DNA of 64,000 nt from an uncultured Armatimonadia bacterium (lineage in GTDB: Bacteria > Armatimonadota > Zipacnadia > CAVVLO01), in the NCBI GenBank assembly GCA_963749155.1, contig CAVVLO010000001.1:96001-160000 (forward strand), read 5' to 3'. The position numbers and the translations under genes are program-made. Below the pieces are notes generated by a model, which saw nothing but the letters and a program-made list of their open reading frames with translations, was not told the DNA's origin and did no database searches. The stretch's first letter is position 1. Each line of letters opens with the position of its first letter. Of the stretch, positions 1 to 64,000 are shown piece after piece.

Positions 1-348
1 CGCCACATCTGCCATCGAGCTAACCCCGTGATGCTGGTAGAGGTCGATATGGTCGGTCTTGAGCCGGTCGAGTGAACGCTTCAGCTCTTCCCAGGCGGTG
101 GCTTTCTCGCGCTGGCCTGTCTTGCAGGCGAGGAAACAGTCCTCGCGATAGGGTTCGAGCGCGGGTCCGAGTCGTTCCTCTGCATTGCCATAACCTGGTG
201 CGACATCGAAATAGGTGACGCCTGACTCGACGGCACGGTCCACCTGGGCCTGAGCTTGTTCGGGCGTCTCGTTCATCACAATTATGCCGCCGAAGCCGAT
301 TACAGAAAGCTTCTCGCCAGTCTTGCCAAGCGCGCGGTATTCCATCAT
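1..348 (-). CDS. Aldo/keto reductase (5' part; runs off window start)
   Basis: Not in the ORF track. Hand translation from ATG 348 gives MMEYRALGKTGEKLSVIGFGG...YFDVAPGYG...FLACKTG...SLDRLKTDHIDLYQ, with the AKR catalytic D-x4-Y, K and SLxRLxTDxIDLY motifs. Confidence 0.92.
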   Translation of the reverse strand, partial: MMEYRALGKTGEKLSVIGFGGIIVMNETPEQAQAQVDRAVESGVTYFDVAPGYGNAEERLGPALEPYREDCFLACKTGQREKATAWEELKRSLDRLKTDHIDLYQHHGVSSMADVA

Positions 349-454
349 TGGGAGTACCTCCCATCAAATTGTCTTATTAGTCTAAATATAACATCTCCAT
401 GCCCCGGCAGGAAGGAGGACTCGCTGAGACGAAGTCTGAGAGGGAGGAGATCCT

Positions 455-2476
455 ATGTTGCTGCTTCTGCTAGTCCTGCTGCTGGCTTCGGCCGGCTTCG
501 CTCAACCTCAGGCTGTCATCACAGTGGACGTGACGGCTTCACAAGGGCCTGTCAACCGCCTCATATTCGGGAATAACCAGGTCGGATACGATCCCTTTAT
601 GATCTTCAGCGCCACTTCCAGCCCCGAAAACCGTATGTATGGAGCCGGATTGTGGGATCCGGAGCTGCGCGCACCCATCCCCGAGGCCTTGCGCCACGCG
701 AGGGAGATGGGAATGCCCATCTCGCGCTTCCCGGGCGGGTGCGGCGTGCATAGTTATGACTGGAAAAAGACAATCGGGCCGCTGGCGGAGCGTCCGGACT
801 GGCAATTCGGTATCGACGAGTTTCTCGAGTGGTGCCAGTTGGCGGATTCCGAGCCGCTGATGAACGTCAGCGACTATACAGGCACCGCTCAGGACGCCGC
901 CGATCTGGTGGAATACCTAAATTCGCCTGCCGATGAGGCGCATCCCTGGGCCGAGAAGCGCGCGGCTAATGGCCACCCCGAGCCTTGGGGCGTCGAGTGG
1001 TTCGAACTGGGCAATGAGACCGATCATGGCAACCATGAGATGCAGCCCAAACGCAAGTTGACCGCCGCAGAGTATGGCCAGTGGGTCATGGATTACTCCC
1101 GCGCGATGAAAGCGGTCGATCCCACGATAAAAGTAAGTGCCCTGATGGGCACCGGCACTTTCCCCGATGACCCGTGGAACGTTACGGTGCTTCCCTTGGT
1201 GAAGGACGACGCCGACTTTATCGTCTGGCACGTCTATCCCGTCAGCCTGTGGCAGGAAGAGCCTTCTCAGAGCGCCGATACGCTGATGAAAGCGGCGCTT
1301 TCGGCCAGCGAGCAGTGGCAATACTATCTGGCCGAGTACAACAAGCTCATCCTCGAACACTGTGGCAAGCCGCTGCCGATCGCAATTACCGAATACAACG
1401 CCGCTTTCGTCCAGGACCGGCCTGTGCCTTATCGTTTCAGCCTTGGCGCTGCACTTTTCTGCGCCGACTGGATCCGCGTGATGCTGCAGCCTGAGGGCAA
1501 TGTGGTGATGGGCAACTATTGGCAGTTTATCAACGAATACTGGGGCGAATTACAGGGGCCACGGTACCCGGGCGATCCTGCGCCTTACAAACCTCAACCT
1601 GCCTACTATGTGCACCAACTGTGGAACAACCACTTCGGCGCAGAGCTCTTGAAGATCGAGGTCACCGGGCCGACCTTCGAGAGCGAAGGCTACAATAATG
1701 TGCTGCCCGCACGAGGTGAAACCTGGCGCCCCAAGTCCGTCGTGCTGGAGGACGACCTTTCCGGCACGGTCAGCCCGAATCAGTTGGCCGGGGAGGGCTG
1801 GCGGCTGGAGATGGCCGGTGAGGAGTTCATCTGGCGGCTTGGTGAAATTACTGGTGATTTCTACCCGCTGGTCGCCTCAATTCTGTGGAGCCCCGATCAG
1901 GACTGCGTGGTCAGCGGCGAGGTGCGTTACGAGGGCGCTGAGGGCAGCGGCAAGCTGGGAATCCAGATCGGTGATAACCGCGGCTGGCTGGAAACCTATT
2001 CCGCTGTCGCGAAGGACGACCTCGAACTGGCCACTGACTGGGAGCCTTTCGAGCTGACCTATAAACCGCTGCGCGACACGAAAGCCCTGCAACTCGTGCT
2101 GCGTTGCCAGGGCAGGCAGGCGGGTTCAACCGGGGCTTTACATCTGCGCAACCTGAAGCTAAGGCGCGCGCTGCCGGCGCTCTTCCCAGCCGCGCAGACG
2201 CTGACGGCGTCAGCCAGTCGCTCCGAGGACGGCAGCAAGCTCTATGTGATGGTCGTGAACAAGAGCGTCGATGAGCCTCTCACCACCCGCCTCGACCTGG
2301 CTGGCTTCGTCCCAAGCACAATCCACACCTGGACGCTTACCGGACCGAGCCTGGAATCCAATAACCTTGCTGAGGCGACCTGCGGGGTTACAGAAGCGGA
2401 CGTGCCAGTAGGCACCGGCCCACTCGAGCTGACCTTTGCCCCGCGCAGTCTGACGGCGGTGGAGCTCTCGCGCTAG
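455..2476 (+). CDS. Secreted GH51 alpha-L-arabinofuranosidase-like glycoside hydrolase with inserted CBM-like module
   Basis: Signal peptide; RFPGGC, FGIDEF, ELGNE (acid/base) and ITEYN (nucleophile); C-terminal beta-sandwich SASRSEDGSKLYVMVVN; RBS GGAGGAG. Confidence 0.85.
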   Translation: MLLLLLVLLLASAGFAQPQAVITVDVTASQGPVNRLIFGNNQVGYDPFMIFSATSSPENRMYGAGLWDPELRAPIPEALRHAREMGMPISRFPGGCGVHSYDWKKTIGPLAERPDWQFGIDEFLEWCQLADSEPLMNVSDYTGTAQDAADLVEYLNSPADEAHPWAEKRAANGHPEPWGVEWFELGNETDHGNHEMQPKRKLTAAEYGQWVMDYSRAMKAVDPTIKVSALMGTGTFPDDPWNVTVLPLVKDDADFIVWHVYPVSLWQEEPSQSADTLMKAALSASEQWQYYLAEYNKLILEHCGKPLPIAITEYNAAFVQDRPVPYRFSLGAALFCADWIRVMLQPEGNVVMGNYWQFINEYWGELQGPRYPGDPAPYKPQPAYYVHQLWNNHFGAELLKIEVTGPTFESEGYNNVLPARGETWRPKSVVLEDDLSGTVSPNQLAGEGWRLEMAGEEFIWRLGEITGDFYPLVASILWSPDQDCVVSGEVRYEGAEGSGKLGIQIGDNRGWLETYSAVAKDDLELATDWEPFELTYKPLRDTKALQLVLRCQGRQAGSTGALHLRNLKLRRALPALFPAAQTLTASASRSEDGSKLYVMVVNKSVDEPLTTRLDLAGFVPSTIHTWTLTGPSLESNNLAEATCGVTEADVPVGTGPLELTFAPRSLTAVELSR

Positions 2477-3564
2477 CCGGACTGGACTTTTTTACGCAAG
2501 CAAAAGACTTTTCGCAGCCCAATCAGGAAAAGCAGCATAACAGCGCCGATTGCAGCGCCCTGCCAGAAGACTTTGGATTTGAGAGTGCTCTTGAGCACGC
2601 TTATTGGCTTGGGCTTCCCATACTGGTCTTCATACCGGTAATAAAGCTCCCAGTATTCGGGAGTGTATTGCTCCAGGGGCTGCATCTGGGCTCCTGTGAG
2701 CGAAACTGCCTCAAGCGTCGGCTTGCCCGCGGCGTCAACTGTCACGTGGATGCACTCATCCACTTCGCAGTCGCGAAGGGCTGTAGAGATAAATGTGGCG
2801 TTGTATTCGGGCACCTTCCAGTAAAGTGGCGAGGCATTCCACCAGCGGCCGTTGTCACCTGAGAACCAGTAGACTGGCTTCTTTGCAGTGGCTGCCTTTA
2901 GCAGAGGCTCTATGTCCCGGCTCCAGGCGCCGACCTTGTATTTCTCGAGTTGCGGCACAAAATGCTTGTGCATCTTCTGCAATCGCGGATCATCGGTAAT
3001 CCACAGCAGGAAATGAGACATCACCCAGATAGTCTTCACACTCGGATCTGCTGCCGCTTTCTCGAGGCGTTCTTTGAGAAAAGCTAGCTGTTCGCCCTCG
3101 ATTGCGCCGTTGGCGAGTACTGTGTCCAGGCAGATAAACTCATCGCCCCCCATCCTGAAAGCGCGCCAGGTCGGGCCGAAGAACTCGATATACTGCTCCC
3201 GGAAAATGAGTTCGTGGTTCCCTGTCGCATTAAACAGGGGCAGGCTAAACAAGTCGGTTACTTTCATGAAATTCTCCATCCGTTGGCGAGTTGGGTACTT
3301 GACCAGGTCGCCCAGAAAGAAAACACAGGCAGCTCCGCTACTGTTGAGTTTGGAGATGTTGGCTAAAAGTGAGGCTGAAGGCCAGACGGCGGGGCTTTCA
3401 TAAGAGCCGTAAGAATGACCAATAGCCCAGAAAGAATAAGGCTGACGCTCTGGCCCGACTTCCAAAGGCAAGCCATTAAGGGTGGATTTGACGGTTTCTG
3501 GCCAGGCAAGCCCAGTCAGTATAATAAGAACAACTAGTACCAACAGTCCGAGGGAGAATCGCAT
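2473..3564 (-). CDS. Membrane-anchored calcineurin-like metallophosphoesterase
   Basis: N-terminal signal/TM; GDLV, GNHE and SH motifs; variant GHSYG and GDNG motifs; C-terminal TM plus basic tail. Confidence 0.8.
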   Translation of the reverse strand: MRFSLGLLVLVVLIILTGLAWPETVKSTLNGLPLEVGPERQPYSFWAIGHSYGSYESPAVWPSASLLANISKLNSSGAACVFFLGDLVKYPTRQRMENFMKVTDLFSLPLFNATGNHELIFREQYIEFFGPTWRAFRMGGDEFICLDTVLANGAIEGEQLAFLKERLEKAAADPSVKTIWVMSHFLLWITDDPRLQKMHKHFVPQLEKYKVGAWSRDIEPLLKAATAKKPVYWFSGDNGRWWNASPLYWKVPEYNATFISTALRDCEVDECIHVTVDAAGKPTLEAVSLTGAQMQPLEQYTPEYWELYYRYEDQYGKPKPISVLKSTLKSKVFWQGAAIGAVMLLFLIGLRKVFCLRKKVQSG

Positions 3565-3679
3565 CTGGATCCCTCCAGCAAAAGTCTTTGGTTAGACAAG
3601 CTTAACACCAGGCTATTTTATAATACTCTAGAAGCAAAGCCTGACAGTAATATGACGGAGTTCTTTATTGGAGGCTGAT

Positions 3680-4369
3680 ATGGGCACATCTGGTCTGAAC
3701 CTCCAGCTAACCCAGCCTGCGCCGCTGGATGTCACCACGGTGCTGCTGAACCTGCTGCTAACGGCCCTTTTCGCGTGGCTACTTGGCAAACATTTCGTGC
3801 ACTATGGCAGCACCTTCTCCAACCGAAGCAAGTTCTCGCGCATCTTGCCCACCATTGCGCTGACCACGGCGCTGGTCATCACGATAGTGAAAGCTTCACT
3901 TGCACTTTCACTTGGACTTGTGGGCGCGCTCTCTATCGTCAGGTTCCGCACCCCTGTAAAAGAACCTGAAGAACTGGCGTATCTGTTCCTGGCTATCGCA
4001 ACAGGGCTCGGGATGGGCGCCGACCAGCGGCTTGTTACCTCAGTAGCCATATTGCTCATTTTGGCCCTGCTGACAAGCAGGGCGCTTTCGAGAAAAGATT
4101 CTACTTATCCCAACCTCTACGTGAACATCCAGCTACCCCAGGCGCCGGAGGAAGACGGCCTTTTCCGCGGTCTACTGGATTTGCTAGCCACTAAAACCGA
4201 TTCGGCTGAACTGCGCCGCTTTGATTCAGAGGCAGGCTCGCTATCCGCGACTTTCTATGTGGACTGTAAAGACGCCGACCGCCTGCTGGCTTTGCAGGAA
4301 GCACTGCGTACCCAGTATCCCCAGGCTGAGCTCAGCTTCGTAGAGCAGTCGCGTACCCCTGGAGACTAA
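3680..4369 (+). CDS. DUF4956 family membrane protein
   Basis: SLALSLGLVGALSIVRFRTPVKEPEEL signature; RBS GGAGG before ATG 3680. Confidence 0.9.
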   Translation: MGTSGLNLQLTQPAPLDVTTVLLNLLLTALFAWLLGKHFVHYGSTFSNRSKFSRILPTIALTTALVITIVKASLALSLGLVGALSIVRFRTPVKEPEELAYLFLAIATGLGMGADQRLVTSVAILLILALLTSRALSRKDSTYPNLYVNIQLPQAPEEDGLFRGLLDLLATKTDSAELRRFDSEAGSLSATFYVDCKDADRLLALQEALRTQYPQAELSFVEQSRTPGD

Positions 4370-4372
4370 CCG

Positions 4373-6991
4373 ATGCGGCTCCGACGTCCACAAACCGAGC
4401 CCCCCAAACCCAGACGCGCCTTGGGGCGCTGGAGCAAGCTCTGGCTTGGACTGTTGGCGCTGCTGCTGGTCAGCTCGCTGATGGCACTTGGGTTTCTCCA
4501 GGGCGTCCACTGGGAACGCAATGGCAGATGGAGTCACCTCAAGGAGAACCTGCGCCTGAAAGGCCCCACAGCACTAGGCGCGAGGCTGAAAGGGCTGATA
4601 AACCCTCCTGATACGCCCGTCCTGGCTCTTGATATAAAGTTTAAAGACCTGAACAAGCTTGACGAGATACGCCAGGAGGCGCTTCGCAACGGGGGCTTGC
4701 TGAGTGATGAGGGCGAGTGGGTTTCGGCCCAGCTTGGCTACGAGGACTCAACTTTCAAGGCGCGCCTGCGCCTCAAAGGCGACCGGATAGACCATCTCCA
4801 GGGCCGTAAATGGTCTTACAGAGTGCAAATACAGGAGGGCCAGAAAGTCCTCGGGATGGCAGTTTTCTCCTTGCAGAGCCCCAGCACGCGCAACTTCGAT
4901 GGAGAATGGCTGTATCACCAGGCGCTCCAGCGCGAAGGAGTGCTGGGGTTGCGTTACAGCTTCGCCCGGCTCTTCATAAACGGGGAGGACAGGGGCATCT
5001 ACGCGGTAGAAGAGCACTTCGCGAAGGAGCTGCTGGAGGCACAAGAGCGTCGAGAAGGCCCCATCATCAAGTTTTCCGAAGATGAACTCTGGGCCAGATA
5101 TGCGCGCCTGAGGCAAGAGGGTATCTACGAGGATGAAGGCTTCCAGATGGCGCGTCCCGAGGTGCCCTTCCATTACGAGGCTTATGACAGCTATCAAGCC
5201 AGCCCGCCGGATACTTTTGGCAAAGCAGATCCGACCGAAGCCCCAAAACTTGACCGGATGCGTCAGGCGGCAGAGCAGCTATTGCGTGCCTTCGCCGCTG
5301 GAGAGCTGCCCGCTTCGAAAGTCTTCGACGTCTCAAAACTGGCGAAATATCTGGCGCTCAGCGAGTTGCTGGATGCCCCTCACGCTTTGATATGGACCAA
5401 TGTAAGATTCTATTACGATCCGCTTACTGCCAGGCTTCAGCCGATTGGTTTCGATGCCTGTCCTCAATATGGCGGCAAGGCTCTCTTCTGTCTGGCAGAG
5501 CCCTGGACTCTTCAGGCGCTTGCTGACCCCCTGGTGTGCGCCGCTTTCGTGACGGAGCTCGAGCGAGTCACCCAGCCCGAGTATGTCGAAGAACTGCGTG
5601 CCGAGCTTGAGCCTGGCTGGCGCGCGCAGTTGCGCCTTTTGCAGCAGGAATGGCCTGGCCTGCCTTTGGCTGATAGCTGGGCTAATATGAAGGCCAGGCA
5701 AACGCTGCTTGCACTTGCGCTCCAGACCGACTCACCTGTCGCCGTATATGCCACAAAAGCCGGGAACGAGCTGGAGCTTCATGTCGCCAATCTTCTGCCG
5801 CTGCCTGTCGAAGTATTCGGCGTTAAGGGCGGTGAGAAGTGCAGTCTGCAACGCCCTGGCGAAGCAGGCAAGCTGCCCCATACCCTTGCTGCGCGTCCTG
5901 CGGGCGCGAAATTGAAATACATAACTTTCAAACTGCCAAGGAATTTTGGAGCCTTCCCGCTGGAGGTGGCCGCGCGTCTGCCTGGCGCTGTCCCCACCTG
6001 GCTTTTGCCAGTAAAGACTTATGGTTTCAACTGGCAGGAAGGGAAGGGCAGGCCGGTTGCGCCAGGACTTGCCGAGGCGCTCAGGAGGCATCCTTTCCTG
6101 CAACTTGCGGCAGAACGCCTGCTTCAGGTAAAGCGCGGCGATTGGCGCGTTACCGGCGACCTGGTGTTGCCAGACCAATACGGGCTGGTTGCCGGGCCTG
6201 GAGTCACTTTACGCTTCGAGCAAGGAGCTTTAATGCTTGCTACCGGCCCTCTCAAATTCGAGGGCAGCGAAGAAGCCCCGGTGCGCTTGCTTCCCCAGTC
6301 CACAAGCTGGGCTGGACTGATTGCACTTTTTGCTCCTCCTTCCACCTGGAGCTGGGTTGAGGTTGGGCCGACCACCAGCCTGGACCGGGCCGGCTGGACT
6401 ACTACAGGTGGTGTGACTTTCTATCGCTCTCCCCTTAGTTTGTCGCACTGCGATTTCCACGGCAGCCTTGCTGAAGACACCCTTAACGTAATGGGCGCCC
6501 GGGTTGAGTGCAGAGACAGCAGTTTTTCAAAAGCGGCCTCTGATGCCTTCGATGGCGACTTCGTCACCGGCCTGTTCGAGCGCTGCGAATTTAGTGACAT
6601 AGAAGGCGATGGCTTTGATGTCAGTGGAAGCAGGGAGCTAGTGGTTACTGGCCTGCGCGCTGTCAGGTTGGGTGACAAGGCGCTCTCAATCGGTGAGGGC
6701 AGCGATGTGGTAGCCAGCGATATCGTGGCCGAGTACTGCCGGTTCGGACCGGTAAGCAAAGACCGGTCGCGACTTGTCCTCAAAGGCGCCAAACTCAGCA
6801 ACTGCGAGTATGGCCTGGCGGCCTATCAGAAAAAAGCCGAATACGGTCCTGCCCAACTTGAAGCCACTGGTGTCAGCTTCGAAGGCGTGAAGCAACAGGT
6901 GCTCTGCCAGCAAGGCTCTCGGCTGACTGTGAACGGTAAGCAGGCCCCCGAGCAATCGCTAGACGTGGAGACGCTCTATGTCGGTCAGTGA
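4373..6991 (+). CDS. CotH-family kinase with C-terminal right-handed beta-helix
   Basis: N-terminal TM; RLKGD, GIYAVEEHF and H...N.RFYYDP...LQPIGFD CotH-like motifs; DAFDGDF/DGFDVSGS/DKALSIGE beta-helix repeats. Confidence 0.82.
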   Translation: MRLRRPQTEPPKPRRALGRWSKLWLGLLALLLVSSLMALGFLQGVHWERNGRWSHLKENLRLKGPTALGARLKGLINPPDTPVLALDIKFKDLNKLDEIRQEALRNGGLLSDEGEWVSAQLGYEDSTFKARLRLKGDRIDHLQGRKWSYRVQIQEGQKVLGMAVFSLQSPSTRNFDGEWLYHQALQREGVLGLRYSFARLFINGEDRGIYAVEEHFAKELLEAQERREGPIIKFSEDELWARYARLRQEGIYEDEGFQMARPEVPFHYEAYDSYQASPPDTFGKADPTEAPKLDRMRQAAEQLLRAFAAGELPASKVFDVSKLAKYLALSELLDAPHALIWTNVRFYYDPLTARLQPIGFDACPQYGGKALFCLAEPWTLQALADPLVCAAFVTELERVTQPEYVEELRAELEPGWRAQLRLLQQEWPGLPLADSWANMKARQTLLALALQTDSPVAVYATKAGNELELHVANLLPLPVEVFGVKGGEKCSLQRPGEAGKLPHTLAARPAGAKLKYITFKLPRNFGAFPLEVAARLPGAVPTWLLPVKTYGFNWQEGKGRPVAPGLAEALRRHPFLQLAAERLLQVKRGDWRVTGDLVLPDQYGLVAGPGVTLRFEQGALMLATGPLKFEGSEEAPVRLLPQSTSWAGLIALFAPPSTWSWVEVGPTTSLDRAGWTTTGGVTFYRSPLSLSHCDFHGSLAEDTLNVMGARVECRDSSFSKAASDAFDGDFVTGLFERCEFSDIEGDGFDVSGSRELVVTGLRAVRLGDKALSIGEGSDVVASDIVAEYCRFGPVSKDRSRLVLKGAKLSNCEYGLAAYQKKAEYGPAQLEATGVSFEGVKQQVLCQQGSRLTVNGKQAPEQSLDVETLYVGQ

Positions 6992-7685
6992 GGTGAAAAT
7001 CGGCGGCTGGCGATATGAGCGCAAATTCGTCTGTGAGGAGCGCGCCGACCTGCGGGCCAAGCTCATTTCATGGCTCAGAACCCATCCAGCAAGGCTTTGG
7101 CGACCCTATCCACCCCGCCTTGTCAATAATCTCTACTTCGAGACTGGCGACTGGGCCAGCCTCGAAGCCAACCTGGCAGGCATATCAGACCGCGCCAAAC
7201 TGCGCCTTAGATGGTATGGCGAGGGGCTAAAGCAGGTGGAGGCAGTGCTTGAGCTCAAGCAGAAACGCGCAGAGCTTGGCCGCAAGCTGTCACTTGCTCT
7301 GGCAACTCCCGTAACGCTGGCAGGCCTAAGCTGGGAGGCGCTTCGTGCTAGCCTGATGCGGCAACCTCTTGGCGAACTGCTTCCCTGGGTAGAGGCTTAT
7401 CCGCTGCCCGCCCTCGTAAATCAATATCTGCGTGACTACTATGTAACTGGAGATGGCCTGGTCCGGATTACCCTCGACAGCAAGCTTGCGACCTGGGACC
7501 AAACTCGAAACTCCAGTTTTGCGCTTGGCCAGCCTGAACCAAGAGCAGGGGCACTGGTGGTCGAAGCCAAAGCCAACCTGGGCCAGGAAGCAGCCCTCGA
7601 AGCCGCGCTTGTCAGCTGCCCACTTACTTCGAGTGCTCACTCCAAATACGCAACTGGCGCCTTCATAAGAGGCCACCGGCTTTAA
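6978..7685 (+). CDS. VTC-domain (polyphosphate-polymerase-like, CYTH superfamily) protein
   Basis: RYERKF, NNLYFET, KLRLRWYG, LELKQK, RITLD and SKY motifs. Confidence 0.88.
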   Translation: MSVSEVKIGGWRYERKFVCEERADLRAKLISWLRTHPARLWRPYPPRLVNNLYFETGDWASLEANLAGISDRAKLRLRWYGEGLKQVEAVLELKQKRAELGRKLSLALATPVTLAGLSWEALRASLMRQPLGELLPWVEAYPLPALVNQYLRDYYVTGDGLVRITLDSKLATWDQTRNSSFALGQPEPRAGALVVEAKANLGQEAALEAALVSCPLTSSAHSKYATGAFIRGHRL

Positions 7686-7720
7686 TCGGGCGAAGTTGGA
7701 TTTCAGACTGACGAGGCTAG

Positions 7721-7749
7721 TTGTTAATTCGGCAAATCAGGTTTAAACT
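7721..7749 (+). promoter_or_regulatory. Putative sigma70 promoter of large secreted protein copy 1
   Basis: TTGTTA-N17-TAAACT; same arrangement found before copy 2. Confidence 0.55.
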
Positions 7750-7813
7750 TGTTACAGCGCCTAACGCAGGTGCTTTTAGCAGTTCAGCACACGCCACCTT
7801 TGGGGGGGTCGTT

Positions 7814-10800
7814 ATGCGCCTGCTTACACTTCTGCTTCTGCTAATACTCGGCGTTCCAACTCTTGCTGCCCAAAGCACTGTCCTGGAGCCGGTGTCTCCG
7901 GTCGACCTCCGCGCTTCGTATTCCACCAGTTCTCTTGCAGTGCCAGAGGTATGGGCTGACGACGCGGGCCACGTTGTCGCGGCCTTTCCAGCCAAGCCTG
8001 TGAGCGCGAGCAACACTTCACCGTCCACCCCTTATGTGGCGTGCAAGTCAGGTTCAAGCTGGGAAGTCACCGAGCTCGAGTTGCCTGATGTGCACAGCAT
8101 CGGATCCACCGCCCGACTGCAACTGGTGGGCAAGTGGGGAGACCTCTACTGCTTCGTAAAGTGGGGAAAGAAAGAGTACTACTACTACACCAGCACCAAC
8201 GGGACCAGCTGGTCAGGCCCCAAGGTAGCAGCTACCCTTTACTCCTCCTCTGACCCTGGCACTGCAAGAGCCGGCTACGTCCAGGACACGCCCTTCTTCT
8301 GCTGCAACCAGCAGGGGGGAGCGAATACCAAAGGGCAATGGTTCTTCTGGAAGCAGGGCAGCAGTTTCCAGGGTGTGCGAATCGCCCAGCGATTTGTGGG
8401 TAGCAACTATACCTTGATCGATTCGGCCGTGGACGACCGAGGAAGAATCTATTACGTTTTTGTGGACGGTAGCAGCCGCGCGACGATTCTATCGGCGCCC
8501 AGTCTCGAAGCCGCCAAGCAAACAACCAGTTGGAAAGTGTTGCCCTCCGATATCAACGCGATGGCCAGGGACATCTGGAGTACCCCCCACCAGGGCCTCG
8601 CGCTGGACCCGGCTTCGCAGTGCCTTTGGCTGCTAAGTGGCAGCCACGCAGGCGAGATGCAGCTTACTCGCTTGCCCTTCGGCGCCACTACCAAGGGCGC
8701 CTCAACCAGCTACACACTGGGCTTGCCTGAGGGCGGCACAGGCTTCGACTACCATGGGTTCGTAACCAATGACCGAGGCGCGATCGGTCTGCTGCGCTCC
8801 TGGAGCATCAGGCAGGACGATGTCTTGCGCCCGCACTTGACCCTCTACCCAATAAGCGGCTCAGGAGTTGGAACGCCCCTCAACCTGGTACGCGGGGGCA
8901 GCGACACGGAGTCTGTCACCTTCAGGAGTAGCTTCGGCGGAGTTTGCGGCGGTGTGACGCCAAACGGCATGGCGTGGATGGGTGCTATCTCCGAGAAGCT
9001 GGGAGAGGAGCCGGCAGGACGCAGGCGGCTGTTCCTCTCCAAGGTCACCGGCTGGGCGACCAACAAACAGTCTCCGGTTACGACAGCCTTCGGCTTCGGT
9101 GACGCCCAGCAACCAGATGACGCGCGTCCGCCCGACACGGGCCCCTCCGATGATACTACGCCCCCCGACCCGGTCGAGCCGGGAGTCAGCGGTGGGGATG
9201 AGGGCACTCCCGAAGTTGGCACCAAGCCAGATTTTGAGATAAGTATCAGGTTGGGCTCTGCTCGAGATGTCGAAACAGAGGAACTCCAATTCAACTCCCT
9301 CGTGCGTAACGTCTACGTGCGAGTCACCAACAAGGGGGCGCAGTATTTCGGCGATCTGCCGCTCAAGGTGTTTATTGGCGGTACGACAGCCAAATTTACC
9401 TTCCCAGACCCAAGCGGTCACACGATGCCCCTGCTCAAGACAGGCCAGTCGCTCTCGGTCAACCTGCTGGACATCAGATTCACTCCCGATGGGACTGCAA
9501 TGGAGGAGCCACCCGCTGTCATCGACTGCAACACGCCGGGCACGCATATCGTCCGCGTGCGAACGGCCCTGGGCAAGTATCAGATCAGTGCCTTTGTGGA
9601 TCCCGGTAACGAAGTGCCCGAGGCAAACGAGGACAACAATAAAGACTTCCTTACCTTTGTCCTCTACGATGGCCGGGAGGACACCGACCGCATTCCCAGG
9701 ACGGGAGAGAGCGGCTACCATTATGGCGCTAACGATGTAGCTATCTACGATGCTCGCATACTGCCCAACTGCAGCTTCTCTCGGTTCGGTCTCAGGCAGA
9801 AGCCGACCACTTTGGCGCTTGTTGTGACCAACCCGCGCGCGGCTCGCTGGATGAAACAGGTCGAAGTGGTCGCCAAACTTGATGGCCAGGTGCTAGACAC
9901 CAAAACCCTTCCGCTTGTGCCCGATCAGCCGGCGCTTTCAATCGCGGAGCTGCCCTGGAGTGACCTGTCTGGGCCGCCAGGGGAGAAGACCATCAGGGGC
10001 GAGCCAGTACTTTTCCCCCTCGATCTGACGACTGTCGCCCTCGGCCAGCACACGCTGGAGATACTCGTAGACCCCGAGGGCAAGCTGGTGGACCTTGCCC
10101 CCGACAACAACAAGGTGACCCTCCGCTTCAATGTGCGCCCGCCCGGTGGCACGCTCACCGTGAAGTGCCAGGACAGTGGCAACAAGCAAGCTATCTCGGG
10201 CGCCACTGTGAGGCTCGAAAACCTCTGGTATATGAAGACCGACTCGACCGGCACGGCCACGGTGGAGGATTTCCCCCCCGCGAATTACAACGACCAGACG
10301 ATGTCGGCTGAGAAACTGGAGCCGACTCGGCCTTATGCGCGCAAGTACGCCGAACCCTTCAGCGTGAAGAGCCAGCAGACTACAAACGTCACGCTAGAGC
10401 TGGATGGGCCGGTAGACATCGTGGGCTCAATTACCGGACCTGACGGACAGAAGCCAGTCTGGGGCGCTTCAGTTGGCTTCACAGGGGAATACGCCAAAGC
10501 CAGTTATAATCGGGAGACCGGCCAGTACAAAATTACCTTCGCCGAGCCGGGGGCCAATTCTATAAAGGTGCAGGCTTATGGCTACCTCGACAAGACGGTC
10601 CAGGGCACTTACATCGCCGATGCTGACGGCCAGGCGCAGCAGGATATCCAGCTGCAAGAGGCGCCTAAAGGCAACGTCCAGGGGCAGGTTATCAGCTATA
10701 CAGGCAGCCCGATGGCGGGCGTAGTCGTTTCTCTGGGCGGCTGTCCGTTGTGGGCTGAGACCGACTCACAGGGCCACTATCAGATCAACGGGGCGATGGC

Positions 10801-11725
10801 TGGGCGTCCATACGGGGTCTGGGCATACAAGACCAGCCACGTGCCCGCCACCGACTATGACATCGCCAGCCTGCAAGCCAACACAACGGTGACAGTGGAT
10901 ATCGTGCTGCACCGAGTGACCCAGCAAACCAAGTCCATCGGCGCGGACGTGCTGACCTGGGCTATCTGTGAGTCCTACCCCGGCTTCTCGCTGGGCAGCG
11001 CCAGCAGTGACGGTTACGAGGTCAGCGCCTACTTCGGGAAGTTCAAGCCCTCCCTCGCACTGACTTATCACACCGAGCAGGGCTCCAATCTGGTGACTGT
11101 GGACAACTTCGTCCTCGGGCTGGTCGGTGACTCTTTCTGGGAGTCCAATGTCTCTTCCAACTGGAATCCCCTCGACCTGGTCAGTTCCGCTGTCGAGACA
11201 GCGAGCGATGCGGCCCTTGGATTTGTGTTCGGCGAAAAAGCTGGCAAGGTCGTCGCCCAGCTCGCCAAACTGGCAGGGCCACTCAACAGCATCTTCAACC
11301 TGGCGACGGGCGATGTCGACCCGAGTCAATTGAACGACGATAATGAGATAATCGGCACCTATACTACCCATACCGGTACCAAGCGCGAGGACAGCACCCT
11401 TATAGAACTGCCAAGCACCGAGGTGCCTATCGGGATGAGCTTCAAGGGCGGGCAGACCATCGTACGCTGCGACCGCATCGAGGTTACCGATGGCGACAAG
11501 ACGAAGACCTTCAACCGCCAGTGGTACTCCGACAGTGAGTGCCTCTACGCAGTGAACGAGACCTTCAATCTGGAGAATCTGGAAGTCCGTTGCTACCTCA
11601 GGGTGCTCAATCAGAATCTCTCCCCGGGTCCGCTCTACGCCAACTCGAAGAACTGGCTGGTGTGGAAGCCTGGCAAGACGCGCTCTTTGAAGTTCGAGGC
11701 CAACAATTACCCCTTCATCCCATAG
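7814..11725 (+). CDS. Large secreted multidomain protein copy 1 (putative beta-propeller, linker, CARDB-like and carboxypeptidase-regulatory-like Ig domains, unknown C-terminal domain)
   Basis: Signal peptide MRLLTLLLLLILGVPTLA; VDPGNEVPEANEDNN and VDPEGKLVDLAPDNN CARDB motifs; G.V.G.V....G.P..GV.V.L......TD..G.Y repeats. Confidence 0.75.
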   Translation: MRLLTLLLLLILGVPTLAAQSTVLEPVSPVDLRASYSTSSLAVPEVWADDAGHVVAAFPAKPVSASNTSPSTPYVACKSGSSWEVTELELPDVHSIGSTARLQLVGKWGDLYCFVKWGKKEYYYYTSTNGTSWSGPKVAATLYSSSDPGTARAGYVQDTPFFCCNQQGGANTKGQWFFWKQGSSFQGVRIAQRFVGSNYTLIDSAVDDRGRIYYVFVDGSSRATILSAPSLEAAKQTTSWKVLPSDINAMARDIWSTPHQGLALDPASQCLWLLSGSHAGEMQLTRLPFGATTKGASTSYTLGLPEGGTGFDYHGFVTNDRGAIGLLRSWSIRQDDVLRPHLTLYPISGSGVGTPLNLVRGGSDTESVTFRSSFGGVCGGVTPNGMAWMGAISEKLGEEPAGRRRLFLSKVTGWATNKQSPVTTAFGFGDAQQPDDARPPDTGPSDDTTPPDPVEPGVSGGDEGTPEVGTKPDFEISIRLGSARDVETEELQFNSLVRNVYVRVTNKGAQYFGDLPLKVFIGGTTAKFTFPDPSGHTMPLLKTGQSLSVNLLDIRFTPDGTAMEEPPAVIDCNTPGTHIVRVRTALGKYQISAFVDPGNEVPEANEDNNKDFLTFVLYDGREDTDRIPRTGESGYHYGANDVAIYDARILPNCSFSRFGLRQKPTTLALVVTNPRAARWMKQVEVVAKLDGQVLDTKTLPLVPDQPALSIAELPWSDLSGPPGEKTIRGEPVLFPLDLTTVALGQHTLEILVDPEGKLVDLAPDNNKVTLRFNVRPPGGTLTVKCQDSGNKQAISGATVRLENLWYMKTDSTGTATVEDFPPANYNDQTMSAEKLEPTRPYARKYAEPFSVKSQQTTNVTLELDGPVDIVGSITGPDGQKPVWGASVGFTGEYAKASYNRETGQYKITFAEPGANSIKVQAYGYLDKTVQGTYIADADGQAQQDIQLQEAPKGNVQGQVISYTGSPMAGVVVSLGGCPLWAETDSQGHYQINGAMAGRPYGVWAYKTSHVPATDYDIASLQANTTVTVDIVLHRVTQQTKSIGADVLTWAICESYPGFSLGSASSDGYEVSAYFGKFKPSLALTYHTEQGSNLVTVDNFVLGLVGDSFWESNVSSNWNPLDLVSSAVETASDAALGFVFGEKAGKVVAQLAKLAGPLNSIFNLATGDVDPSQLNDDNEIIGTYTTHTGTKREDSTLIELPSTEVPIGMSFKGGQTIVRCDRIEVTDGDKTKTFNRQWYSDSECLYAVNETFNLENLEVRCYLRVLNQNLSPGPLYANSKNWLVWKPGKTRSLKFEANNYPFIP

Positions 11726-11757
11726 GGAAGTGAAGCGCGCAAGGTTCTCTCGCCCTA

Positions 11758-11786
11758 TTGTTAGTTCGTAAAAACGGGGATACACT
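11758..11786 (+). promoter_or_regulatory. Putative sigma70 promoter of copy 2
   Basis: TTGTTA-N17-TACACT. Confidence 0.55.
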
Positions 11787-11850
11787 ACTAGAGGCACCGG
11801 TCGCCCGCGCAATGGGCAACTCAGCCCACCTTTCTCCTGGGGGAGTCGTC

Positions 11851-14800
11851 ATGCGTCTGCTTGCGATCCCGCTTCTGATAGTCTTCTGTGCCTGCGCCTT
11901 TGCTGCCCAAAGCACCCTCCTCGAGCCTGTCAGCACCAGTGATATGCATCCCCATACCGCTGTAGCAGGCGATCTCTGGACAGATGACGCGGGTCACGTG
12001 GTGGCTGCCTATTTCGGCAGGCCTGTACCTTCTACCAATATGACCCCATACCGGGCTTATGTAGCGGTGAAAAACGGTTCCTCCTGGAATCAGGTTGCGC
12101 TGCCTCCTATGACTGGTATCAATACTGGACCTGCGGCTCGCATCCAGCTCGTGGGGAAGTGGGGCGATCTCTACTGCTTCCTGGCCTACCAGGGCACAAA
12201 ACAACTCTACTACTACACTAGCAGCAATGGCGCTTCCTGGTCAGGCCCGAAGGAGGCTGCCACCTTCTCGGGTTCTGCCCATCCCAAGACCGCCGCTGCA
12301 GGCTATTCGGGCTCGACACCCTTCTTCTGCGCGATCGAATTAGGCGTCGAAAGTGTCCGTGGAGTATGGTTCTATTACAAGAGCGGAACAAGCTTTACGA
12401 AAGTCAAAGTCAGCGATGTCGTCAGCCCCAATATGTCGCCTACAGATCTCCAGGTTGATGAGCGAGGGCGTATCTATTATGCCTGGACGCGCATATCGGG
12501 CCAGTATCGCCCCCTCGTGGCTTGCGCTCCCAGCTTCGAAGCGGCCAAGCAGAGCGCGAATTGGCTCGTATTGCCTGCGGCAGGCGCGACAACGGGCACC
12601 AAATATTGGCCCGCCTATCTGAAAGATATGAAAATCGACCCCGCTCGGCAGTGTTTATGGGGTCTTTGCAGAGGCAGCAGTGGCCCTCTGCAGCTTGCAA
12701 GGCTCCCCTTTGGAGCTTTGGATAATTCCAGCTTGCGCGCCTGGACCTTGACCGTCCCAGAGGAAGGCCAAATCACCGGCGCGGACAGCCATTCGCTGGT
12801 GGCCAATGGAAAAGGTGATGTCGGCGTCCTGCTTAGCTGGTTTCACAAGGTCGGCACTTACAACGACTATCTGGTGACCTTCTATCCGACCTCTGCCGAG
12901 GGGATGGGCCAGCCTGTCACCTTGCAGAGGGGTGGCAGCCAGACCGAGGCTAATCTCTTCACCAGCAACTGGGACTGCCACCTGTGGACGCGTCGATAAT
13001 CAGGGCGTCGCCCACGTGATGGCGGTCTCTATCAAGAAGGGCGAAGTGCCCGAGGGACGCGAACGCTGCTTCTATTCGACAGTCTCAGGCTGGAGTCCAA
13101 ATCTCCACGCCCCAGAGCAGACCGCCTTTGGCACGACAGGAGGAAGTGCGGACGACCAGACCGCCACCGACGACACTACCGATGACACCACCACCACTGA
13201 CGACACTCCAGATGACACTGTCACTGCTGATACAGGCGGCGGGGGTGACACGACCCCCGAAGGCGGGGCCAAGCCGAATTTCAAGGTCGAACTCGCTATC
13301 GCAACCGCAATCACCGATAGCAAAGACCTGAACTTCGTTGACAACTCTATAAGGCTTGCTCTCTATGTCACCAATACGGGCGCCCAGTATTACGGCGACC
13401 TGGAAGTAAAGGCCTTCGTTGCGGGCACAACGCTCAAGTATGTCTTCCGCGATGAAAGCAGTCACCAGCAGCCTCTTTTCACGACAGGCCAGCGTAAATA
13501 TGCCGACCTGGCGACTGTGGCCTTCATCACCACTGGAGAAGTGCCCCCCCAGCCTCAGGTGGTTGACTGTAATGTGGGCGGCACCCGGAGAGTCCCACTG
13601 ACCCCGGCACTTGGCAAATATGTGCTCAGCGTTTTTGTGGACCCGGCCAACGCCGTGGACGAGTCCGATGAGGAGAACAACAAGGATTTCCTGAATCTGA
13701 CCTTCTATGATGGTAAAAACAAAGCCGACCAGCGCCCCAAGACAGCCACAGAGCCCTTCCATTACGGATTCAACGATGTCCGGGTGATGGGGGCCAAGGT
13801 GCTTACAAATTGTCAGTTCAGCCAGTTTGGGCTGAGGCAGAAGCCAACCCAGCTTGCGGTTGTAATTGAAAATCCCTGGGGCGCTCGCTGGATGAAGCAG
13901 GTAGAAGTCCAGGCGAAGCTGGATGGGCAGTTGCTGGGCACCCAGACGATAGAACTGGTGCCTGATGCCCTTACAATGAGTTACTCGGAGATCCCCTGGA
14001 GCAACCTGGGCTCTCCAGGAGAAAAGATAATCCGCGGCGCTCCGGTGCTCTTCCCACTGGATTTGACGAGTGTCGCCCTCGGTCAACACACAATCGAGGT
14101 CCTTGTCGACCCCGAGAACAAGCTGGGCGACTTGCTAACCTCGAATAACAAGTGGACTGCCCAGTTCAAGGTGCGAGCGCCCGGTGGCACTCTCAACGTG
14201 AAAGGCCTTGATAGTGGCAGCAAAGCGCCCATACCTGGTGTTGATGTGCGGCTCGAGGGGCTCTGGTATATGAAGACCAACGCCTCAGGCATCGCCACCG
14301 TCGAGGACTTCCCAGGCGCTAACTATGGGGAGAAGACGCTCTCGGCTGAGAAGCTAACTTCGGACAAGCCTTATGCCCGGAAATTCGCGCCTCCCTTCAG
14401 TGTCAGGACTCTGGAGACCACCAACATCACCATCGAACTGGACGGGCCAGTAGATATTTATGGCTCTGTCACTGGTCCGGACGGGCAAAAGCCGACTTAT
14501 GGCGCGGTTTTAGGATTCAGTGGCGAATGCGCCAAGACGAGTTACAACCAGCGAACAGGCCAGTATCAGATAACTTTTGCCGCGCCTGGGTCGAATACGG
14601 TCAGCGTGAACGCTTACGGTTATCTGGCAAAATCCGTAACTGATAATTTCCTTGCCGATGCTCAAGGCAAGCGGCGCCTGGATATCCAGTTGCAGGAAGC
14701 GCCCAAAGGCAACATCCACGGCAAGGTAACGGGAATGTCTGGCACAGCAATGGGAGGAGTCATTGTTACACTGGATGGCTCTCCCTTCTGGACCACAACC

Positions 14801-15763
14801 GATGCCCAGGGCAACTACCAGCTAACAGGAGTAATGGCAGGTCAAGGGTATGGGATTACCCCCTATGAGAAGGGCTATGTGCCAGCCACGAATTATGTGT
14901 TGCCCAGCCTGATTGCGAACACGACGGTGACGATGGATGTCGTGATGCACAAGGTAACCCAGCAGCTCAAATCTATTGGCGCCGACGTACTCACCTGGGC
15001 TATCTGTGAGTCGTATCCTGGTTTCGAGCTGGGTAGCGCCAGCAGTGATGGCTTCGAGGTCAAGGCTTATTATGGGCGGTTCAAGCCCTCTCTTGCCCTG
15101 ACCAGTCACACTGAGGAGGGCACCAACCTGGTCACCCTGGACAATTTCGTCCTGGGTGTATTGGGCAATTCCTTCTGGGAATCCAATGTCTCCTCTACCT
15201 GGAATCCCCTCGATCTGGTGAGTTCGGCAGTCGAGACGGCAACCGACACAGCTCTTGGATTGATTTTTGGCGAGGACGCGGGCGAAGTTGTGGCCCAGCT
15301 TGCTGAACTCGTCGATCCGCTCAACAGTGTCATCAACCTCGCGACAGGCGATATCGATCCAAGCCAGCTCCACGGAGATGACGAGATAATCGGCACCTAT
15401 ACCTCTCACACTGGCGACAAGGTCGAGGACACGACTTTGATTGAGTTGCCAAGCACCGAAGTAGACATCGGGATGAGCTTCGCAGGCGGGCAGACCATCG
15501 TCCGGGTAGATCGCATTGAGGTTACCGACGGCAACAAGACAAAGACCCTCAACCGTCAATGGTATTCGGACCAGGAGTGCGCCTACTGGATAGGTGACAC
15601 CTTCGATATGGATAATCTGGAGATCATCTGCTATATGCAGGTGCTGAATCAGGATCTCTCGCCTGGCCCGCTCTACGCCAACTCGAAGAACAGGCTCATC
15701 TGGAAGCCCTACAAGACCCACTGGCTGAGGTTCGAAGCTTTTCCATATCCCTTTATCCCATAG
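11851..15763 (+). CDS. Large secreted multidomain protein copy 2 (tandem paralog; +1 frameshift at about 12971)
   Basis: ORFs 11758-12999 and 12932-15763 are together colinear with copy 1. Removing one G from TGGG (12970-12973) gives FTSNWTATCGRV, which aligns to FRSSFGGVCGGV. Confidence 0.78.
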
Positions 15764-15819
15764 GGAAAAGAGCTGCGCAGGCGAATCTCTCTCTGGTACT
15801 CATCCAGGGAGGGAGCAGG

Positions 15820-16590
15820 ATGACAGCAATAGAGTTCAGCGCGCTCATCGAGGCGCATTTCGGCGGGTTGTCAGGGGAAGAAGGCCTGCAATATGGTGAT
15901 CCCGAGCAGCGGGTCACCGGCCTGGCGGCGGCGTGGTTCCCCACAGTTGCGGCTTTCCGCACAGCGGCCGAGGTCGGCGCCAGTCTGCTGCTTGTCCACG
16001 AAGAGCTTTTCTGCCCTTATGAGTTTCTTCCCCGGCCCGAAAACTGGCAGGACTGGGGCGTCAACCGCGCCCGCCGGGCCGCGCTGGACGAGTGCGGGGT
16101 CGGCTGCTATCGGCTACATTACACCGCCGATGTGCACGGTATACTGGACGACTTCCGCCTTGCGCTGGGCTTCCCCGAACCGGAGATAAGAGAAGGCTTG
16201 CAGCAGCTCTGCAGGCTGCCTGAGAGGCGTTTTGCGGAGTGGATCCCCGAACTCAAGCAGCGGCTGGGCCTCGGTCACGTGCGGGTCGCCGGCCCGCTGG
16301 ACAAGCCGGTCAGCCTGCTGGGCCTGGCCTGGGGCGGACTGGGGATATCTCTCAACGCCGGCTTCCTGAACCAGATGGTAGCCCTCGGCGCCGAGGGCAT
16401 CATCGCCGGCGAAGTGGACGAGTATGCCCTCCGGATGCTGGAAGACCTCGGCGTACCCGTCTTCGAGGCCGGCCATTGCATCAGCGAAGAGGCCGGCTTC
16501 CGCCGCTTCGCTACCGAACTGGCCGCCGACTTGTTCCCCGCCCTGCCCTTCACCTTTATCAAGCAAGGCAGAGGGTATGAGGTGGTCTAG
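15820..16590 (+). CDS. Nif3-like dinuclear metal centre protein
   Basis: EGLQYGDPEQRVTG, LLLVHE, RLHYTAD, IIAGE and AGHCISEE motifs. Confidence 0.82.
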   Translation: MTAIEFSALIEAHFGGLSGEEGLQYGDPEQRVTGLAAAWFPTVAAFRTAAEVGASLLLVHEELFCPYEFLPRPENWQDWGVNRARRAALDECGVGCYRLHYTADVHGILDDFRLALGFPEPEIREGLQQLCRLPERRFAEWIPELKQRLGLGHVRVAGPLDKPVSLLGLAWGGLGISLNAGFLNQMVALGAEGIIAGEVDEYALRMLEDLGVPVFEAGHCISEEAGFRRFATELAADLFPALPFTFIKQGRGYEVV

Positions 16591-17921
16591 TCTACGTCCC
16601 CTGGGCTGGCGAGCAAGGTCATAAAAGTAACCGCGAGCGCCAGGCTGACGAACAGCACCTGGTTGAGCTGGCCTGGCTTGCTTGGTATGGTAAGCGCGCC
16701 GGTCTCGGGACTTTGCTTGAGTTCTCCAATCAGGGTGATGGCAGTCTGCTCCCAGGCCTGGAATATCAGGGCAACCTTCGCCTGGGCTGGTGATTTACGT
16801 GAGAGCCACCAAAGGCCTGCCCCATCGGCGATGACTCCAAACCGCACTAGCTCTCGCACTGGCCAGGCGGCGTGTTCGGGCGTCATCTGCCAGCGCACAA
16901 GCTTGTCGGCGTTGAAGAAGGTCGGGCAGGTCCAGACCATTGTCCAGGGCCACAACTTGCCGCCGAAGACGCCCATCATCGGCAGCAGCATCCCAAGCAG
17001 CGGCGCGTCCACCCCCTGGGCAAGAGTAGGCTTGTCCTGCATCGCTCCCTCATAGCAGAGCATCCAAAGCCCGCGAGTGGCAAGCTCAGCGAACAGGGGC
17101 AGATTCTGGCTGAACTCCGGCTCGAAGCGATGTTCCAGCTTGCTGAAACCATACCCCATCACCCCGCCCGCGACCGTGCCGAAAGTGACCTCCATCGCCT
17201 TCCACCAGTCAACCCAGTCCTCGCCAGCGGGCCCGAAGGGTTTGCTCAGTCTGCCCCAGGCCTGCACTGATTGCCCAGCAGGGAAGCCAAGCCCCCCGGC
17301 GAGCATCCCCCAGGCGCCGAGTTTGGCCGCGTCCCTGTCGCCGCGCGCAAGGAGATAAGCTTCCAGTAACAGAAGGGCAGCCCAGAAGCCGCCCCAGGAC
17401 TCCGGCCGCGGTACGGGATCGGTCCGTTTGGAGAAGTAGATTGCAGGCAGTTTGTCTGGCGGTTTGTGCGGCCGGTTCAGCTGTTCAAGCCCGACCTGAT
17501 AGGCGCCGAACATCGCCAGCAGAAGCGCGCCAACTTCGAGGGCCGAGTATTTCTTCTTGCTGGCCGCCATCCCGAGGAAAGCCCCCGCCAGGCCAATCCA
17601 GACCGCGCCCTTGATTGCCAGGCCTGCATAACCGAGAGCGCGCTGGTCCTTGTATTCTTCCTCCAAAGTCAGCCCAATCGTCTGCCCATAGGTCATCTTG
17701 CCGCCGAAAGCCATCGCCGAGGAGCCGACCGCGCCCAGCCTGAGAGCAGCTTTTCGTACCTTGGGATTATCCGAAACCACCCCTAAGGCAAGGCCAAGCA
17801 GCGCCCCAGGGGCCATCGCGCCTCGCTGGTGACCGAACACCCCTCTGATGCCCCAGCCCAGTCCCATCGCGGCGGCGGGCAGAGCGACCTTAACCCATTT
17901 GGGCACTGCCATAACTCTCAC
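16587..17921 (-). CDS. Polytopic membrane protein of unknown function
   Basis: Many hydrophobic Gly-rich segments; GWGIRGxFGH and FGGKMTYGQT motifs; overlaps the stop of the upstream gene. Confidence 0.7.
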   Translation of the reverse strand: MRVMAVPKWVKVALPAAAMGLGWGIRGVFGHQRGAMAPGALLGLALGVVSDNPKVRKAALRLGAVGSSAMAFGGKMTYGQTIGLTLEEEYKDQRALGYAGLAIKGAVWIGLAGAFLGMAASKKKYSALEVGALLLAMFGAYQVGLEQLNRPHKPPDKLPAIYFSKRTDPVPRPESWGGFWAALLLLEAYLLARGDRDAAKLGAWGMLAGGLGFPAGQSVQAWGRLSKPFGPAGEDWVDWWKAMEVTFGTVAGGVMGYGFSKLEHRFEPEFSQNLPLFAELATRGLWMLCYEGAMQDKPTLAQGVDAPLLGMLLPMMGVFGGKLWPWTMVWTCPTFFNADKLVRWQMTPEHAAWPVRELVRFGVIADGAGLWWLSRKSPAQAKVALIFQAWEQTAITLIGELKQSPETGALTIPSKPGQLNQVLFVSLALAVTFMTLLASPGDVD

Positions 17922-19246
17922 TCCCCAGGTGGCGCTTCATCCCAGGCATCGAAGTTGTCCACGACGTTCTGCTCCAGCACAACCTGCCCTTTGGACTCGT
18001 TCAGCAGGCTCTCCCCATACCGGAACCTGTTGCCAGTGATGACGGCGCTCTGGACGCGCTCTGTCAGGTGGATCTGATACTTCTGATGGTCTCCGATGAA
18101 GTAAGGGGTCCGATTATGCACGCCAAACTCGCAGCCGATTACCGACACCGACGGGCAGTCGGCCAGCAATGCGGGGGAGAGATCGCCCTGGGTGTCCCAA
18201 AATTCGAAGGTGCAATCCATAAAGCTGATGCGGCCCATCCCATGAGCGCGGAAGAGCGAGCTTGTGCCAGGCATCGGCGAGAACCAGCACTGCGAAAACT
18301 TTATTGGCCCCTGGTTGGTCGGTTCGATGTCGATCCCCCAGCCCTTGAACACGCACTGGCTGGCCGTGATGCCGCTGGAGTTTTCGACGACCATATTGTA
18401 TTCGGACTCGTCTATCCCGCAACGGGTCAGCGCGATGTAGTTGGGCGGGCCGGTGCGTTTCTCGTTGCCGCCCTTGCCCTCGAGGAACCTGAAACCCACA
18501 TGCACTCCCAGGGCAAAGCAGTTCTCAAACCACACCCAGTCAGCCTTTCCGATTATGAAGGCCTCACAGTTGGCCATTTTCCACAGGTCCAGTTCTCCGT
18601 GGTAGGGGAAGAAGAAAGTGACATACTGCACGTTGCGCACGCGTCCGACATCCACCGAGCCGTCGATGTAGATGCCCCGGCGCAAGGCGCTGCCGTAGAT
18701 TCCATCTATGAAGAACCTGCCGCAGGGGTAAGTGCCGAAATCTATCATCTGCCAGGACCGCACGATGAGACAGTTGACCACCTGGCAGTCAGGCCCGCGC
18801 CCCTGAATCGTCCACGGATAGGCGAAGGGCGGCACGGTCGCGACGACCTGCTCGGGATAAGTAATAACGAGACCGCTGATGCAGCCGCCTCCCTCCAGCG
18901 TGATAAAGGGAGGGCCATCCTCGACCCCTTTGCCCTCGGTCGGAAGCAGCACAGAGCCGGTCTCGCGCCCAGGCGGAGCGTTCCAGGTACCGCGCAAGGT
19001 CACCCCCTGGGGGACGGTGACATGGCCACGGAAGAGATAATGACCACCAGGCACATAGACCTCGCTGCCCTTCTCTCTGGCCGCATCAAGTGCCGCCTGG
19101 AAAGCGGCGGTGTTGTCGGTAGCCTCAGCAGTGCCGTAATTGGCGATGGCTCCGAAGTCAAGGACGTTCAGCCTTGTTGGCGCCTCCTGCGCAAAAGCGG
19201 AAGCTCCCAGGCACACCATAACGAGTAAAACGAGGAAATAACGCAC
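17918..19246 (-). CDS. Secreted pectate-lyase-3/GH28-like beta-helix protein
   Basis: Signal peptide; NVLDFGA...DNTAAFQAALDAA...VYVPGGHY N-terminal motif. Confidence 0.82.
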   Translation of the reverse strand: MRYFLVLLVMVCLGASAFAQEAPTRLNVLDFGAIANYGTAEATDNTAAFQAALDAAREKGSEVYVPGGHYLFRGHVTVPQGVTLRGTWNAPPGRETGSVLLPTEGKGVEDGPPFITLEGGGCISGLVITYPEQVVATVPPFAYPWTIQGRGPDCQVVNCLIVRSWQMIDFGTYPCGRFFIDGIYGSALRRGIYIDGSVDVGRVRNVQYVTFFFPYHGELDLWKMANCEAFIIGKADWVWFENCFALGVHVGFRFLEGKGGNEKRTGPPNYIALTRCGIDESEYNMVVENSSGITASQCVFKGWGIDIEPTNQGPIKFSQCWFSPMPGTSSLFRAHGMGRISFMDCTFEFWDTQGDLSPALLADCPSVSVIGCEFGVHNRTPYFIGDHQKYQIHLTERVQSAVITGNRFRYGESLLNESKGQVVLEQNVVDNFDAWDEAPPGE

Positions 19247-19320
19247 ACCCTCACCCCTCCAACTGACCAGCTACATAACACTTAGCCAGCGGAGAGGAGA
19301 GTCCTGCGAGGGAGAAGGAA
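19215..19320. repeat. Imperfect direct repeat, copy A (5' end and upstream region of the beta-helix gene)
   Basis: Core ACCCTCACCCCTCCAACTGACCAGC is identical to the copy near 23349-23373; flanks are similar. Confidence 0.75.
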
Positions 19321-19533
19321 CCCTTTGTACGCGCCCGGCTTAGCAACTAGGCTTTTACGACTGGGCCTTCGACCTTTGAGAAGCATTGCAGGTATAACCC
19401 AAAGGCTGGCGAAGCCAGCATAACACTCTACGGATTTCAGGCTTATCTGGTCAGGCGCCCCGCCTGGAGCTAGAACGAAGACCGTCTTCCTTTGGTCCTG
19501 CTTGTTAATCGGACTACACCTGGAGGTCGTAAA

Positions 19534-22500
19534 ATGACTGCCCAAAGGGTCCATTTCACGCTCAGTTTTATCTTCTGCCTGAGCTGTCTGCTTGGTTTCC
19601 TCGTGCCGACTTCAGCGGCAACCAAGATCGGCGTGTTCCCCTTGCGCACCGCTGCGGGCCTGGAGAGCGAGCTGGCTACTGATCTGGTGCTCACCAGTCT
19701 GACGGATGGACTTTTGCGAAATCTGCAGGAAGCGGGGCTTGGAGAGATAGTCCTGCTGCCCTGGCCAGAGGCTTTGGTTGCGGGGGATCTGCCCACCTTT
19801 GAAACCCTGGTTGGCCGCGGCAAAGTGGCTGGTTGTAACGGCGTACTGGCGCTGCAGGTCACCGCCTTGAGCTTCTCCATGAAAGAGATAAAGCTTCCTC
19901 TGGTTGGCACTGTCAAAAGCGCAGAAGCCAAGGTCAAGCTTCTAGGCGGCCTGGTAGATGTGAGTTCCGCCCTGGCTGTCGGACCTGTGGACGTGACGGG
20001 ACAGAACAGCTCTAAAAACTATAAGGGCCCAGCGCCTGCCGCTTTGGCTCAAGATCCGGAGAAACTGGCGGATTCCCCTCTTGGCAAGGCTAGCGAAGAG
20101 GTACTGAGCCAGGTCGTGGCCGCGGTGAAGACAGGGGTTCCGCAGTTATCCACTCAGGCGGTCGCTTTGCCCCAGCGGGCAAGCAGCCCCCAGGGGGCAG
20201 GCTTCAGCCAGGACAGTTATTCCATGGAAATAACGATGGGCTATGACCAGCGCAGCACGGTGGCAGTAGTCAACCGGGGTGCTGTGGCCGAGACTTTCCT
20301 GATCAAACCGCTGGAGCAGGCAACCGGGCTTATGGTCGGCCTGGTGGGCCAGGGTTCTGTTGATGGGCCTTTCACACTGGCGCCTGGTCAATGGAAGTAC
20401 ACCAGGCTTGAAGTGCATTGCTTCGAACAACCAGAAGCCCAGATTATACCGGTGCGCCTGGGCCTTTATAGCGCTGCCGCCGGAGCGGCGCCTAACCAGG
20501 CAGGTCCCCCCCAGGATGAGGCGGTTGTGAACCTGACCCTGGCTGACGATGACCAACCCTCCTCGACGAAGTTGCTGGTAGTAGGACAAGATCCTGTGAC
20601 ACTGGTCTACACCTGCTCGATTGTAAACTCGGGCAGCGAGCCAGCAAGTCTGGGGCTTTCGGTGGCGCCGGAGCAAGAACGGCTCTTTACTACCGTGCCG
20701 GCGCTAGGCGAGATGTTCGTTGTGCCGCCTCAGAGCTCTCTCACCTTCCATGTGTTCCCCCACTTCCCAGAGGGCATAAGGCAAATGGACGTTGCCCTGG
20801 GCTTCCCCCAGCAGCAAGGTTGGGTGGCTGCGGGATTGCATGCTACCGGCGGCGCAGATACTCTCAGACTGCATTTCGAAGTGCCGGCAGGTAAATATAT
20901 CTACACGGCCCTGTCGACCACCTCCCAGGATTTTGGTGGGGCCGGAAGTGGCTGCACCAACCAGGGAACGCTCACCCTGGCTGGTAATAGCAACAAGGGT
21001 TCAAACTCCCAAAAAGGGGATAATAAAACCAAAAAGAAGGATTCCACCTGGCAAGACTGGGTGAAAGACCACCTCGGCCTTGATATGTCCACCTGGGGCG
21101 AGGATGACACAACTACCACTACTACTACCACCACCAGGCCCAAGGGTAAAGATGGCTGTCCCCCTGGTTGGAGCAAGAACGAGGATAGTGGTAAATGTCA
21201 GCCTCCCAGTTTTGGTTCTCCTGGGAATAGCAGTCTGCGCGGCGCCATCGTCAGGCCAGCAGTGAGCGCGCGCCTGCCCGGCCTCGACAGCGACACCAGT
21301 ACCCAGCCTGCTCTGATAATCGGCAAGCGCAAACGTGCGGCAGTTTTCCACACTCCCGCAGTCGATGACAAAGTTGGCGTATTCATTGGGATTAGTGCCG
21401 ACCAACCGAACGGTACTCCCCAGTTTTTGATGCTTAATGAAGGCGGGCATACTGCCCGATGGCCGGCAGCCTGGGCGGAATACACGACCGCAAAGGCCTA
21501 TGTCGTGTGGGAGGACTCTACAACTGGCGGCACCGATGTGGCTTTTCGCACCAGCACTGACAAAATGGCAAGCTGGCGTCCTGTGGTCTATCTGACCCAG
21601 CATGGCACAGGGGTTATGGACCCGGTGGTGCGCACTGCTGCCAATAACCTGGTAATGGTCGCCTGGCAGGATCTCGCGCGCTGGCGAGTCGGTCTCGCGC
21701 ATCTACACCCGGACCAGCCGGGACGGCGGGGCAACCTTCGCCGCCGAAGTGCCTTTGCCTCAGGCCGAGGGCGAGCAGCAGTCCTGGCCGCAACTGGATT
21801 CTACCGCGGATGGCCACTTCGCACTGGTGTATGTCTCGAAAGCCGGTGGTCAGACCCGCATCCTGAGCAGGCTGCTGGACGCCGATGGCAAGCCAGTGGA
21901 TGAGCCTGTTGCGCTCTCAAATCCTGGTATGGGCTGCGGTGAACCGAAGATTGTCTGTGATGGTGAGGGAGGGCGGCATTCGGCGTGGCGAGAGGGCGAG
22001 GGCAGTGCCAGTGAGATCTGGTTTGCCTCGAGTCCAACCTCGGGCGCGCCGTGGTCCGCGCCTCGGCAGATAACCCAGGATCAGGCCTATTCGGAATATC
22101 CGGCGATTGGTCTGGGGGGCGATGGCCTGTGGATCCGCTACCACAGCGATAGCTCCGGGGTGGCCGATATGGCCTATGTAGTGACAAGCGCGGATGGGGG
22201 CGCTACCTGGGGCGAGGCAGTAATGCTGCCTACTCACCAAAGCGCCATCGAGCGCGCCTGGGTCGAGGTCAACTTCGCCCTGCAATGGCCGGACCAGGTC
22301 TATGCGCCCCACGATACCCAGATCCTTGTAAATGGCGTCGAGGTTGGCAATATCACAGGCCGGGTGCCGCAGGGCACCTTTGTCTTCGATGTGCCGCCTG
22401 AGCTGATCATCGAAAATCCCGAAACAGGCCTGGACAGCAATGTGATAATGACGCAGCCCACCAATCTCAACGGCGCCCACTACATCAGAGCCGCCAACGC

Positions 22501-23215
22501 TCGTCTTGTCGTAAAGCGCCGGTCTACCCAGGTGCAAGTCGTAGCTGGCAGCCAGGCCGAGGCCGACCAACTGGCGAAAACCGCCGGGGTCGACCTCAAC
22601 CATGACAAGCCTGATTTGGCGCTCGCGGCCAACTTGATGGCGCCAGTGCCGACGGAATTGAAGCCAGGCGCCACCCTGGCTCTTGCGCTTCAGGTATTCA
22701 ATATCGGCGAGGCGGCAGCTACAGAGGGGAAGGTCGCCCTCTATGCAGCCGACCCGCGGATCCCATCAACCAATCTGAAAGAGGCAAAACTGGCTGAGCA
22801 AGCGGTCGGTAGTGTGGCCCCAGGGCAGGTGGTCCCCGCCAACCTGAGTTTCAAGTTCGATCCGAAGCGGGGCGGGCGCGTATGGGTAGCGGTGCAGGCG
22901 AAGGAAGCCGATTTCAATCCGACCGACAATTGCTGGATACTGAGCTTCACTCAGGGCGAGTCAGATACCCCAACTCCACTGCTGGGTACAGATGTGCCCA
23001 ATGTGTTCCAGGCGCCTGGCCTGATGGGGATGGTTCAACTGCCGAACGTGCCAGCCCTGACCAACCTTGTCTCTCTGCCCAATTTCGGGAACCTGGTCAG
23101 CATCCCAGGCCTCCAGGCGCCAGACCTTGGCAGCATCGGAGACGTGCTTAACTCCCAGATTGGAGTGCCGGGAATTAATCTGCCGGACCTTGGGAATATC
23201 CTGAACCTGCCCTGA
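19534..23215 (+). CDS. Large secreted protein with Asp-box/BNR propeller and CARDB domain (frameshift at about 21675)
   Basis: Signal peptide; RBS GGAGG; joined frames read AWQDLRAGESVSRIYTRTSRDGGATF; second Asp box SADGGATW; PDLAL...VFNIG...DFNPTDN CARDB-like segment. Confidence 0.7.
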
Positions 23216-23242
23216 GCCTGGGCAGACACTCACTTCAATAAG

Positions 23243-23270
23243 AGCGCCGGCTCCAGCCAGAGCCGGCGCT
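23243..23270 (+). terminator. Hairpin after the large secreted gene
   Basis: AGCGCCGGCTC-CAGCCA-GAGCCGGCGCT, 11-bp stem with weak U tract. Confidence 0.55.
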
Positions 23271-23314
23271 TGCTGGCTGGTGTTTTACTTGCGCCCCAGC
23301 CGGCCTCCCCAAGT

Positions 23315-23420
23315 AATTCAACAGCAACCACCAGAAGGAAGTAACGCAACCCTCACCCCTCCAACTGACCAGCCAGGGCTAGACCCGGCCGGCGAGGAGG
23401 GGAGTCTTGCGTAGGAAGGG
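23315..23420. repeat. Imperfect direct repeat, copy B (relic of the beta-helix gene start)
   Basis: Minus strand reads RBS then TTG-RYFLLVV, compared with GTG-RYFLVLL in copy A. Confidence 0.75.
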
Positions 23421-23425
23421 GCTGA

Positions 23426-23789
23426 CTACTCGAGTTGGGGCCACCCCTTGTTGTCGCCACCGATGTGGAGCACCCCGTACAATACGGGGATGCTCAGGAA
23501 GATCGAATACGGCGAAGAATCCCAGTCCCGCGTAGAAGTTAATCACGAACGACACTACTGTCTCGGCGCAGTCGAGCCAGAAGCCCCACTTCTTCCAGTG
23601 CCAGAGGGCCAGCGCAACGACTACGTTGACGGGAAACATGCCAATCGACAGCCAAAGTGTCCAGGCCGGCAAATCGGACAGCACGTTTTTCGCGCCAAGG
23701 AGGTAGAGAGGAACCATAGCGACGCTAACGACAATCATCGTGATAAGCCAGGCGGCAAGACAGCCATGTCTTGACTTCTCTTCAGGCAT
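23426..23789 (-). CDS. Small membrane protein (frameshift at about 23500)
   Basis: MPEEKSRHGCLAAWL...WKKWGF; the alternate frame ends FLSIPVLYGVLHIGGDNKGWPQLE* at 23426. Confidence 0.65.
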
Positions 23790-23828
23790 GACGACCACCC
23801 CAGGCCTATACTTCGCTATACGCTCCCC

Positions 23829-24626
23829 CTACCCCTTCCAAAACGCTCGCATTATGCGCAGGTAGTGGTCGGCATAGGTTTCGGGGGAGAGGTGCGGGTA
23901 GAGGGCGGGCATTGCGACGATTGGGCCCTTGTAATTCGCCTTCTTCAGCGCGCGGAAGACCTCGAGCCAGGGCACTCCCTGCCTGTCCTCGGGCAGAGCA
24001 AGCGACCAGTCACGGCCTCCGAGCGTCAGCTTCGGGGAGGGATGGCCCGCCAGCCAGGGCTTGTGGTTCTGCACCGACACGCACATCACCCAGGGCAGCA
24101 GCTCCGCGAGCGCTTTGGGGGTCTCCTCGGGCGCTATTCCCGCGAAAAGCAGGTGAGAGGGCTCGAAGGCCAGGCCGAAGTTGGTGTGAGCGATGGCCTC
24201 GAGCGTGGCTTTCGCGCTCGCAGTGTCCGCAAGGAGAGTCCCCTCGTGAAGCTGGGCGAAGACTTTCACGTCCTCTGCCGCCGCGAATCGGGCAAGCGCC
24301 TTCAGCCCCGCGATATGGTCGAGGCTCGTGACGGCGGTCCGGATGCCATAAGCGCCAAGTTGATGGGCATATTTCACGGCCGTCTGGGCAAGCTCCAGCG
24401 TGGCCTCATCGACTGGCTCGGGGGCGCCGAGGAAGGCGCACTCGAGGCGATATTTCTTGAGCGCCTGGGCCACGTGGGTAACTTCGGCGGGGCTGGAGGA
24501 GGCGGAGAGATGGCCTCCCCGGAGCTCTACCCCCTCGTAGCCTAGCTCCGAAGCGACCTTGAGGAAGTGCTCCAGCGGGGCGATCTTGCCCCCGTGTTCG
24601 AACATCCGACCGGAAAGAGACAGCAT
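23829..24626 (-). CDS. Sugar phosphate isomerase/epimerase (AP-endonuclease-2 TIM barrel)
   Basis: ASELGYEGVELR, NFGLAFEPSHL and GVPWLEVFRALKKANYKG. Confidence 0.8.
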   Translation of the reverse strand: MLSLSGRMFEHGGKIAPLEHFLKVASELGYEGVELRGGHLSASSSPAEVTHVAQALKKYRLECAFLGAPEPVDEATLELAQTAVKYAHQLGAYGIRTAVTSLDHIAGLKALARFAAAEDVKVFAQLHEGTLLADTASAKATLEAIAHTNFGLAFEPSHLLFAGIAPEETPKALAELLPWVMCVSVQNHKPWLAGHPSPKLTLGGRDWSLALPEDRQGVPWLEVFRALKKANYKGPIVAMPALYPHLSPETYADHYLRIMRAFWKG

Positions 24627-24644
24627 CCTGCTCGCCCCCAAAGT

Positions 24645-24672
24645 TTGCGCTTGCCTTTCTCGATGTTATCAT
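24645..24672 (+). promoter_or_regulatory. Putative sigma70 promoter of the methyltransferase gene
   Basis: TTGCGC-N16-TATCAT with extended TG. Confidence 0.4.
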
Positions 24673-24740
24673 AACCCCTGCCGACACCGGCATTTCATAG
24701 CAACCATCGAAGCCTTTACGCAGCAGAGGACGAAGCAAAA

Positions 24741-25738
24741 ATGGCAGACCGTGACACTAAGGCGGCTAGCGCCCGGAGGCGCAAGCCCAGGTAGTCAGCC
24801 CTCGCAACAAGCTGAACGAACTTACCAACCGTGAGTGGCTGCGCCGCACCAAGAGCGTCTGGTACTCGGGCCAGGGAGAAGGCCCCGAGGCGGCAAAAGC
24901 TGCCGAGTTGGCGCGCAAGTTCTCCCGCTGGGTAGCTGAAGAAGAAGGCTATGAGGCCGCCGATGAGCTGATGGGGCAGGCCTTCCCCAGCGTTATGGTC
25001 AGTGTTGCTCCGCCCCGCGATGCCCTCAAGGTAAAACATCCCGCGACTTTCTCGGAAGTAGATATCGCGCGCCTCATTACTTTTTTCACCAAACGCGGCC
25101 AGACCGTGCTGGATCCTTTCTGTGGGTCAGGTTCGGCGGGCGTGGCGGCTCTCGAAGAAGGGCGGCGCTTCGTGGGAGTAGAGCTGATCCCCGAATGGCA
25201 CGAACTCGCTTGCGCGCGCCTCTCGGAGCAGACCGGCGGGCGCAAATCGGCGCGCTGGGCGATGCTGCTGGGTGACGCCCGGAAGCAACTTGCGGTGCTG
25301 GAGCCCGAATCGGTAGATTTCGTCGTGACCAGTCCCCCGTACTGGAACATCCTGAGGAAGCAGGGCATCAAGGCCAGGGCAGAACGCCAGGAGCGCGGTC
25401 TTGCTACCCAGTACAGCGAGGATGACCAGGACCTCGGCAACTGCGCGGATTACGGCGAGTTCCTCTCCCGCGTCGCCGACATCCTGGAGCTTTCGGCCAG
25501 AGCCCTCAAAGCGGGCCGGTATATGGCTGTGATAGTAAGTGATTTCCGCGAGAAATCGCGTTTCGTTTTGTTCCACAGCGATCTTGCAGCTTGCCTGGAG
25601 GAGCGTGAGCTACTGCTTCAGGGCGTCACCGTGCTGGTACAGGACAGCAAGGGGCTTTATCCTTACGGCGTGCCCAACGCCTTTGTGCCCAACGTGCACC
25701 ACCAATATGTGCTGATACTGCGTAAACCAGCCCGGTGA
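24741..25738 (+). CDS. Orphan N4/N6 DNA-methyltransferase-family protein (frameshift at about 24772)
   Basis: HPATF, VLDPFCGSGS and VTSPPY motifs; in-frame upstream PRNKLNELTNREWL joins ATG 24741 if one C is added. Confidence 0.82.
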
Positions 25739-25742
25739 CGTC

Positions 25743-25771
25743 TTGCCGCAGCTTCCTGCCAGCGTTACACT
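25743..25771 (+). promoter_or_regulatory. Putative sigma70 promoter of the HIT gene
   Basis: TTGCCG-N17-TACACT. Confidence 0.5.
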
Positions 25772-25791
25772 GACTGGCAGGAGGCGACAAT

Positions 25792-26133
25792 ATGGACTGT
25801 ATCTTCTGCAAGATCATAGCAGGGGAGATCCCCTCTGACCGCATCTATGAAGACGAGGTGTGCGTAGCGTTCAGGGATATCAATCCCCAGGCGCCTGTGC
25901 ACGTGCTTGTCATCCCCAAAGCTCACCTCGGCAATCTGGCGTCCCTGACCGAATCCGAGGCTGAACTTACAGGCAAGTTGCTGCTTGCCTCGGCCAAAGT
26001 CGCCAGGCAGGAAGGCTTGCTGCCAGGGGGCTATCGGGTGGTCGCCAATGTCGGCCAGGATGCTGGAGAATCGGTGCCCCATCTCCACTGGCACGTGCTG
26101 GGAGGCCGCCCTCTGGCCTGGCCGCCTGGCTAG
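25792..26133 (+). CDS. hinT: Histidine triad nucleotide-binding protein
   Basis: MDCIFCKII, DINPQAPVHVLVIPK, HLHWHVLGGR and WPPG. Confidence 0.95.
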   Translation: MDCIFCKIIAGEIPSDRIYEDEVCVAFRDINPQAPVHVLVIPKAHLGNLASLTESEAELTGKLLLASAKVARQEGLLPGGYRVVANVGQDAGESVPHLHWHVLGGRPLAWPPG

Positions 26134-26158
26134 ATTGATTGCCAGGAAAGGGCTTCCT

Positions 26159-26187
26159 TTGACCGCGGGTTGCGAGCGTCGTATAAT
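26159..26187 (+). promoter_or_regulatory. Near-consensus sigma70 promoter upstream of phoH
   Basis: TTGACC-N17-TATAAT. Confidence 0.7.
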
Positions 26188-26330
26188 CCGGTTAGCGGGG
26201 GCTTAAGATTGGTACGCCAGCTTGAGCCAAACTGGGTAAGATATGCCTCCCCGGCGCTAGTTTTTAGGGCAAGGACGGCGGGAAAGCTGGGCCTTTGAGT
26301 CCACGGCTTTCCCGTTTCGGCTTTTATAGG

Positions 26331-27314
26331 ATGGAACAGACAACTCAACTCAAGCTGCCGGTCGCGAGTTCCTGGCGACTGCAAGAACTTGCAACTGGCT
26401 ACCGGTATGCCCTGGAGCTCATCGCCGAGCAGGAAGGCGTGAAAATCCAGTTCGGGCGAGAGGGCTTGCTTGTCTCAGGCGACGCGCTGCGCCTTGAGAC
26501 GGTCCGGCCAAGGCTGGAGGAGTTCATCAGCGCAATCGAGACCGGCAAAGAGTTTTCTCCAGCCGAGTTCGAGACCTGGCTTCGCAGGCCAAGAGAAGGG
26601 CAGGCAGAAGAGCTTGGGACAGAGCGCCTCGTTGCTGTCATTACCCACAAGGGAGAGGTTATCCGCGCCCGCACGCCTGGCCAGGAAACCTATCTTCAAG
26701 CTATCCAGAGCAAAGATATTGTCTTTGCAATAGGACCGGCGGGCACCGGCAAGACCTACCTGGCTATTGCCTGCGCGGTGGCAGCGGTCAAACGGCACGA
26801 AGTCGAAAGGCTGGTCCTGACAAGGCCCGCTGTCGAGGCCGGCGAGAAGCTCGGTTTCCTGCCTGGCGACCTGGCCGAGAAGCTGGATCCGTATCTCCGG
26901 CCCGTCTATGACGCCCTTTACGATACGCTGGGCACCGAGCGCACCGCCAAAATGAAAGAGCTGGGCCAGCTTGAAGTGGCTCCGCTGGCCTATATGCGCG
27001 GTCGGACATTGAACAACGCCTTTATCGTGCTGGACGAAGCCCAGAACACTACCCCCGCTCAGATGAAGATGTTTCTCACCCGCCTTGGACGCGGTTCGAA
27101 GGCGCTGATTACGGGCGATATTACTCAGATTGATCTGGAGAAAGGCGCCCAGTCGGGGATGCTGCACGCGATGAAATTGCTGAAGGCTGTTTCGGGGATT
27201 GGCTTCGTGCAACTGACTGGCGCCGACATCGTGCGTCACCGACTCGTCGCAGAGATTGTTGATGCCTACGCCAAAGAACAAGACGTTGAGAGCAAAGAAG
27301 AGGTTGACTACTGA
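26331..27314 (+). CDS. phoH: PhoH-family ATPase
   Basis: GPAGTGKT, LTRPAVEAGEKLGFLPGD, YMRGRTL and DEAQN. Confidence 0.95.
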   Translation: MEQTTQLKLPVASSWRLQELATGYRYALELIAEQEGVKIQFGREGLLVSGDALRLETVRPRLEEFISAIETGKEFSPAEFETWLRRPREGQAEELGTERLVAVITHKGEVIRARTPGQETYLQAIQSKDIVFAIGPAGTGKTYLAIACAVAAVKRHEVERLVLTRPAVEAGEKLGFLPGDLAEKLDPYLRPVYDALYDTLGTERTAKMKELGQLEVAPLAYMRGRTLNNAFIVLDEAQNTTPAQMKMFLTRLGRGSKALITGDITQIDLEKGAQSGMLHAMKLLKAVSGIGFVQLTGADIVRHRLVAEIVDAYAKEQDVESKEEVDY

Positions 27315-29485
27315 TGAGGCTGGCAAAACGAAGGTTCAATGCCTTACGACAGTGGATGGGCAGGCCTTCAAACAAAGTTGCGCTGCCCTTGCTAGGCATC
27401 GTCACTACCCTGGCTCTTGGGATGCTGCTATCTCTTGGCCTGGCGATAGAGCCTTATGATTACGGGGTTGGCGAAGTAGTGCCAACGACCATACTGGCGC
27501 CGAAGACTCTTTATTATGTGGATAATCAGGCCACGGAACAACTGCGAGCTGAAGTAGCCGCCAGCGAGCCGAAAGCTTACAACAACCGCCCCGAGGCTCA
27601 ACAGGAAGCAGTAGAAGCAGTCCAGCAGGTGCAGCAGCAACTGGCTAACGCCAACACCGATGAGACCTTGAAGGAACTGCCTGTTGACCAGAGATTGCAG
27701 CACATTGCCCGGTCGGTGCCTGGCGAACTAGCTCCCAGGCAAGTGGCCACTTTGCTGGCACTTCCTCCTGATGAACTGAAAGAAGCCTTCTCGATTGCCC
27801 TTAAGCTGGTCGTAGACCAGATGGATAATCCAATTACCTCGGATGGTAATGGACTCAACCTGGCCCGGGAAGCTTTCCTTCAACAGCTAAAAGAGCAAGG
27901 GCTCGAAATCGAAGTGGCAGAGGCGCTCGGGGTGGCGCTGGTACAAGCCTTGAGACCCAACAGTATCCTCGACTCGCGCGAGACGGAACTGCGCCAGAGC
28001 TCTGCTGCTGCCAGCGTGGAACCAGTCAAGCGCCGCATCAACGCTGGTGACCTGATTGTACGTTCAGGGCAGGAGGTAACCTCCGCCATCCAGGATAGAC
28101 TCGCTGCAGTAAACGAGGCGCTACGAACCCCTGACTACTCGCGTATGTTCGCTTATTTTCTTCTGGCGGGCGCCATTGTGGCGCTGCTTGCGGGTATCTT
28201 GTACCGCTACAACGATTTTGTATTCGATTCGCTTAGGCCGCCTTTGCTGCTGGCTTCGCTATTGGTAATCGTCATAGCCTTTATTAAATCCCAGGTTTTT
28301 AGCGGACTGGCGCCAGCCCGAGGCGCGGTTAGTCTGGAGCATCTCAACCTGCTTGCAGGGCTCCTGCTGGTCGAAGGCGCCGTAATGATGACGGCTATAC
28401 TCATCAAGGGCCGCGTTGCAGTGCAGCTTGCCTGGGCACTTTCCATACTGGCAGCGGTTGCGTATGACTCCAACTTCGTCATCGGAGTCTCTTGCCTGCT
28501 AACCAGCATCTTCGGAGTCATCGTAGCAACCAATATGTCGCGCCGGATCGAGTTGCTTGCCAAGAGCTGGCTCTTTATGGGCGTCGCCAATGTAATGGCT
28601 ATCCTGGTATTTGAGCAGCTTGCCAAGGGGATGATAACTCCAGGGCTGTGGAGGGTCGCTTTCATCGGAGGAGGCGCGGTTGGCCTGATGGCTTCGATGA
28701 TTACCGTTGGTGGCACTCTGCTGCTGGAGAGCGCTCTGGATGCGCTTACTCCCTTCCGGCTGACCGAACTGGCCGGGGCAGATCACCCTCTGCTGCACGA
28801 ACTGGCGATGAAGGCGCCCGGCACCTACCAGTCCTGCATCCGGGTCAGTACGCTGGCCCAGGCCGCAGCTGAAGCCATAGGAGTCAACTCTCAACTTGCC
28901 AAGGTAGGCGCGCTGTATCACGACATCGGCAAGTTGTCGCGACCTTATTGCTTCATCGAGAACCAGGGGGGCGGCGAGAATCCTCATGAACGGCTTTCGC
29001 CCGAGCTTTCCAAACGGATTATTATGAACCATGTCAAGCATGGCCTCGAGCTTGGCCAGAAGCAACGGTTGCCGCGCCAGGTACTGGACATAATTGGCGA
29101 AAGCCATGGCACTACTCTGATACGGTTCTTCTACGTAAAGGCCGTTCAGGAATTCGGCTCCGATCAGGTGAAAGAAAGCGATTATCGTTATCCAGGTCCC
29201 AAGCCCCACCTGAAAGAGTCGGGCCTGGTAATGCTGGCTGACAATATAGAGAGTCGCGTCACCGCAGCCGGCGGTCCAGGTCCAGCTCAGGTCGAGGAGA
29301 TAATCCATAAAGCCACTGACGAGTTGATTGCTGATGGGCAATTTTCCGAGTGCGACCTTACTCTTGGCGACATCGCGGCCGCGCATACGGCTTTCAGGCG
29401 CGTGCTTCAGGGTATCTTGCATCACAGGATAGAATATCCCGAACTTGCCAGCGTGGGGCTGACGAATGGAGACAACAGTAAGTAA
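27314..29485 (+). CDS. pgpH: 7TM-HD membrane phosphohydrolase (PgpH-like cyclic di-AMP phosphodiesterase)
   Basis: Extracellular 7TMR-HDED region and TM bundle; APGTYQ, YHDIGK, FIENQ, YRYPGPKP and MLAD; canonical phoH-pgpH-ybeY order. Confidence 0.85.
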   Translation: MRLAKRRFNALRQWMGRPSNKVALPLLGIVTTLALGMLLSLGLAIEPYDYGVGEVVPTTILAPKTLYYVDNQATEQLRAEVAASEPKAYNNRPEAQQEAVEAVQQVQQQLANANTDETLKELPVDQRLQHIARSVPGELAPRQVATLLALPPDELKEAFSIALKLVVDQMDNPITSDGNGLNLAREAFLQQLKEQGLEIEVAEALGVALVQALRPNSILDSRETELRQSSAAASVEPVKRRINAGDLIVRSGQEVTSAIQDRLAAVNEALRTPDYSRMFAYFLLAGAIVALLAGILYRYNDFVFDSLRPPLLLASLLVIVIAFIKSQVFSGLAPARGAVSLEHLNLLAGLLLVEGAVMMTAILIKGRVAVQLAWALSILAAVAYDSNFVIGVSCLLTSIFGVIVATNMSRRIELLAKSWLFMGVANVMAILVFEQLAKGMITPGLWRVAFIGGGAVGLMASMITVGGTLLLESALDALTPFRLTELAGADHPLLHELAMKAPGTYQSCIRVSTLAQAAAEAIGVNSQLAKVGALYHDIGKLSRPYCFIENQGGGENPHERLSPELSKRIIMNHVKHGLELGQKQRLPRQVLDIIGESHGTTLIRFFYVKAVQEFGSDQVKESDYRYPGPKPHLKESGLVMLADNIESRVTAAGGPGPAQVEEIIHKATDELIADGQFSECDLTLGDIAAAHTAFRRVLQGILHHRIEYPELASVGLTNGDNSK

Positions 29486-29921
29486 CCGCGCCGGCGAGGC
29501 CGACTGGCCTCAGCGCCTTGCCTCGCTCGCAAATCGCTTGGGCGAGGCGCTGGCCCTGCCTGCCGATTGTGAACTCTCGGTGCTGCTGGTTGATGATACC
29601 GAGATAACTCGCGCCAATGAGCAGTATCTGGGCCATACAGGGCCGACCGATGTCATCTCCTTTCCTCAGGATGGCGAGGAATCAGGCCAACTGGACAGGG
29701 AGGAACCTTGCCTGCTCGGCGATATAATGATTTCGATAGACACGGCCAGGCGTCAGGCAGAGGAACGAGGCCACTCAACCTGGGATGAGGTGGCTTTTCT
29801 GCTCGTGCATGGCGTGCTTCACTTGTTGGGCCGACGCGATTATAATGAACACGAACGCCAGGAGATGCTTGCCGAGCAATTGACACTATCAAACCGGCTA
29901 GGCATCCAGGTCACCGGATGA
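29466..29921 (+). CDS. ybeY: rRNA maturation endoribonuclease YbeY
   Basis: PTDVISF, LGDIMIS and HGVLHLLG. Confidence 0.93.
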   Translation: METTVSNRAGEADWPQRLASLANRLGEALALPADCELSVLLVDDTEITRANEQYLGHTGPTDVISFPQDGEESGQLDREEPCLLGDIMISIDTARRQAEERGHSTWDEVAFLLVHGVLHLLGRRDYNEHERQEMLAEQLTLSNRLGIQVTG

Positions 29922-30718
29922 ATCCTGACGACGAACAACCTGGCAGTACGCAAACGGAATCCGAAGCCTCGGCTGCCCCGAACTGTCTGGGCGACCGAGA
30001 CCGCAAGCATCTGGGTCGAAGCTTCGATGACGCCTTTAATGGGGTCAGCGCACTTTACCGCACCCAGCCTCATGTCCGCATCTACCTGGTTATTGGCCTC
30101 GTGGCGTTGCTTCTCTCTGCAATGCTGCATTTTGGCCCGCTGGAACTGGTATTACTGTCCTCTGCCATCCTGATACTGTTTATCGCAGAATCTCTCAACA
30201 CAGCCATCGAGGCCACCGTAGACCTGGCTATCCAGGAAGAACACCCCCTGGCTAAAATTGCCAAAGATTGTGGCGCGGCGGCGGTGTTGTTTGCGGTTAG
30301 TTACGCGCTGCTGGTCGGAGTGGTATTGTTCGCCAACAAGCCGGTCTGGAAGGTGCTTTCTCGTCAGGCTTCGGCCCATTTCTTCGACGAACTCACCCGC
30401 ACTGGCGTAATGGAGTTGCTGGCACTGGGCAGCGCGGTGCTGTTCATTATCATCCTCGTCGGCAAGGGCGAGGCGTGCAACGCCAATCTGTTAAAGGGAG
30501 GGGCAGTCAGCGGGCACGCGGCGCTGGCTTTCTTCTTTGCAACGGCCGTTGCGCTTGTAGCCCAGCAAGTGCTTGTGACGCTGCTTGCCTATCTGCTGGC
30601 CCTGCTTACCGCGCAAAGCCGGGTAGATGCGCGCATCCATTCGGTGCGCGAGGCGATTTTGGGCGCGCTTGCGGGCACAACTGTATGTTTTGTCGTCTTT
30701 ATGCTCTGGCCCCATTAG
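29918..30718 (+). CDS. dgkA: Diacylglycerol/undecaprenol kinase fused to PAP2-like domain
   Basis: ESLNTAIEATVD and AKIAKDCGAAAV; C-terminal SGHAA and QSRVDARIHS. Confidence 0.88.
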   Translation: MNPDDEQPGSTQTESEASAAPNCLGDRDRKHLGRSFDDAFNGVSALYRTQPHVRIYLVIGLVALLLSAMLHFGPLELVLLSSAILILFIAESLNTAIEATVDLAIQEEHPLAKIAKDCGAAAVLFAVSYALLVGVVLFANKPVWKVLSRQASAHFFDELTRTGVMELLALGSAVLFIIILVGKGEACNANLLKGGAVSGHAALAFFFATAVALVAQQVLVTLLAYLLALLTAQSRVDARIHSVREAILGALAGTTVCFVVFMLWPH

Positions 30719-30749
30719 TCTTTAGCAAGAGGAGTCGCAAGTTTCTGTC

Positions 30750-32078
30750 ATGGATGAATTGACTGACGTTCCCTTACCTTTCGCCGCTCTCGCGATCGAC
30801 GGAGTTCTACTTGCTTTTGGACTGCTGATGATCGCCTTCTTTTCTCTCTCCGAGGCAGCCCTGGTGGGCGCATCCAAAGGCGAAGTGGCTGCTCTTGCCG
30901 ACCGAGGCCACAAACGCGGCAAGCTGCTGGAGGCCTTGATAGAGAATCCCGAAAGGGTCGTTACCGGGCTTATCCTCGGGCTCAACCTGGGTATGCTGCT
31001 GATGGCCAACGTGCTGGCTCATGTGGGCGAGGTGCTCAATGAAGCCGGGATACTGGCTTACGGGACCGCCAGAACCGAGCTTTATGTGTCTCTGGTAGCG
31101 GCTGGTATCATTGTGCTGTTTGGCGAGATAATCCCTAAATCCTACGCGGCCGCCCGGCCCTTGCCAGTCGCCCTCGCGACCAGCCACTATATCCGGCGAA
31201 TGAATCTGGTGCTTTCTCCCATCGTGGCGGCTTTCGAGTTTATTGCCTATCCTCTCGTGCACTTGCTCGGGGGACGGCGCACCGCTGTCGAAGAGCTGTC
31301 GAGTGACGAAATCCGCGATATGGTGTCGCTGGGCGAAGAAGCGGGCGCCATCGAAGCCGACGAGCGCGAGATGATCTACGGTATCCTGGAGTTCGCCGAT
31401 ACAACGGTGCACGAGATAATGATCCCGCGCATCGACACGATTGCGATTGAAGCTAGCCAGCCGCTATCCGAGCTGCTTCGACTGGTGGAAGAATCAGGCC
31501 ACACTCGTCTTCCTGTGTATGCCGGTAGCGTTGATGACCTGCTTGGAATCGTCCATTACCGCGATGCCGCTGAACAGCTCGAAGCTACAAGCCAGGACGC
31601 CCAGGTGCGCGGGATAGTCCGAAAGGCGCCAATTGTGCCCGAGACCAAGAAGCTGGCCGAGTTGCTGCGCGAACTCAAAGCTGCCCGTAGCCATCTGGCA
31701 CTGGTCGTGAACGAGCATGGAGGCTTCGTGGGCATCGTAACCATCGAAGATATCCTCGAGGAGATAGTTGGCGAGATTGCCGATGAGCATGACTCTGAAG
31801 CCGAAAGCATACGCGCCGAACTTGATGGCACCCTTGAGGTTCGCGGCAATATGGATCTCGAGGACTTTGCCAAATTTGTGGGGATCGAACTGCCCGAGGG
31901 CGATTATGAGACCCTGGCAGGTTTCATCATAGAGCAGCTTGGGCATATCCCCCAACCAGGCGAAGGGCTTGTAGTTGGCAAGCTGGAGTTGACTATCAAG
32001 CAGGTCGCGCGCAACCGCATTGAGACACTGCAGGTGCGCGCGCTGCCAGAGGATGAGCAGGATGAGGCGAAGGGCTAG
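30750..32078 (+). CDS. Hemolysin/CNNM-CBS-CorC family protein
   Basis: AFFSLSEAAL, FGEIIPK, IMIPR, GHTRLPVY, TIEDILEEIVGEI and YETLAGF. Confidence 0.92.
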   Translation: MDELTDVPLPFAALAIDGVLLAFGLLMIAFFSLSEAALVGASKGEVAALADRGHKRGKLLEALIENPERVVTGLILGLNLGMLLMANVLAHVGEVLNEAGILAYGTARTELYVSLVAAGIIVLFGEIIPKSYAAARPLPVALATSHYIRRMNLVLSPIVAAFEFIAYPLVHLLGGRRTAVEELSSDEIRDMVSLGEEAGAIEADEREMIYGILEFADTTVHEIMIPRIDTIAIEASQPLSELLRLVEESGHTRLPVYAGSVDDLLGIVHYRDAAEQLEATSQDAQVRGIVRKAPIVPETKKLAELLRELKAARSHLALVVNEHGGFVGIVTIEDILEEIVGEIADEHDSEAESIRAELDGTLEVRGNMDLEDFAKFVGIELPEGDYETLAGFIIEQLGHIPQPGEGLVVGKLELTIKQVARNRIETLQVRALPEDEQDEAKG

Positions 32079-33355
32079 CCCTCTGGCACGATATATTCAG
32101 CCCCGAAATAAGGCTGCAACGCCTCAGGCAGGCGCACGCGGCCATCTTCGGTCTGGTTGTTCTCCAAAATCGCCGCGAAGGTGCGTCCAACCGCCAATCC
32201 CGACCCATTGAGGGTATGCACGAAGCGCGGCTTGGCGCCTGGCTCGGGCCGGTAACGGATCTCTCCGCGCCGCGCCTGATAATCGGTGCAGTTGGAACAG
32301 GAAGAAATTTCCACGAATTTGTTCTGCCCGCAAAGCCAGGCTTCAAGGTCAATCTTGCGCGAGGCCTGGAAGCCCAGATCACCCGTGCAGATGTCCAGCA
32401 CCCGGTAGGGCAGCTCCAGCGCTTGCAGCACCGCCTCGGCGTCGGTGACCAGCTTGGCCAGTTCTTCATCAGAGGTCTCGGGCGTCGTGAACTTGTAAAG
32501 CTCGACCTTGTTGAACTGGTGCCTGCGAATAAGCCCCCGACTGTCCTTGCCCGCCGCGCCCGCCTCGCGCCTGAAGCAAGCGGAGAAAGCGCAATAACGC
32601 CTGGGCAGGTCAGAGGCTTCGAGGATCTCTCCCCTGTGCAGCGCGGTCAGCGCCACCTCGGCGGTCGGGATGAGGTAGAGGTCATCCTGGGTGCTGAACA
32701 TATCTTCTTCGAGGTTGGGTATCTGGGCCGACACAATCATACTTTCGCGCAAAGCCAGATAGGGCGGATAGATCTCATGATAGCCATGCTTCTGGGTGTG
32801 AAGGTCCAGCATAAAGTTGTAGAGACAACGTTCGAGCCTGGCGCCCTGGCCGCGCATAAGCCAGAAGCGCGATCCCGAAAGGCGAGAGCCGCGTTCCCAG
32901 TCGATGATGCCAAGTTGCTCGGCCAGTTCCCAATGGGGCTTGGGCTCGAAGGGAAGCTGGATTGGCTCGCGCCACTGCCGGACCTCGACGCTGTCTTCTT
33001 CGGTCTGGCCGATGGGGGTAGTCTCATCGGGGAAGTTCGGAATCCACAGCAGCACTTCGTTCGCCTGGTCGTCCAGTTCGCGCAGCCGGACCTCTTTATC
33101 CTTGCACTCGGCGGCGACGGTCTGCATCCGCTCGAGCAGTTCGGAGGCGTCCTGCTGATTGCGCTTGAGCACGCCTATCTCTTTCGAGACGGAGTTGCGC
33201 TCTGTCTGCAGGTCCTGGACTTCCTGCATCAGGACAATCCGCTGGTCTTCCAGCGCTTTGAACTGGGCCAGTCGCTCGCTTACCCCTTTGCCTCGATTGA
33301 TAAGTCGGGCACTGGCTTCCTCAAAATTCTCGCGCAGATACCTGGCGTCAAGCAC
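32075..33355 (-). CDS. serS: Seryl-tRNA synthetase
   Basis: YLIPTAEV, CFRREAG, RRHQFNKVE, EISSCSNC and HTLNGSGLAVGR; likely GTG start at 33355. Confidence 0.97.
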   Translation of the reverse strand: MLDARYLRENFEEASARLINRGKGVSERLAQFKALEDQRIVLMQEVQDLQTERNSVSKEIGVLKRNQQDASELLERMQTVAAECKDKEVRLRELDDQANEVLLWIPNFPDETTPIGQTEEDSVEVRQWREPIQLPFEPKPHWELAEQLGIIDWERGSRLSGSRFWLMRGQGARLERCLYNFMLDLHTQKHGYHEIYPPYLALRESMIVSAQIPNLEEDMFSTQDDLYLIPTAEVALTALHRGEILEASDLPRRYCAFSACFRREAGAAGKDSRGLIRRHQFNKVELYKFTTPETSDEELAKLVTDAEAVLQALELPYRVLDICTGDLGFQASRKIDLEAWLCGQNKFVEISSCSNCTDYQARRGEIRYRPEPGAKPRFVHTLNGSGLAVGRTFAAILENNQTEDGRVRLPEALQPYFGAEYIVPEG

Positions 33356-33372
33356 CTGGATCACTCCAATGT

Positions 33373-34317
33373 CTATAACGGATATTCGTCGTCCCCGAGT
33401 CTAAGCAAAGCTTCGATAAGGCGATCAAGTTCGTCCGAATCGGGGAAGTAAATCTGGATTGCGCCGCTGCCCTGCCGCTTGATGCTGATATCTATGCGGG
33501 TACCCAGGGCGCTTTCAAGCGAGCGTTTCAGGCTCATAAGTTCGGCTGGCGGATCGGCAGGCTCGGACTGTTCGGCAGCCGGCTGACCAAGTTTTCGCGC
33601 CAGCGATTCGGTCTGACGGACATTTAGCCCTTTACGCACAACCTGCTCGGCTGCAATGAGCTGCAGCTCCAGATCATCCACCTGCAAAAGCGCGCGGGCG
33701 TGACCTTCGGTAAGCTGGCCCTGTTCCACCAGGTCGCGGATAGCCCGGGGCAGTTGCAGCAACCGTAAAGTGTTGGCGATAGTCGTCCTGGCCTTGCCGA
33801 TTGCGTCAGCAAGCTCTTGCTGAGAGAATCCAAACTCATCCAGCAGCCTGCGATAGGCTTCGGCGCTCTCAACAGGGTTCAGATCTTCTCGTTGGAGATT
33901 CTCGATAAGCGCAAGTTGGGCGGTCTCAGAGTCAGAATACTGCCTGACAAGCACCGGCACGGTAGCTAGCCCGGCAGCCTCGGCGGCCTTCAGACGGCGC
34001 CAGCCTGCAACGACTTCAAAACCTTCACTGGTCTTGCGCACGATAAGCGGCTGCAGAATTCCATGCTCCCGGATGCTTGCCGAAAGCTCCGCAAGGGCCT
34101 CGGGATGGACTTGTTTACGCGGTTGATAGGGATTGGGCAGCAAGTCCTGGGTGGGCATCTCCAACTGGGCTGCCTGGCTGGACTGGGCTGGCTCTGGCGG
34201 GCTGACAGGCTGGGGCACGGCGCTGGCAGGCTCTGCCGGCGCCTGCGATTCGGTCGGTTTGCCAGCCCCCTGGCTGGGAATAAGATTGTCCAGTCCTCGC
34301 CCAAGCCCTCGCCTCAT
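33373..34317 (-). CDS. parB: ParB/Spo0J partition protein
   Basis: RGLGRGL, NPYQPR, GILQPLIV, ENLQREDL, HTH and LTEGHARAL. Confidence 0.95.
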   Translation of the reverse strand: MRRGLGRGLDNLIPSQGAGKPTESQAPAEPASAVPQPVSPPEPAQSSQAAQLEMPTQDLLPNPYQPRKQVHPEALAELSASIREHGILQPLIVRKTSEGFEVVAGWRRLKAAEAAGLATVPVLVRQYSDSETAQLALIENLQREDLNPVESAEAYRRLLDEFGFSQQELADAIGKARTTIANTLRLLQLPRAIRDLVEQGQLTEGHARALLQVDDLELQLIAAEQVVRKGLNVRQTESLARKLGQPAAEQSEPADPPAELMSLKRSLESALGTRIDISIKRQGSGAIQIYFPDSDELDRLIEALLRLGDDEYPL

Positions 34318-35114
34318 CCGCGCAACTCCTCTGTCCTGGCTCTGGCCTTGAGCCGCGCCGCCACTTCGCGAGCGAAGCGCCAGTAGGCTTCAGCTCCAGG
34401 GCACTCGGAATCATAATAAATAACAGGCTCTCCATAACTGGGAGCCTCGCCAAGTCGTACATTGCGCGGTATGACCACGTTGAAGACCAGCTCGGTGAAA
34501 TGATCGCGCACCTGGTCGGCTACCTCTCCCGAAAGTCGGGTGCGCTGGTCAAACATTGTGAGCAGCACTCCAAGCAATTCGAGTTTTGGATTAAGCCGCG
34601 ACTTGACCAACTCGTAGGTTTCGAGAAGCTGGCCAACTCCCTCGAGCGCGTAATATTCGCACTGGATAGGCACCAGCAGCAGGTCGGCGGCGACCAGGCT
34701 GTTCGACTGTCAGCAAACCAAGAGAGGGCGGTGTATCAATAATAATTATGTCGAAGTCGTCCTCGAGTCTTGGACAAGGGCTTCCTTCAACCGTTGTTCG
34801 CGCGCCAGTTCTCCCGCCAGCTTCACTTCTGCCCCGGCCAGGTCGATGGTCGAAGGCAGCAGGGAAAGCCGCTTGTTACGGGCAAACTTTACCAGCGCCT
34901 CACTTGGAGCGGCGCCATCCAGGAGCACCTCATAAAGGCCTGTCTCCACTTCGCGTTTGTCAAAACCGAGGCCACTGGTGGCATTGGCTTGGGGGTCACT
35001 GTCCACAAGCAATACCTTGTACTTCAACTCGGCAAGGCAAGCCGCCAGCGAGACCGCTGTAGTGGTCTTGCCGACGCCGCCTTTCTGATTTATGACAGCA
35101 AGTTTACTAGCCAT
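34314..35114 (-). CDS. parA: ParA/Soj ATPase (at least 2 frameshifts at about 34700-34780)
   Basis: NQKGGVGKTT and DPQANAT; middle frame IIIDTPPSLGLLT; PIQCEYYALEG and IPRNVRLGEAPS. Confidence 0.92.
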
Positions 35115-35206
35115 TCTGGATTCTGGTCTCTCCGGGCTTCGCCAAGACTGGGCACGCAGGCAGTTTAGCACGGCCTCGGGGCAGGTTCAACACGACGGCC
35201 TGGCGC

Positions 35207-35239
35207 AAACCAAGAGGGAGCCCAGCTTTGGGCTCCCTC
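35207..35239 (-). terminator. Intrinsic-terminator-like hairpin
   Basis: GAGGGAGCCCA-AAGC-TGGGCTCCCTC followed by TTGGTTT on the minus strand. Confidence 0.55.
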
Positions 35240-35267
35240 GAATAATTCTTAAACAAGCCCTGGCTTC

Positions 35268-35916
35268 TCAGAGTTCAGCTATCCTGAGCAGTCGTGAGCC
35301 GCCTGAGACCAGAACTTCGACTTCCTGCGGTATGACCTGTGCCACCGTAAGCGTCGTTGTGCCATAGGGGATGGTCTCCCCCGACTCGACATATATCTTT
35401 TCGGTGCCAATTTCCAAAAGCGCCGCAGCTCCATCGCCATGCATCAGTACCGTGCCCAGTAACTTGAGCGAGGGTGGCGGGGCAACCGTCTGGGTGATAC
35501 CGGTGCCTGGCTTAATGCCATTACGCACCGAGCTTGTTGGCGTGCGCACAGAGACAGGGGTTCTGGGAGAACCTATTTGAGGCCACTTTCTTGGAAGGCG
35601 TCACCACGAAAATATCTTTGCGCGGGGGACCACTGAGCAACTCGGGCCCCACTGGAGGTGGGACTTGCATAGTCAAAGCAGGGGCAGGTGTACCCTTGGC
35701 AGGCCCAGGCGCGCCTGGCTTGGCCGCGGGCTTTGCAACCTCGGCAGGGTTGTCTACGACTGGCATATCTGCCGGTTTGGTCGCGACGGGCTCCGAGCCT
35801 CCCACGGGCTTGGTCGCTTTGGGCGGCTTCTTGGGCTGTGCGACAAGAATTACGACGAGGAGTATTACAAAGAGGATCAAAATCAACCCCATCCTCTTTT
35901 TCGAGTCGAGTTTCAA
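35268..35916 (-). CDS. Membrane-anchored Pro/Ala-rich protein with GspC/PilP-like C-terminal domain (frameshift at about 35560)
   Basis: RBS GAGGAGG plus TTG; TM segment; PAK-rich linker; LKLLGTV...AALLE.....VESGETI resembles the T2SS-C/PilP fold. Confidence 0.55.
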
Positions 35917-36043
35917 GGAAACCCCTCCTCTGTTGCCTGCAGGCACTAGTGCGTATCCTGGAGCGGACTGACAATATCTTGTGCTGATTCAATCATCTAT
36001 TAGTATAGCACGAGTGCGCGAGTTCCTTCTTGCTAGCAGAAAT

Positions 36044-37003
36044 CTAATCCAAACAAATTTCGGCATCCGGGTATCCAAATTCGTTACGAACCTGCAACAT
36101 CACGTCGTAATTGGCCAGCGGAACGCCCCGGAAGATGCAGTTACTCGTTGCGAAAACATAGCCCCCCTGCGCCACGCCGCCATATTTGAGACAGTAGAGC
36201 GAACTCTGGCGGATTTGCTCCGGACTTCCATCCTGCACCCAGGCGCAGTTGACATTGCCAATCAGCGCCACCTGGTCGCCATAAAGTTCTTTCACAATTT
36301 TGATATCTACGCCGGCCATCGGGTCGATAGAGTGCAAGGCGTGAGGCCCTGCCTCCACCAGTTGGTCGATAATGGGCATTATGTCGCCATCGGTATGCTT
36401 AACTACATACAAACCCATATCCTTCATTGCGGTAATCTGGCGAGTCAGGTAAGGCGTGACGAACTCGCGGAACATATTGGGGCTGAGGAAGGGCCCATCA
36501 TTGAAGCAATAATCGGCGCACATAAATACAACTTCTGCGCCCGCTTCGCGCAGGGCTTTGGCATGATTGATAGCGGCTTCAGTTTGGCGTTCGGCGGCCT
36601 CGTGGACTTCCTCGGGCCGGTCGGCGATCCAGGTGACGAAATCCATCATCTGAGAGCCAGAGGGGATCGAGAAAGTGCCATCGACGAAACCGTTGAAGGC
36701 ATAGGTATCGCCGGCCAGCTCGCGCAGATAACCGAAAGTTGCCTGCTGATCTTCCATCGGCAACCAGTGCGTGCCGACCAGAGTGCAGTATTTGTAGGTT
36801 TCGGCGATCTTCACGAGCAATTCGGCGTTATGCTTCAGCATATCCTGGCGCTCTGAACCGGTTTTGCCTTCCAGCAAGGCGCCATTAAGCAGAGGCTCAC
36901 CAAAAGCTTCCTCGGCAAGTTGAAACTCAAGTTCGAGATGGGGCACCAGGCCCTCGGGACGCTCGCGGCGAAGCGCGGCAAAAAACTGTTCGCGGGGAGT
37001 CAT
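36044..37003 (-). CDS. Uroporphyrinogen decarboxylase / MtaA-CmuA family protein
   Basis: MTPREQFFAAL, ADY, FLSPNMFREF, KHTDG, IDPMAGVD, GNVN and GGYVFATSNCI. Confidence 0.88.
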   Translation of the reverse strand: MTPREQFFAALRRERPEGLVPHLELEFQLAEEAFGEPLLNGALLEGKTGSERQDMLKHNAELLVKIAETYKYCTLVGTHWLPMEDQQATFGYLRELAGDTYAFNGFVDGTFSIPSGSQMMDFVTWIADRPEEVHEAAERQTEAAINHAKALREAGAEVVFMCADYCFNDGPFLSPNMFREFVTPYLTRQITAMKDMGLYVVKHTDGDIMPIIDQLVEAGPHALHSIDPMAGVDIKIVKELYGDQVALIGNVNCAWVQDGSPEQIRQSSLYCLKYGGVAQGGYVFATSNCIFRGVPLANYDVMLQVRNEFGYPDAEICLD

Positions 37004-37083
37004 TGGGCACTCTCTCCTCTTCAGATAATGGGCGCAGCGCGCCACGAGCGCATCTTAGCACGCCGAGGCCTGCGCCGCACCCG

Positions 37084-37443
37084 TTAAAAACATTCTCTGA
37101 GCAGAGAAAGCCATTTTGCATTGACCGAATGACGATTGCCTGTCGACCAGAGCAGAGGCTCGCGTTTGGCGACGCCTACTTTGCGATTGATTTGGGCGGT
37201 ACAGGCAGCCAGGTTGCGGCTGTCGAAGTCGGGCAGGCCGGTTTCAAGCCCAAGTAATTCTTCGAGCTGGCGCCTGTCGAGAGCGCCGTACCAGGCAAGC
37301 AGGCGCAGGCAGGCGCGCTCGACAACGGTAGAGTCCTCGAGAAACTGTTCAAGCGCCTCGCGTGTCCAGGGCTCCAGCGAGCGCAGGCGCAGTTCACTGT
37401 CCACCCCGGCTCGGGCAGGATGCTGGTGTTCAGGATATGCCAT
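37084..37443 (-). CDS. Hypothetical protein (possible winged helix)
   Basis: 119-aa ORF with natural composition, colinear with neighbours. Confidence 0.5.
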   Translation of the reverse strand: MAYPEHQHPARAGVDSELRLRSLEPWTREALEQFLEDSTVVERACLRLLAWYGALDRRQLEELLGLETGLPDFDSRNLAACTAQINRKVGVAKREPLLWSTGNRHSVNAKWLSLLRECF

Positions 37444-37484
37444 TTGAAGTAGCTATCGGTAAAATCAAGACAGGGCTTTACTTC

Positions 37485-37577
37485 ACAGGGGGAAGTTCCC
37501 CCTGTACCCCCAATCTCGCTTCGCGCCGAAGGCCAAGTATGGGAGGTGCAGGGGCGACACGCCCCCTGCGCTTTTCC
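37485..37577. repeat. Structured palindromic repeat, copy 1
   Basis: Two flanking hairpins plus central TCGCTTCGCGCCGAAGGCCAA, identical to copy 2. Confidence 0.8.
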
Positions 37578-37702
37578 GTCTTTCGTCTTACGCTTTGCTT
37601 TTTGCTTTTCCAACAAAAAGGCGGGCATCAGCCCGTCCTTGTTTTTTTCTTGGCTCCGCGCTGGTTTCGGGAGCAAAGACTCCCGAAACATCAAAGACTG
37701 AA

Positions 37703-37796
37703 GAGCGCGGGGGCATGTTGCCCCCACTCCCCCCAATTCGCTTCGCGCCGAAGGCCAAATATGGAGGTGCAGGAGGTACAACCTCCTGCGTTTTTC
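37703..37796. repeat. Structured palindromic repeat, copy 2
   Basis: GGGGGCA-TGT-TGCCCCC, shared 21-mer and GCAGGAGGT-ACA-ACCTCCTGC. Confidence 0.8.
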
Positions 37797-38474
37797 AGGC
37801 TGTTAAGCAGAAAACAGCGAGTGGGCACTTGCCACACAGGGGCGCAGGGGCTTTGCACAAGGTGCGGCCGAGTGAGATAAGATTGATGTGGAACTCAAAT
37901 AGCCGCTCCGATGGCACGCTAGCCCCCAGTAGTCTCGAAATCTGGTCCGGAGTAGCCTTCTCCGGTGCCCAGCCTAGTCGCTTGGTGACTCGTTCGATAT
38001 GGGTATCAACAGGCATCACAGGCTTGCCAAAGCAGAAGAGTAAAACGCAAGCGGCGGTCTTGCGACCGATACCGGGCAGGCTGAGCAGGTAGTCCAGCGC
38101 TTCTTCCAGCGGGAGAGTCTCGAGCCGCGCAAGGTCCAGGCTTCCCTCGCGCTGCTTTATTTGAGCAAGCACAGCTTTCATACGCGCAGTGCGAGTGGGA
38201 GCCAGTCCCGCAACCCGTATGCACTCTTCGATGGACTCCTCCGGCGCTGCCAGCACTTCTTCCCAGGTGGGGAAGGCTGCGCGCAAAGAGTGCCAGGCGC
38301 GGTCTCGGTTCACATCATTGGTATTTTGGGAAAGCAAAGTCAGTAGCAACTCGTCCAGGGGAAGCCGGCGAGGCAGGGGAGGGTCCGGTCGAACAACTCG
38401 GCAAGCGCCTCGAGGGCGAAAGAGAGTTGCTCCACTGGCGGAGGAGGCAGTTCGGTCTGATGCCTGTCAGGCAT
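37795..38474 (-). CDS. nth: Endonuclease III-like HhH-GPD DNA glycosylase (frameshift at about 38380)
   Basis: LLSQNT, LPGIGRKTA, PVDTH and C-x6-C-x2-C-x5-C Fe-S motif; probable ATG 38474 lies in another frame. Confidence 0.88.
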
Positions 38475-38480
38475 CGCGCG

Positions 38481-39885
38481 CTAGAGCTCCATCTTGGGAT
38501 AGATGGCGCGCTGGCGAGTGTCAACCTGAAGGCCGGTAGAGCCAATCTGGAAGCGCCGCACGTCGCGGTTGTGCTGGCTGCCGCGCATCTTGGGCACCGC
38601 GACGCCGCTCTTGATTTGGCTGCCTACCTCGGTGTGACGCAGGGTGATGATTGTGTCCATCACGAAGGCTATCTTCGCCTCGGTGGCGCTGAGGATTTCC
38701 GTCGAATTGGGCAGGCTGTCAATCAGCAGTTGCGTGACCCCTTGGGCGCGCGCGTAGCCGGTGAAGGAGAAAATCAACTCCTTGAATTTCTGCTCGTCAG
38801 GTTCTCCCGGGCGCAATTCTTCGAGGCTGTCGATGACCAGGCGCTTGTACGGGCGCTGCTCGCAGGCCTGACGTATGCGGTGAGTCACTTCATACGGGTC
38901 AAGATTCGACCATCGGCACGTACATTATGTCGACCTGGTCTTCAGGCAGCGGATTTTCGGTCTTGATAGCCATGGCCCGGGCCTTTTCGGGGCTCTCAAC
39001 AAAGGTCACCAGCAGGCCAGGCTGCTTGAGCCGCGCGCCTACTGACAAGAAGGAGATGCCCAGCAAGCTCTTGCCAGTGCCCGCGCTGCCCGCCACAAGG
39101 CAGCAAGTGCCCTGCAGAAGGCCGCCATAGAGCATCTCGTCGAGGCCTTCCACCCCAGTTTCGTAGCGTTGATCCTCGGGCAGGTCGGGTTCTTCGCCCA
39201 GCACTTTCAGCCTGTTGGGGAAGACTTCAACCCCAGTCGAGCTGATTTTCATCGAGTGCAGGCCGTAAAGGAAATCCTGGCCGCGCGCTTTTACTACCTG
39301 CAATTTACGGCCGCGAGACTGGTCGGGCAGGAAGGAGACGCGCACGCAACTGTCCACGACATATTCCTCGAAGGACAGCTCCTCGGTCGACAGGCCTTTT
39401 ACCTCTTTGGTTAGCAGCGCGGTAAAGCCTGCATTGCGCAATCGGTTGGTGAGCGCGTTGAATAATTCGCGGTGGTTGGCGCTAGACTCGGCAACCCGCT
39501 CGAAGTGAGAGACGCTGTCCACAAGGATGCGCTTGGCTTCCATATCAAGGGCCATCTTGTAGATGGCGCCGGTGCTGCTGGTCATCTGCTCCTGGAAGAC
39601 TTTGGGCGAGGTTGAGATGAGCCTGAGCTTGCCGCTGTCTATAAGCGATTGAAGGTCCCAGCCAAAATTGGCCGCATCGGCGATCATACGCTGCGGCATT
39701 TCTTCGAAAGTCACGATAAGCGCTGGCTCGTTGGAATCTACCACGCCGTGATAGATCATCTGGAGGCCCAGTGTTGTTTTTCCAGTACCCGGAGAGCCTT
39801 CAATCAGGACGGCATGGCCTTGGCCAAGCCCCCCAAGTAATACTTCATCAAGTCCGGGCACACCGGTTGCTACTTGCTCAGGCAC
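38481..39885 (-). CDS. KaiC-like double-domain ATPase (frameshift at about 38908)
   Basis: TGVPGLDE, GSPGTGKT, TFEE and KARG; second domain TGVEGLDE, GSAGTGKS, RLVIDSL and KMRGS. Confidence 0.88.
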
Positions 39886-39909
39886 GTAGAAAGTCTCTCC
39901 CTGGCGTTA

Positions 39910-40206
39910 TCAAGTCTTTATGGTCTGGAGACTCACGAATAAGGGCTCCACAAGCCGTTCATCCAGAACCGGGTTCGCTAAACTATAGATTAAGTTATCA
40001 TCGGTTCCTGCGCTCTGCAAGACACCCTTATCACAAAGTATATCTAATACAGGCCGAAGTTCAGCCACAGTTACGCCTAACCAGACAGCAAATCCTTTGG
40101 CATCGTCAAAAACCCAGGGATTTTCGGCCAAATAATCAAGTACCGAGGCGCCCAGGGTGCCACGAACTTTTTCTCTTGCCTGGTCTGCCAGCTCGCTAAT
40201 CTGCAT
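39910..40206 (-). CDS. Small winged-helix-like protein
   Basis: LDYLAENPW.FDDAKGFAVWLG....ELRPVLDIL...GVL; RBS GGAGG. Confidence 0.6.
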   Translation of the reverse strand: MQISELADQAREKVRGTLGASVLDYLAENPWVFDDAKGFAVWLGVTVAELRPVLDILCDKGVLQSAGTDDNLIYSLANPVLDERLVEPLFVSLQTIKT

Positions 40207-40228
40207 CGAGCCGTGTGCCTCCCCTGGC

Positions 40229-41011
40229 CTACTCCAGCGCACTACCCAGACCTAACAAGCAAGCCTCGGCGGTATCGAAGGGGGTCTCGCCAAGCTGCCA
40301 CAGGTCGATAATCAAGGGCCCAGTGAAACCTGCTTCCTGGAGCGCCTGCACAGCGCCGCGCAAGGGCAAATCACCTGTGCCAGGCACAAGATGCTTGTGG
40401 ATACCCATCGCCAAATCAGTAATATGGCAGTGAAAAAGATGCCCCTGAAGCTGTGAAAGACTCTCGAAGGGGTCTGTTTCGGTCAGCCAGAGATGCCCAA
40501 TATCGGCATTGACGCCCAGATTGGCGTCTCCGAGTGCTTCCATCAAGGCCAGGCAGTCGGCGGCAGTCTCGATAGTAAGGCCAGGTTCAGGCTCTACGGC
40601 AAGTTTCACCTGTAATCTGGCAGCCGCCTGAGCCAACTCGTGTAGAGCCTCCCAGGTTGATTCGCGAAGCTCACTTCGGTCGCGGTCTGTATAAGAGGGC
40701 GAAGAAACAACCAGCGTGCGGCTGGGGGTGTGGGCAGCCAGGGGCAAGGCGCGCAGCAATTCATCATAAGTAAGAGAACTGCTCACATAATCGCCATGGT
40801 GTGAAACCGACCAGATCTCACACCCTTCACCTTCGAGCTGCCAGGTGCATTCGCTGGTAGCCAGGCACTCTCGCCCTGCGCCGGAATCTACGCAAAGCTC
40901 GAGGGCGCGAAATCCCATACGCCCGAGCCGGCGCTGCGTTTCTTCAATCGGCAACACGCCAAAGCCCTGGCTCCGGAACCCTGGTACCACGACTCGCTTC
41001 CCCCCCGGCAA
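40229..41011 (-). CDS. Sugar phosphate isomerase/epimerase family protein (start uncertain)
   Basis: LAVEPEPG, GVNADIGH, HCHITD and HKHLVPGTGD. Confidence 0.85.
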   Translation of the reverse strand: MPGGKRVVVPGFRSQGFGVLPIEETQRRLGRMGFRALELCVDSGAGRECLATSECTWQLEGEGCEIWSVSHHGDYVSSSLTYDELLRALPLAAHTPSRTLVVSSPSYTDRDRSELRESTWEALHELAQAAARLQVKLAVEPEPGLTIETAADCLALMEALGDANLGVNADIGHLWLTETDPFESLSQLQGHLFHCHITDLAMGIHKHLVPGTGDLPLRGAVQALQEAGFTGPLIIDLWQLGETPFDTAEACLLGLGSALE

Positions 41012-41044
41012 GCTACTTGCGGCATGGTCCTTTACGGCAGACAG

Positions 41045-42172
41045 TTATTTGAGGCCGGTCAGCTTGAGGTACAAATCAGTAATCTTGCGGATATAGTTCG
41101 TCGTCTCGCGGTAGGGCGGCACCCCTCCGTATTTTTTTACGGCGCCAGGGCCCGCGTTATAACAGGCCAGGGCAAGTGAGAGCTGGTCCCAGGGATCGCG
41201 TCCTTCGTATTTGCGCAGATGCCCCGAAATCAGCTTGAGCGAGGCATCCAGATTCTGCTTTATATCGAAAACATTGGTTACTCCAAAGCCTTTGGCGGTG
41301 CCTGGCATAAGCTGGCCAAGTCCAGCTGCGCCGGCGGAGGAGACAACTTTAGGGTTGAAGCTGGACTCGCAGGCGATAATTGCGACCGCAAGCTGGGGCG
41401 AGAGGCCTTCTCGCGCGCAAGCCCTGAGCAGTGTGTCGGCGATATACACGGCTTCCTGATCCGACAGTCGCTTGTTGAAATATTTCGCTGCGCCGGCATA
41501 AGCCCGCACCAGGTTGTCCCAGGTTTGCTCCTCTGGCTGGACGGGAGCTGGAGCAGGAGTATAAGACGAATAGCCGGGCGCAATCTGCCAGTAATTCCAG
41601 TCGGCGCGAGGCTGGGCCATCCCGCGCGAAACCAGTTCTGCATAGCGGTCAGGATCGTAATAGACTGTTTGCTGGGGCGCGGCAGGCGCCTGGCCAGTCA
41701 CAACCGGTTGAGGTTGAGGCGCGGCTTGTTCAGCATACAGGTAGACATCCTCTGCGATTGCAGCCATCAGCTTCAGCAAAGGACGATCTGAACCTTCCAC
41801 AAGCAGCGCCAGTGCCCGCACCTGCTTGCCTGAACGCAGACAGCAGTCGAACTGATCGACTTCCAGCGTGAGGCTTGGCCCTTCGAGTGGTTTCAGAATG
41901 AGCAGGCCGCTGGTCCCATCGCAGGTGACGGTGCCCACAACCTGGCCCTGGGCTTCAAAGACACGCCCCTCGTAAGCGGCAGGCTCTTCGGCAACCTGGG
42001 GCCAGCCGAGCAGTTCGGCCCCTGCGGTCGCCTGGCGCAACTGGCAATACTGGGTATAGGTGCAGGAGGGGGGAGTCACTTCGGGCGTGGCAGGCGCCGC
42101 CTCCTGGCTCCAGGCCAGGCAGGACACGAACAGCAGGCTGCACAGCAGCGCCAGCGCGAGTTTACTCCTCAT
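41045..42172 (-). CDS. Secreted lytic transglycosylase (SLT domain)
   Basis: Signal peptide; ESSFNP, SSAGAAGLGQLMP, LACYNAGPG and PPYRETTNYI. Confidence 0.92.
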   Translation of the reverse strand: MRSKLALALLCSLLFVSCLAWSQEAAPATPEVTPPSCTYTQYCQLRQATAGAELLGWPQVAEEPAAYEGRVFEAQGQVVGTVTCDGTSGLLILKPLEGPSLTLEVDQFDCCLRSGKQVRALALLVEGSDRPLLKLMAAIAEDVYLYAEQAAPQPQPVVTGQAPAAPQQTVYYDPDRYAELVSRGMAQPRADWNYWQIAPGYSSYTPAPAPVQPEEQTWDNLVRAYAGAAKYFNKRLSDQEAVYIADTLLRACAREGLSPQLAVAIIACESSFNPKVVSSAGAAGLGQLMPGTAKGFGVTNVFDIKQNLDASLKLISGHLRKYEGRDPWDQLSLALACYNAGPGAVKKYGGVPPYRETTNYIRKITDLYLKLTGLK

Positions 42173-42689
42173 CGAACAACACCCTTTCGAAAGTCTCGTA
42201 AGCCTCCTGGCCCCATAAGGCGAAGGTAACCTCGAGTTCATAATTCGCATAACTGTCGAACTGCGTGACTGCTTTCACCATTATACGCGCAGCTTCTTCC
42301 AGCGGAAAGCCGCCCACTCCAGTCCCGAGCGCCGGAAAAGCCACAGTCTTGAAACCGCGCTCGCGACACCTGAGCAACGAATTTTCGGTCGCCCTGTATA
42401 TCAGGTCGGCATCGGGCAACACTCCCGAGCCCATCGCTGCCGCATGGATCACATACCTGGCAGGTAAAGCATAACCCGATGTCACCACTGCTTCGCCAAG
42501 TTCGACAGGGCCCTGGCGCATCGCTTCTTCTTCAAGCTCCAGGCCGCCCCGCCGTTTGAGCGCGCCTGCCACACCTGAACCCATCCAGAGTTCATTGTTA
42601 GCCGCGTTTACTACGGCATCCAGGGCCATAAGGGAAATATCTCCCTCGACCAGTCGCACGGTCACCTTGCCCAGTTGCTTGCTTCTCAC
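42162..42689 (-). CDS. Macro-domain ADP-ribose-binding/hydrolase protein
   Basis: GDIS, AVVNAAN, GSGVAGAL, VIHAA and FPALGTGVGG. Confidence 0.92.
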   Translation of the reverse strand: MRSKQLGKVTVRLVEGDISLMALDAVVNAANNELWMGSGVAGALKRRGGLELEEEAMRQGPVELGEAVVTSGYALPARYVIHAAAMGSGVLPDADLIYRATENSLLRCRERGFKTVAFPALGTGVGGFPLEEAARIMVKAVTQFDSYANYELEVTFALWGQEAYETFERVLFDEE

Positions 42690-43335
42690 CGGCCAGGCTA
42701 GCCCCCTGCTGCCTGTCCTTGAAGCGCAGATACTCCAGGGCGACAATCAAGCCAGTACAGCCAACCATACTGCCGATACGCTCGGTGATGCGGTTGAGGT
42801 TGCGCGAGATAGTGTCAGCGTCGGTGCCGCTTGCCTTCTCGGATTGCTCCATTGCGAAAAGGGCCGGTGGCACAACCTCCATCAGGAAACGCCCGACAAT
42901 CTGGTTGAAGGAGTGATCGGGCAGTGCCTGATACCTGCTGCGCAGGCTAAGCCAGGTCTCATCCCAGGTTAGTCGCGCCTGGCGGTCCTGCTCGCGTCTC
43001 TCGTGCTGGGCCTGGACTTCCTGCATCGAGCCTGCCCTGCGAGCGGCATACTCGATATAAGTGTCGAGATTGGTGTTCTCGAAAACCAGCAGTTTCAGCG
43101 GTTCACCAAATACCTGCTTGATAAAGGGCGCCAGCTCGAAGCTTGCCTGATGGGAGGAGGCATAAGCCTTAACCTCCGAGTCGCTGGTGCCAAATCCGAG
43201 TACCAGATAATCATCATCGAGACACAGGGGAGTAGCCTTCTCGAGCACCTGCCAAAGACGCGGGTGGTTGAGTTTGTCTTTTACGAGCGCCTCGAGTTGT
43301 TCCCAACGGTCCTGGACTTCAATGTCGCGTACCAA
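42690..43335 (-). CDS. Conserved hypothetical protein (resembles an Armatimonadota family; 3' end probably frameshifted)
   Basis: RBS GGAGGAG; W.....LVK.K..HP.LW..LE...P....DD..VLGF. One more G in the G-run near 42705 would stop it before the macro gene. Confidence 0.65.
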
Positions 43336-43374
43336 AACAGCACTCCTCCAGTCGCTTGATTGCGGACTTGCTCT

Positions 43375-43908
43375 TCAATATGAGGCGCCTGCCCCAAGTT
43401 GCTGCCAGAGCCAGGCCAGATCTTCGACAAGTCGAGACTCTGACTGGGCGCCTCTGTATAGCTCATAACTGTTATCGCCGCTTGCGCGCGAAGCCGCCAG
43501 CAGCAGCTTGCCTTCCTTCGCCGCCTGGCCAAGCAATTCCTCCAGTCGGCTTGCCTGCCATCTGGCTGATTTCAAAGGACCAGCGCTGGGCGACTGACTC
43601 GCCACAGTAAGCGCTGGGCCGATCAGTCCCTCGGCCGGACCAGGCAGCAAATCGGCTACCCCAGCCAGCCCCTGTCCAAGTGGAGCCGGCTCGAGGGAAA
43701 GCCCCTCGGCATCGAGCCTCAGCCGCGCCTCCGAACAAATTATCTCGGCAAGCAAAGGCTTTGCCTTCTCGAACGACAGCTTCGGCAGCAAGCCCTGGCG
43801 CAGCTCAACGAGTGGGTCCAGAGCTAGTTTCAGGCCGCTTAAAGTCCGTTTTCGCGCGACACCAAGTGCGAGTGCCGAATCCAGCCAGCCTGCCGGATCA
43901 AGCACCAA
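43375..43908 (-). CDS. Hypothetical protein
   Basis: 177-aa ORF packed in the minus-strand operon. Confidence 0.5.
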   Translation of the reverse strand: MVLDPAGWLDSALALGVARKRTLSGLKLALDPLVELRQGLLPKLSFEKAKPLLAEIICSEARLRLDAEGLSLEPAPLGQGLAGVADLLPGPAEGLIGPALTVASQSPSAGPLKSARWQASRLEELLGQAAKEGKLLLAASRASGDNSYELYRGAQSESRLVEDLAWLWQQLGAGASY

Positions 43909-43910
43909 CT

Positions 43911-44336
43911 CTAAACGAACCTGCGGTCATTGCCGCGTGCAACGCCTCGAGCCCAGCGAATCTGAGCTGCCCACCAGGCTGAATCCTGGGCTTCGGCTTC
44001 CGAGGGCCTGGGCAGCGCAACCCCCACCCAGGGAGGCCGCAGCTCGACAAGCAGAGCGAGTGAATCAGGCTCCAGGGAGACAGGCCGGAAAACCGGCACG
44101 AAAACTCCTACTCCCTTGTTCACGAGCTCGGTGAGGACACCAAGCCGCTCGATGGCCCGTTCAGGCACAAGGTCGAGTTTGACATATTCGGCCTTCTGCT
44201 CTAGCCCAAATTGTGCCAGCCAGCCCAGCCAGTCAACCGAGGCCAGTTGCCCCTGAGGCGCAACCAGCGCCAGTGAACTCTCAGCATATCCAGGCATTAC
44301 TTTCTCAAACTCCCTCGCGCTGCTACTCTCCGGCAA
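43911..44336 (-). CDS. Hypothetical protein
   Basis: 141-aa ORF, first gene of the minus-strand operon. Confidence 0.5.
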   Translation of the reverse strand: MPESSSAREFEKVMPGYAESSLALVAPQGQLASVDWLGWLAQFGLEQKAEYVKLDLVPERAIERLGVLTELVNKGVGVFVPVFRPVSLEPDSLALLVELRPPWVGVALPRPSEAEAQDSAWWAAQIRWARGVARGNDRRFV

Positions 44337-44394
44337 CTTGGGAGTATAGAATAGTACTTACTTCAATTCTACAACACGAACGCCAAGAGCCGGA

Positions 44395-45237
44395 ATGTTT
44401 GACCGAGACTTCAGAAGAAAGCTTTCCCAAAAGCTTCGTGAGAGGCTTGAAGCAGGCCCTGGAACCACTCCAGAGCCTGCCTCTGGTGCTGAAGAGCCAG
44501 TGGGTGAAATTACTGTCCCAAGCGGGCTGGCCTGGGTCGCTCCCCCCGGGTTGCCCGAGCAACCGCTTTCGCTTGCCGAATTTATGGGAGGACGCGAGCT
44601 GACGCTTGATTCCGGCCGCCTGCTGGTTGTCGAAGGTTATGGCAAGCGGGTGCTGGAAGAACTGGCCCTCACCGGATTGAAGCTTGCCAGTCACGAGCTT
44701 GATCGCGCACTTGAAGGCGGGCCCCTGGTGATCTTTGACCTCGAGACTTGCGGATTTGGGGGTTGTCCGGTTTTCCTGGTCGGCCTGCTGGAGTGGGATG
44801 GCGACCGGCTGGAGCTGGTGCAGTATCTGGCAGAGGATCTGGATCAGGAAGCTGCCCTGCTCGAGGCCAGTCTCGACCGGCTTGCGAGGGCTGGAGGGCT
44901 GGTCTCGTACAACGGGCGAACTTTCGATTTGCCTTTCCTCAAAGAGCGAGCAATCTGGCATCAGCAGGCCTTCCCCTTGCTTGGTCCCCACTTCGATTTG
45001 CTGCCCATCGCGCGCAAGCGTCTGGGCAAAAGTGTGCCCAACCACAAGCTGCAGACACTCGAGACCTGCCTGCTGGCGCGTGGCAGGCAAGGTGATGTGC
45101 CGGGGGCCGAGATTGCAGATTTCTATTTTCAGTATGCCGAAACACGTGATTTGGCGGCCCTTGTGCCGATAATGGCTCATAATGCTTTCGACCTGGTTAG
45201 CCTGGCCCAAATACTGGAATTACTTGCAGGAGACTAA
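44395..45237 (+). CDS. YprB-like RNase H-superfamily (DEDD) exonuclease
   Basis: FDLETCG, SYNGRTFDLPFL, HFDLL, DVPG and HNAFDL. Confidence 0.88.
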   Translation: MFDRDFRRKLSQKLRERLEAGPGTTPEPASGAEEPVGEITVPSGLAWVAPPGLPEQPLSLAEFMGGRELTLDSGRLLVVEGYGKRVLEELALTGLKLASHELDRALEGGPLVIFDLETCGFGGCPVFLVGLLEWDGDRLELVQYLAEDLDQEAALLEASLDRLARAGGLVSYNGRTFDLPFLKERAIWHQQAFPLLGPHFDLLPIARKRLGKSVPNHKLQTLETCLLARGRQGDVPGAEIADFYFQYAETRDLAALVPIMAHNAFDLVSLAQILELLAGD

Positions 45238-45304
45238 CGCTGGCAGGGACTTGCCTCAGGATGCGGAATCCTTGCCTTCCAATTGAAAGGATGGAGGATA
45301 CAAG

Positions 45305-47287
45305 ATGAGACAACGTTTCGACCTGAGCGATTATGAATGGACCCTGACCGGCTGGCAGCCCTGGTACTGGCGTTTCCGCCAGTCAATGGAACTGGGCAAC
45401 GACCTGGGCGCCAATATCGCCCCGGTAAAGGTGAAGCTGCCTTGTTCCGTGCAGCAGGCGATGTTGAACGCGGGCGTCATCGCCGACTGGAATTACGGTA
45501 TCAACTCGTTCCTGTGCGAGTGGATTGAAAACCGCCACTGGGTTTATTCCCTCGAAGTGCCCGCGGACTGTATGGGCGAAGGGCAACCCGTGCTGGTCTG
45601 CGAGGGGCTCGATTATGAAGGCTATATCCGCGTAAACGGTGTCGAGATCAGCCAGTTCAAAGGCACGCACCTCCAGTGGGAGTTCGACCTTACTGGTCAC
45701 CTGAAGCCCGGAGAGCGCAATTTCATCGATATCGTGTTCACCTGGCTGCCCAGATATCTGGGTCAGATAGGCTATACGTCCGAATTCAAGGACTGGAAGC
45801 CGCGTTTCAACTATATCTGGGACTGGGTGCCGCGCGTGGTAAGCGTGGGCGTCTATCAGAAAGTACATCTCGAGTGGCGCAAGGGCGATGCGATAAAGGC
45901 GCTTTCGATGTACGAGGATTATTCGACCGAGACGAAAACTGGCAGCGTAAATTTGCGCGCTGACCTCGACCTGGACAAATGCGGCACCGTGCAGGTGCTG
46001 GTCGAAGATCTCCAGGGGAAAGTGCTCGGGCAGTATTCTTTCAAGGCCGAGAAAGACTTCAAAGGCACAATCAAGGACATCAAGGTTGCGCCCTGGTGCC
46101 CCAATGGGCAGGGCGAACAACCCCTGTACAACATCCGGTTCAAGCTTATCTCTCCCCAGGGCAAAGCGCTCGATGAGCTTGTGCGCCGGGTTGGCTTCCG
46201 CCAGATAAAGTGGTTGCCCTGCGAAGGCGCGCCGAAGGATGCAGAGCCGTGGATATGCGAGGCCAATGGCACGGCTTTCTTCTTGCAGGGAGCCAACTGG
46301 GTGCCGCCGGTAGCCAATTTTGCCGACGTGACTGAAGAGCAATACACCACTTTGCTCAAGCTATACAAGGAACTCGGTTTCAACCTGCTGCGCGTGTGGG
46401 GAGGAGCCATACTTGAGAGAGAACGTTTCTACGAGCTTTGCGATGAGCTGGGCCTGCTGGTCTGGCAGGAGTTCTGCCTGTCGAGTTCGGGCATAGACAA
46501 CTACGCGCCAGATGACAAGCAGTCCATCGCCGAGATGAAGGATATTGTCACCAGCTATATCGACCGCAGGCAGCATCACCCAAGCCTGCTGATGTGGTGC
46601 GGCGGCAATGAGCTGCAGACGGGAATGAACGGCGAAAAAGCAGGCCAGGGCTTGCCCCTGGACACCAAGCATCCAATGCTGAAAATGATGGCGCAAGTCT
46701 GCGCGAAGCTGGATCCTACGCGCAAATTTGTCGCGACCAGTTCGACCGGGCCGCGTTTCTTCGCGCAGCCGGAGGACTTCGGCAAGGGCCTGCACCACGA
46801 TGTCCACGGCCCCTGGAATCTGATTGGCCATACCGTGGACTGGATCCGGGACGAATACTGGGCGAAGGACGACTCGCTCTTCCGCTCGGAGACCGGGATG
46901 CCCGGCGCTGCGCCGATTGAGCTAATCAAGCAGTATGGCGGCTCGCTCGCAACACCTATCTCGGAGCGCAACCCTTTCTGGAATCACACTGGTGGCTGGT
47001 GGATTGAACGCCAGGCTTTCCTGGACGAAACCGGCGCCGACGAGATGGACCTTGAAGCCTATGTAAAGTGGAGTCAGCCGCGCCAGGCCGAGGTGTTGCG
47101 CATCGCGGCAACGGCTTGCAAGAAGCGCTTCCCCGCTTGTGGGGGTTTTATGATTTGGGAAGGGCATGATTGTTATCCCTGCCCGGCCAACTGCGCGGTC
47201 ATCGACTTCCACCGGCAGCCCAAACCAGCGGCACTGGCGCTGGGGAAGGTCTTCCACACGCCCCAGGAAGAACTCGGCGAACTCTGA
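45305..47287 (+). CDS. GH2 beta-mannosidase-like glycoside hydrolase
   Basis: EGLDY, WDWVPR, GANWVP, LLRVWGG, CDELGLLVWQEF, WCGGNE and SETG. Confidence 0.9.
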   Translation: MRQRFDLSDYEWTLTGWQPWYWRFRQSMELGNDLGANIAPVKVKLPCSVQQAMLNAGVIADWNYGINSFLCEWIENRHWVYSLEVPADCMGEGQPVLVCEGLDYEGYIRVNGVEISQFKGTHLQWEFDLTGHLKPGERNFIDIVFTWLPRYLGQIGYTSEFKDWKPRFNYIWDWVPRVVSVGVYQKVHLEWRKGDAIKALSMYEDYSTETKTGSVNLRADLDLDKCGTVQVLVEDLQGKVLGQYSFKAEKDFKGTIKDIKVAPWCPNGQGEQPLYNIRFKLISPQGKALDELVRRVGFRQIKWLPCEGAPKDAEPWICEANGTAFFLQGANWVPPVANFADVTEEQYTTLLKLYKELGFNLLRVWGGAILERERFYELCDELGLLVWQEFCLSSSGIDNYAPDDKQSIAEMKDIVTSYIDRRQHHPSLLMWCGGNELQTGMNGEKAGQGLPLDTKHPMLKMMAQVCAKLDPTRKFVATSSTGPRFFAQPEDFGKGLHHDVHGPWNLIGHTVDWIRDEYWAKDDSLFRSETGMPGAAPIELIKQYGGSLATPISERNPFWNHTGGWWIERQAFLDETGADEMDLEAYVKWSQPRQAEVLRIAATACKKRFPACGGFMIWEGHDCYPCPANCAVIDFHRQPKPAALALGKVFHTPQEELGEL

Positions 47288-47306
47288 GTCTGAGGTAACA
47301 AACCAG

Positions 47307-47345
47307 ACCGGCCCGGCCTCCAGCAGAGGTCGGGTCGGTTGCTTT
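47307..47345 (+). terminator. Intrinsic-terminator-like hairpin
   Basis: ACCGGCCCGGCCTC-CAGCA-GAGGTCGGGTCGGT then TGCTTT. Confidence 0.55.
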
Positions 47346-47376
47346 GGCGGCTCCGGGTGGCGTATATTGCCCTAAG

Positions 47377-48306
47377 GTGAGCGATTTGGCGAGTCACGAA
47401 GCCCCCAGGCTGCCTCCCGACCTTGAAGAGGCGCACGCTAGGTATCTCGACTTTCTCCTCGTCGAGAAAGGCGCGGCTGACCAGACAGTCCTCAGCTATT
47501 CAAGTGACCTAGACGGGTTTCTTGCTTTTGCCACCGAAAGAGGCCTCCAGCACCCTGGAGCCATCCGGGAGGACCTGTTGCTCGCTTTTCTTGGCCGGCT
47601 GCGCGAACAGGGGGCAAAGCGCGCCACCATCAGCCGGAAATTGTCGGCGCTAAGAGGCTTCTTCAGGTATCTCCTCGCCGAGAAACGCCTTTCCCACGAC
47701 CCCTCGGCCCTGCTCGAGACGCCTCCTAAAGAGCGCCGGCTGCCTAAAGCTCTGGATGTGGACGAGGCCCTGCGAGTGCTTGGCGAGACCCGGAAGGACT
47801 CGCCGACGGCCTTGCGCGACAGGGCGCTGCTTTATGTGCTTTATTCCTGCGGGCTGCGCGTCTCGGAAGCAGTCGAACTGAAGCCATCCGCGGTCAATGC
47901 GAGCGAAGGCTTGCTGCGAATTATCGGCAAGGGCAACAAGGAACGGCTTGCGCCTATCGGGCAGGCGGCGCTGGAAGTGCTTCGAGAGTATCTTGAGGAG
48001 GGCCGGCCCCGGCTGGTGAGGGGCGTGATGCCCTTCCTTTTCGTAGCTGACCGGGGTGGACCGCTGGCCAGGCAACGCGCCTGGGCCCTGGTGAAGCATT
48101 ACGCTACTTTGGCAGGCATCGCAAGGCCTGTTTCACCTCACACCTTCCGCCATTCTTTCGCGACCCATCTCTTGCAGGGAGGCGCCGACCTGCGCGCCAT
48201 CCAGCAGATGCTCGGTCACGCGAGCCTTGCCACAACGCAAATCTACACCGCCCTCGACAACGCCGACTTGCGCGATATCTATCGCTCAGCCCATCCCAGA
48301 GCCTGA
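47377..48306 (+). CDS. xerD: Site-specific tyrosine recombinase XerD
   Basis: GLRVSE, GKGNKER, SPHTFRHSFATHLL, GADLR and LGHASLATTQIY; N-terminal SAM-like domain. Confidence 0.9.
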   Translation: MSDLASHEAPRLPPDLEEAHARYLDFLLVEKGAADQTVLSYSSDLDGFLAFATERGLQHPGAIREDLLLAFLGRLREQGAKRATISRKLSALRGFFRYLLAEKRLSHDPSALLETPPKERRLPKALDVDEALRVLGETRKDSPTALRDRALLYVLYSCGLRVSEAVELKPSAVNASEGLLRIIGKGNKERLAPIGQAALEVLREYLEEGRPRLVRGVMPFLFVADRGGPLARQRAWALVKHYATLAGIARPVSPHTFRHSFATHLLQGGADLRAIQQMLGHASLATTQIYTALDNADLRDIYRSAHPRA

Positions 48307-48323
48307 TATGAAGGAGCCCCTCG

Positions 48324-50044
48324 ATGCAGCAACTAACAACTGATGTGCTGGTTATTGGCTCCGGCGGGGCGGGACTCAGGGCCGCAATAGAAGCGCGAAC
48401 CTGCGGCGCAAGCGTGCTGGTACTCGACAAGAAGAAGCCAGGGCTTGCCAGCACTACCTATTGGGCGGCTTCCGACTGGATGGCCTTCGGCGCGGCGGTT
48501 GGCCACGCTGACCCGGCTGACAGCCCCGAGCAGCATTACCTGGATATCTGCGCGAAGGGCGGCCTGGTAAGTGATCCCGAGCTTTCGCGTATCGTTGCTT
48601 ACGAGGCGCCAGACCGGGTTGAAGACCTCACTCGCTGGGGGATGGACTGGGACCGGGAGCCTGATGGGCGATATCGGCAGATTCTGAGCGATGGCGCGAC
48701 CTACCCGCGCGCCCTGGGCAAGGGCGCCGAGACCGGCAAGCACCTTGTCGAAGTGTTGCTTGAAAGGGCGGCCCAGCTTGGCTGCATGGTGCTGGGTGGC
48801 TGGCGGTTGGCAGATTTACTGGCAGACGAGAAAGGGGTGCTGGCGCTTTGCCTCTCGGCTAGCCAGGAAGACTGGTTGCTGGTCCGGGCGAAGGCTGCGG
48901 TGATCGCCTCGGGCGGGATGGGGGCGCTGTTTGCCGCAAATATCTTTCCGCAGGGGCTGTTCGGTGAGGCAACGATCGCAGCCCTGAGCGCGGGCGCAAA
49001 GCTTGTGAATATGGAGTTCATCCAGATTGGCCCTGGTTCGATGTGGCCGATGAAATTTGCGCTTTCGGGAGTTTTCTGGCGGCTTGCCCCCCAAATTACC
49101 AACGGCCTGGGAGAGGAGTTTCTGGGCCGGTATATGCCCGAGGGCGTCGACCTGGCCCAGGCCCTTTGGGTGAAAGGCGTCTCCTACCCCTATACTGTGC
49201 GCAATGAGAGCCAATATGTGGATCGGGCAATCTTCCACGAGCTCGCCGAGGGGCGCGGCGCCGAGCATGGAGGGGTGTTCCTCAGCCTGGCTCATAATCC
49301 GCCGGAAGTTATCGAGACCGAGGCGCGGGTGCCTTTCGAGTTTTGGTTGAAGCACGGGGTGGACCTGCGACGCGATGCGCTCGAGTTCGCGCCCTGTTGT
49401 CAGCATTTCAACGGAGGACTGCTGATAGACAGCACTGCAAGCGTTGGCGTGCCTGGACTGTATGCGGCAGGCGAGGCGGCGGGTGGGCCTCACGGGGCGG
49501 ATAGACCCGGCGGCAACGCGCTTGCTGACTGTCAGGTGTTCGGGCGTATCGCGGGAAACTCGGCGGCAGACTGGGCTTCTGTGCATCCTCTGCCAGGTGA
49601 GCAGTCAGCGCTGGACTGGGCTGAAGAACGCCAGCAAGCTGTCCTGACCCGGGTTAACGAACAGAATTCAGGAGAGCAGGAAAAAGCTCAGTTGGCGAAG
49701 GAATTATGGCTACATTGCGGCCTTTATCGCGATGCGGCGGGGCTTCAATCCGTCCTTTCCAGTTGTGAGGCAACGAGGGCTAGCCTTGTTCAAAAGGGCG
49801 CGCGGTGTCCTGGTGAGGTGCTGGAACTGGGGCGTTGACCAGGCTCGGTCAGGCTGTGGCGCTGTCGGCGCTGGCCAGAGAGGAGTCGCGCGGCACCCAT
49901 TATCGGGCTGACTTCCCCGTGAAGAACTTGCCCGAGTGGGAGTGCCAGCATCTCATCGGGTGGGAAGGTGGCGAGCTTGCCCTCTCGCGGCGTAAACTGG
50001 ACTTGCCGCTGGAAGTTGCGGCGCTGAGGAGTGAGCTTGAGTGA
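48324..50044 (+). CDS. SdhA/FrdA/NadB-family flavoprotein (frameshift at about 49830)
   Basis: DVLVIGSGGAG, NMEFIQ, HFNGG, GLYAAGE and HGADRPGGNAL; C-terminal REESRGTHYRADFP in the next frame. Confidence 0.85.
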
Positions 50045-50676
50045 CCGGTATCCCTGCTGACCTGCGAGTTGAGGTCGTGGTTGTTGGCCAACTCAACACC
50101 AATTGCGTGTTGCTTGGCCTGAAGTCTTCTGCGGAAGTGCTGGTCGTGGACCCGGGCGCTGACCTGGAAAAAATCGAGGCAGTGCTCCAGAAGCACAAGC
50201 TGCGCCCTGTAGCAGTGGCGCTGACGCATGGCCATTTCGACCATTTTGGCGCGGCGAAGGCGCTGATGGCCAAGTGGGATGTGCCCTGCTATATGCACAG
50301 GGGCGATGAAGAATACGCCCAGCGCGCGCCTGCCGTCGCCCTCGAATGGATAGGCGAGCCGGTCGAGTTGCCGGACCAGATTACCTGGCTGGAGCCGGGG
50401 CCTTTTGAAGTGGCTGGACTTTTGCTAAAAGTCGCCCACACGCCTGGCCATTCACCTGGCAGTGTCAGCTTTATACTGGACGGCCTCGTACTGCCTGGCG
50501 ATGTGCTCTTCTATGAGGGGGTTGGGCGCTGGGACTTCTTCGGGGGCAACTATAACGAGCTGATGAAATCCATCCAGGAAGAACTGCTCAGCCTGCCGGA
50601 GGCCACAAAAGTGATACCCGGCCACGGGCCGGCGACTTCGGTAGGGCACGAAAAACGTCATAATCCCTATCTTTGA
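50041..50676 (+). CDS. MBL-fold metallo-hydrolase (glyoxalase II-like)
   Basis: THGHFDH, HTPGHSPG, GDVLF and PGHGP. Confidence 0.92.
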   Translation: MTGIPADLRVEVVVVGQLNTNCVLLGLKSSAEVLVVDPGADLEKIEAVLQKHKLRPVAVALTHGHFDHFGAAKALMAKWDVPCYMHRGDEEYAQRAPAVALEWIGEPVELPDQITWLEPGPFEVAGLLLKVAHTPGHSPGSVSFILDGLVLPGDVLFYEGVGRWDFFGGNYNELMKSIQEELLSLPEATKVIPGHGPATSVGHEKRHNPYL

Positions 50677-50685
50677 GGCGCGCTG

Positions 50686-52669
50686 ATGGAGTGGAGCTTC
50701 GGGCGAGAACAACTCGGGCGGCTTGAGTGCGGCGCCAGCCGCGAATGGCTGCTGACCAATGGCCTGGGCGGCTGGGCGAGTGGTACCTTCAGCGGGCTGA
50801 ATACTCGGCGGTACCACGGGTTGCTCGTGGCTGCAGCCAGTCCCCCAAGCGGGCGCTGGTTGCTGGTCAACAAGCTCGAAGAAGAATTGCTGCTGCGCGG
50901 CAAGACTTTCCAACTCGGAGTCAACACCTATCGTGGCGCGCTGGAACCCTCAGGTCATCTGCTGCTTCACGAAGCCAGTTTCGACGGTACGATGCGGTTT
51001 GTCTACGCCTGCGAGGATGTGCTGCTCGAGAAGCAAATTGTAATGGTGCAGGGCGCCAACCTGACGCTGGTGCGCTACCGGCAGCTTTCAGGCCCACCCC
51101 TCCAGTTGAAGGCGCGCCTCTGGGCTAACAGCCGAGATCTCCACGGCGATACTCACGCGAGCCCGCACTTTTCCACCAAAGTCGAAGAGCGCGAGGGAGG
51201 CTGGCTGGCCCATCAGGCTTTTCCGGAGGCGCCAACTTTGCTGGCAAAGGCGACGGCTGGCGAGTTCGGCGGAGAAGCTTACTGGATTTATAACGTCCAC
51301 TATCAGGAAGAAGCCGCTCGCGGCCTGCAGGCGGAAGAGGATGTCTTCTCGCCGGGCTGTTTCGAGTGGTCAAGTGCGGCCGGGACTTCGGTAATCGTGG
51401 CGCTGGCGGCGGATGAAGCGCCTGAAGGCGACCTGGACGCTCTGTTCGAGCAGGCTGTGGTGGACGCCCGACGCCCCTGGCGACAGCAGAAAGACAGGTT
51501 TCGAGACTCCACTTGCCCAGGCTCTGCTCGGGGCCAGCGAGTCCTTTAGCGTGAGGGACGAGGACAAAGGCCGCTATCTGCTGGCCGGCTATCACTGGTT
51601 TGGGCCTTGGGGCAGAGACACTTTTATTGCGCTGCCTGGCCTTACGCTCGTGACAGGGCGCTTCGAAGAGGCCAAAGCGCTGCTTTCGACCCTGGCTCGC
51701 CACGTTACAGAAGGCCTCGTGCCCAATCTGGTGGACGAGGGGGGCGGGGCGGCTTACAACACGGTAGACGCCTCACTGTGGTATATCTGGGCGGGTCAGA
51801 AGTATCTCGATTACACGGGCGATGTGGAGTTCGCCAGAACAGAACTCTGGCCTGTCCTTCAGGACATCCTGCACAGTTACGAGACAGGCACGCGTTACGG
51901 CATCCACGCCGATTCCGACGGGCTGATAACCGCAGGGGATGAGGGTACCCAGCTTACCTGGATGGACGCCAAGTACGGCGACTGGGTAGTGACTCCGCGC
52001 GCGGGCAAGGCGGTCGAGATAAATGCGCTTTGGTATAACGCCCTGCGCTTTGGAGAGAAGCTGGCCGCCCTGGCTGGCGAGTCGGGCGACCACTATGGCA
52101 GGCTGGCTTCGCGCGTCTTCGAGAGCTTCAATCAGAGCTTCTGGTACCCCGAAGGCGGGTATCTCCTGGACGTAATCGGCCCCGCTGGAGTTGATGCTTC
52201 CTTCCGGCCTAACCAGATCATCGCCGCGAGCCTGCCTTTCTCCGTCCTGGACAAGGCCAGAAGCCGACTGATGGTGGAGAAGGCCTGGCAGCGACTTTGG
52301 ACAGGCCACGGATTGCGCTCCTTGGCTCCCGATGATCCGCATTATATCGGTCATTATGGGGGAGATACGGCCTCCAGAGATGGCGCTTACCACCGGGGGA
52401 CGGCCTGGGGATGGCTGGCGGGGCCGTTCTTCACCGCCTTCAGGCGCGCTTTTGGCGAGGAGCCCTGGGCGCGTGAGACACTTGCAGAGCTGTTTGCCGG
52501 TTTTGAGGGGCACCTTTGGGAAGCCGGGGTCGGGTTCGTGTCTGAGATCTTCGATGGAGACGCGCCGCACCTCTCGCGTGGCTGCATCGCCCAGGCTTGG
52601 AGCGTTGCTGAGTTGCTGCGCGCCTGGTCAGAAGACTATCTGGGCAACCGGCCCGACTTCTGGGCCTAG
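50686..52669 (+). CDS. Amylo-alpha-1,6-glucosidase / glycogen debranching enzyme (frameshift at about 51480)
   Basis: REWLLTNGLGG, RRYHGLL, AGYHWF..WGRD, TWMDA, EINALWYN, RPNQ, SEIFDG and AQAWSVAE. Confidence 0.92.
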
Positions 52670-54234
52670 CCAGCGTTTCCGTCCAGTGGCAGGCGGTTCA
52701 GCCGGTCCAGGCAGAGCTGCTTGCAGTCACCGCAGAAACGCACTCCGCGCCTGCATTCGTCAGCGATTTGGGCATGCTCCTCTGCGCTGTCAGCCAGGAA
52801 GAAGGCCAGCAGGCTGGAGATGCTGCATAGCCGCGTGTCGGGATTTCCGCCCAACGTGGCGTGTTCTTCCTTCGTGCGACCTCCCCCTGTCAGCGCGCGT
52901 TTCAGCTTGGTCGCGACTGCCTGGGAAGATTCATCCAGATAAATTGAAGTCGTTTCGCTCTCGGGATTCATAACATCCACATAGCTGCCGGTCGCCTGGT
53001 CAATATAAGGATGCAGGCCTGCAACTGCGCGTATGTAAAGAGCAACAGGCCTGGGCCAACCGACATCAGCGGCGTGGCGGCGGGCCATCCGGACATAGAT
53101 GTCCTGATCCAGAGTCCCTATGAAAGCGGTCCGGACGCCGTCTGTCGAGGCGGGCAGCAGCAACTCCGCAGTGCGCAGCAGCGGCCGGTAGACCTCGGCG
53201 ACCTGGCTCTGTAACCTGAGTCCAAAAGCGGCGTTGAGGTTGGCGAGCGACAAGTGCGCCCCGGCTTCAAGGGCAAGCGCGGCAAGCTGAGGATCATCGC
53301 GCTGGGAGATGATTTCAGCGGTTTCCAGATTTACCCCAAGCCTTGGTAAACGCGCCACAAACTCACTTTGGGCATGGGCGCGGGCTGCTTCGAGAGATAC
53401 CTCGCCCGAGGCGGAAGCCTCCAGATCGCGCACGAAGAGGGTCAATTTTGCGCCAAGCGACTGCAGCCAGCCAAGGAGCGATGCCACCGCGGCATGTTGA
53501 AGCGTCATCCGGCCCTGCCCCGGCACTCCTGAGACTACCGTTACTGGTTTGCCCTCGCGCAAGGCATCGGCGACCAGAGCGAAGTCGCGCATCCCGACGA
53601 TAAGGCCGCGGGTTATGTATTCGTGTGGGGCCTCGAAGAGCTGCAGCAAACGCTCATAGTTGTGGGAGAACTCGGGCAGCGAGGGCGTTATGTGGAACTC
53701 GCGCGAAAGGTTCTCCTCCCGCGCCAGCGAGGCGTAATCGGCCCGGCTGGAGATAGGGTCAATGTTGAATTCACCTGTAGCGGGGGTCGCTCTGTCAGTC
53801 TGCATCAACTGCTTGCTCTGGGCCAGTTCGGCGGCGAACCGGGTGGCGAGATTTTCTTGCGCCTCGCGCGCCTTGGCAAGCATAAACAGCACCATATCCT
53901 CGGCTACATCGGGGCTAAGACCGACCTCGGAAGCCTGCTTGCGCGCGGTCTCGCGCAGGCCTTCCTCAACGAAAGGCCGATGGATACGCTCCGAGTGCAG
54001 CAGTTTTGCCAGAGCAACGCGCTCGGCGCTGCTTATGCGGGCCGAAAACTCCTCCAGTGCGGCCTTGGTGTGTTTCCGGATGGTCGCGCGCTCCCTGGTC
54101 AGGAACTGGCGGTAATCTTCCGCATCCGGTTTGTACCGGGTGATTACCTGCGCCGGGTCGGTCCCCGCAAGCAGCTCGGTTACCGCTTCGGTCAGATTCA
54201 GAGGGGCGCCAGTCGCTTCGTTGCTCGTACTCAT
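52666..54234 (-). CDS. Fusion of AroQ chorismate-mutase domain and degenerate archaeal-type tryptophanyl-tRNA-synthetase-like domain
   Basis: Residues 45-127 align without gaps to AroQ (R49, R66, K77, E90, Q126). Residues 155-522 follow archaeal TrpRS (IDP..DY..L..E, RGLIVGMRDF, DLEA, DQD, KRALTGG..T.EEH..LGG.P, CGDCK) with HIGH->TLQH and KMSSS->VMNPE. Confidence 0.8.
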   Translation of the reverse strand: MSTSNEATGAPLNLTEAVTELLAGTDPAQVITRYKPDAEDYRQFLTRERATIRKHTKAALEEFSARISSAERVALAKLLHSERIHRPFVEEGLRETARKQASEVGLSPDVAEDMVLFMLAKAREAQENLATRFAAELAQSKQLMQTDRATPATGEFNIDPISSRADYASLAREENLSREFHITPSLPEFSHNYERLLQLFEAPHEYITRGLIVGMRDFALVADALREGKPVTVVSGVPGQGRMTLQHAAVASLLGWLQSLGAKLTLFVRDLEASASGEVSLEAARAHAQSEFVARLPRLGVNLETAEIISQRDDPQLAALALEAGAHLSLANLNAAFGLRLQSQVAEVYRPLLRTAELLLPASTDGVRTAFIGTLDQDIYVRMARRHAADVGWPRPVALYIRAVAGLHPYIDQATGSYVDVMNPESETTSIYLDESSQAVATKLKRALTGGGRTKEEHATLGGNPDTRLCSISSLLAFFLADSAEEHAQIADECRRGVRFCGDCKQLCLDRLNRLPLDGNAG

Positions 54235-55473
54235 ACCACCTTTATACGCGCAAAATTGCCTTTTCCGACCTTCAGCACGGCGCCGTCTGTGACTTCGAGC
54301 AGCGCGCTGGCATCGAGAAGCTTCTCGCCATCCAGTGAGACAGCCCCCTGCTTCACCAAACGCTTGATGTCACCGCGCGAGGCGATGCCTGGGAAGCCGG
54401 CCTTCTCGACCAAATCCAGTGGCGAGAGCTTGCCGGCAGCAATCTTCAGCTCCACCAGGTCGTCCGGCGCTTCGGCCTGTTTGCCGGCACTTGGATGCAG
54501 CAACTCGAAGTTCTCCGCCGCCTTCTCGGCCGCCGCCTCGTCCCAGAAACGCTTGACCAGCTCGGTCGCCGAGCCGGCGTTTCATCAGGCGCGGATGGAA
54601 AGTATGGTCGCTCACCGGGTTGGCCGCATACTCGGACAGGCCGGCTTCCAGCTCGTCGAGTTGCTCCAGGGTCACGCCCGTCAGCAACTTGAAGTAGAGC
54701 AGCATTACTTCATCCGGCAGGCTCATAGCCTTGCCGTACATCCGGTCGGGCTCTTCTGTAATGCCGATATAATTGCCAAGCGATTTGGACATCTTCTGCG
54801 TGCCGTCGGTGCCTGGCAGGATGGGCAATGTAAGCACGCATTGCTGAGGCTGGCCATACGCCTGCTGGATGGTGCGGCCCATCAGCATATTGAAAGTCTG
54901 GTCGGTGCCTCCAAGCTCGACATCGGCCTTCAGCGCCACCGAGTCATAGCCCTGCAGCAGGCAATACATAAACTCGTGCAGGCGGATTGGCTCTTCGGCC
55001 TTCCAGCGCTTCTCGAAGGAGTCGCGTTCGAGCATCCGGGCCACGGTCACCTGAGCGGCCAGGCGCATCATATCGGCCAGGTTCATCCCCGCCAGCCAGT
55101 CACCGTTATAGACAACCTTTGTCTTTTCTTTGTCCAGAAGCCGGAAGACCTGCTCTTCATAGGTGCGCGCATAGGCCAGCACATCCTCTGGAGACAGCTG
55201 CGGCCTGGTGTTGTCGCGCCCCGAAGGGTCGCCTATCTGCGCGGTAAAGGTGCCGACCAGAAAGTAAATTTCGTGCCCAATATCTTGAAGTTGTCGCAGC
55301 TTCTCTATCGGCACGGTGTGACCGAAATGGAGGTCTGAGGTGGTCGGATCTACCCCCAGCTTTATGCGCAGGGGCCTGCCTTCTTTGAGCTTGAGAGCCA
55401 GGGCTTCTTCCGAAGGCAGCAAATCGGCCGCGCCTCTGAGGAAGACCTTCATTTGCTTGTCGATGTCCATCAT
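54231..55473 (-). CDS. tyrS: Tyrosyl-tRNA synthetase (+1 frameshift at about 54569)
   Basis: KLGVDPT, HFGH, GDPSGR, LQGYD, GGTDQ and KMSKSLGN; corrected frame RRLATELVKRFW continues into the S4 domain ending LKVGKGNFARIKVV. Confidence 0.96.
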
Positions 55474-55549
55474 CTGCTGCTAGCTTCCTTTTTTAATAGG
55501 ACGTAGCTTCAGCAAAGTCCTATCATCAGTGCCAGTTGGCGGCGAAGGT

Positions 55550-55579
55550 ATTCTACCAGAGGCAGTCTTTGCCTCATAA
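55550..55579 (-). promoter_or_regulatory. Putative extended -10 promoter of tyrS
   Basis: TTATGA-N18-TAGAAT with TG extension on the minus strand; leader of about 70 nt. Confidence 0.45.
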
Positions 55580-55610
55580 GAAAACGGGAGCGGCGTTTGC
55601 CGCTCCCGTC
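55578..55610 (-). terminator. Intrinsic terminator after lemA
   Basis: ACGGGAGCGGC-AAAC-GCCGCTCCCGT followed by TTTCTT. Confidence 0.75.
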
Positions 55611-55632
55611 TCATCTCTTGCCTGGCAGGAGT

Positions 55633-56192
55633 TTAGAACTGCACGCGGACGGGTTCGCGCGCCTCCGGTTCTTCTATCCGATAATAAGGCAAAGGTCGGG
55701 CGCTCATAAAGCTGGCTATCACACTGTTGGGGAAGACCTGTATCAGCGTGTTGAAGGTCATCACAGCCTCGTTGTAGACCTCGCGCGAGGTAGCGATTTC
55801 CTGCTCTATCTGCTGGAGTTGCTGCTGCAAATCCATAAAGTTCTGGTCTGCTTTGAGGTTGGGATACGCCTCGGCAACCGCAAAAAGGCTTCTCAAAGCG
55901 CCGGTCAGAATATTATCAGCCTGGGCGCGTTCTTCCACAGTGCCGGCATTGTCCATTGCGGCGCGCGCCTGAGTGACCCCCTCGAGGGTCTCTCGCTCAT
56001 GCGCGGCGTAGCCTTTCACCGTCTCGACCAGATTGGGGATGAGGTCATAACGCACGGCGAAGCTGCACATCGATCTGTGCCCAGGACTGTTCTGCCCGAT
56101 TGCGCTGGGCCACTAATCCGGTTGTAGATCCCTATCAGCGTGACGATTATCAGTGCGACGAGAACGAGTAATCCAATGGCTAGAGCAAACAT
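55633..56192 (-). CDS. lemA: LemA family protein (two frameshifts at about 56055 and 56118)
   Basis: TM plus [31 protein letters not shown] and FPNSVIA. Confidence 0.93.
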
Positions 56193-56255
56193 CAGCCTCA
56201 CTCTCCTCAGGTCGGTCTGGATAAATCCTATCACGCTGCCAGATTGGGGTCAAAA

Positions 56256-56444
56256 TTATCGGGGCACTTTCTCTAACCCGGCTACCTCGCCAAGGGCTTC
56301 TTCGACCTCGTCGCAGCCAGTTGTGAATTCAATCTGCCTGGCAAGGGCCTCTTCAGTGGCTTCCGGATCAGCCTGGCGTAGCCTGGCAGACAGTCTGCCG
56401 AGCAACCTGGCGAGGGGCCTGGGTGAATCCTGGGCGGTTTCCAT
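56256..56444 (-). CDS. Small hypothetical protein (62 aa)
   Basis: RBS GGAGG before ATG 56444; fills the gap upstream of lemA. Confidence 0.45.
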   Translation of the reverse strand: METAQDSPRPLARLLGRLSARLRQADPEATEEALARQIEFTTGCDEVEEALGEVAGLEKVPR

Positions 56445-56496
56445 CTCGGACCTCCATATCGTGCGTGAAGGTCCGATATGCAATTGGCGTGCCAGT

Positions 56497-57768
56497 TTAC
56501 GGGCTGCCTGTAACCTGGAACAAATCGGCGACCTGGAGCGTGACTTCGGGTCTGGAGACCTGCTTTATCGGCCAATAACCGCCTGCCTAGCGTGATTGGG
56601 ATAAGGCTTGTCTCGGTTAGGAGAAACGTCTCACGCAAGCTTGCGCCTCCAAGTTGAGTTTCCAGCACTAGTGCTCTCGTGGGGGCTAGCGTCACCTGAT
56701 TATCAGGCGCCACCAGCTCGAGCAGGGGCGTCTCGCCGGCGCCAGTTATGCCACCGGCCGAGATAAAAGCGAGCGCCTCCTGATACCCAAGCGCCTCATA
56801 TTCGTGAGAAAGCGCGTCAAACAACGCGCCCAGAGTAGAACCAGCGGTCGCGGCGCCCGAAGCGCTGGCCAGCAGGTTGCCACACCCCTCGTAACTTGCT
56901 ACCAGATCGCCCTGAGGAGGCTTTACAGTGAGAGTGCGCGCAAGTTGCAGCCGCAAGCCCCAGCGCTCGGCTTCCAGTTCGATCCGGGCTTGCTCCAGGA
57001 TTGGTCCAGCCGGAGGGGTAGCTGTCGCTTCATATACTTGTTGATCGGCGTAGACGTTCAACTGGAGCGACTTCACGCCCAGGGTAGTTAATCCAGCATA
57101 GACTGTCCCGGCCAGGTCCGAAGCAGAATCGAGCGGCTCATACTGCCGCGCAGCCGAGGTTACTGCCCAGTTGCACGCTTTACCCAGCCACTCGTAGCGG
57201 GCAACTTCCAGTTCGGTAAGGTCGATTCTGATCGCGGTCAGTTTTTCTACTAGAACGGTCTTGCCCTCGCCAGGGCAATCCGTCACCACGCGTTGCCCTT
57301 CGTCAGCCTGGCAATCGTCGCTGCCAGGTCATCCTGGGCGGGCGAAGCGCGCCAGTCGTATAGTTCAACTTTATAGCGCAGTTGCTGCAACCGAGCGGCC
57401 AGCGCCTGCGGGAAGAGGGTGGGCGCCACGACATAACTGCGACTCAGCCCAACCAGGACAACGACGCCAGGCAGTGGGTCGCGAGCTGGATCCCAAAGCC
57501 CTGCCAGGGCCCAGGAGACCAGCGAGGGAGAGGCAAGTTGAAGCCAGTCGCCCTTCTCTTCGGCAAGCAACTTGCGCAGCCTGGCAGTTTTTACTTTTAT
57601 GTCGGCTATTAGCTGTTCGGACGATTCGAGTTCTGTCCCAAGATCAAGCCCGAATTCCGCCGCAGAAGGCAAACCAGAGGAGGCAGGCGGCTGCGGCTCC
57701 TCACCAGGGCGGCATCCGCTACAGACGAGGCCAATCGAGAGCGCTCCGATTATCAACCAGCGTCTCAA
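56497..57768 (-). CDS. Lipoprotein with degenerate M24 (creatinase/Xaa-Pro peptidase) fold (frameshifts at about 57295 and 56590)
   Basis: Signal peptide with lipobox-like VCSGC; KTARLRKLL...W..AG creatinase-N-like segment; LTELEVARY..LG; corrected junction KGKRVVTDC; corrected end GYWPIKQV...GSP*. Confidence 0.6.
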
Positions 57769-59306
57769 TGCCACTTGCTCACCAGCTTGGAAAGGTCGGC
57801 GAAGCTGCCCTTGAGCTGGGCGTAGAGCTGCCGATAAAGAGGATAAAGTTCGGCATAAACTTGCTGCCACTCTGGGAGCGGGGCCTCACTGCTGGCATCC
57901 TTTATCACTGTGCCGCAGGCCTCTTCCACTGTGGACCAGACGCCCGTGCCGACGCCCGCAAGCAAGGCCACTCCGAGTGAGCCCCCCTCATCCACGTTGA
58001 TAAGCCTGTGGGCCTGGCCTGTGATGCTGGCCTGGATTTGCCGCCAGAGCTTGCTCCTGGCTCCGCCGCCCGAGGCGCGCACCGCCGAGACTTCAACGCC
58101 CATTCCTGAAAGAATCTCGAAGGAATCCTTCAATCCGAACGCGACCCCTTCCATCACCGAGCGGATGATATGCTCCTTGCCGTGGCGAAGGGTCAGGCCA
58201 CAGAACACGCCCTCGGCGTCCGGATCGGGGTAGGGAGTGCGTTCGCCAGTCAGATAGGGAAGGAAAAGCAGGCCTTCAGAGCCGGCTGGAGCCTTGGCGG
58301 CTTGTTCCCCCATATACTCATAAGGATCGCGGCCTGTGCGGGCTGCAAGTGACTTCTCCTCGCTGCAAAGCGCATCGCGCAGCCAGCGGTAAGAACCACC
58401 TGCGGACAGCATTACGCCCATCACATGCCACTTGCCAGGCACAGCGTGGCAGAAAGTATGCACCCGCAACTCGGGATCGATGAAAGGCTCCTCCGCGAAG
58501 GCGAAAACGACCCCCGAAGTGCCAAGTGTCGAGGACACGATGCCCGGCTGGACGATGCCATTGCCCACAGCGCCTGCTGCCTGGTCACCGCCCCCGCCGA
58601 CGACCGGAGTACCAGCCTTCAGCCCAAGCGCTGCTGCGCCCTCGGAGTTTACTCTTGCGCTGACTTCAGGCGATTCAAAAACCGGCGGAAGCCAGTCCAT
58701 ATCGAGTTCGAGTTTCGACACGACAGCTTCAGACCACTTGCGCTTCTTCACGTTGAAGAGCGCTGTGCCACTTGCGTCCGAGACCTCGGAGGCGAACTCT
58801 CCTGTTAACCGAAATCGGATATAGTCCTTGGGCAGCAGTATTTTTCGGACGCGCTCGAAGTTTTCAGGTTCGTTGTCGCGTAGCCAGACGATTTTGGGCG
58901 CGGTAAAGCCGGTCAAAACCGGATTGGAAAGCTCTTCGACGATTATATCCAGGCCTACCGTCTGGGTAATGTAATCGCATTGTTTGCCGGTGCGCTGGTC
59001 GCACCACAGCAGGGCTGGGCGGATTACCTGGCCTTGCTCATCCAGGAAGACCGAACCGTGCATCTGGCCGGAAAGCCCAATCCCTTGCACTTCCGAGCCG
59101 GCCACGCCAGCCTTGTTTAGCACCTGCCCAGTCGCCTCGATACAGGCCTTCCACCAGTCTTCGGGGTCTTGTTCGGCCCATTGGGGCCTGGGCGCATAGA
59201 GGGGATATTCACTGCTGGTCGCAGTCGCGACTATCTCGCCGCCTGTGCCCAGCAGCAGTGCTTTCACGCCGCTAGTGCCTATATCCAGTCCAAGCAGATA
59301 TGCCAT
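57765..59306 (-). CDS. xylB: Xylulokinase
   Basis: LGLDIGTSG, SGQMHG, LWCDQR, LLPKDY, SDASGT, GGGDQAA and PYLTGERTP. Confidence 0.95.
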   Translation of the reverse strand: MAYLLGLDIGTSGVKALLLGTGGEIVATATSSEYPLYAPRPQWAEQDPEDWWKACIEATGQVLNKAGVAGSEVQGIGLSGQMHGSVFLDEQGQVIRPALLWCDQRTGKQCDYITQTVGLDIIVEELSNPVLTGFTAPKIVWLRDNEPENFERVRKILLPKDYIRFRLTGEFASEVSDASGTALFNVKKRKWSEAVVSKLELDMDWLPPVFESPEVSARVNSEGAAALGLKAGTPVVGGGGDQAAGAVGNGIVQPGIVSSTLGTSGVVFAFAEEPFIDPELRVHTFCHAVPGKWHVMGVMLSAGGSYRWLRDALCSEEKSLAARTGRDPYEYMGEQAAKAPAGSEGLLFLPYLTGERTPYPDPDAEGVFCGLTLRHGKEHIIRSVMEGVAFGLKDSFEILSGMGVEVSAVRASGGGARSKLWRQIQASITGQAHRLINVDEGGSLGVALLAGVGTGVWSTVEEACGTVIKDASSEAPLPEWQQVYAELYPLYRQLYAQLKGSFADLSKLVSKWH

Positions 59307-59327
59307 ATTGACGCCTCCGCGCGCAGT

Positions 59328-60467
59328 CTAAAGAATCGAACCTAATCTTAGCAGTTGGGCAAGTCTCTCGCCGGCAGCCTGAAGCAGAACCTCGGCATCG
59401 CGCATCGCTAGCTCAAGCGTAGTCGGTCCCTGGACAAGTGGCAAGGCCGCAGCCAGTCCGAGCCGGGCAAGCGCTGTTGTATCGGCTTCGAGGCTGCCCA
59501 CAATCGCCACAACAGGAATCTCCAAAAGTTTCGCTCTGGCCGCCACCCGGGCAATCGCCTTGCCATAAGCGGTTTGCGCGTCCAGCTTGCCTTCCCCCGT
59601 GATGACGAGCCTTGCGCCGGCCAGGCGCTCTTCGAAGTGAACGGTATCCAGCACCAGGTCGGCTCCAGGCTTGAGTTTTGCTCCGCAAAAAGCCACGAGC
59701 CCCGCGCCAAGTCCTCCTGCGGCGCCAGCTCCTGGCTGCTCTGCGAGATGAAGGCCCAAATCGCGCTTTATGACTTCAGCAAAACGCCTGAGACCCGTCT
59801 CGAGCCGGGCGACTTGCTCTGGAGAAGCGCCCTTCTGGGGGGCATAAACATGCGCGGCGCCGTGAGGCCCAAACAGGGGATTGGTAACATCGCAGGCAAC
59901 CAGTACCTCGGTTTCGGCAAGACGCGGGTCTAGCTCTGATAAATCGAGGCTGGCAAGCTCCGAGAGAGCGGCTCCAGAGGGTTCGAGCTCGATTCCGGCT
60001 GCCGAGTAGAGCCTCGCGCCCAGCGCAACTGCCATCCCAGTGCCCGCGTCATTGGTGGCGCTGCCGCCAATCCCGAGCAGCAGCTTTCGACAGCCAAGGT
60101 TCAAGGCGTGGCGGATCAGATCGCCCGTGCCCAGAGTGGAAGTCAGTTCGGGATTGCGTTCTGCCTCGGCCAGCAAGGGTAAACCGCTTGCGGCGGCCAT
60201 CTCGATTACTGCGGTATTGCCCTCTCCGAGCACGCCATAGGTCGCTTGTATCGGCCTGCCAAGTGGGTCGCGCGCTTCAGCTTCCACCAGCCGGCCGCCA
60301 GTTGCGGACACCAGTGCCTCGACCGTGCCCTCTCCGCCATCAGCGATAGGCAGCAAGTCAGGCTCCAGCTCGGGCCAACCCGCGCGCAGCCCTTCGGCTA
60401 GCGCGGCTGCGGCTCGCGGCGCGCTGCAACTACCTTTGAAAGAATCCGGAGCGATGACTACGCGCAT
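59328..60467 (-). CDS. glxK: Glycerate kinase (GlxK/GarK family)
   Basis: IAPDSFKGS, ADGGEGT, GIGGSATND, PQKGA, GAAGG and ITGEG. Confidence 0.93.
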   Translation of the reverse strand: MRVVIAPDSFKGSCSAPRAAAALAEGLRAGWPELEPDLLPIADGGEGTVEALVSATGGRLVEAEARDPLGRPIQATYGVLGEGNTAVIEMAAASGLPLLAEAERNPELTSTLGTGDLIRHALNLGCRKLLLGIGGSATNDAGTGMAVALGARLYSAAGIELEPSGAALSELASLDLSELDPRLAETEVLVACDVTNPLFGPHGAAHVYAPQKGASPEQVARLETGLRRFAEVIKRDLGLHLAEQPGAGAAGGLGAGLVAFCGAKLKPGADLVLDTVHFEERLAGARLVITGEGKLDAQTAYGKAIARVAARAKLLEIPVVAIVGSLEADTTALARLGLAAALPLVQGPTTLELAMRDAEVLLQAAGERLAQLLRLGSIL

Positions 60468-60473
60468 CTTTAC

Positions 60474-60749
60474 CTAGCCTGTGCGGAAGCCCTGGAACTC
60501 GCCGGTGGCCGGCCCCAGAGAGTGGTTTACTTTATCAACTCGCGCGAGCCTGGGCCCATGCCGTATATACTCAAGCAGCGCCCGCAAATCGTCCTCTGGC
60601 CCTTCCGCGACTACCTCGACGTTGTCATCCCAAAGATTTCGAACATAACCTGTCAGGCCAAGTTCGTGAGCCTTCCATTGGACCGAAGCCCGGAAGCCCA
60701 CCCCTTGCACTCGACCAGTCACAGTGGCCTCTAGCCTGAGGAGGGGCAA
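60474..60749 (-). CDS. acyP: Acylphosphatase
   Basis: VTGRVQGVGFR, GYVRN and VEVVAEG; TTG at 60749 gives 91 aa. Confidence 0.92.
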   Translation of the reverse strand: MPLLRLEATVTGRVQGVGFRASVQWKAHELGLTGYVRNLWDDNVEVVAEGPEDDLRALLEYIRHGPRLARVDKVNHSLGPATGEFQGFRTG

Positions 60750-60753
60750 AGGG

Positions 60754-61074
60754 TCACTGCTCCTTGGGGGCCTCTTCCGGCGGCTTAAGACGCCTGCTGG
60801 CGACATCAGCACCCAGGTAAGCGATTCTCCCGGCGACGAAAGCGCCTACGAGTGCTGCAAGCAGCCGCAGGCCAGCGGTATATAGCTCCGCTAACGGCAG
60901 CAGGTCGACCAGCCCTTTGGGAGCCTCTTTGGCCGCCCCGACAGAGGCAGCCCAGGAGCCCAGCGCAGCCGGCGCCGAGTTGAATACATCCCAGCACCAA
61001 TAAAAACAAAGCAGCAGCAGGCCAAGCCCGACGAGGAAACTTGCCATCCCAAGCTTGCGCAGTAAATCCGTCAC
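60754..61074 (-). CDS. Small two-TM membrane protein
   Basis: Two hydrophobic segments; operon packing. Confidence 0.6.
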   Translation of the reverse strand: MTDLLRKLGMASFLVGLGLLLLCFYWCWDVFNSAPAALGSWAASVGAAKEAPKGLVDLLPLAELYTAGLRLLAALVGAFVAGRIAYLGADVASRRLKPPEEAPKEQ

Positions 61075-61182
61075 GACTCCCGCTCCACAACCTGGAAGAT
61101 ATAGGCCACTGGCATCCAGCGCCTTGGACTTGGGTCCTTATTCGGCACCGATGGCGAGATCCCTGCCTCAGATTCAGAAGGC

Positions 61183-62442
61183 TCAAGAGGGCGAGTCAGA
61201 GCAAAAGACTGGAGCCTCCTTGATGTTTGTGAGTTGTAGCAGCACCTCCTCGAAACTTGCCGCCGCGTGACGCCTGGTATAGCCGCGCGCGATGAAATCC
61301 GGGCCCTTCTGGCGCATCTCGAATCGGCGCGCAGGGTCATCGGCCAGTTCGCCAGTCGCTTGAGCAAGCTCCTCGGGGCGCTCTGGAGGCGCCGCTACGC
61401 CTGCTTCAGCTTCCCTCAGCAGGTCGGCTGTCTCCCCTTCGGCGGAGGCTACGATTGGTAAGCCCCAAGCCAGATAATCGAAAAGTTTGGAGGGCAAAAC
61501 ATCGCGGAAAACCGGCGCATCTTGCAATGCAATAAGTGCGATATCTGCACTCGCAAAGGCTCCGGGCATCGCAGAACGCGGCGCCTGCGGTTCGAAAATC
61601 ACACGCTCCAGGCCCAGCTCTACCGCCCTGGCCTTGAGTTCTGGCAGTCGGCTGCCCGAACCCATTAAGACAAAAACGATGTCCTCTCTTGATTCAAGCA
61701 GGACTGCCGCTTCGAGCAAGGTCTCCAGTCGTTGGGCGACGCCAAAATTGCCTGCGTATAAAGCAAGGATTTTTCCATCCAGGTTATGCTTTGCTCGCAG
61801 CCAGGGGAAAGCTTCTTTCGCCTCGGCAGGGGGAAGATCGGCGCCGTTGGGCACTACTGACAGCTTGTCTGGGGCCAGTCCGCGCTCTATCAAGCGCCTG
61901 CGCTGGCCCCAGGTAGTGGTTACCAGGTGATCGGAATGGGTGTAGAGAAAACTCGCCAGACCAGCCAGGGCGCGCATCTGCCATCCTGGTCGCAGCACCT
62001 GCGTAGCTAGCGCGGATTCCGGATAGAGGTCGCCTACATAGAGGACAAATTTTGTACGCGCAAGCCGCGCCAGCAACCACCCAAGCAGCCCTGAGAACAG
62101 GGTGGGCGAGTTGGCGACGACCGCCTTGGAGCCCCGGACAAAACTCAGGGCGAACAGGCCGGACAGCAAAAAGCAGAGCTGCAAGAGCAATCTGCGAAAA
62201 GTGCCGCGAGTTGCGACCGGCGGCACCCAGGCTCGCCAGATACGCGCTCCCTCAAAGGCTTCGGTATGGAAGGCCCTGCCCGTGTATCCGGCCGGCGGTT
62301 TTCCCTCTGGGTAATTCGGCACTGGCGCGACGATGCGCACCTCATGCCCGAGCAGGACGAGTTGACGCGCAAGATCGCCCATCCGCTGAGGGCCGCCTGC
62401 TGGCTCGGGCGGAAAATACTGGCTGACCAGAGTGACTTTCAC
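61183..62442 (-). CDS. Glycosyltransferase family 4 (WbuB-like)
   Basis: SQYFPPE, PNYPEG, DLYPES, PNGAD, YAGNFG..Q.L and PSKLFDYLA.G.P. Confidence 0.92.
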   Translation of the reverse strand: MKVTLVSQYFPPEPAGGPQRMGDLARQLVLLGHEVRIVAPVPNYPEGKPPAGYTGRAFHTEAFEGARIWRAWVPPVATRGTFRRLLLQLCFLLSGLFALSFVRGSKAVVANSPTLFSGLLGWLLARLARTKFVLYVGDLYPESALATQVLRPGWQMRALAGLASFLYTHSDHLVTTTWGQRRRLIERGLAPDKLSVVPNGADLPPAEAKEAFPWLRAKHNLDGKILALYAGNFGVAQRLETLLEAAVLLESREDIVFVLMGSGSRLPELKARAVELGLERVIFEPQAPRSAMPGAFASADIALIALQDAPVFRDVLPSKLFDYLAWGLPIVASAEGETADLLREAEAGVAAPPERPEELAQATGELADDPARRFEMRQKGPDFIARGYTRRHAAASFEEVLLQLTNIKEAPVFCSDSPS

Positions 62443-63803
62443 CGAAAGACCTCCAGATTACTGACTGGCTCGGGTGCGCCCAGCCTGGCGACTTCCAGTC
62501 CCACGGCAGCCGCGGAAAGTGGCGAAAGCAGGTCCTGGGTATCGAGCAACCAGGGACGAGTCATCTGGCTGGCGAGGAGTGCAAGATCCAGCGCGCGAAA
62601 TTCGCTGTGGCCAACCAGAAGCACTGCTGCCTGGGCGCCATCAGCAGCCTCGGCAAGCGATGTTTGGGGTAACGCCGAGTGAGTCACGACAGGATCATAG
62701 GCGCCTACCTCACAGCCTCGCTCCATCAGCAAGGCCGCAAGCTCAAGCGAGGGCGATTCGCGACAGTCGTCAACATCTGGCTTGTAGGCCAGGCCAAGCA
62801 GGCAGACTTTCGGACGCGAGATGCCTGCGAGCTGGGCAAGCAACAATTCGGCGATTCGGTGAGGGACCGAATCGTTTACCTCGCGCGCCGCTCGGATTAG
62901 CTGGGCTTTTTCGGGAAGTGACGCGACCAGGAACCAGGGATCAATGGGCAGGCAGTGTCCGCCCACGCCAGAGCCTGGCATATGGATATTTACGCGCGGG
63001 TGATGGTTGGCCAGATCGCGGGCTTCCCAGACGTCCACGCCAAGCTGGGGAAGGAGCCAGGCCAGTTCGTTGGCGAAAGCGATGTTCACATCGCGATAGG
63101 AGTTCTCAATCAATTTGACCGCTTCGGCCGTGCGGACACTGGCAGGCAGCAGTTCGCCATCACAGATGCAAGAATAGAGCGCCGCGGCGCGCGCGCTTGC
63201 GCGAGGGGTCGTGCCGCCGATTACCCGGTCGTTTTGGCGTATCTCCTCAATCAGATTTCCTGGCAACACACGCTCGGGGCAGTAACAAAGATCAAAATCC
63301 ACTCCTGGCACAAGGCCGGTTTCGCGCTGAAGGAGGGCACCGACGACCTCTTCGGTCGCGCCGACAGGGACGGTAGATTCAAGGATTACCAGACACCCTG
63401 GCCTCGCCACCTTCGACACCGCAAGGGTGGCACTCCGGACCGCCGACAGGTCGGGCGAGGGATGCCCATCGGAGGCGCAGGTAGAGGGAGTGGGCACGCA
63501 AATCATATAGGTTTCGGCCTGGGGCAAGGCCAGGCAGCCTCGCAAGTTATTCAGTCTTACGGCTTCTTTGACAAGCTCGACAAGAGGTTCTTCAACCCCT
63601 GGCAACTCGCCCGTGTTGATGCCGTGGATACGGTCTTCGTTGAGGTCACAGGCCGCAACCGGGATTCCAACTGAGGCCAGCATGGCGGCCATCGGCAGTC
63701 CAATAGTGCCACTGCCAACAACTACAACCTCAGGGGAGAAGGATTTCAACAATCCCTTGCCATCGTGCCCGGTTTCAAGAGCAGAAGTACTCAGGTAGGC
63801 CAT
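62439..63803 (-). CDS. wecC: Nucleotide-sugar dehydrogenase (UDP-ManNAc dehydrogenase, WecC-like)
   Basis: GSGTIGLP, ICVPTP, ESTVPVG, CPERVLPG, KLIENSYRDVNIAFANE, GVGGHCLPIDPWF and DCRESP. Confidence 0.88.
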   Translation of the reverse strand: MAYLSTSALETGHDGKGLLKSFSPEVVVVGSGTIGLPMAAMLASVGIPVAACDLNEDRIHGINTGELPGVEEPLVELVKEAVRLNNLRGCLALPQAETYMICVPTPSTCASDGHPSPDLSAVRSATLAVSKVARPGCLVILESTVPVGATEEVVGALLQRETGLVPGVDFDLCYCPERVLPGNLIEEIRQNDRVIGGTTPRASARAAALYSCICDGELLPASVRTAEAVKLIENSYRDVNIAFANELAWLLPQLGVDVWEARDLANHHPRVNIHMPGSGVGGHCLPIDPWFLVASLPEKAQLIRAAREVNDSVPHRIAELLLAQLAGISRPKVCLLGLAYKPDVDDCRESPSLELAALLMERGCEVGAYDPVVTHSALPQTSLAEAADGAQAAVLLVGHSEFRALDLALLASQMTRPWLLDTQDLLSPLSAAAVGLEVARLGAPEPVSNLEVFR

Positions 63804-64000
63804 TGTCCATCACCAGTGTAAAAGGATTCTGAGGCCTGGGCCGCCGCTTGCCCAGGCGGGCGGGAGCAGCGTTATACAGAGCCTCCAGTAGCAAACAGGC
63901 CGCTTTCTGGGCCTGGGTGTCGCGATTGAGCAAGGTTGCCATCTCGCTGCCTTGGGCAACCAGGCGCTGACGCAGAGCAGCGCTTTCAAGCAGGCGCTGA
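63775..64000 (-). CDS. C-terminal end of a probable glycosyltransferase (runs off window)
   Basis: Hand translation QRLLESAALRQRLVAQGSEMA...RDTQAQK resembles a GT-B C-terminal helix; exact stop uncertain. Confidence 0.45.
   Translation of the reverse strand, partial: QRLLESAALRQRLVAQGSEMATLLNRDTQAQKAACLLLEALYNAAPARLGKRRPRPQNPFTLVMDNGLPEYFCS

Follow-up and report, generated by a model that had tools for sequence, protein, structure and literature searches.

An AroQ chorismate mutase domain fused to a tryptophanyl-tRNA synthetase-like body predicted to be inactive

The fusion among described systems

Chorismate mutase (CM) sets the split of chorismate between tryptophan and phenylalanine/tyrosine, and the control of this enzyme is known to us as small-molecule allostery in yeast and plants or as complex formation with DAHP synthase. 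The yeast mutase Aro7 is activated by Trp and inhibited by Tyr, and Bacillus-type DAHP synthases carry a regulatory CM-like domain. HisZ, a paralogue of histidyl-tRNA synthetase (HisRS), is the regulatory subunit of the ATP-phosphoribosyltransferase HisG, and the HisRS-like domain of GCN2 is thought to read uncharged tRNA.

The window analyzed here, a DNA stretch of 64,000 nucleotides, encodes a protein that joins an AroQ mutase domain to a tryptophanyl-tRNA synthetase (TrpRS)-like body. As in HisZ, a synthetase copy predicted to lack aminoacylation is physically tied to an amino-acid biosynthetic enzyme, and of the traits that mark a regulatory pseudo-synthetase of the HisZ kind, motif loss and coupling (here by fusion) are observed, and ligand-dependent control of the enzyme is proposed. 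HisZ, however, is a class II copy on a separate polypeptide that responds to the end product of the pathway in which it acts and has no tRNA anticodon domain, whereas the fusion is a class I TrpRS copy, covalently attached to an enzyme of the competing Phe/Tyr branch, with the anticodon domain as its best-kept part. GCN2 likewise joins a dead synthetase domain to an effector domain; it is eukaryotic, has a kinase as effector and binds many tRNAs, in contrast to the metabolic-enzyme effector and the Trp-anticodon-specific determinants kept in the fusion. Aro7 is a precedent for tryptophan status controlling a branch-point mutase, but its Trp site lies within its own all-helical fold and it involves neither a synthetase-like domain nor tRNA.

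The mutase of the Escherichia coli P-protein (1ECM) shares with the fusion the three-helix fold, a gapless alignment, the residues R11, R28, K39, E52, and Q88, and, as modeled, the intertwined dimer. The fusion differs from 1ECM and from the P-protein (CM-PDT) in the replacement of the R51, D48, and S84 equivalents, in a CM_2 score below the cut-off, and in its partner, which is a pseudo-synthetase and not prephenate dehydratase (PDT). Among the fold matches of the modeled AroQ domain are 2W1A, the CM-DAHP synthase complex of Mycobacterium tuberculosis, and 5J6F and 5GMU, DAH7PS-CM fusions of Geobacillus/Bacillus. These systems also couple AroQ activity or ligand binding to a second protein body; their partner is the first shikimate-pathway enzyme, whereas that of the fusion would be a tRNA-binding module. 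The Fe-S TrpRSs of T. maritima (2G36) and A. pernix (3A04/3A05) share with the fusion the Cys motif of the anticodon domain (PMC4027196) but keep HIGH and KMSKS and charge tRNA, whereas the fusion lacks both motifs and carries AroQ. No fusion of an AroQ mutase with a dead TrpRS was found described in the published literature, in agreement with the first-pass annotation, which knew of none.

The fusion gene and its family

The fusion ORF (P0001) lies on the minus strand at 52666..54234 and, as first annotated, runs unbroken, with all 522 codons open. Its ATG overlaps the stop codon of the tyrS gene directly upstream (54231..55473, minus strand; TIGR00234, 293.7 bits) at 54231-54234, and in the window the fusion gene is translationally coupled to tyrS. 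Near window position 54571 the tyrS frame is interrupted by a base that is absent from one public contig, and without this extra base tyrS encodes 413 amino acids with an S4 tail. Apparent assembly frameshifts occur in three neighboring genes, namely, tyrS, a debranching-enzyme gene, and lemA.

These frameshifts in neighbors would be compatible with a functionless, decaying relic or an assembly artefact, an explanation that is largely refuted and to which we assign a negligible probability. The frame is open throughout, and a protein from an independent cluster (P0002), 94% identical to the window protein, is also 522 amino acids long, with TLQH and VMKPE at the two ATP-site signatures. Contigs from four public metagenome runs carry no insertion or deletion in the ORF, depth is present in 30/30 of its bins in run X2, and an RNA-library contig spans 53465-53615, the HIGH region, with one substitution and no indel. 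Because P0002 agrees and the metagenome contigs are free of indels, the TLQH and VMNPE of the window protein are not assembly artefacts and the ORF is not split. The strain differences listed inside the ORF are mostly synonymous (20 of 26; two of the other six share a codon and are synonymous when taken together), and the family is conserved in 54 loci, which also argues against a relic.

That family spans at least 54 genomic loci in Dehalococcoidia/SAR202, mostly as proteins of 740 to 800 amino acids with an extra N-domain, and identity among its members goes down to about 22 to 37%. Far from being unique, the window protein is a divergent short member of this conserved family. In the long-form clade the fusion is directly upstream of trpS in 52/54 loci. 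The long-form relatives retain HLGH, and there are also short forms that still carry HLGH/KMSS: because two of these (P0010 and P0009) keep HLGH, KMSSG or RMSSS, and GxDQ, the ancestor was probably an active TrpRS.

Two regions of the window protein lie outside its recognizable enzyme domains. A conserved N-terminal cap (amino acids 11 to 35; 54130..54204, minus strand), identified by conservation and modeling, precedes the mutase helices and forms two short helices in the model (amino acids 14 to 22 and 27 to 33); among 21 to 24 diverse family members V18 never varies, and conservation reaches at least 90% at G24 and P27. A linker (amino acids 140 to 169; 53728..53817, minus strand), for which secondary structure is not predicted, is modeled with low confidence (pLDDT, 53 to 72).

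The AroQ domain and the mutase complement of the genomes

The AroQ (CM_2) domain comprises amino acids 38 to 139 (53818..54123, minus strand) and is recognized by sequence, profile, fold, and conservation, in line with the AroQ assignment made at first pass. Pfam CM_2 (PF01817) matches amino acids 49 to 126 at profile positions 2 to 79 of 80 with an E value of 9.9e-5; at 22.9 bits (26.6 bits when the genome was searched), the match falls short of the Pfam gathering cut-off of 27 bits. CM_2 is found at an E value of ≤0.1 in nine of ten family representatives and above the gathering cut-off in three of the ten (P0005, 27.2 bits; P0012, 34.9 bits; P0015, 36.6 bits). A profile of the family N-domain matches the solved chorismate mutases 5ts9 (4.9e-6), 6al9 (1.1e-4), 6cnz (4e-4), and 1ecm (1.9e-3). 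The modeled domain (pLDDT, 90.4) shows the three-helix layout, with helices at amino acids 38 to 79, 87 to 104, and 108 to about 139-144. In Foldseek it is closest to AroQ mutases and isochorismate-pyruvate lyases, among them 1ecm_B (TMt, 0.90; RMSD, 1.3 Å) and 3rmi (TMt, 0.83), although the E values are weak (≥0.037).

The mapping to PheA read by eye at first pass proved exact, without gaps against 1ecm. The catalytic candidates R49, R66, K77, E90, and Q126, equivalent to R11', R28, K39, E52, and Q88, are retained. Across the family, no sequence departs from R11, R28, E52, or Q88 at the equivalent positions (55/55 and 24/24 sequences), and K39 is kept in 55/55 and 21/24. The replacements of R51, D48, and S84 by V89, R86, and A122 in the window protein were also read correctly; at the R51 position, 19/24 family members have V or I and 5/24 have R. 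Since these three residues are replaced, mutase activity of the fusion could be weak or dependent on a partner.

In the genome of the window (G000), with a marker-based completeness of 100%, no CM_2 protein but the fusion reaches an E value of ≤0.001 among 11 candidates scored, and a Pfam profile search for CM_1 retrieved none; PDT is present. The same pattern is seen in each of the five fusion-bearing relatives' genomes examined, where it is the only CM_2 match, CM_1 is absent, and a monofunctional PDT has an open frame of 280 to 286 amino acids. By comparison, one strong CM_2 match (72 to 98 bits) is present in 38 of 40 genomes of the same class that lack the fusion; it lies in an open frame of about 350 to 570 amino acids, which in the two loci with a complete ORF encodes a CM-PDT (P-protein). 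The syntenic pheA of G000, beside accD, contains an eroded CM stub of 66 amino acids with no Pfam match and no catalytic residue of the mutase. This loss of the pheA mutase domain argues that the function moved to the fusion gene. As the fusion is the only detectable CM, a status defined at the level of Pfam detection and so compatible with an unrecognised mutase, a catalytic mutase is far more probable than a domain that only senses chorismate. The aromatic pathway in G000 may itself be partly decaying, because neither a prephenate/arogenate dehydrogenase (best tblastn E value, 0.51) nor a Phe hydroxylase was detected there; such decay would lower the need for a mutase.

A sensing role is the core of a reversed arrangement, in which AroQ would register chorismate or prephenate while the TrpRS-like body holds, presents, or withholds tRNA-Trp for the genuine TrpRS, which would let the state of the aromatic precursors influence translation. 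The structural matches to CM-like regulatory domains (5gmu/5go2) and to DAH7PS-CM (5j6f), the valine at the R51 position, and the location of the long-form fusion directly upstream of trpS all fit it. The arrangement appears improbable, however, as it would leave these genomes without any mutase yet with a prephenate dehydratase, and it accounts neither for the fully retained R/R/K/E/Q catalytic set nor for the mutase domain lost from pheA.

The TrpRS-like body

The C-terminal part of the protein is a TrpRS-like body of archaeal/eukaryotic type (amino acids 170 to 515; 52690..53727, minus strand) with a Rossmann fold and an anticodon-binding domain, as indicated by profile, PDB, and fold matches. 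The archaeal type given in the first-pass annotation holds, but not the start at amino acid 155, since similarity becomes detectable from about amino acids 139 to 193. The closest PDB sequence match is the A. pernix TrpRS (3a04; 2.7e-25), which is also the top structural match by Foldseek (TMt, 0.79; RMSD, 2.8 Å over 347 columns), with human and yeast TrpRS next, and in the model the overall TrpRS fold with its anticodon-binding domain is intact.

Both ATP-site signatures are degenerate. The HIGH site reads T244-L-Q-H247 (53494..53505, minus strand), where H is found in 35/35 and G in 34/35 of the canonical relatives, and the KMSKS site reads V421-M-N-P-E425 (52960..52974, minus strand), with M422 the sole survivor of K, M, and S residues each found in 35/35 canonical relatives. 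VMNPE had been placed after an insertion; the motif stands, while several small insertions in the KMSKS region take the place of the single one. Among the 44 columns that are at least 85% conserved in the 35 canonical relatives, 29 are kept, and the losses concentrate at HIGH, around GxDQ, and at KMSSS: the canonical H244, G246, K421, S423, and S425 are replaced, as are P372, G374, and P379 around GxDQ. The DLE (270-272) and DQD (376-378) motifs are retained, as noted earlier. All TrpRS equivalog scores are far under their cut-offs, the best being that of the archaeal-type NCBIfam model PRK12285.1-2 (NF008925; 176.7 bits against 451), with TIGR00233 at 90.2 bits against 176.75. The loss of both signatures and these scores support the earlier prediction that the synthetase half is dead, and with these motifs gone the fusion is not expected to aminoacylate tRNA-Trp. 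A separate, canonical trpS does exist elsewhere in the genome, as had been anticipated (TIGR00233, 294.9 bits against 176.75). An unorthodox but working second TrpRS, for example, antibiotic resistant or condition specific, that carries the mutase domain incidentally would draw on the short members with intact motifs and on the intact overall fold; it is very improbable in view of the replaced residues, the low equivalog score, and the canonical trpS.

The anticodon-binding/Fe-S region is the best-conserved part of the dead TrpRS, as judged from the family alignments. It contains the Cys motif C470-x23-C494-x6-C501-x2-C504 (52723..52827, minus strand), which is followed directly by K505 (52720..52722, minus strand); the four cysteines and K505 occur in every sequence compared (55/55 and 24/24). 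PMC4027196 locates the motif C...C-x6-C-x2-C of Fe-S TrpRS in the anticodon-binding domain, and the motif of the fusion agrees with it in pattern and location, which places the fusion in the Fe-S-motif TrpRS subgroup, with a presumed [4Fe-4S] cluster. The human TrpRS anticodon contacts given in that source (S378, G380, T427/G428, and K431) align with T449, G451, C501/G502, and K505 of the fusion. T449, G451, C501, and K505 are family invariant (55/55 and 24/24 sequences); G502 is kept in 54/55 and is variable among more diverse members. In the amino-acid pocket, the fusion keeps D270, E272, Q377, and D378 and has V234 and F267 at the positions of Y159 and Q194, which contact the Trp indole in human TrpRS; human Q284 corresponds to R354.

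Dimer model and proposed regulation

Two copies of residues 25 to 522 were modeled as a dimer with a score of 0.60, against 0.00 for the best of three controls; among proteins of solved structure, 20 of 30 that are pairs of one chain attain the 0.60 mark, as does 1 of 23 that are single chains. At least 91% of the contacts recur between runs, and the pLDDT of the partner is at least 79. The modeled interface joins the AroQ helices (amino acids 41 to 124), with H1-H1 contacts that include R49, to the TrpRS-like interface (amino acids 271 to 353). A single homodimer model thus satisfies both interfaces simultaneously, a result that may reflect likeness to known structures and say nothing of this protein itself, because AroQ and TrpRS dimers have both already been solved.

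This model would also suit a plain scaffold, in which an active housekeeping mutase sits on the dead TrpRS as a stable dimer platform, possibly with an Fe-S cluster for stability and with no ligand regulation. The destroyed ATP site and the lost Trp-indole contacts agree with such a scaffold, but it would have no need for T449, G451, K505, the four cysteines, or G502, which are nevertheless kept at about 22 to 37% identity, and it leaves the recurrent linkage to trpS or tyrS unexplained. We therefore regard it as unlikely.

The reading that we favor, and hold to be somewhat probable, is a working housekeeping chorismate mutase carried by a TrpRS-like dimer that does not charge tRNA and is probably a sensor of tRNA-Trp and/or Trp. 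Its domain identities, motif loss, conservation, sole-mutase genomic pattern, and dimer-compatible model are taken from the data, and to these we add by inference mutase catalysis, ligand binding by the TrpRS-like part, and the coupling of both. The fusion would be a homodimeric two-part enzyme in which the two N-terminal AroQ domains intertwine as a canonical mutase, most likely the supplier of the chorismate-to-prephenate activity of the cell. The C-terminal two-thirds, an archaeal-type Fe-S-motif TrpRS predicted to be unable to activate tryptophan, would still have its dimer interface, some of its amino-acid pocket, and most notably the determinants for binding the tRNA-Trp anticodon, and could act as a sensor as well as a scaffold. 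When tRNA-Trp and/or free Trp binds to it, the attached mutase dimer would change in geometry or in activity, so that chorismate flux between Trp and Phe/Tyr would track tryptophan/tRNA-Trp status. Such gating is suggested by the conserved anticodon-contact and pocket residues and by analogy to HisZ, GCN2, and Aro7. A more specific version, which we put forward tentatively, is a tRNA-gated metabolic enzyme: the pseudo-TrpRS would bind the tRNA-Trp anticodon, perhaps with Trp or the CCA end held in the remodeled pocket with R354, and would throttle the mutase allosterically when tRNA-Trp is uncharged.

The family forms a graded series of synthetase death, from members with HIGH and KMSKS intact through those with HIGH only to the window protein with neither, and the erosion of the host P-protein mutase domain is a genomic signature of functional replacement. 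If the favored reading is true, the fusion would represent a new regulatory design, a mutase permanently joined to a disabled TrpRS with a tRNA-Trp-reading surface, and would join HisZ and GCN2 as a further case of a synthetase copy turned into a sensor. Should the tRNA gating also hold, translation status would steer the chorismate branch point without a transcription factor or riboswitch.

Integrity and setting of the fusion gene

The fusion is encoded by a single ORF of 522 codons (52666 to 54234, minus strand), as the first-pass annotation had read it, and its ATG overlaps the stop codon of tyrS at 54231 to 54234. The tyrS gene (54231 to 55473, minus strand) is split into ORFs of 367 and 90 amino acids by a one-base frameshift near 54571. 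The base at 54571 is absent from one contig of the public sequencing run X1, which restores a continuous TyrRS of 413 amino acids with an S4 domain at its tail. The frameshift therefore does not characterize the locus: it reflects strain variation or an error of assembly, and is probably an assembly indel. The glycogen-debranching gene (50686 to 52669, plus strand) is also broken, with a GDE_N ORF (50686 to 51549) overlapping a GDE_C ORF (51413 to 52669) in a different frame, probably through another assembly frameshift. The lemA ORF (55633 to 56234, minus strand) starts at position 11 of its profile, and the missing transmembrane N terminus lies in another frame, in a 72-amino-acid ORF at 56016 to 56234, likely making this the third frameshift within about 6 kb. 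Such a density suggests an indel-prone assembly.

Because of these neighboring frameshifts, the fusion sequence was checked independently. A second protein, P0002, which represents a cluster of five member sequences on two contigs, is 94% identical to the window protein, likewise spans 522 amino acids, and carries TLQH and VMKPE. Contigs from four public runs were compared with window positions 52600 to 55500, and neither restored the HIGH and KMSSS motifs nor split the ORF: among the best-supported differences (68 more occur over the whole stretch compared), indels fall only at 54571, 55213, and 55219, all within tyrS. Run X2 has depth in all 30 bins of this interval, and an RNA-library contig across the TLQH codons shows one substitution. 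Twenty of the 26 best-supported strain differences inside the fusion ORF are synonymous, and two of the other six hit the same codon and together leave its amino acid unchanged, showing that the gene is under purifying selection. The RNA library (run X19), of a kind that can also hold DNA, gave contigs at 53465 to 53615 and at 54216 to 54366, the latter covering just 19 letters of the fusion. The GC content is uniform at about 0.56 to 0.64 across 44 to 62 kb of the window and hence gives no compositional sign of recent transfer.

No T-box or other leader RNA was detected upstream of tyrS or of the fusion in the window; the best Rfam match, in the 159-nt leader upstream of tyrS (55484 to 55614, minus strand), is a sub-threshold Termite-leu hit (20.9 bits versus 51; E value of 0.76). 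The window contains no tRNA genes, and the loci of 10 relatives likewise yielded no leader RNA, the matches there being two tRNA genes only.

ATP site and anticodon-binding region of the TrpRS-like body

The TrpRS-like body matches the Pfam family tRNA-synt_1b at residues 228 to 513 (22.6 bits, cutoff of 21.1). Its proposed archaeal type is supported by a match to NCBIfam PRK12285.1-2 of 176.7 bits, far under the 451-bit cutoff of that model. Among solved structures, the closest match in sequence is an Fe-S enzyme, the Aeropyrum pernix TrpRS (3a04; E value of 2.7e-25), and the full-length predicted model (pLDDT 87.9, pTM 0.85) superimposes on this structure with a TMt of 0.79 and an RMSD of 2.8 Å over 347 columns, followed by the human, yeast, and parasite enzymes. 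The clusters closest to it in the ESM Atlas consist of ordinary archaeal TrpRS and score 0.89, under the 0.9 level.

The motif replacements described in the first-pass annotation are present, with HIGH replaced by T244-L-Q-H247 (53494 to 53505) and KMSKS by V421-M-N-P-E425 (52960 to 52974), while D270-L-E272 and D376-Q-D378 are retained as it had stated. Measured against 35 canonical archaeal-type TrpRS from a search of representative sequences, the window protein keeps 29 of the 44 columns that are at least 85% conserved and loses 15. The losses include H244 and G246 at HIGH, P372, G374, and P379 around GxDQ, and K421, S423, and S425 at KMSSS, and the position of human Q284 is occupied by R354. 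Retained pocket residues comprise D270, E272 (human E199), Q377, and D378, and the anticodon-domain set is kept nearly whole (K443, G450, G451, G462, G463, P465, G497, G502, and K505). Because the signature motifs are missing and the equivalog score falls short, this protein is not a TrpRS family member in the functional sense, and on these residues it very probably does not aminoacylate. A separate intact trpS was indeed found in the source genome, G000, about 89 kb away (contig C1, 238829 to 239665; 1351 to 2349 of locus L002; minus strand); it encodes a bacterial-type TrpRS (TIGR00233, 294.9 bits versus a cutoff of 176.75) in which HLGN and KMSKS are visible.

Conservation within the TrpRS-like body is highest in the anticodon-binding region. 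In 24 diverse family members (P0002 with 94% identity to the window protein, all others with 22 to 37%), the residues of this body that never vary are E173, E179, G261, T449, G450, G451, G462, G463, C470, C494, C501, C504, and K505. The cysteines follow a C-x23-C-x6-C-x2-C spacing, which one report describes as the [4Fe-4S] motif of the Thermotoga maritima and A. pernix TrpRS, with the cluster in the anticodon-binding domain (PMC4027196). The same report cites a theoretical study proposing that the cluster recognizes the first anticodon cytosine, and gives S378, G380, T427/G428, and K431 as the contacts of human TrpRS to the CCA anticodon (PMC4027196). In the alignment from the 3a04 search, the contacts named there correspond to T449, G451, C501/G502, and K505, respectively. 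The family shows no variation at T449, G451, C501, or K505; G502 occurs in 54 of 55 sequences but varies among more diverse members. This conservation is the strongest hint, an indirect one, that the dead enzyme may still read tRNA-Trp. The canonical TrpRS of the source genome also carries a C-terminal C...C-x6-C-x2-C motif.

AroQ domain, dimer model, and the probable source of prephenate

The predicted CM_2 domain was recovered at a sub-cutoff score: residues 49 to 126 match profile positions 2 to 79 of 80 (E value of 9.9e-5), with 22.9 bits versus the 27-bit cutoff. Among 10 family representatives, 9 match CM_2 at an E value of ≤0.1 and 3 exceed the gathering cutoff. A profile of the family N-domain, built from the 21-sequence alignment A3 and searched against PDB sequences, retrieved chorismate mutases as seven of its eight best matches (5ts9, 4.9e-6; 6al9, 1.1e-4; 6cnz, 4e-4; 1ecm, 1.9e-3; then 5vht, 2gbb, and 2gtv), the eighth being a cytochrome repeat. 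The gapless alignment with 1ecm reproduces the residue mapping made by eye in the first-pass annotation (R11/R49, R28/R66, K39/K77, E52/E90, and Q88/Q126), so that five of the eight Escherichia coli active-site residues are kept. R51 is replaced by V89, which may leave the mutase site suboptimal on its own.

The modeled domain (pLDDT 90.4) consists of three helices, of which the middle one is short and the outer two are long, and its Foldseek neighbors are nearly all AroQ mutases or isochorismate-pyruvate lyases. It aligns with 1ecm_B with a TMt of 0.90 and an RMSD of 1.3 Å, and with 3rmi with a TMt of 0.83; no Foldseek E value is lower than 0.037, a weakness that is to be expected of a helical domain of 100 residues. 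The window protein thus appears borderline within AroQ by sequence and a clear member by predicted structure. If suboptimal on its own, the site would resemble that of the Mycobacterium tuberculosis mutase, which needs DAHP synthase and is among the Foldseek matches (2w1a).

Two copies of residues 25 to 522 were folded together alongside three controls. The dimer scored 0.60 versus 0.00 for the best control. Among proteins with solved structures, 20 of 30 one-chain pairs attained this mark, as did 1 of 23 single chains. Agreement between runs covers at least 91% of contacts, and the partner pLDDT is at least 79. Two interface patches are confident. In one, the AroQ helices (residues 41 to 124) come together, with H1 packed against the H1 of the partner and R49, the equivalent of R11', included; the other comprises residues 271 to 353 of the Rossmann body, the contact region of TrpRS dimers. 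Since AroQ and TrpRS dimers have both been solved, the result may reflect likeness to them; in the model, a single two-fold arrangement suffices for both interfaces.

The genomic context bears on whether the mutase is used. The source genome (4.17 Mb in seven contigs, with a marker-based completeness of 100% and contamination of 5.87%) contains the fusion ORF as its only CM_2 match at an E value of ≤0.001 among 11 scored candidates, and no AroH-type CM_1 was found in it. It encodes a prephenate dehydratase (192 bits) and a TrpE-like chorismate-binding enzyme (321 bits). The fusion is also the site of the only CM_2 match (open frames of 753 to 784 amino acids) in five genomes that carry long forms, which are Dehalococcoidia/SAR202 relatives with an extra N-terminal domain; CM_1 was not found in these five, and all five have a monofunctional dehydratase in an open frame of 280 to 286 amino acids. 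Among 40 fusion-free genomes of the same class as the source genome, 38 have exactly one strong CM_2 match (72 to 98 bits) in an open frame of about 350 to 570 amino acids, and none has CM_1. In the loci read, this frame is the bifunctional mutase-dehydratase P-protein, which adjoins accD in the relative L063. The pheA gene of the source genome (contig C2, 1211097 to 1211621; 1213 to 2232 of locus L005; minus strand) shares this accD neighborhood and encodes a dehydratase with a 66-amino-acid remnant of the mutase domain. Compared with the mutase domain of the relatives, these 66 residues show a 13-residue gap and lack all of the catalytic R, R, K, RE, and Q; they match no Pfam family at an E value of ≤0.01, and the protein matches the bifunctional model over the dehydratase part only. 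The host mutase domain, intact in the relatives, has therefore eroded in the only lineage of its class with the fusion. A transfer of the mutase activity to the fusion would predict this pattern, and a working mutase is likely.

Neither a prephenate/arogenate dehydrogenase (TyrA, PF02153, found in all 14 reference genomes as a control) nor a Phe hydroxylase (PF00351) was found in the source genome, and tblastn with the TyrA of two relatives gave a best E value of 0.51. TyrA is present in four long-form genomes and in one class relative. With no TyrA found, the mutase of the source genome may serve phenylalanine synthesis only.

Family history and proposed regulation

When one genome was scanned for each species, 54 fusion loci were retrieved (L006 to L059). 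All carry a Dehalococcoidia, SAR202, or Chloroflexota label, and residues 13 to 512 of the window protein are about 35% identical to them. These long forms are 60 to 100% identical to one another and span 737 to 803 amino acids by first start codon, one locus cut by a contig end being set aside. Their conserved additional domain, of about 220 amino acids upstream of AroQ, matches no Pfam family and was not found in the source genome by tblastn (best E value of 0.10). HLGH is kept in the long forms and KMSKS is not, and DQD is replaced by GGD. An exhaustive representative search added further long forms (P0004, P0005, P0007, and P0015) and short forms of 524 to 547 amino acids (P0009, P0010, P0012, P0022, and P0023), several of which still have HLGH, GxDQ, and RMSSS, KMSSG, or KMISS. 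The same search showed other TrpRS fusions: B3_4 with TrpRS in three clusters (P0026, P0055, and P0077), cytochrome b5 and indoleamine 2,3-dioxygenase with TrpRS (P0114), and TPR repeats with TrpRS (P0102).

In a tree of the TrpRS-like region, inferred by a quick method (LG+G4, 332 columns), 20 fusion proteins are split from 35 canonical enzymes by a branch with an SH-aLRT of 99. The motif-bearing short forms are nearest the canonical enzymes, and the window protein lies on a long branch among degenerate forms; without the additional domain, HIGH, or KMSKS, it is the most degenerate state seen. Most simply, these sequences would go back to a single joining of AroQ with a TrpRS that was still active, after which the ATP site decayed.

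In samples that are not proof of absence, the fusion was found neither in the 40 nearest same-class genomes nor in 60 genomes from the order of one long-form carrier, and in 400 genomes of the source phylum the family profile matched only the C-terminal region of ordinary TrpRS of about 330 amino acids (72 genomes, E value of ≤1e-10). A metagenome scan with the window protein (P0001) gave 97 pattern matches and none confirmed; with the short form P0010 it gave one truncated locus, L078, whose upstream genes (arabinofuranosidase-like, M24 peptidase, and beta-lactamase-family protein) are uninformative on function.

In the long-form clade, a bacterial-type trpS lies downstream on the same strand within 0 to 635 nt in 52 of 54 loci, which are kin and do not represent 52 independent linkages; of the remaining two, one has trpS at 895 nt and one has none within the locus. 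Together with the tyrS overlap in the window, the family is linked twice to aromatic-amino-acid synthetase genes.

The first-pass annotation knew of no description of this fusion, and our search of openly accessible papers likewise retrieved none of a CM-TrpRS or AroQ-TrpRS fusion or of a chorismate mutase with a synthetase paralog; a paper retrieved on the iron-sulfur cluster of the A. pernix TrpRS concerns cluster function. The fusion resembles HisZ-HisG, the HisRS-like domain of GCN2, and the Trp-activated yeast mutase in logic, and the Fe-S TrpRS and the E. coli P-protein mutase in parts. In the mechanism that we propose, the AroQ dimer would make the prephenate of the cell, and the TrpRS-like dimer would bind tRNA-Trp through its anticodon, while the pocket that keeps E272 and Q377 and gains R354 would perhaps take Trp or the acceptor end. 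Ligand-dependent regulation of the mutase is a tentative proposal, its chances somewhat short of even; binding would modulate the mutase so that, when charged tRNA-Trp or Trp is scarce, chorismate would be spared for anthranilate synthase.
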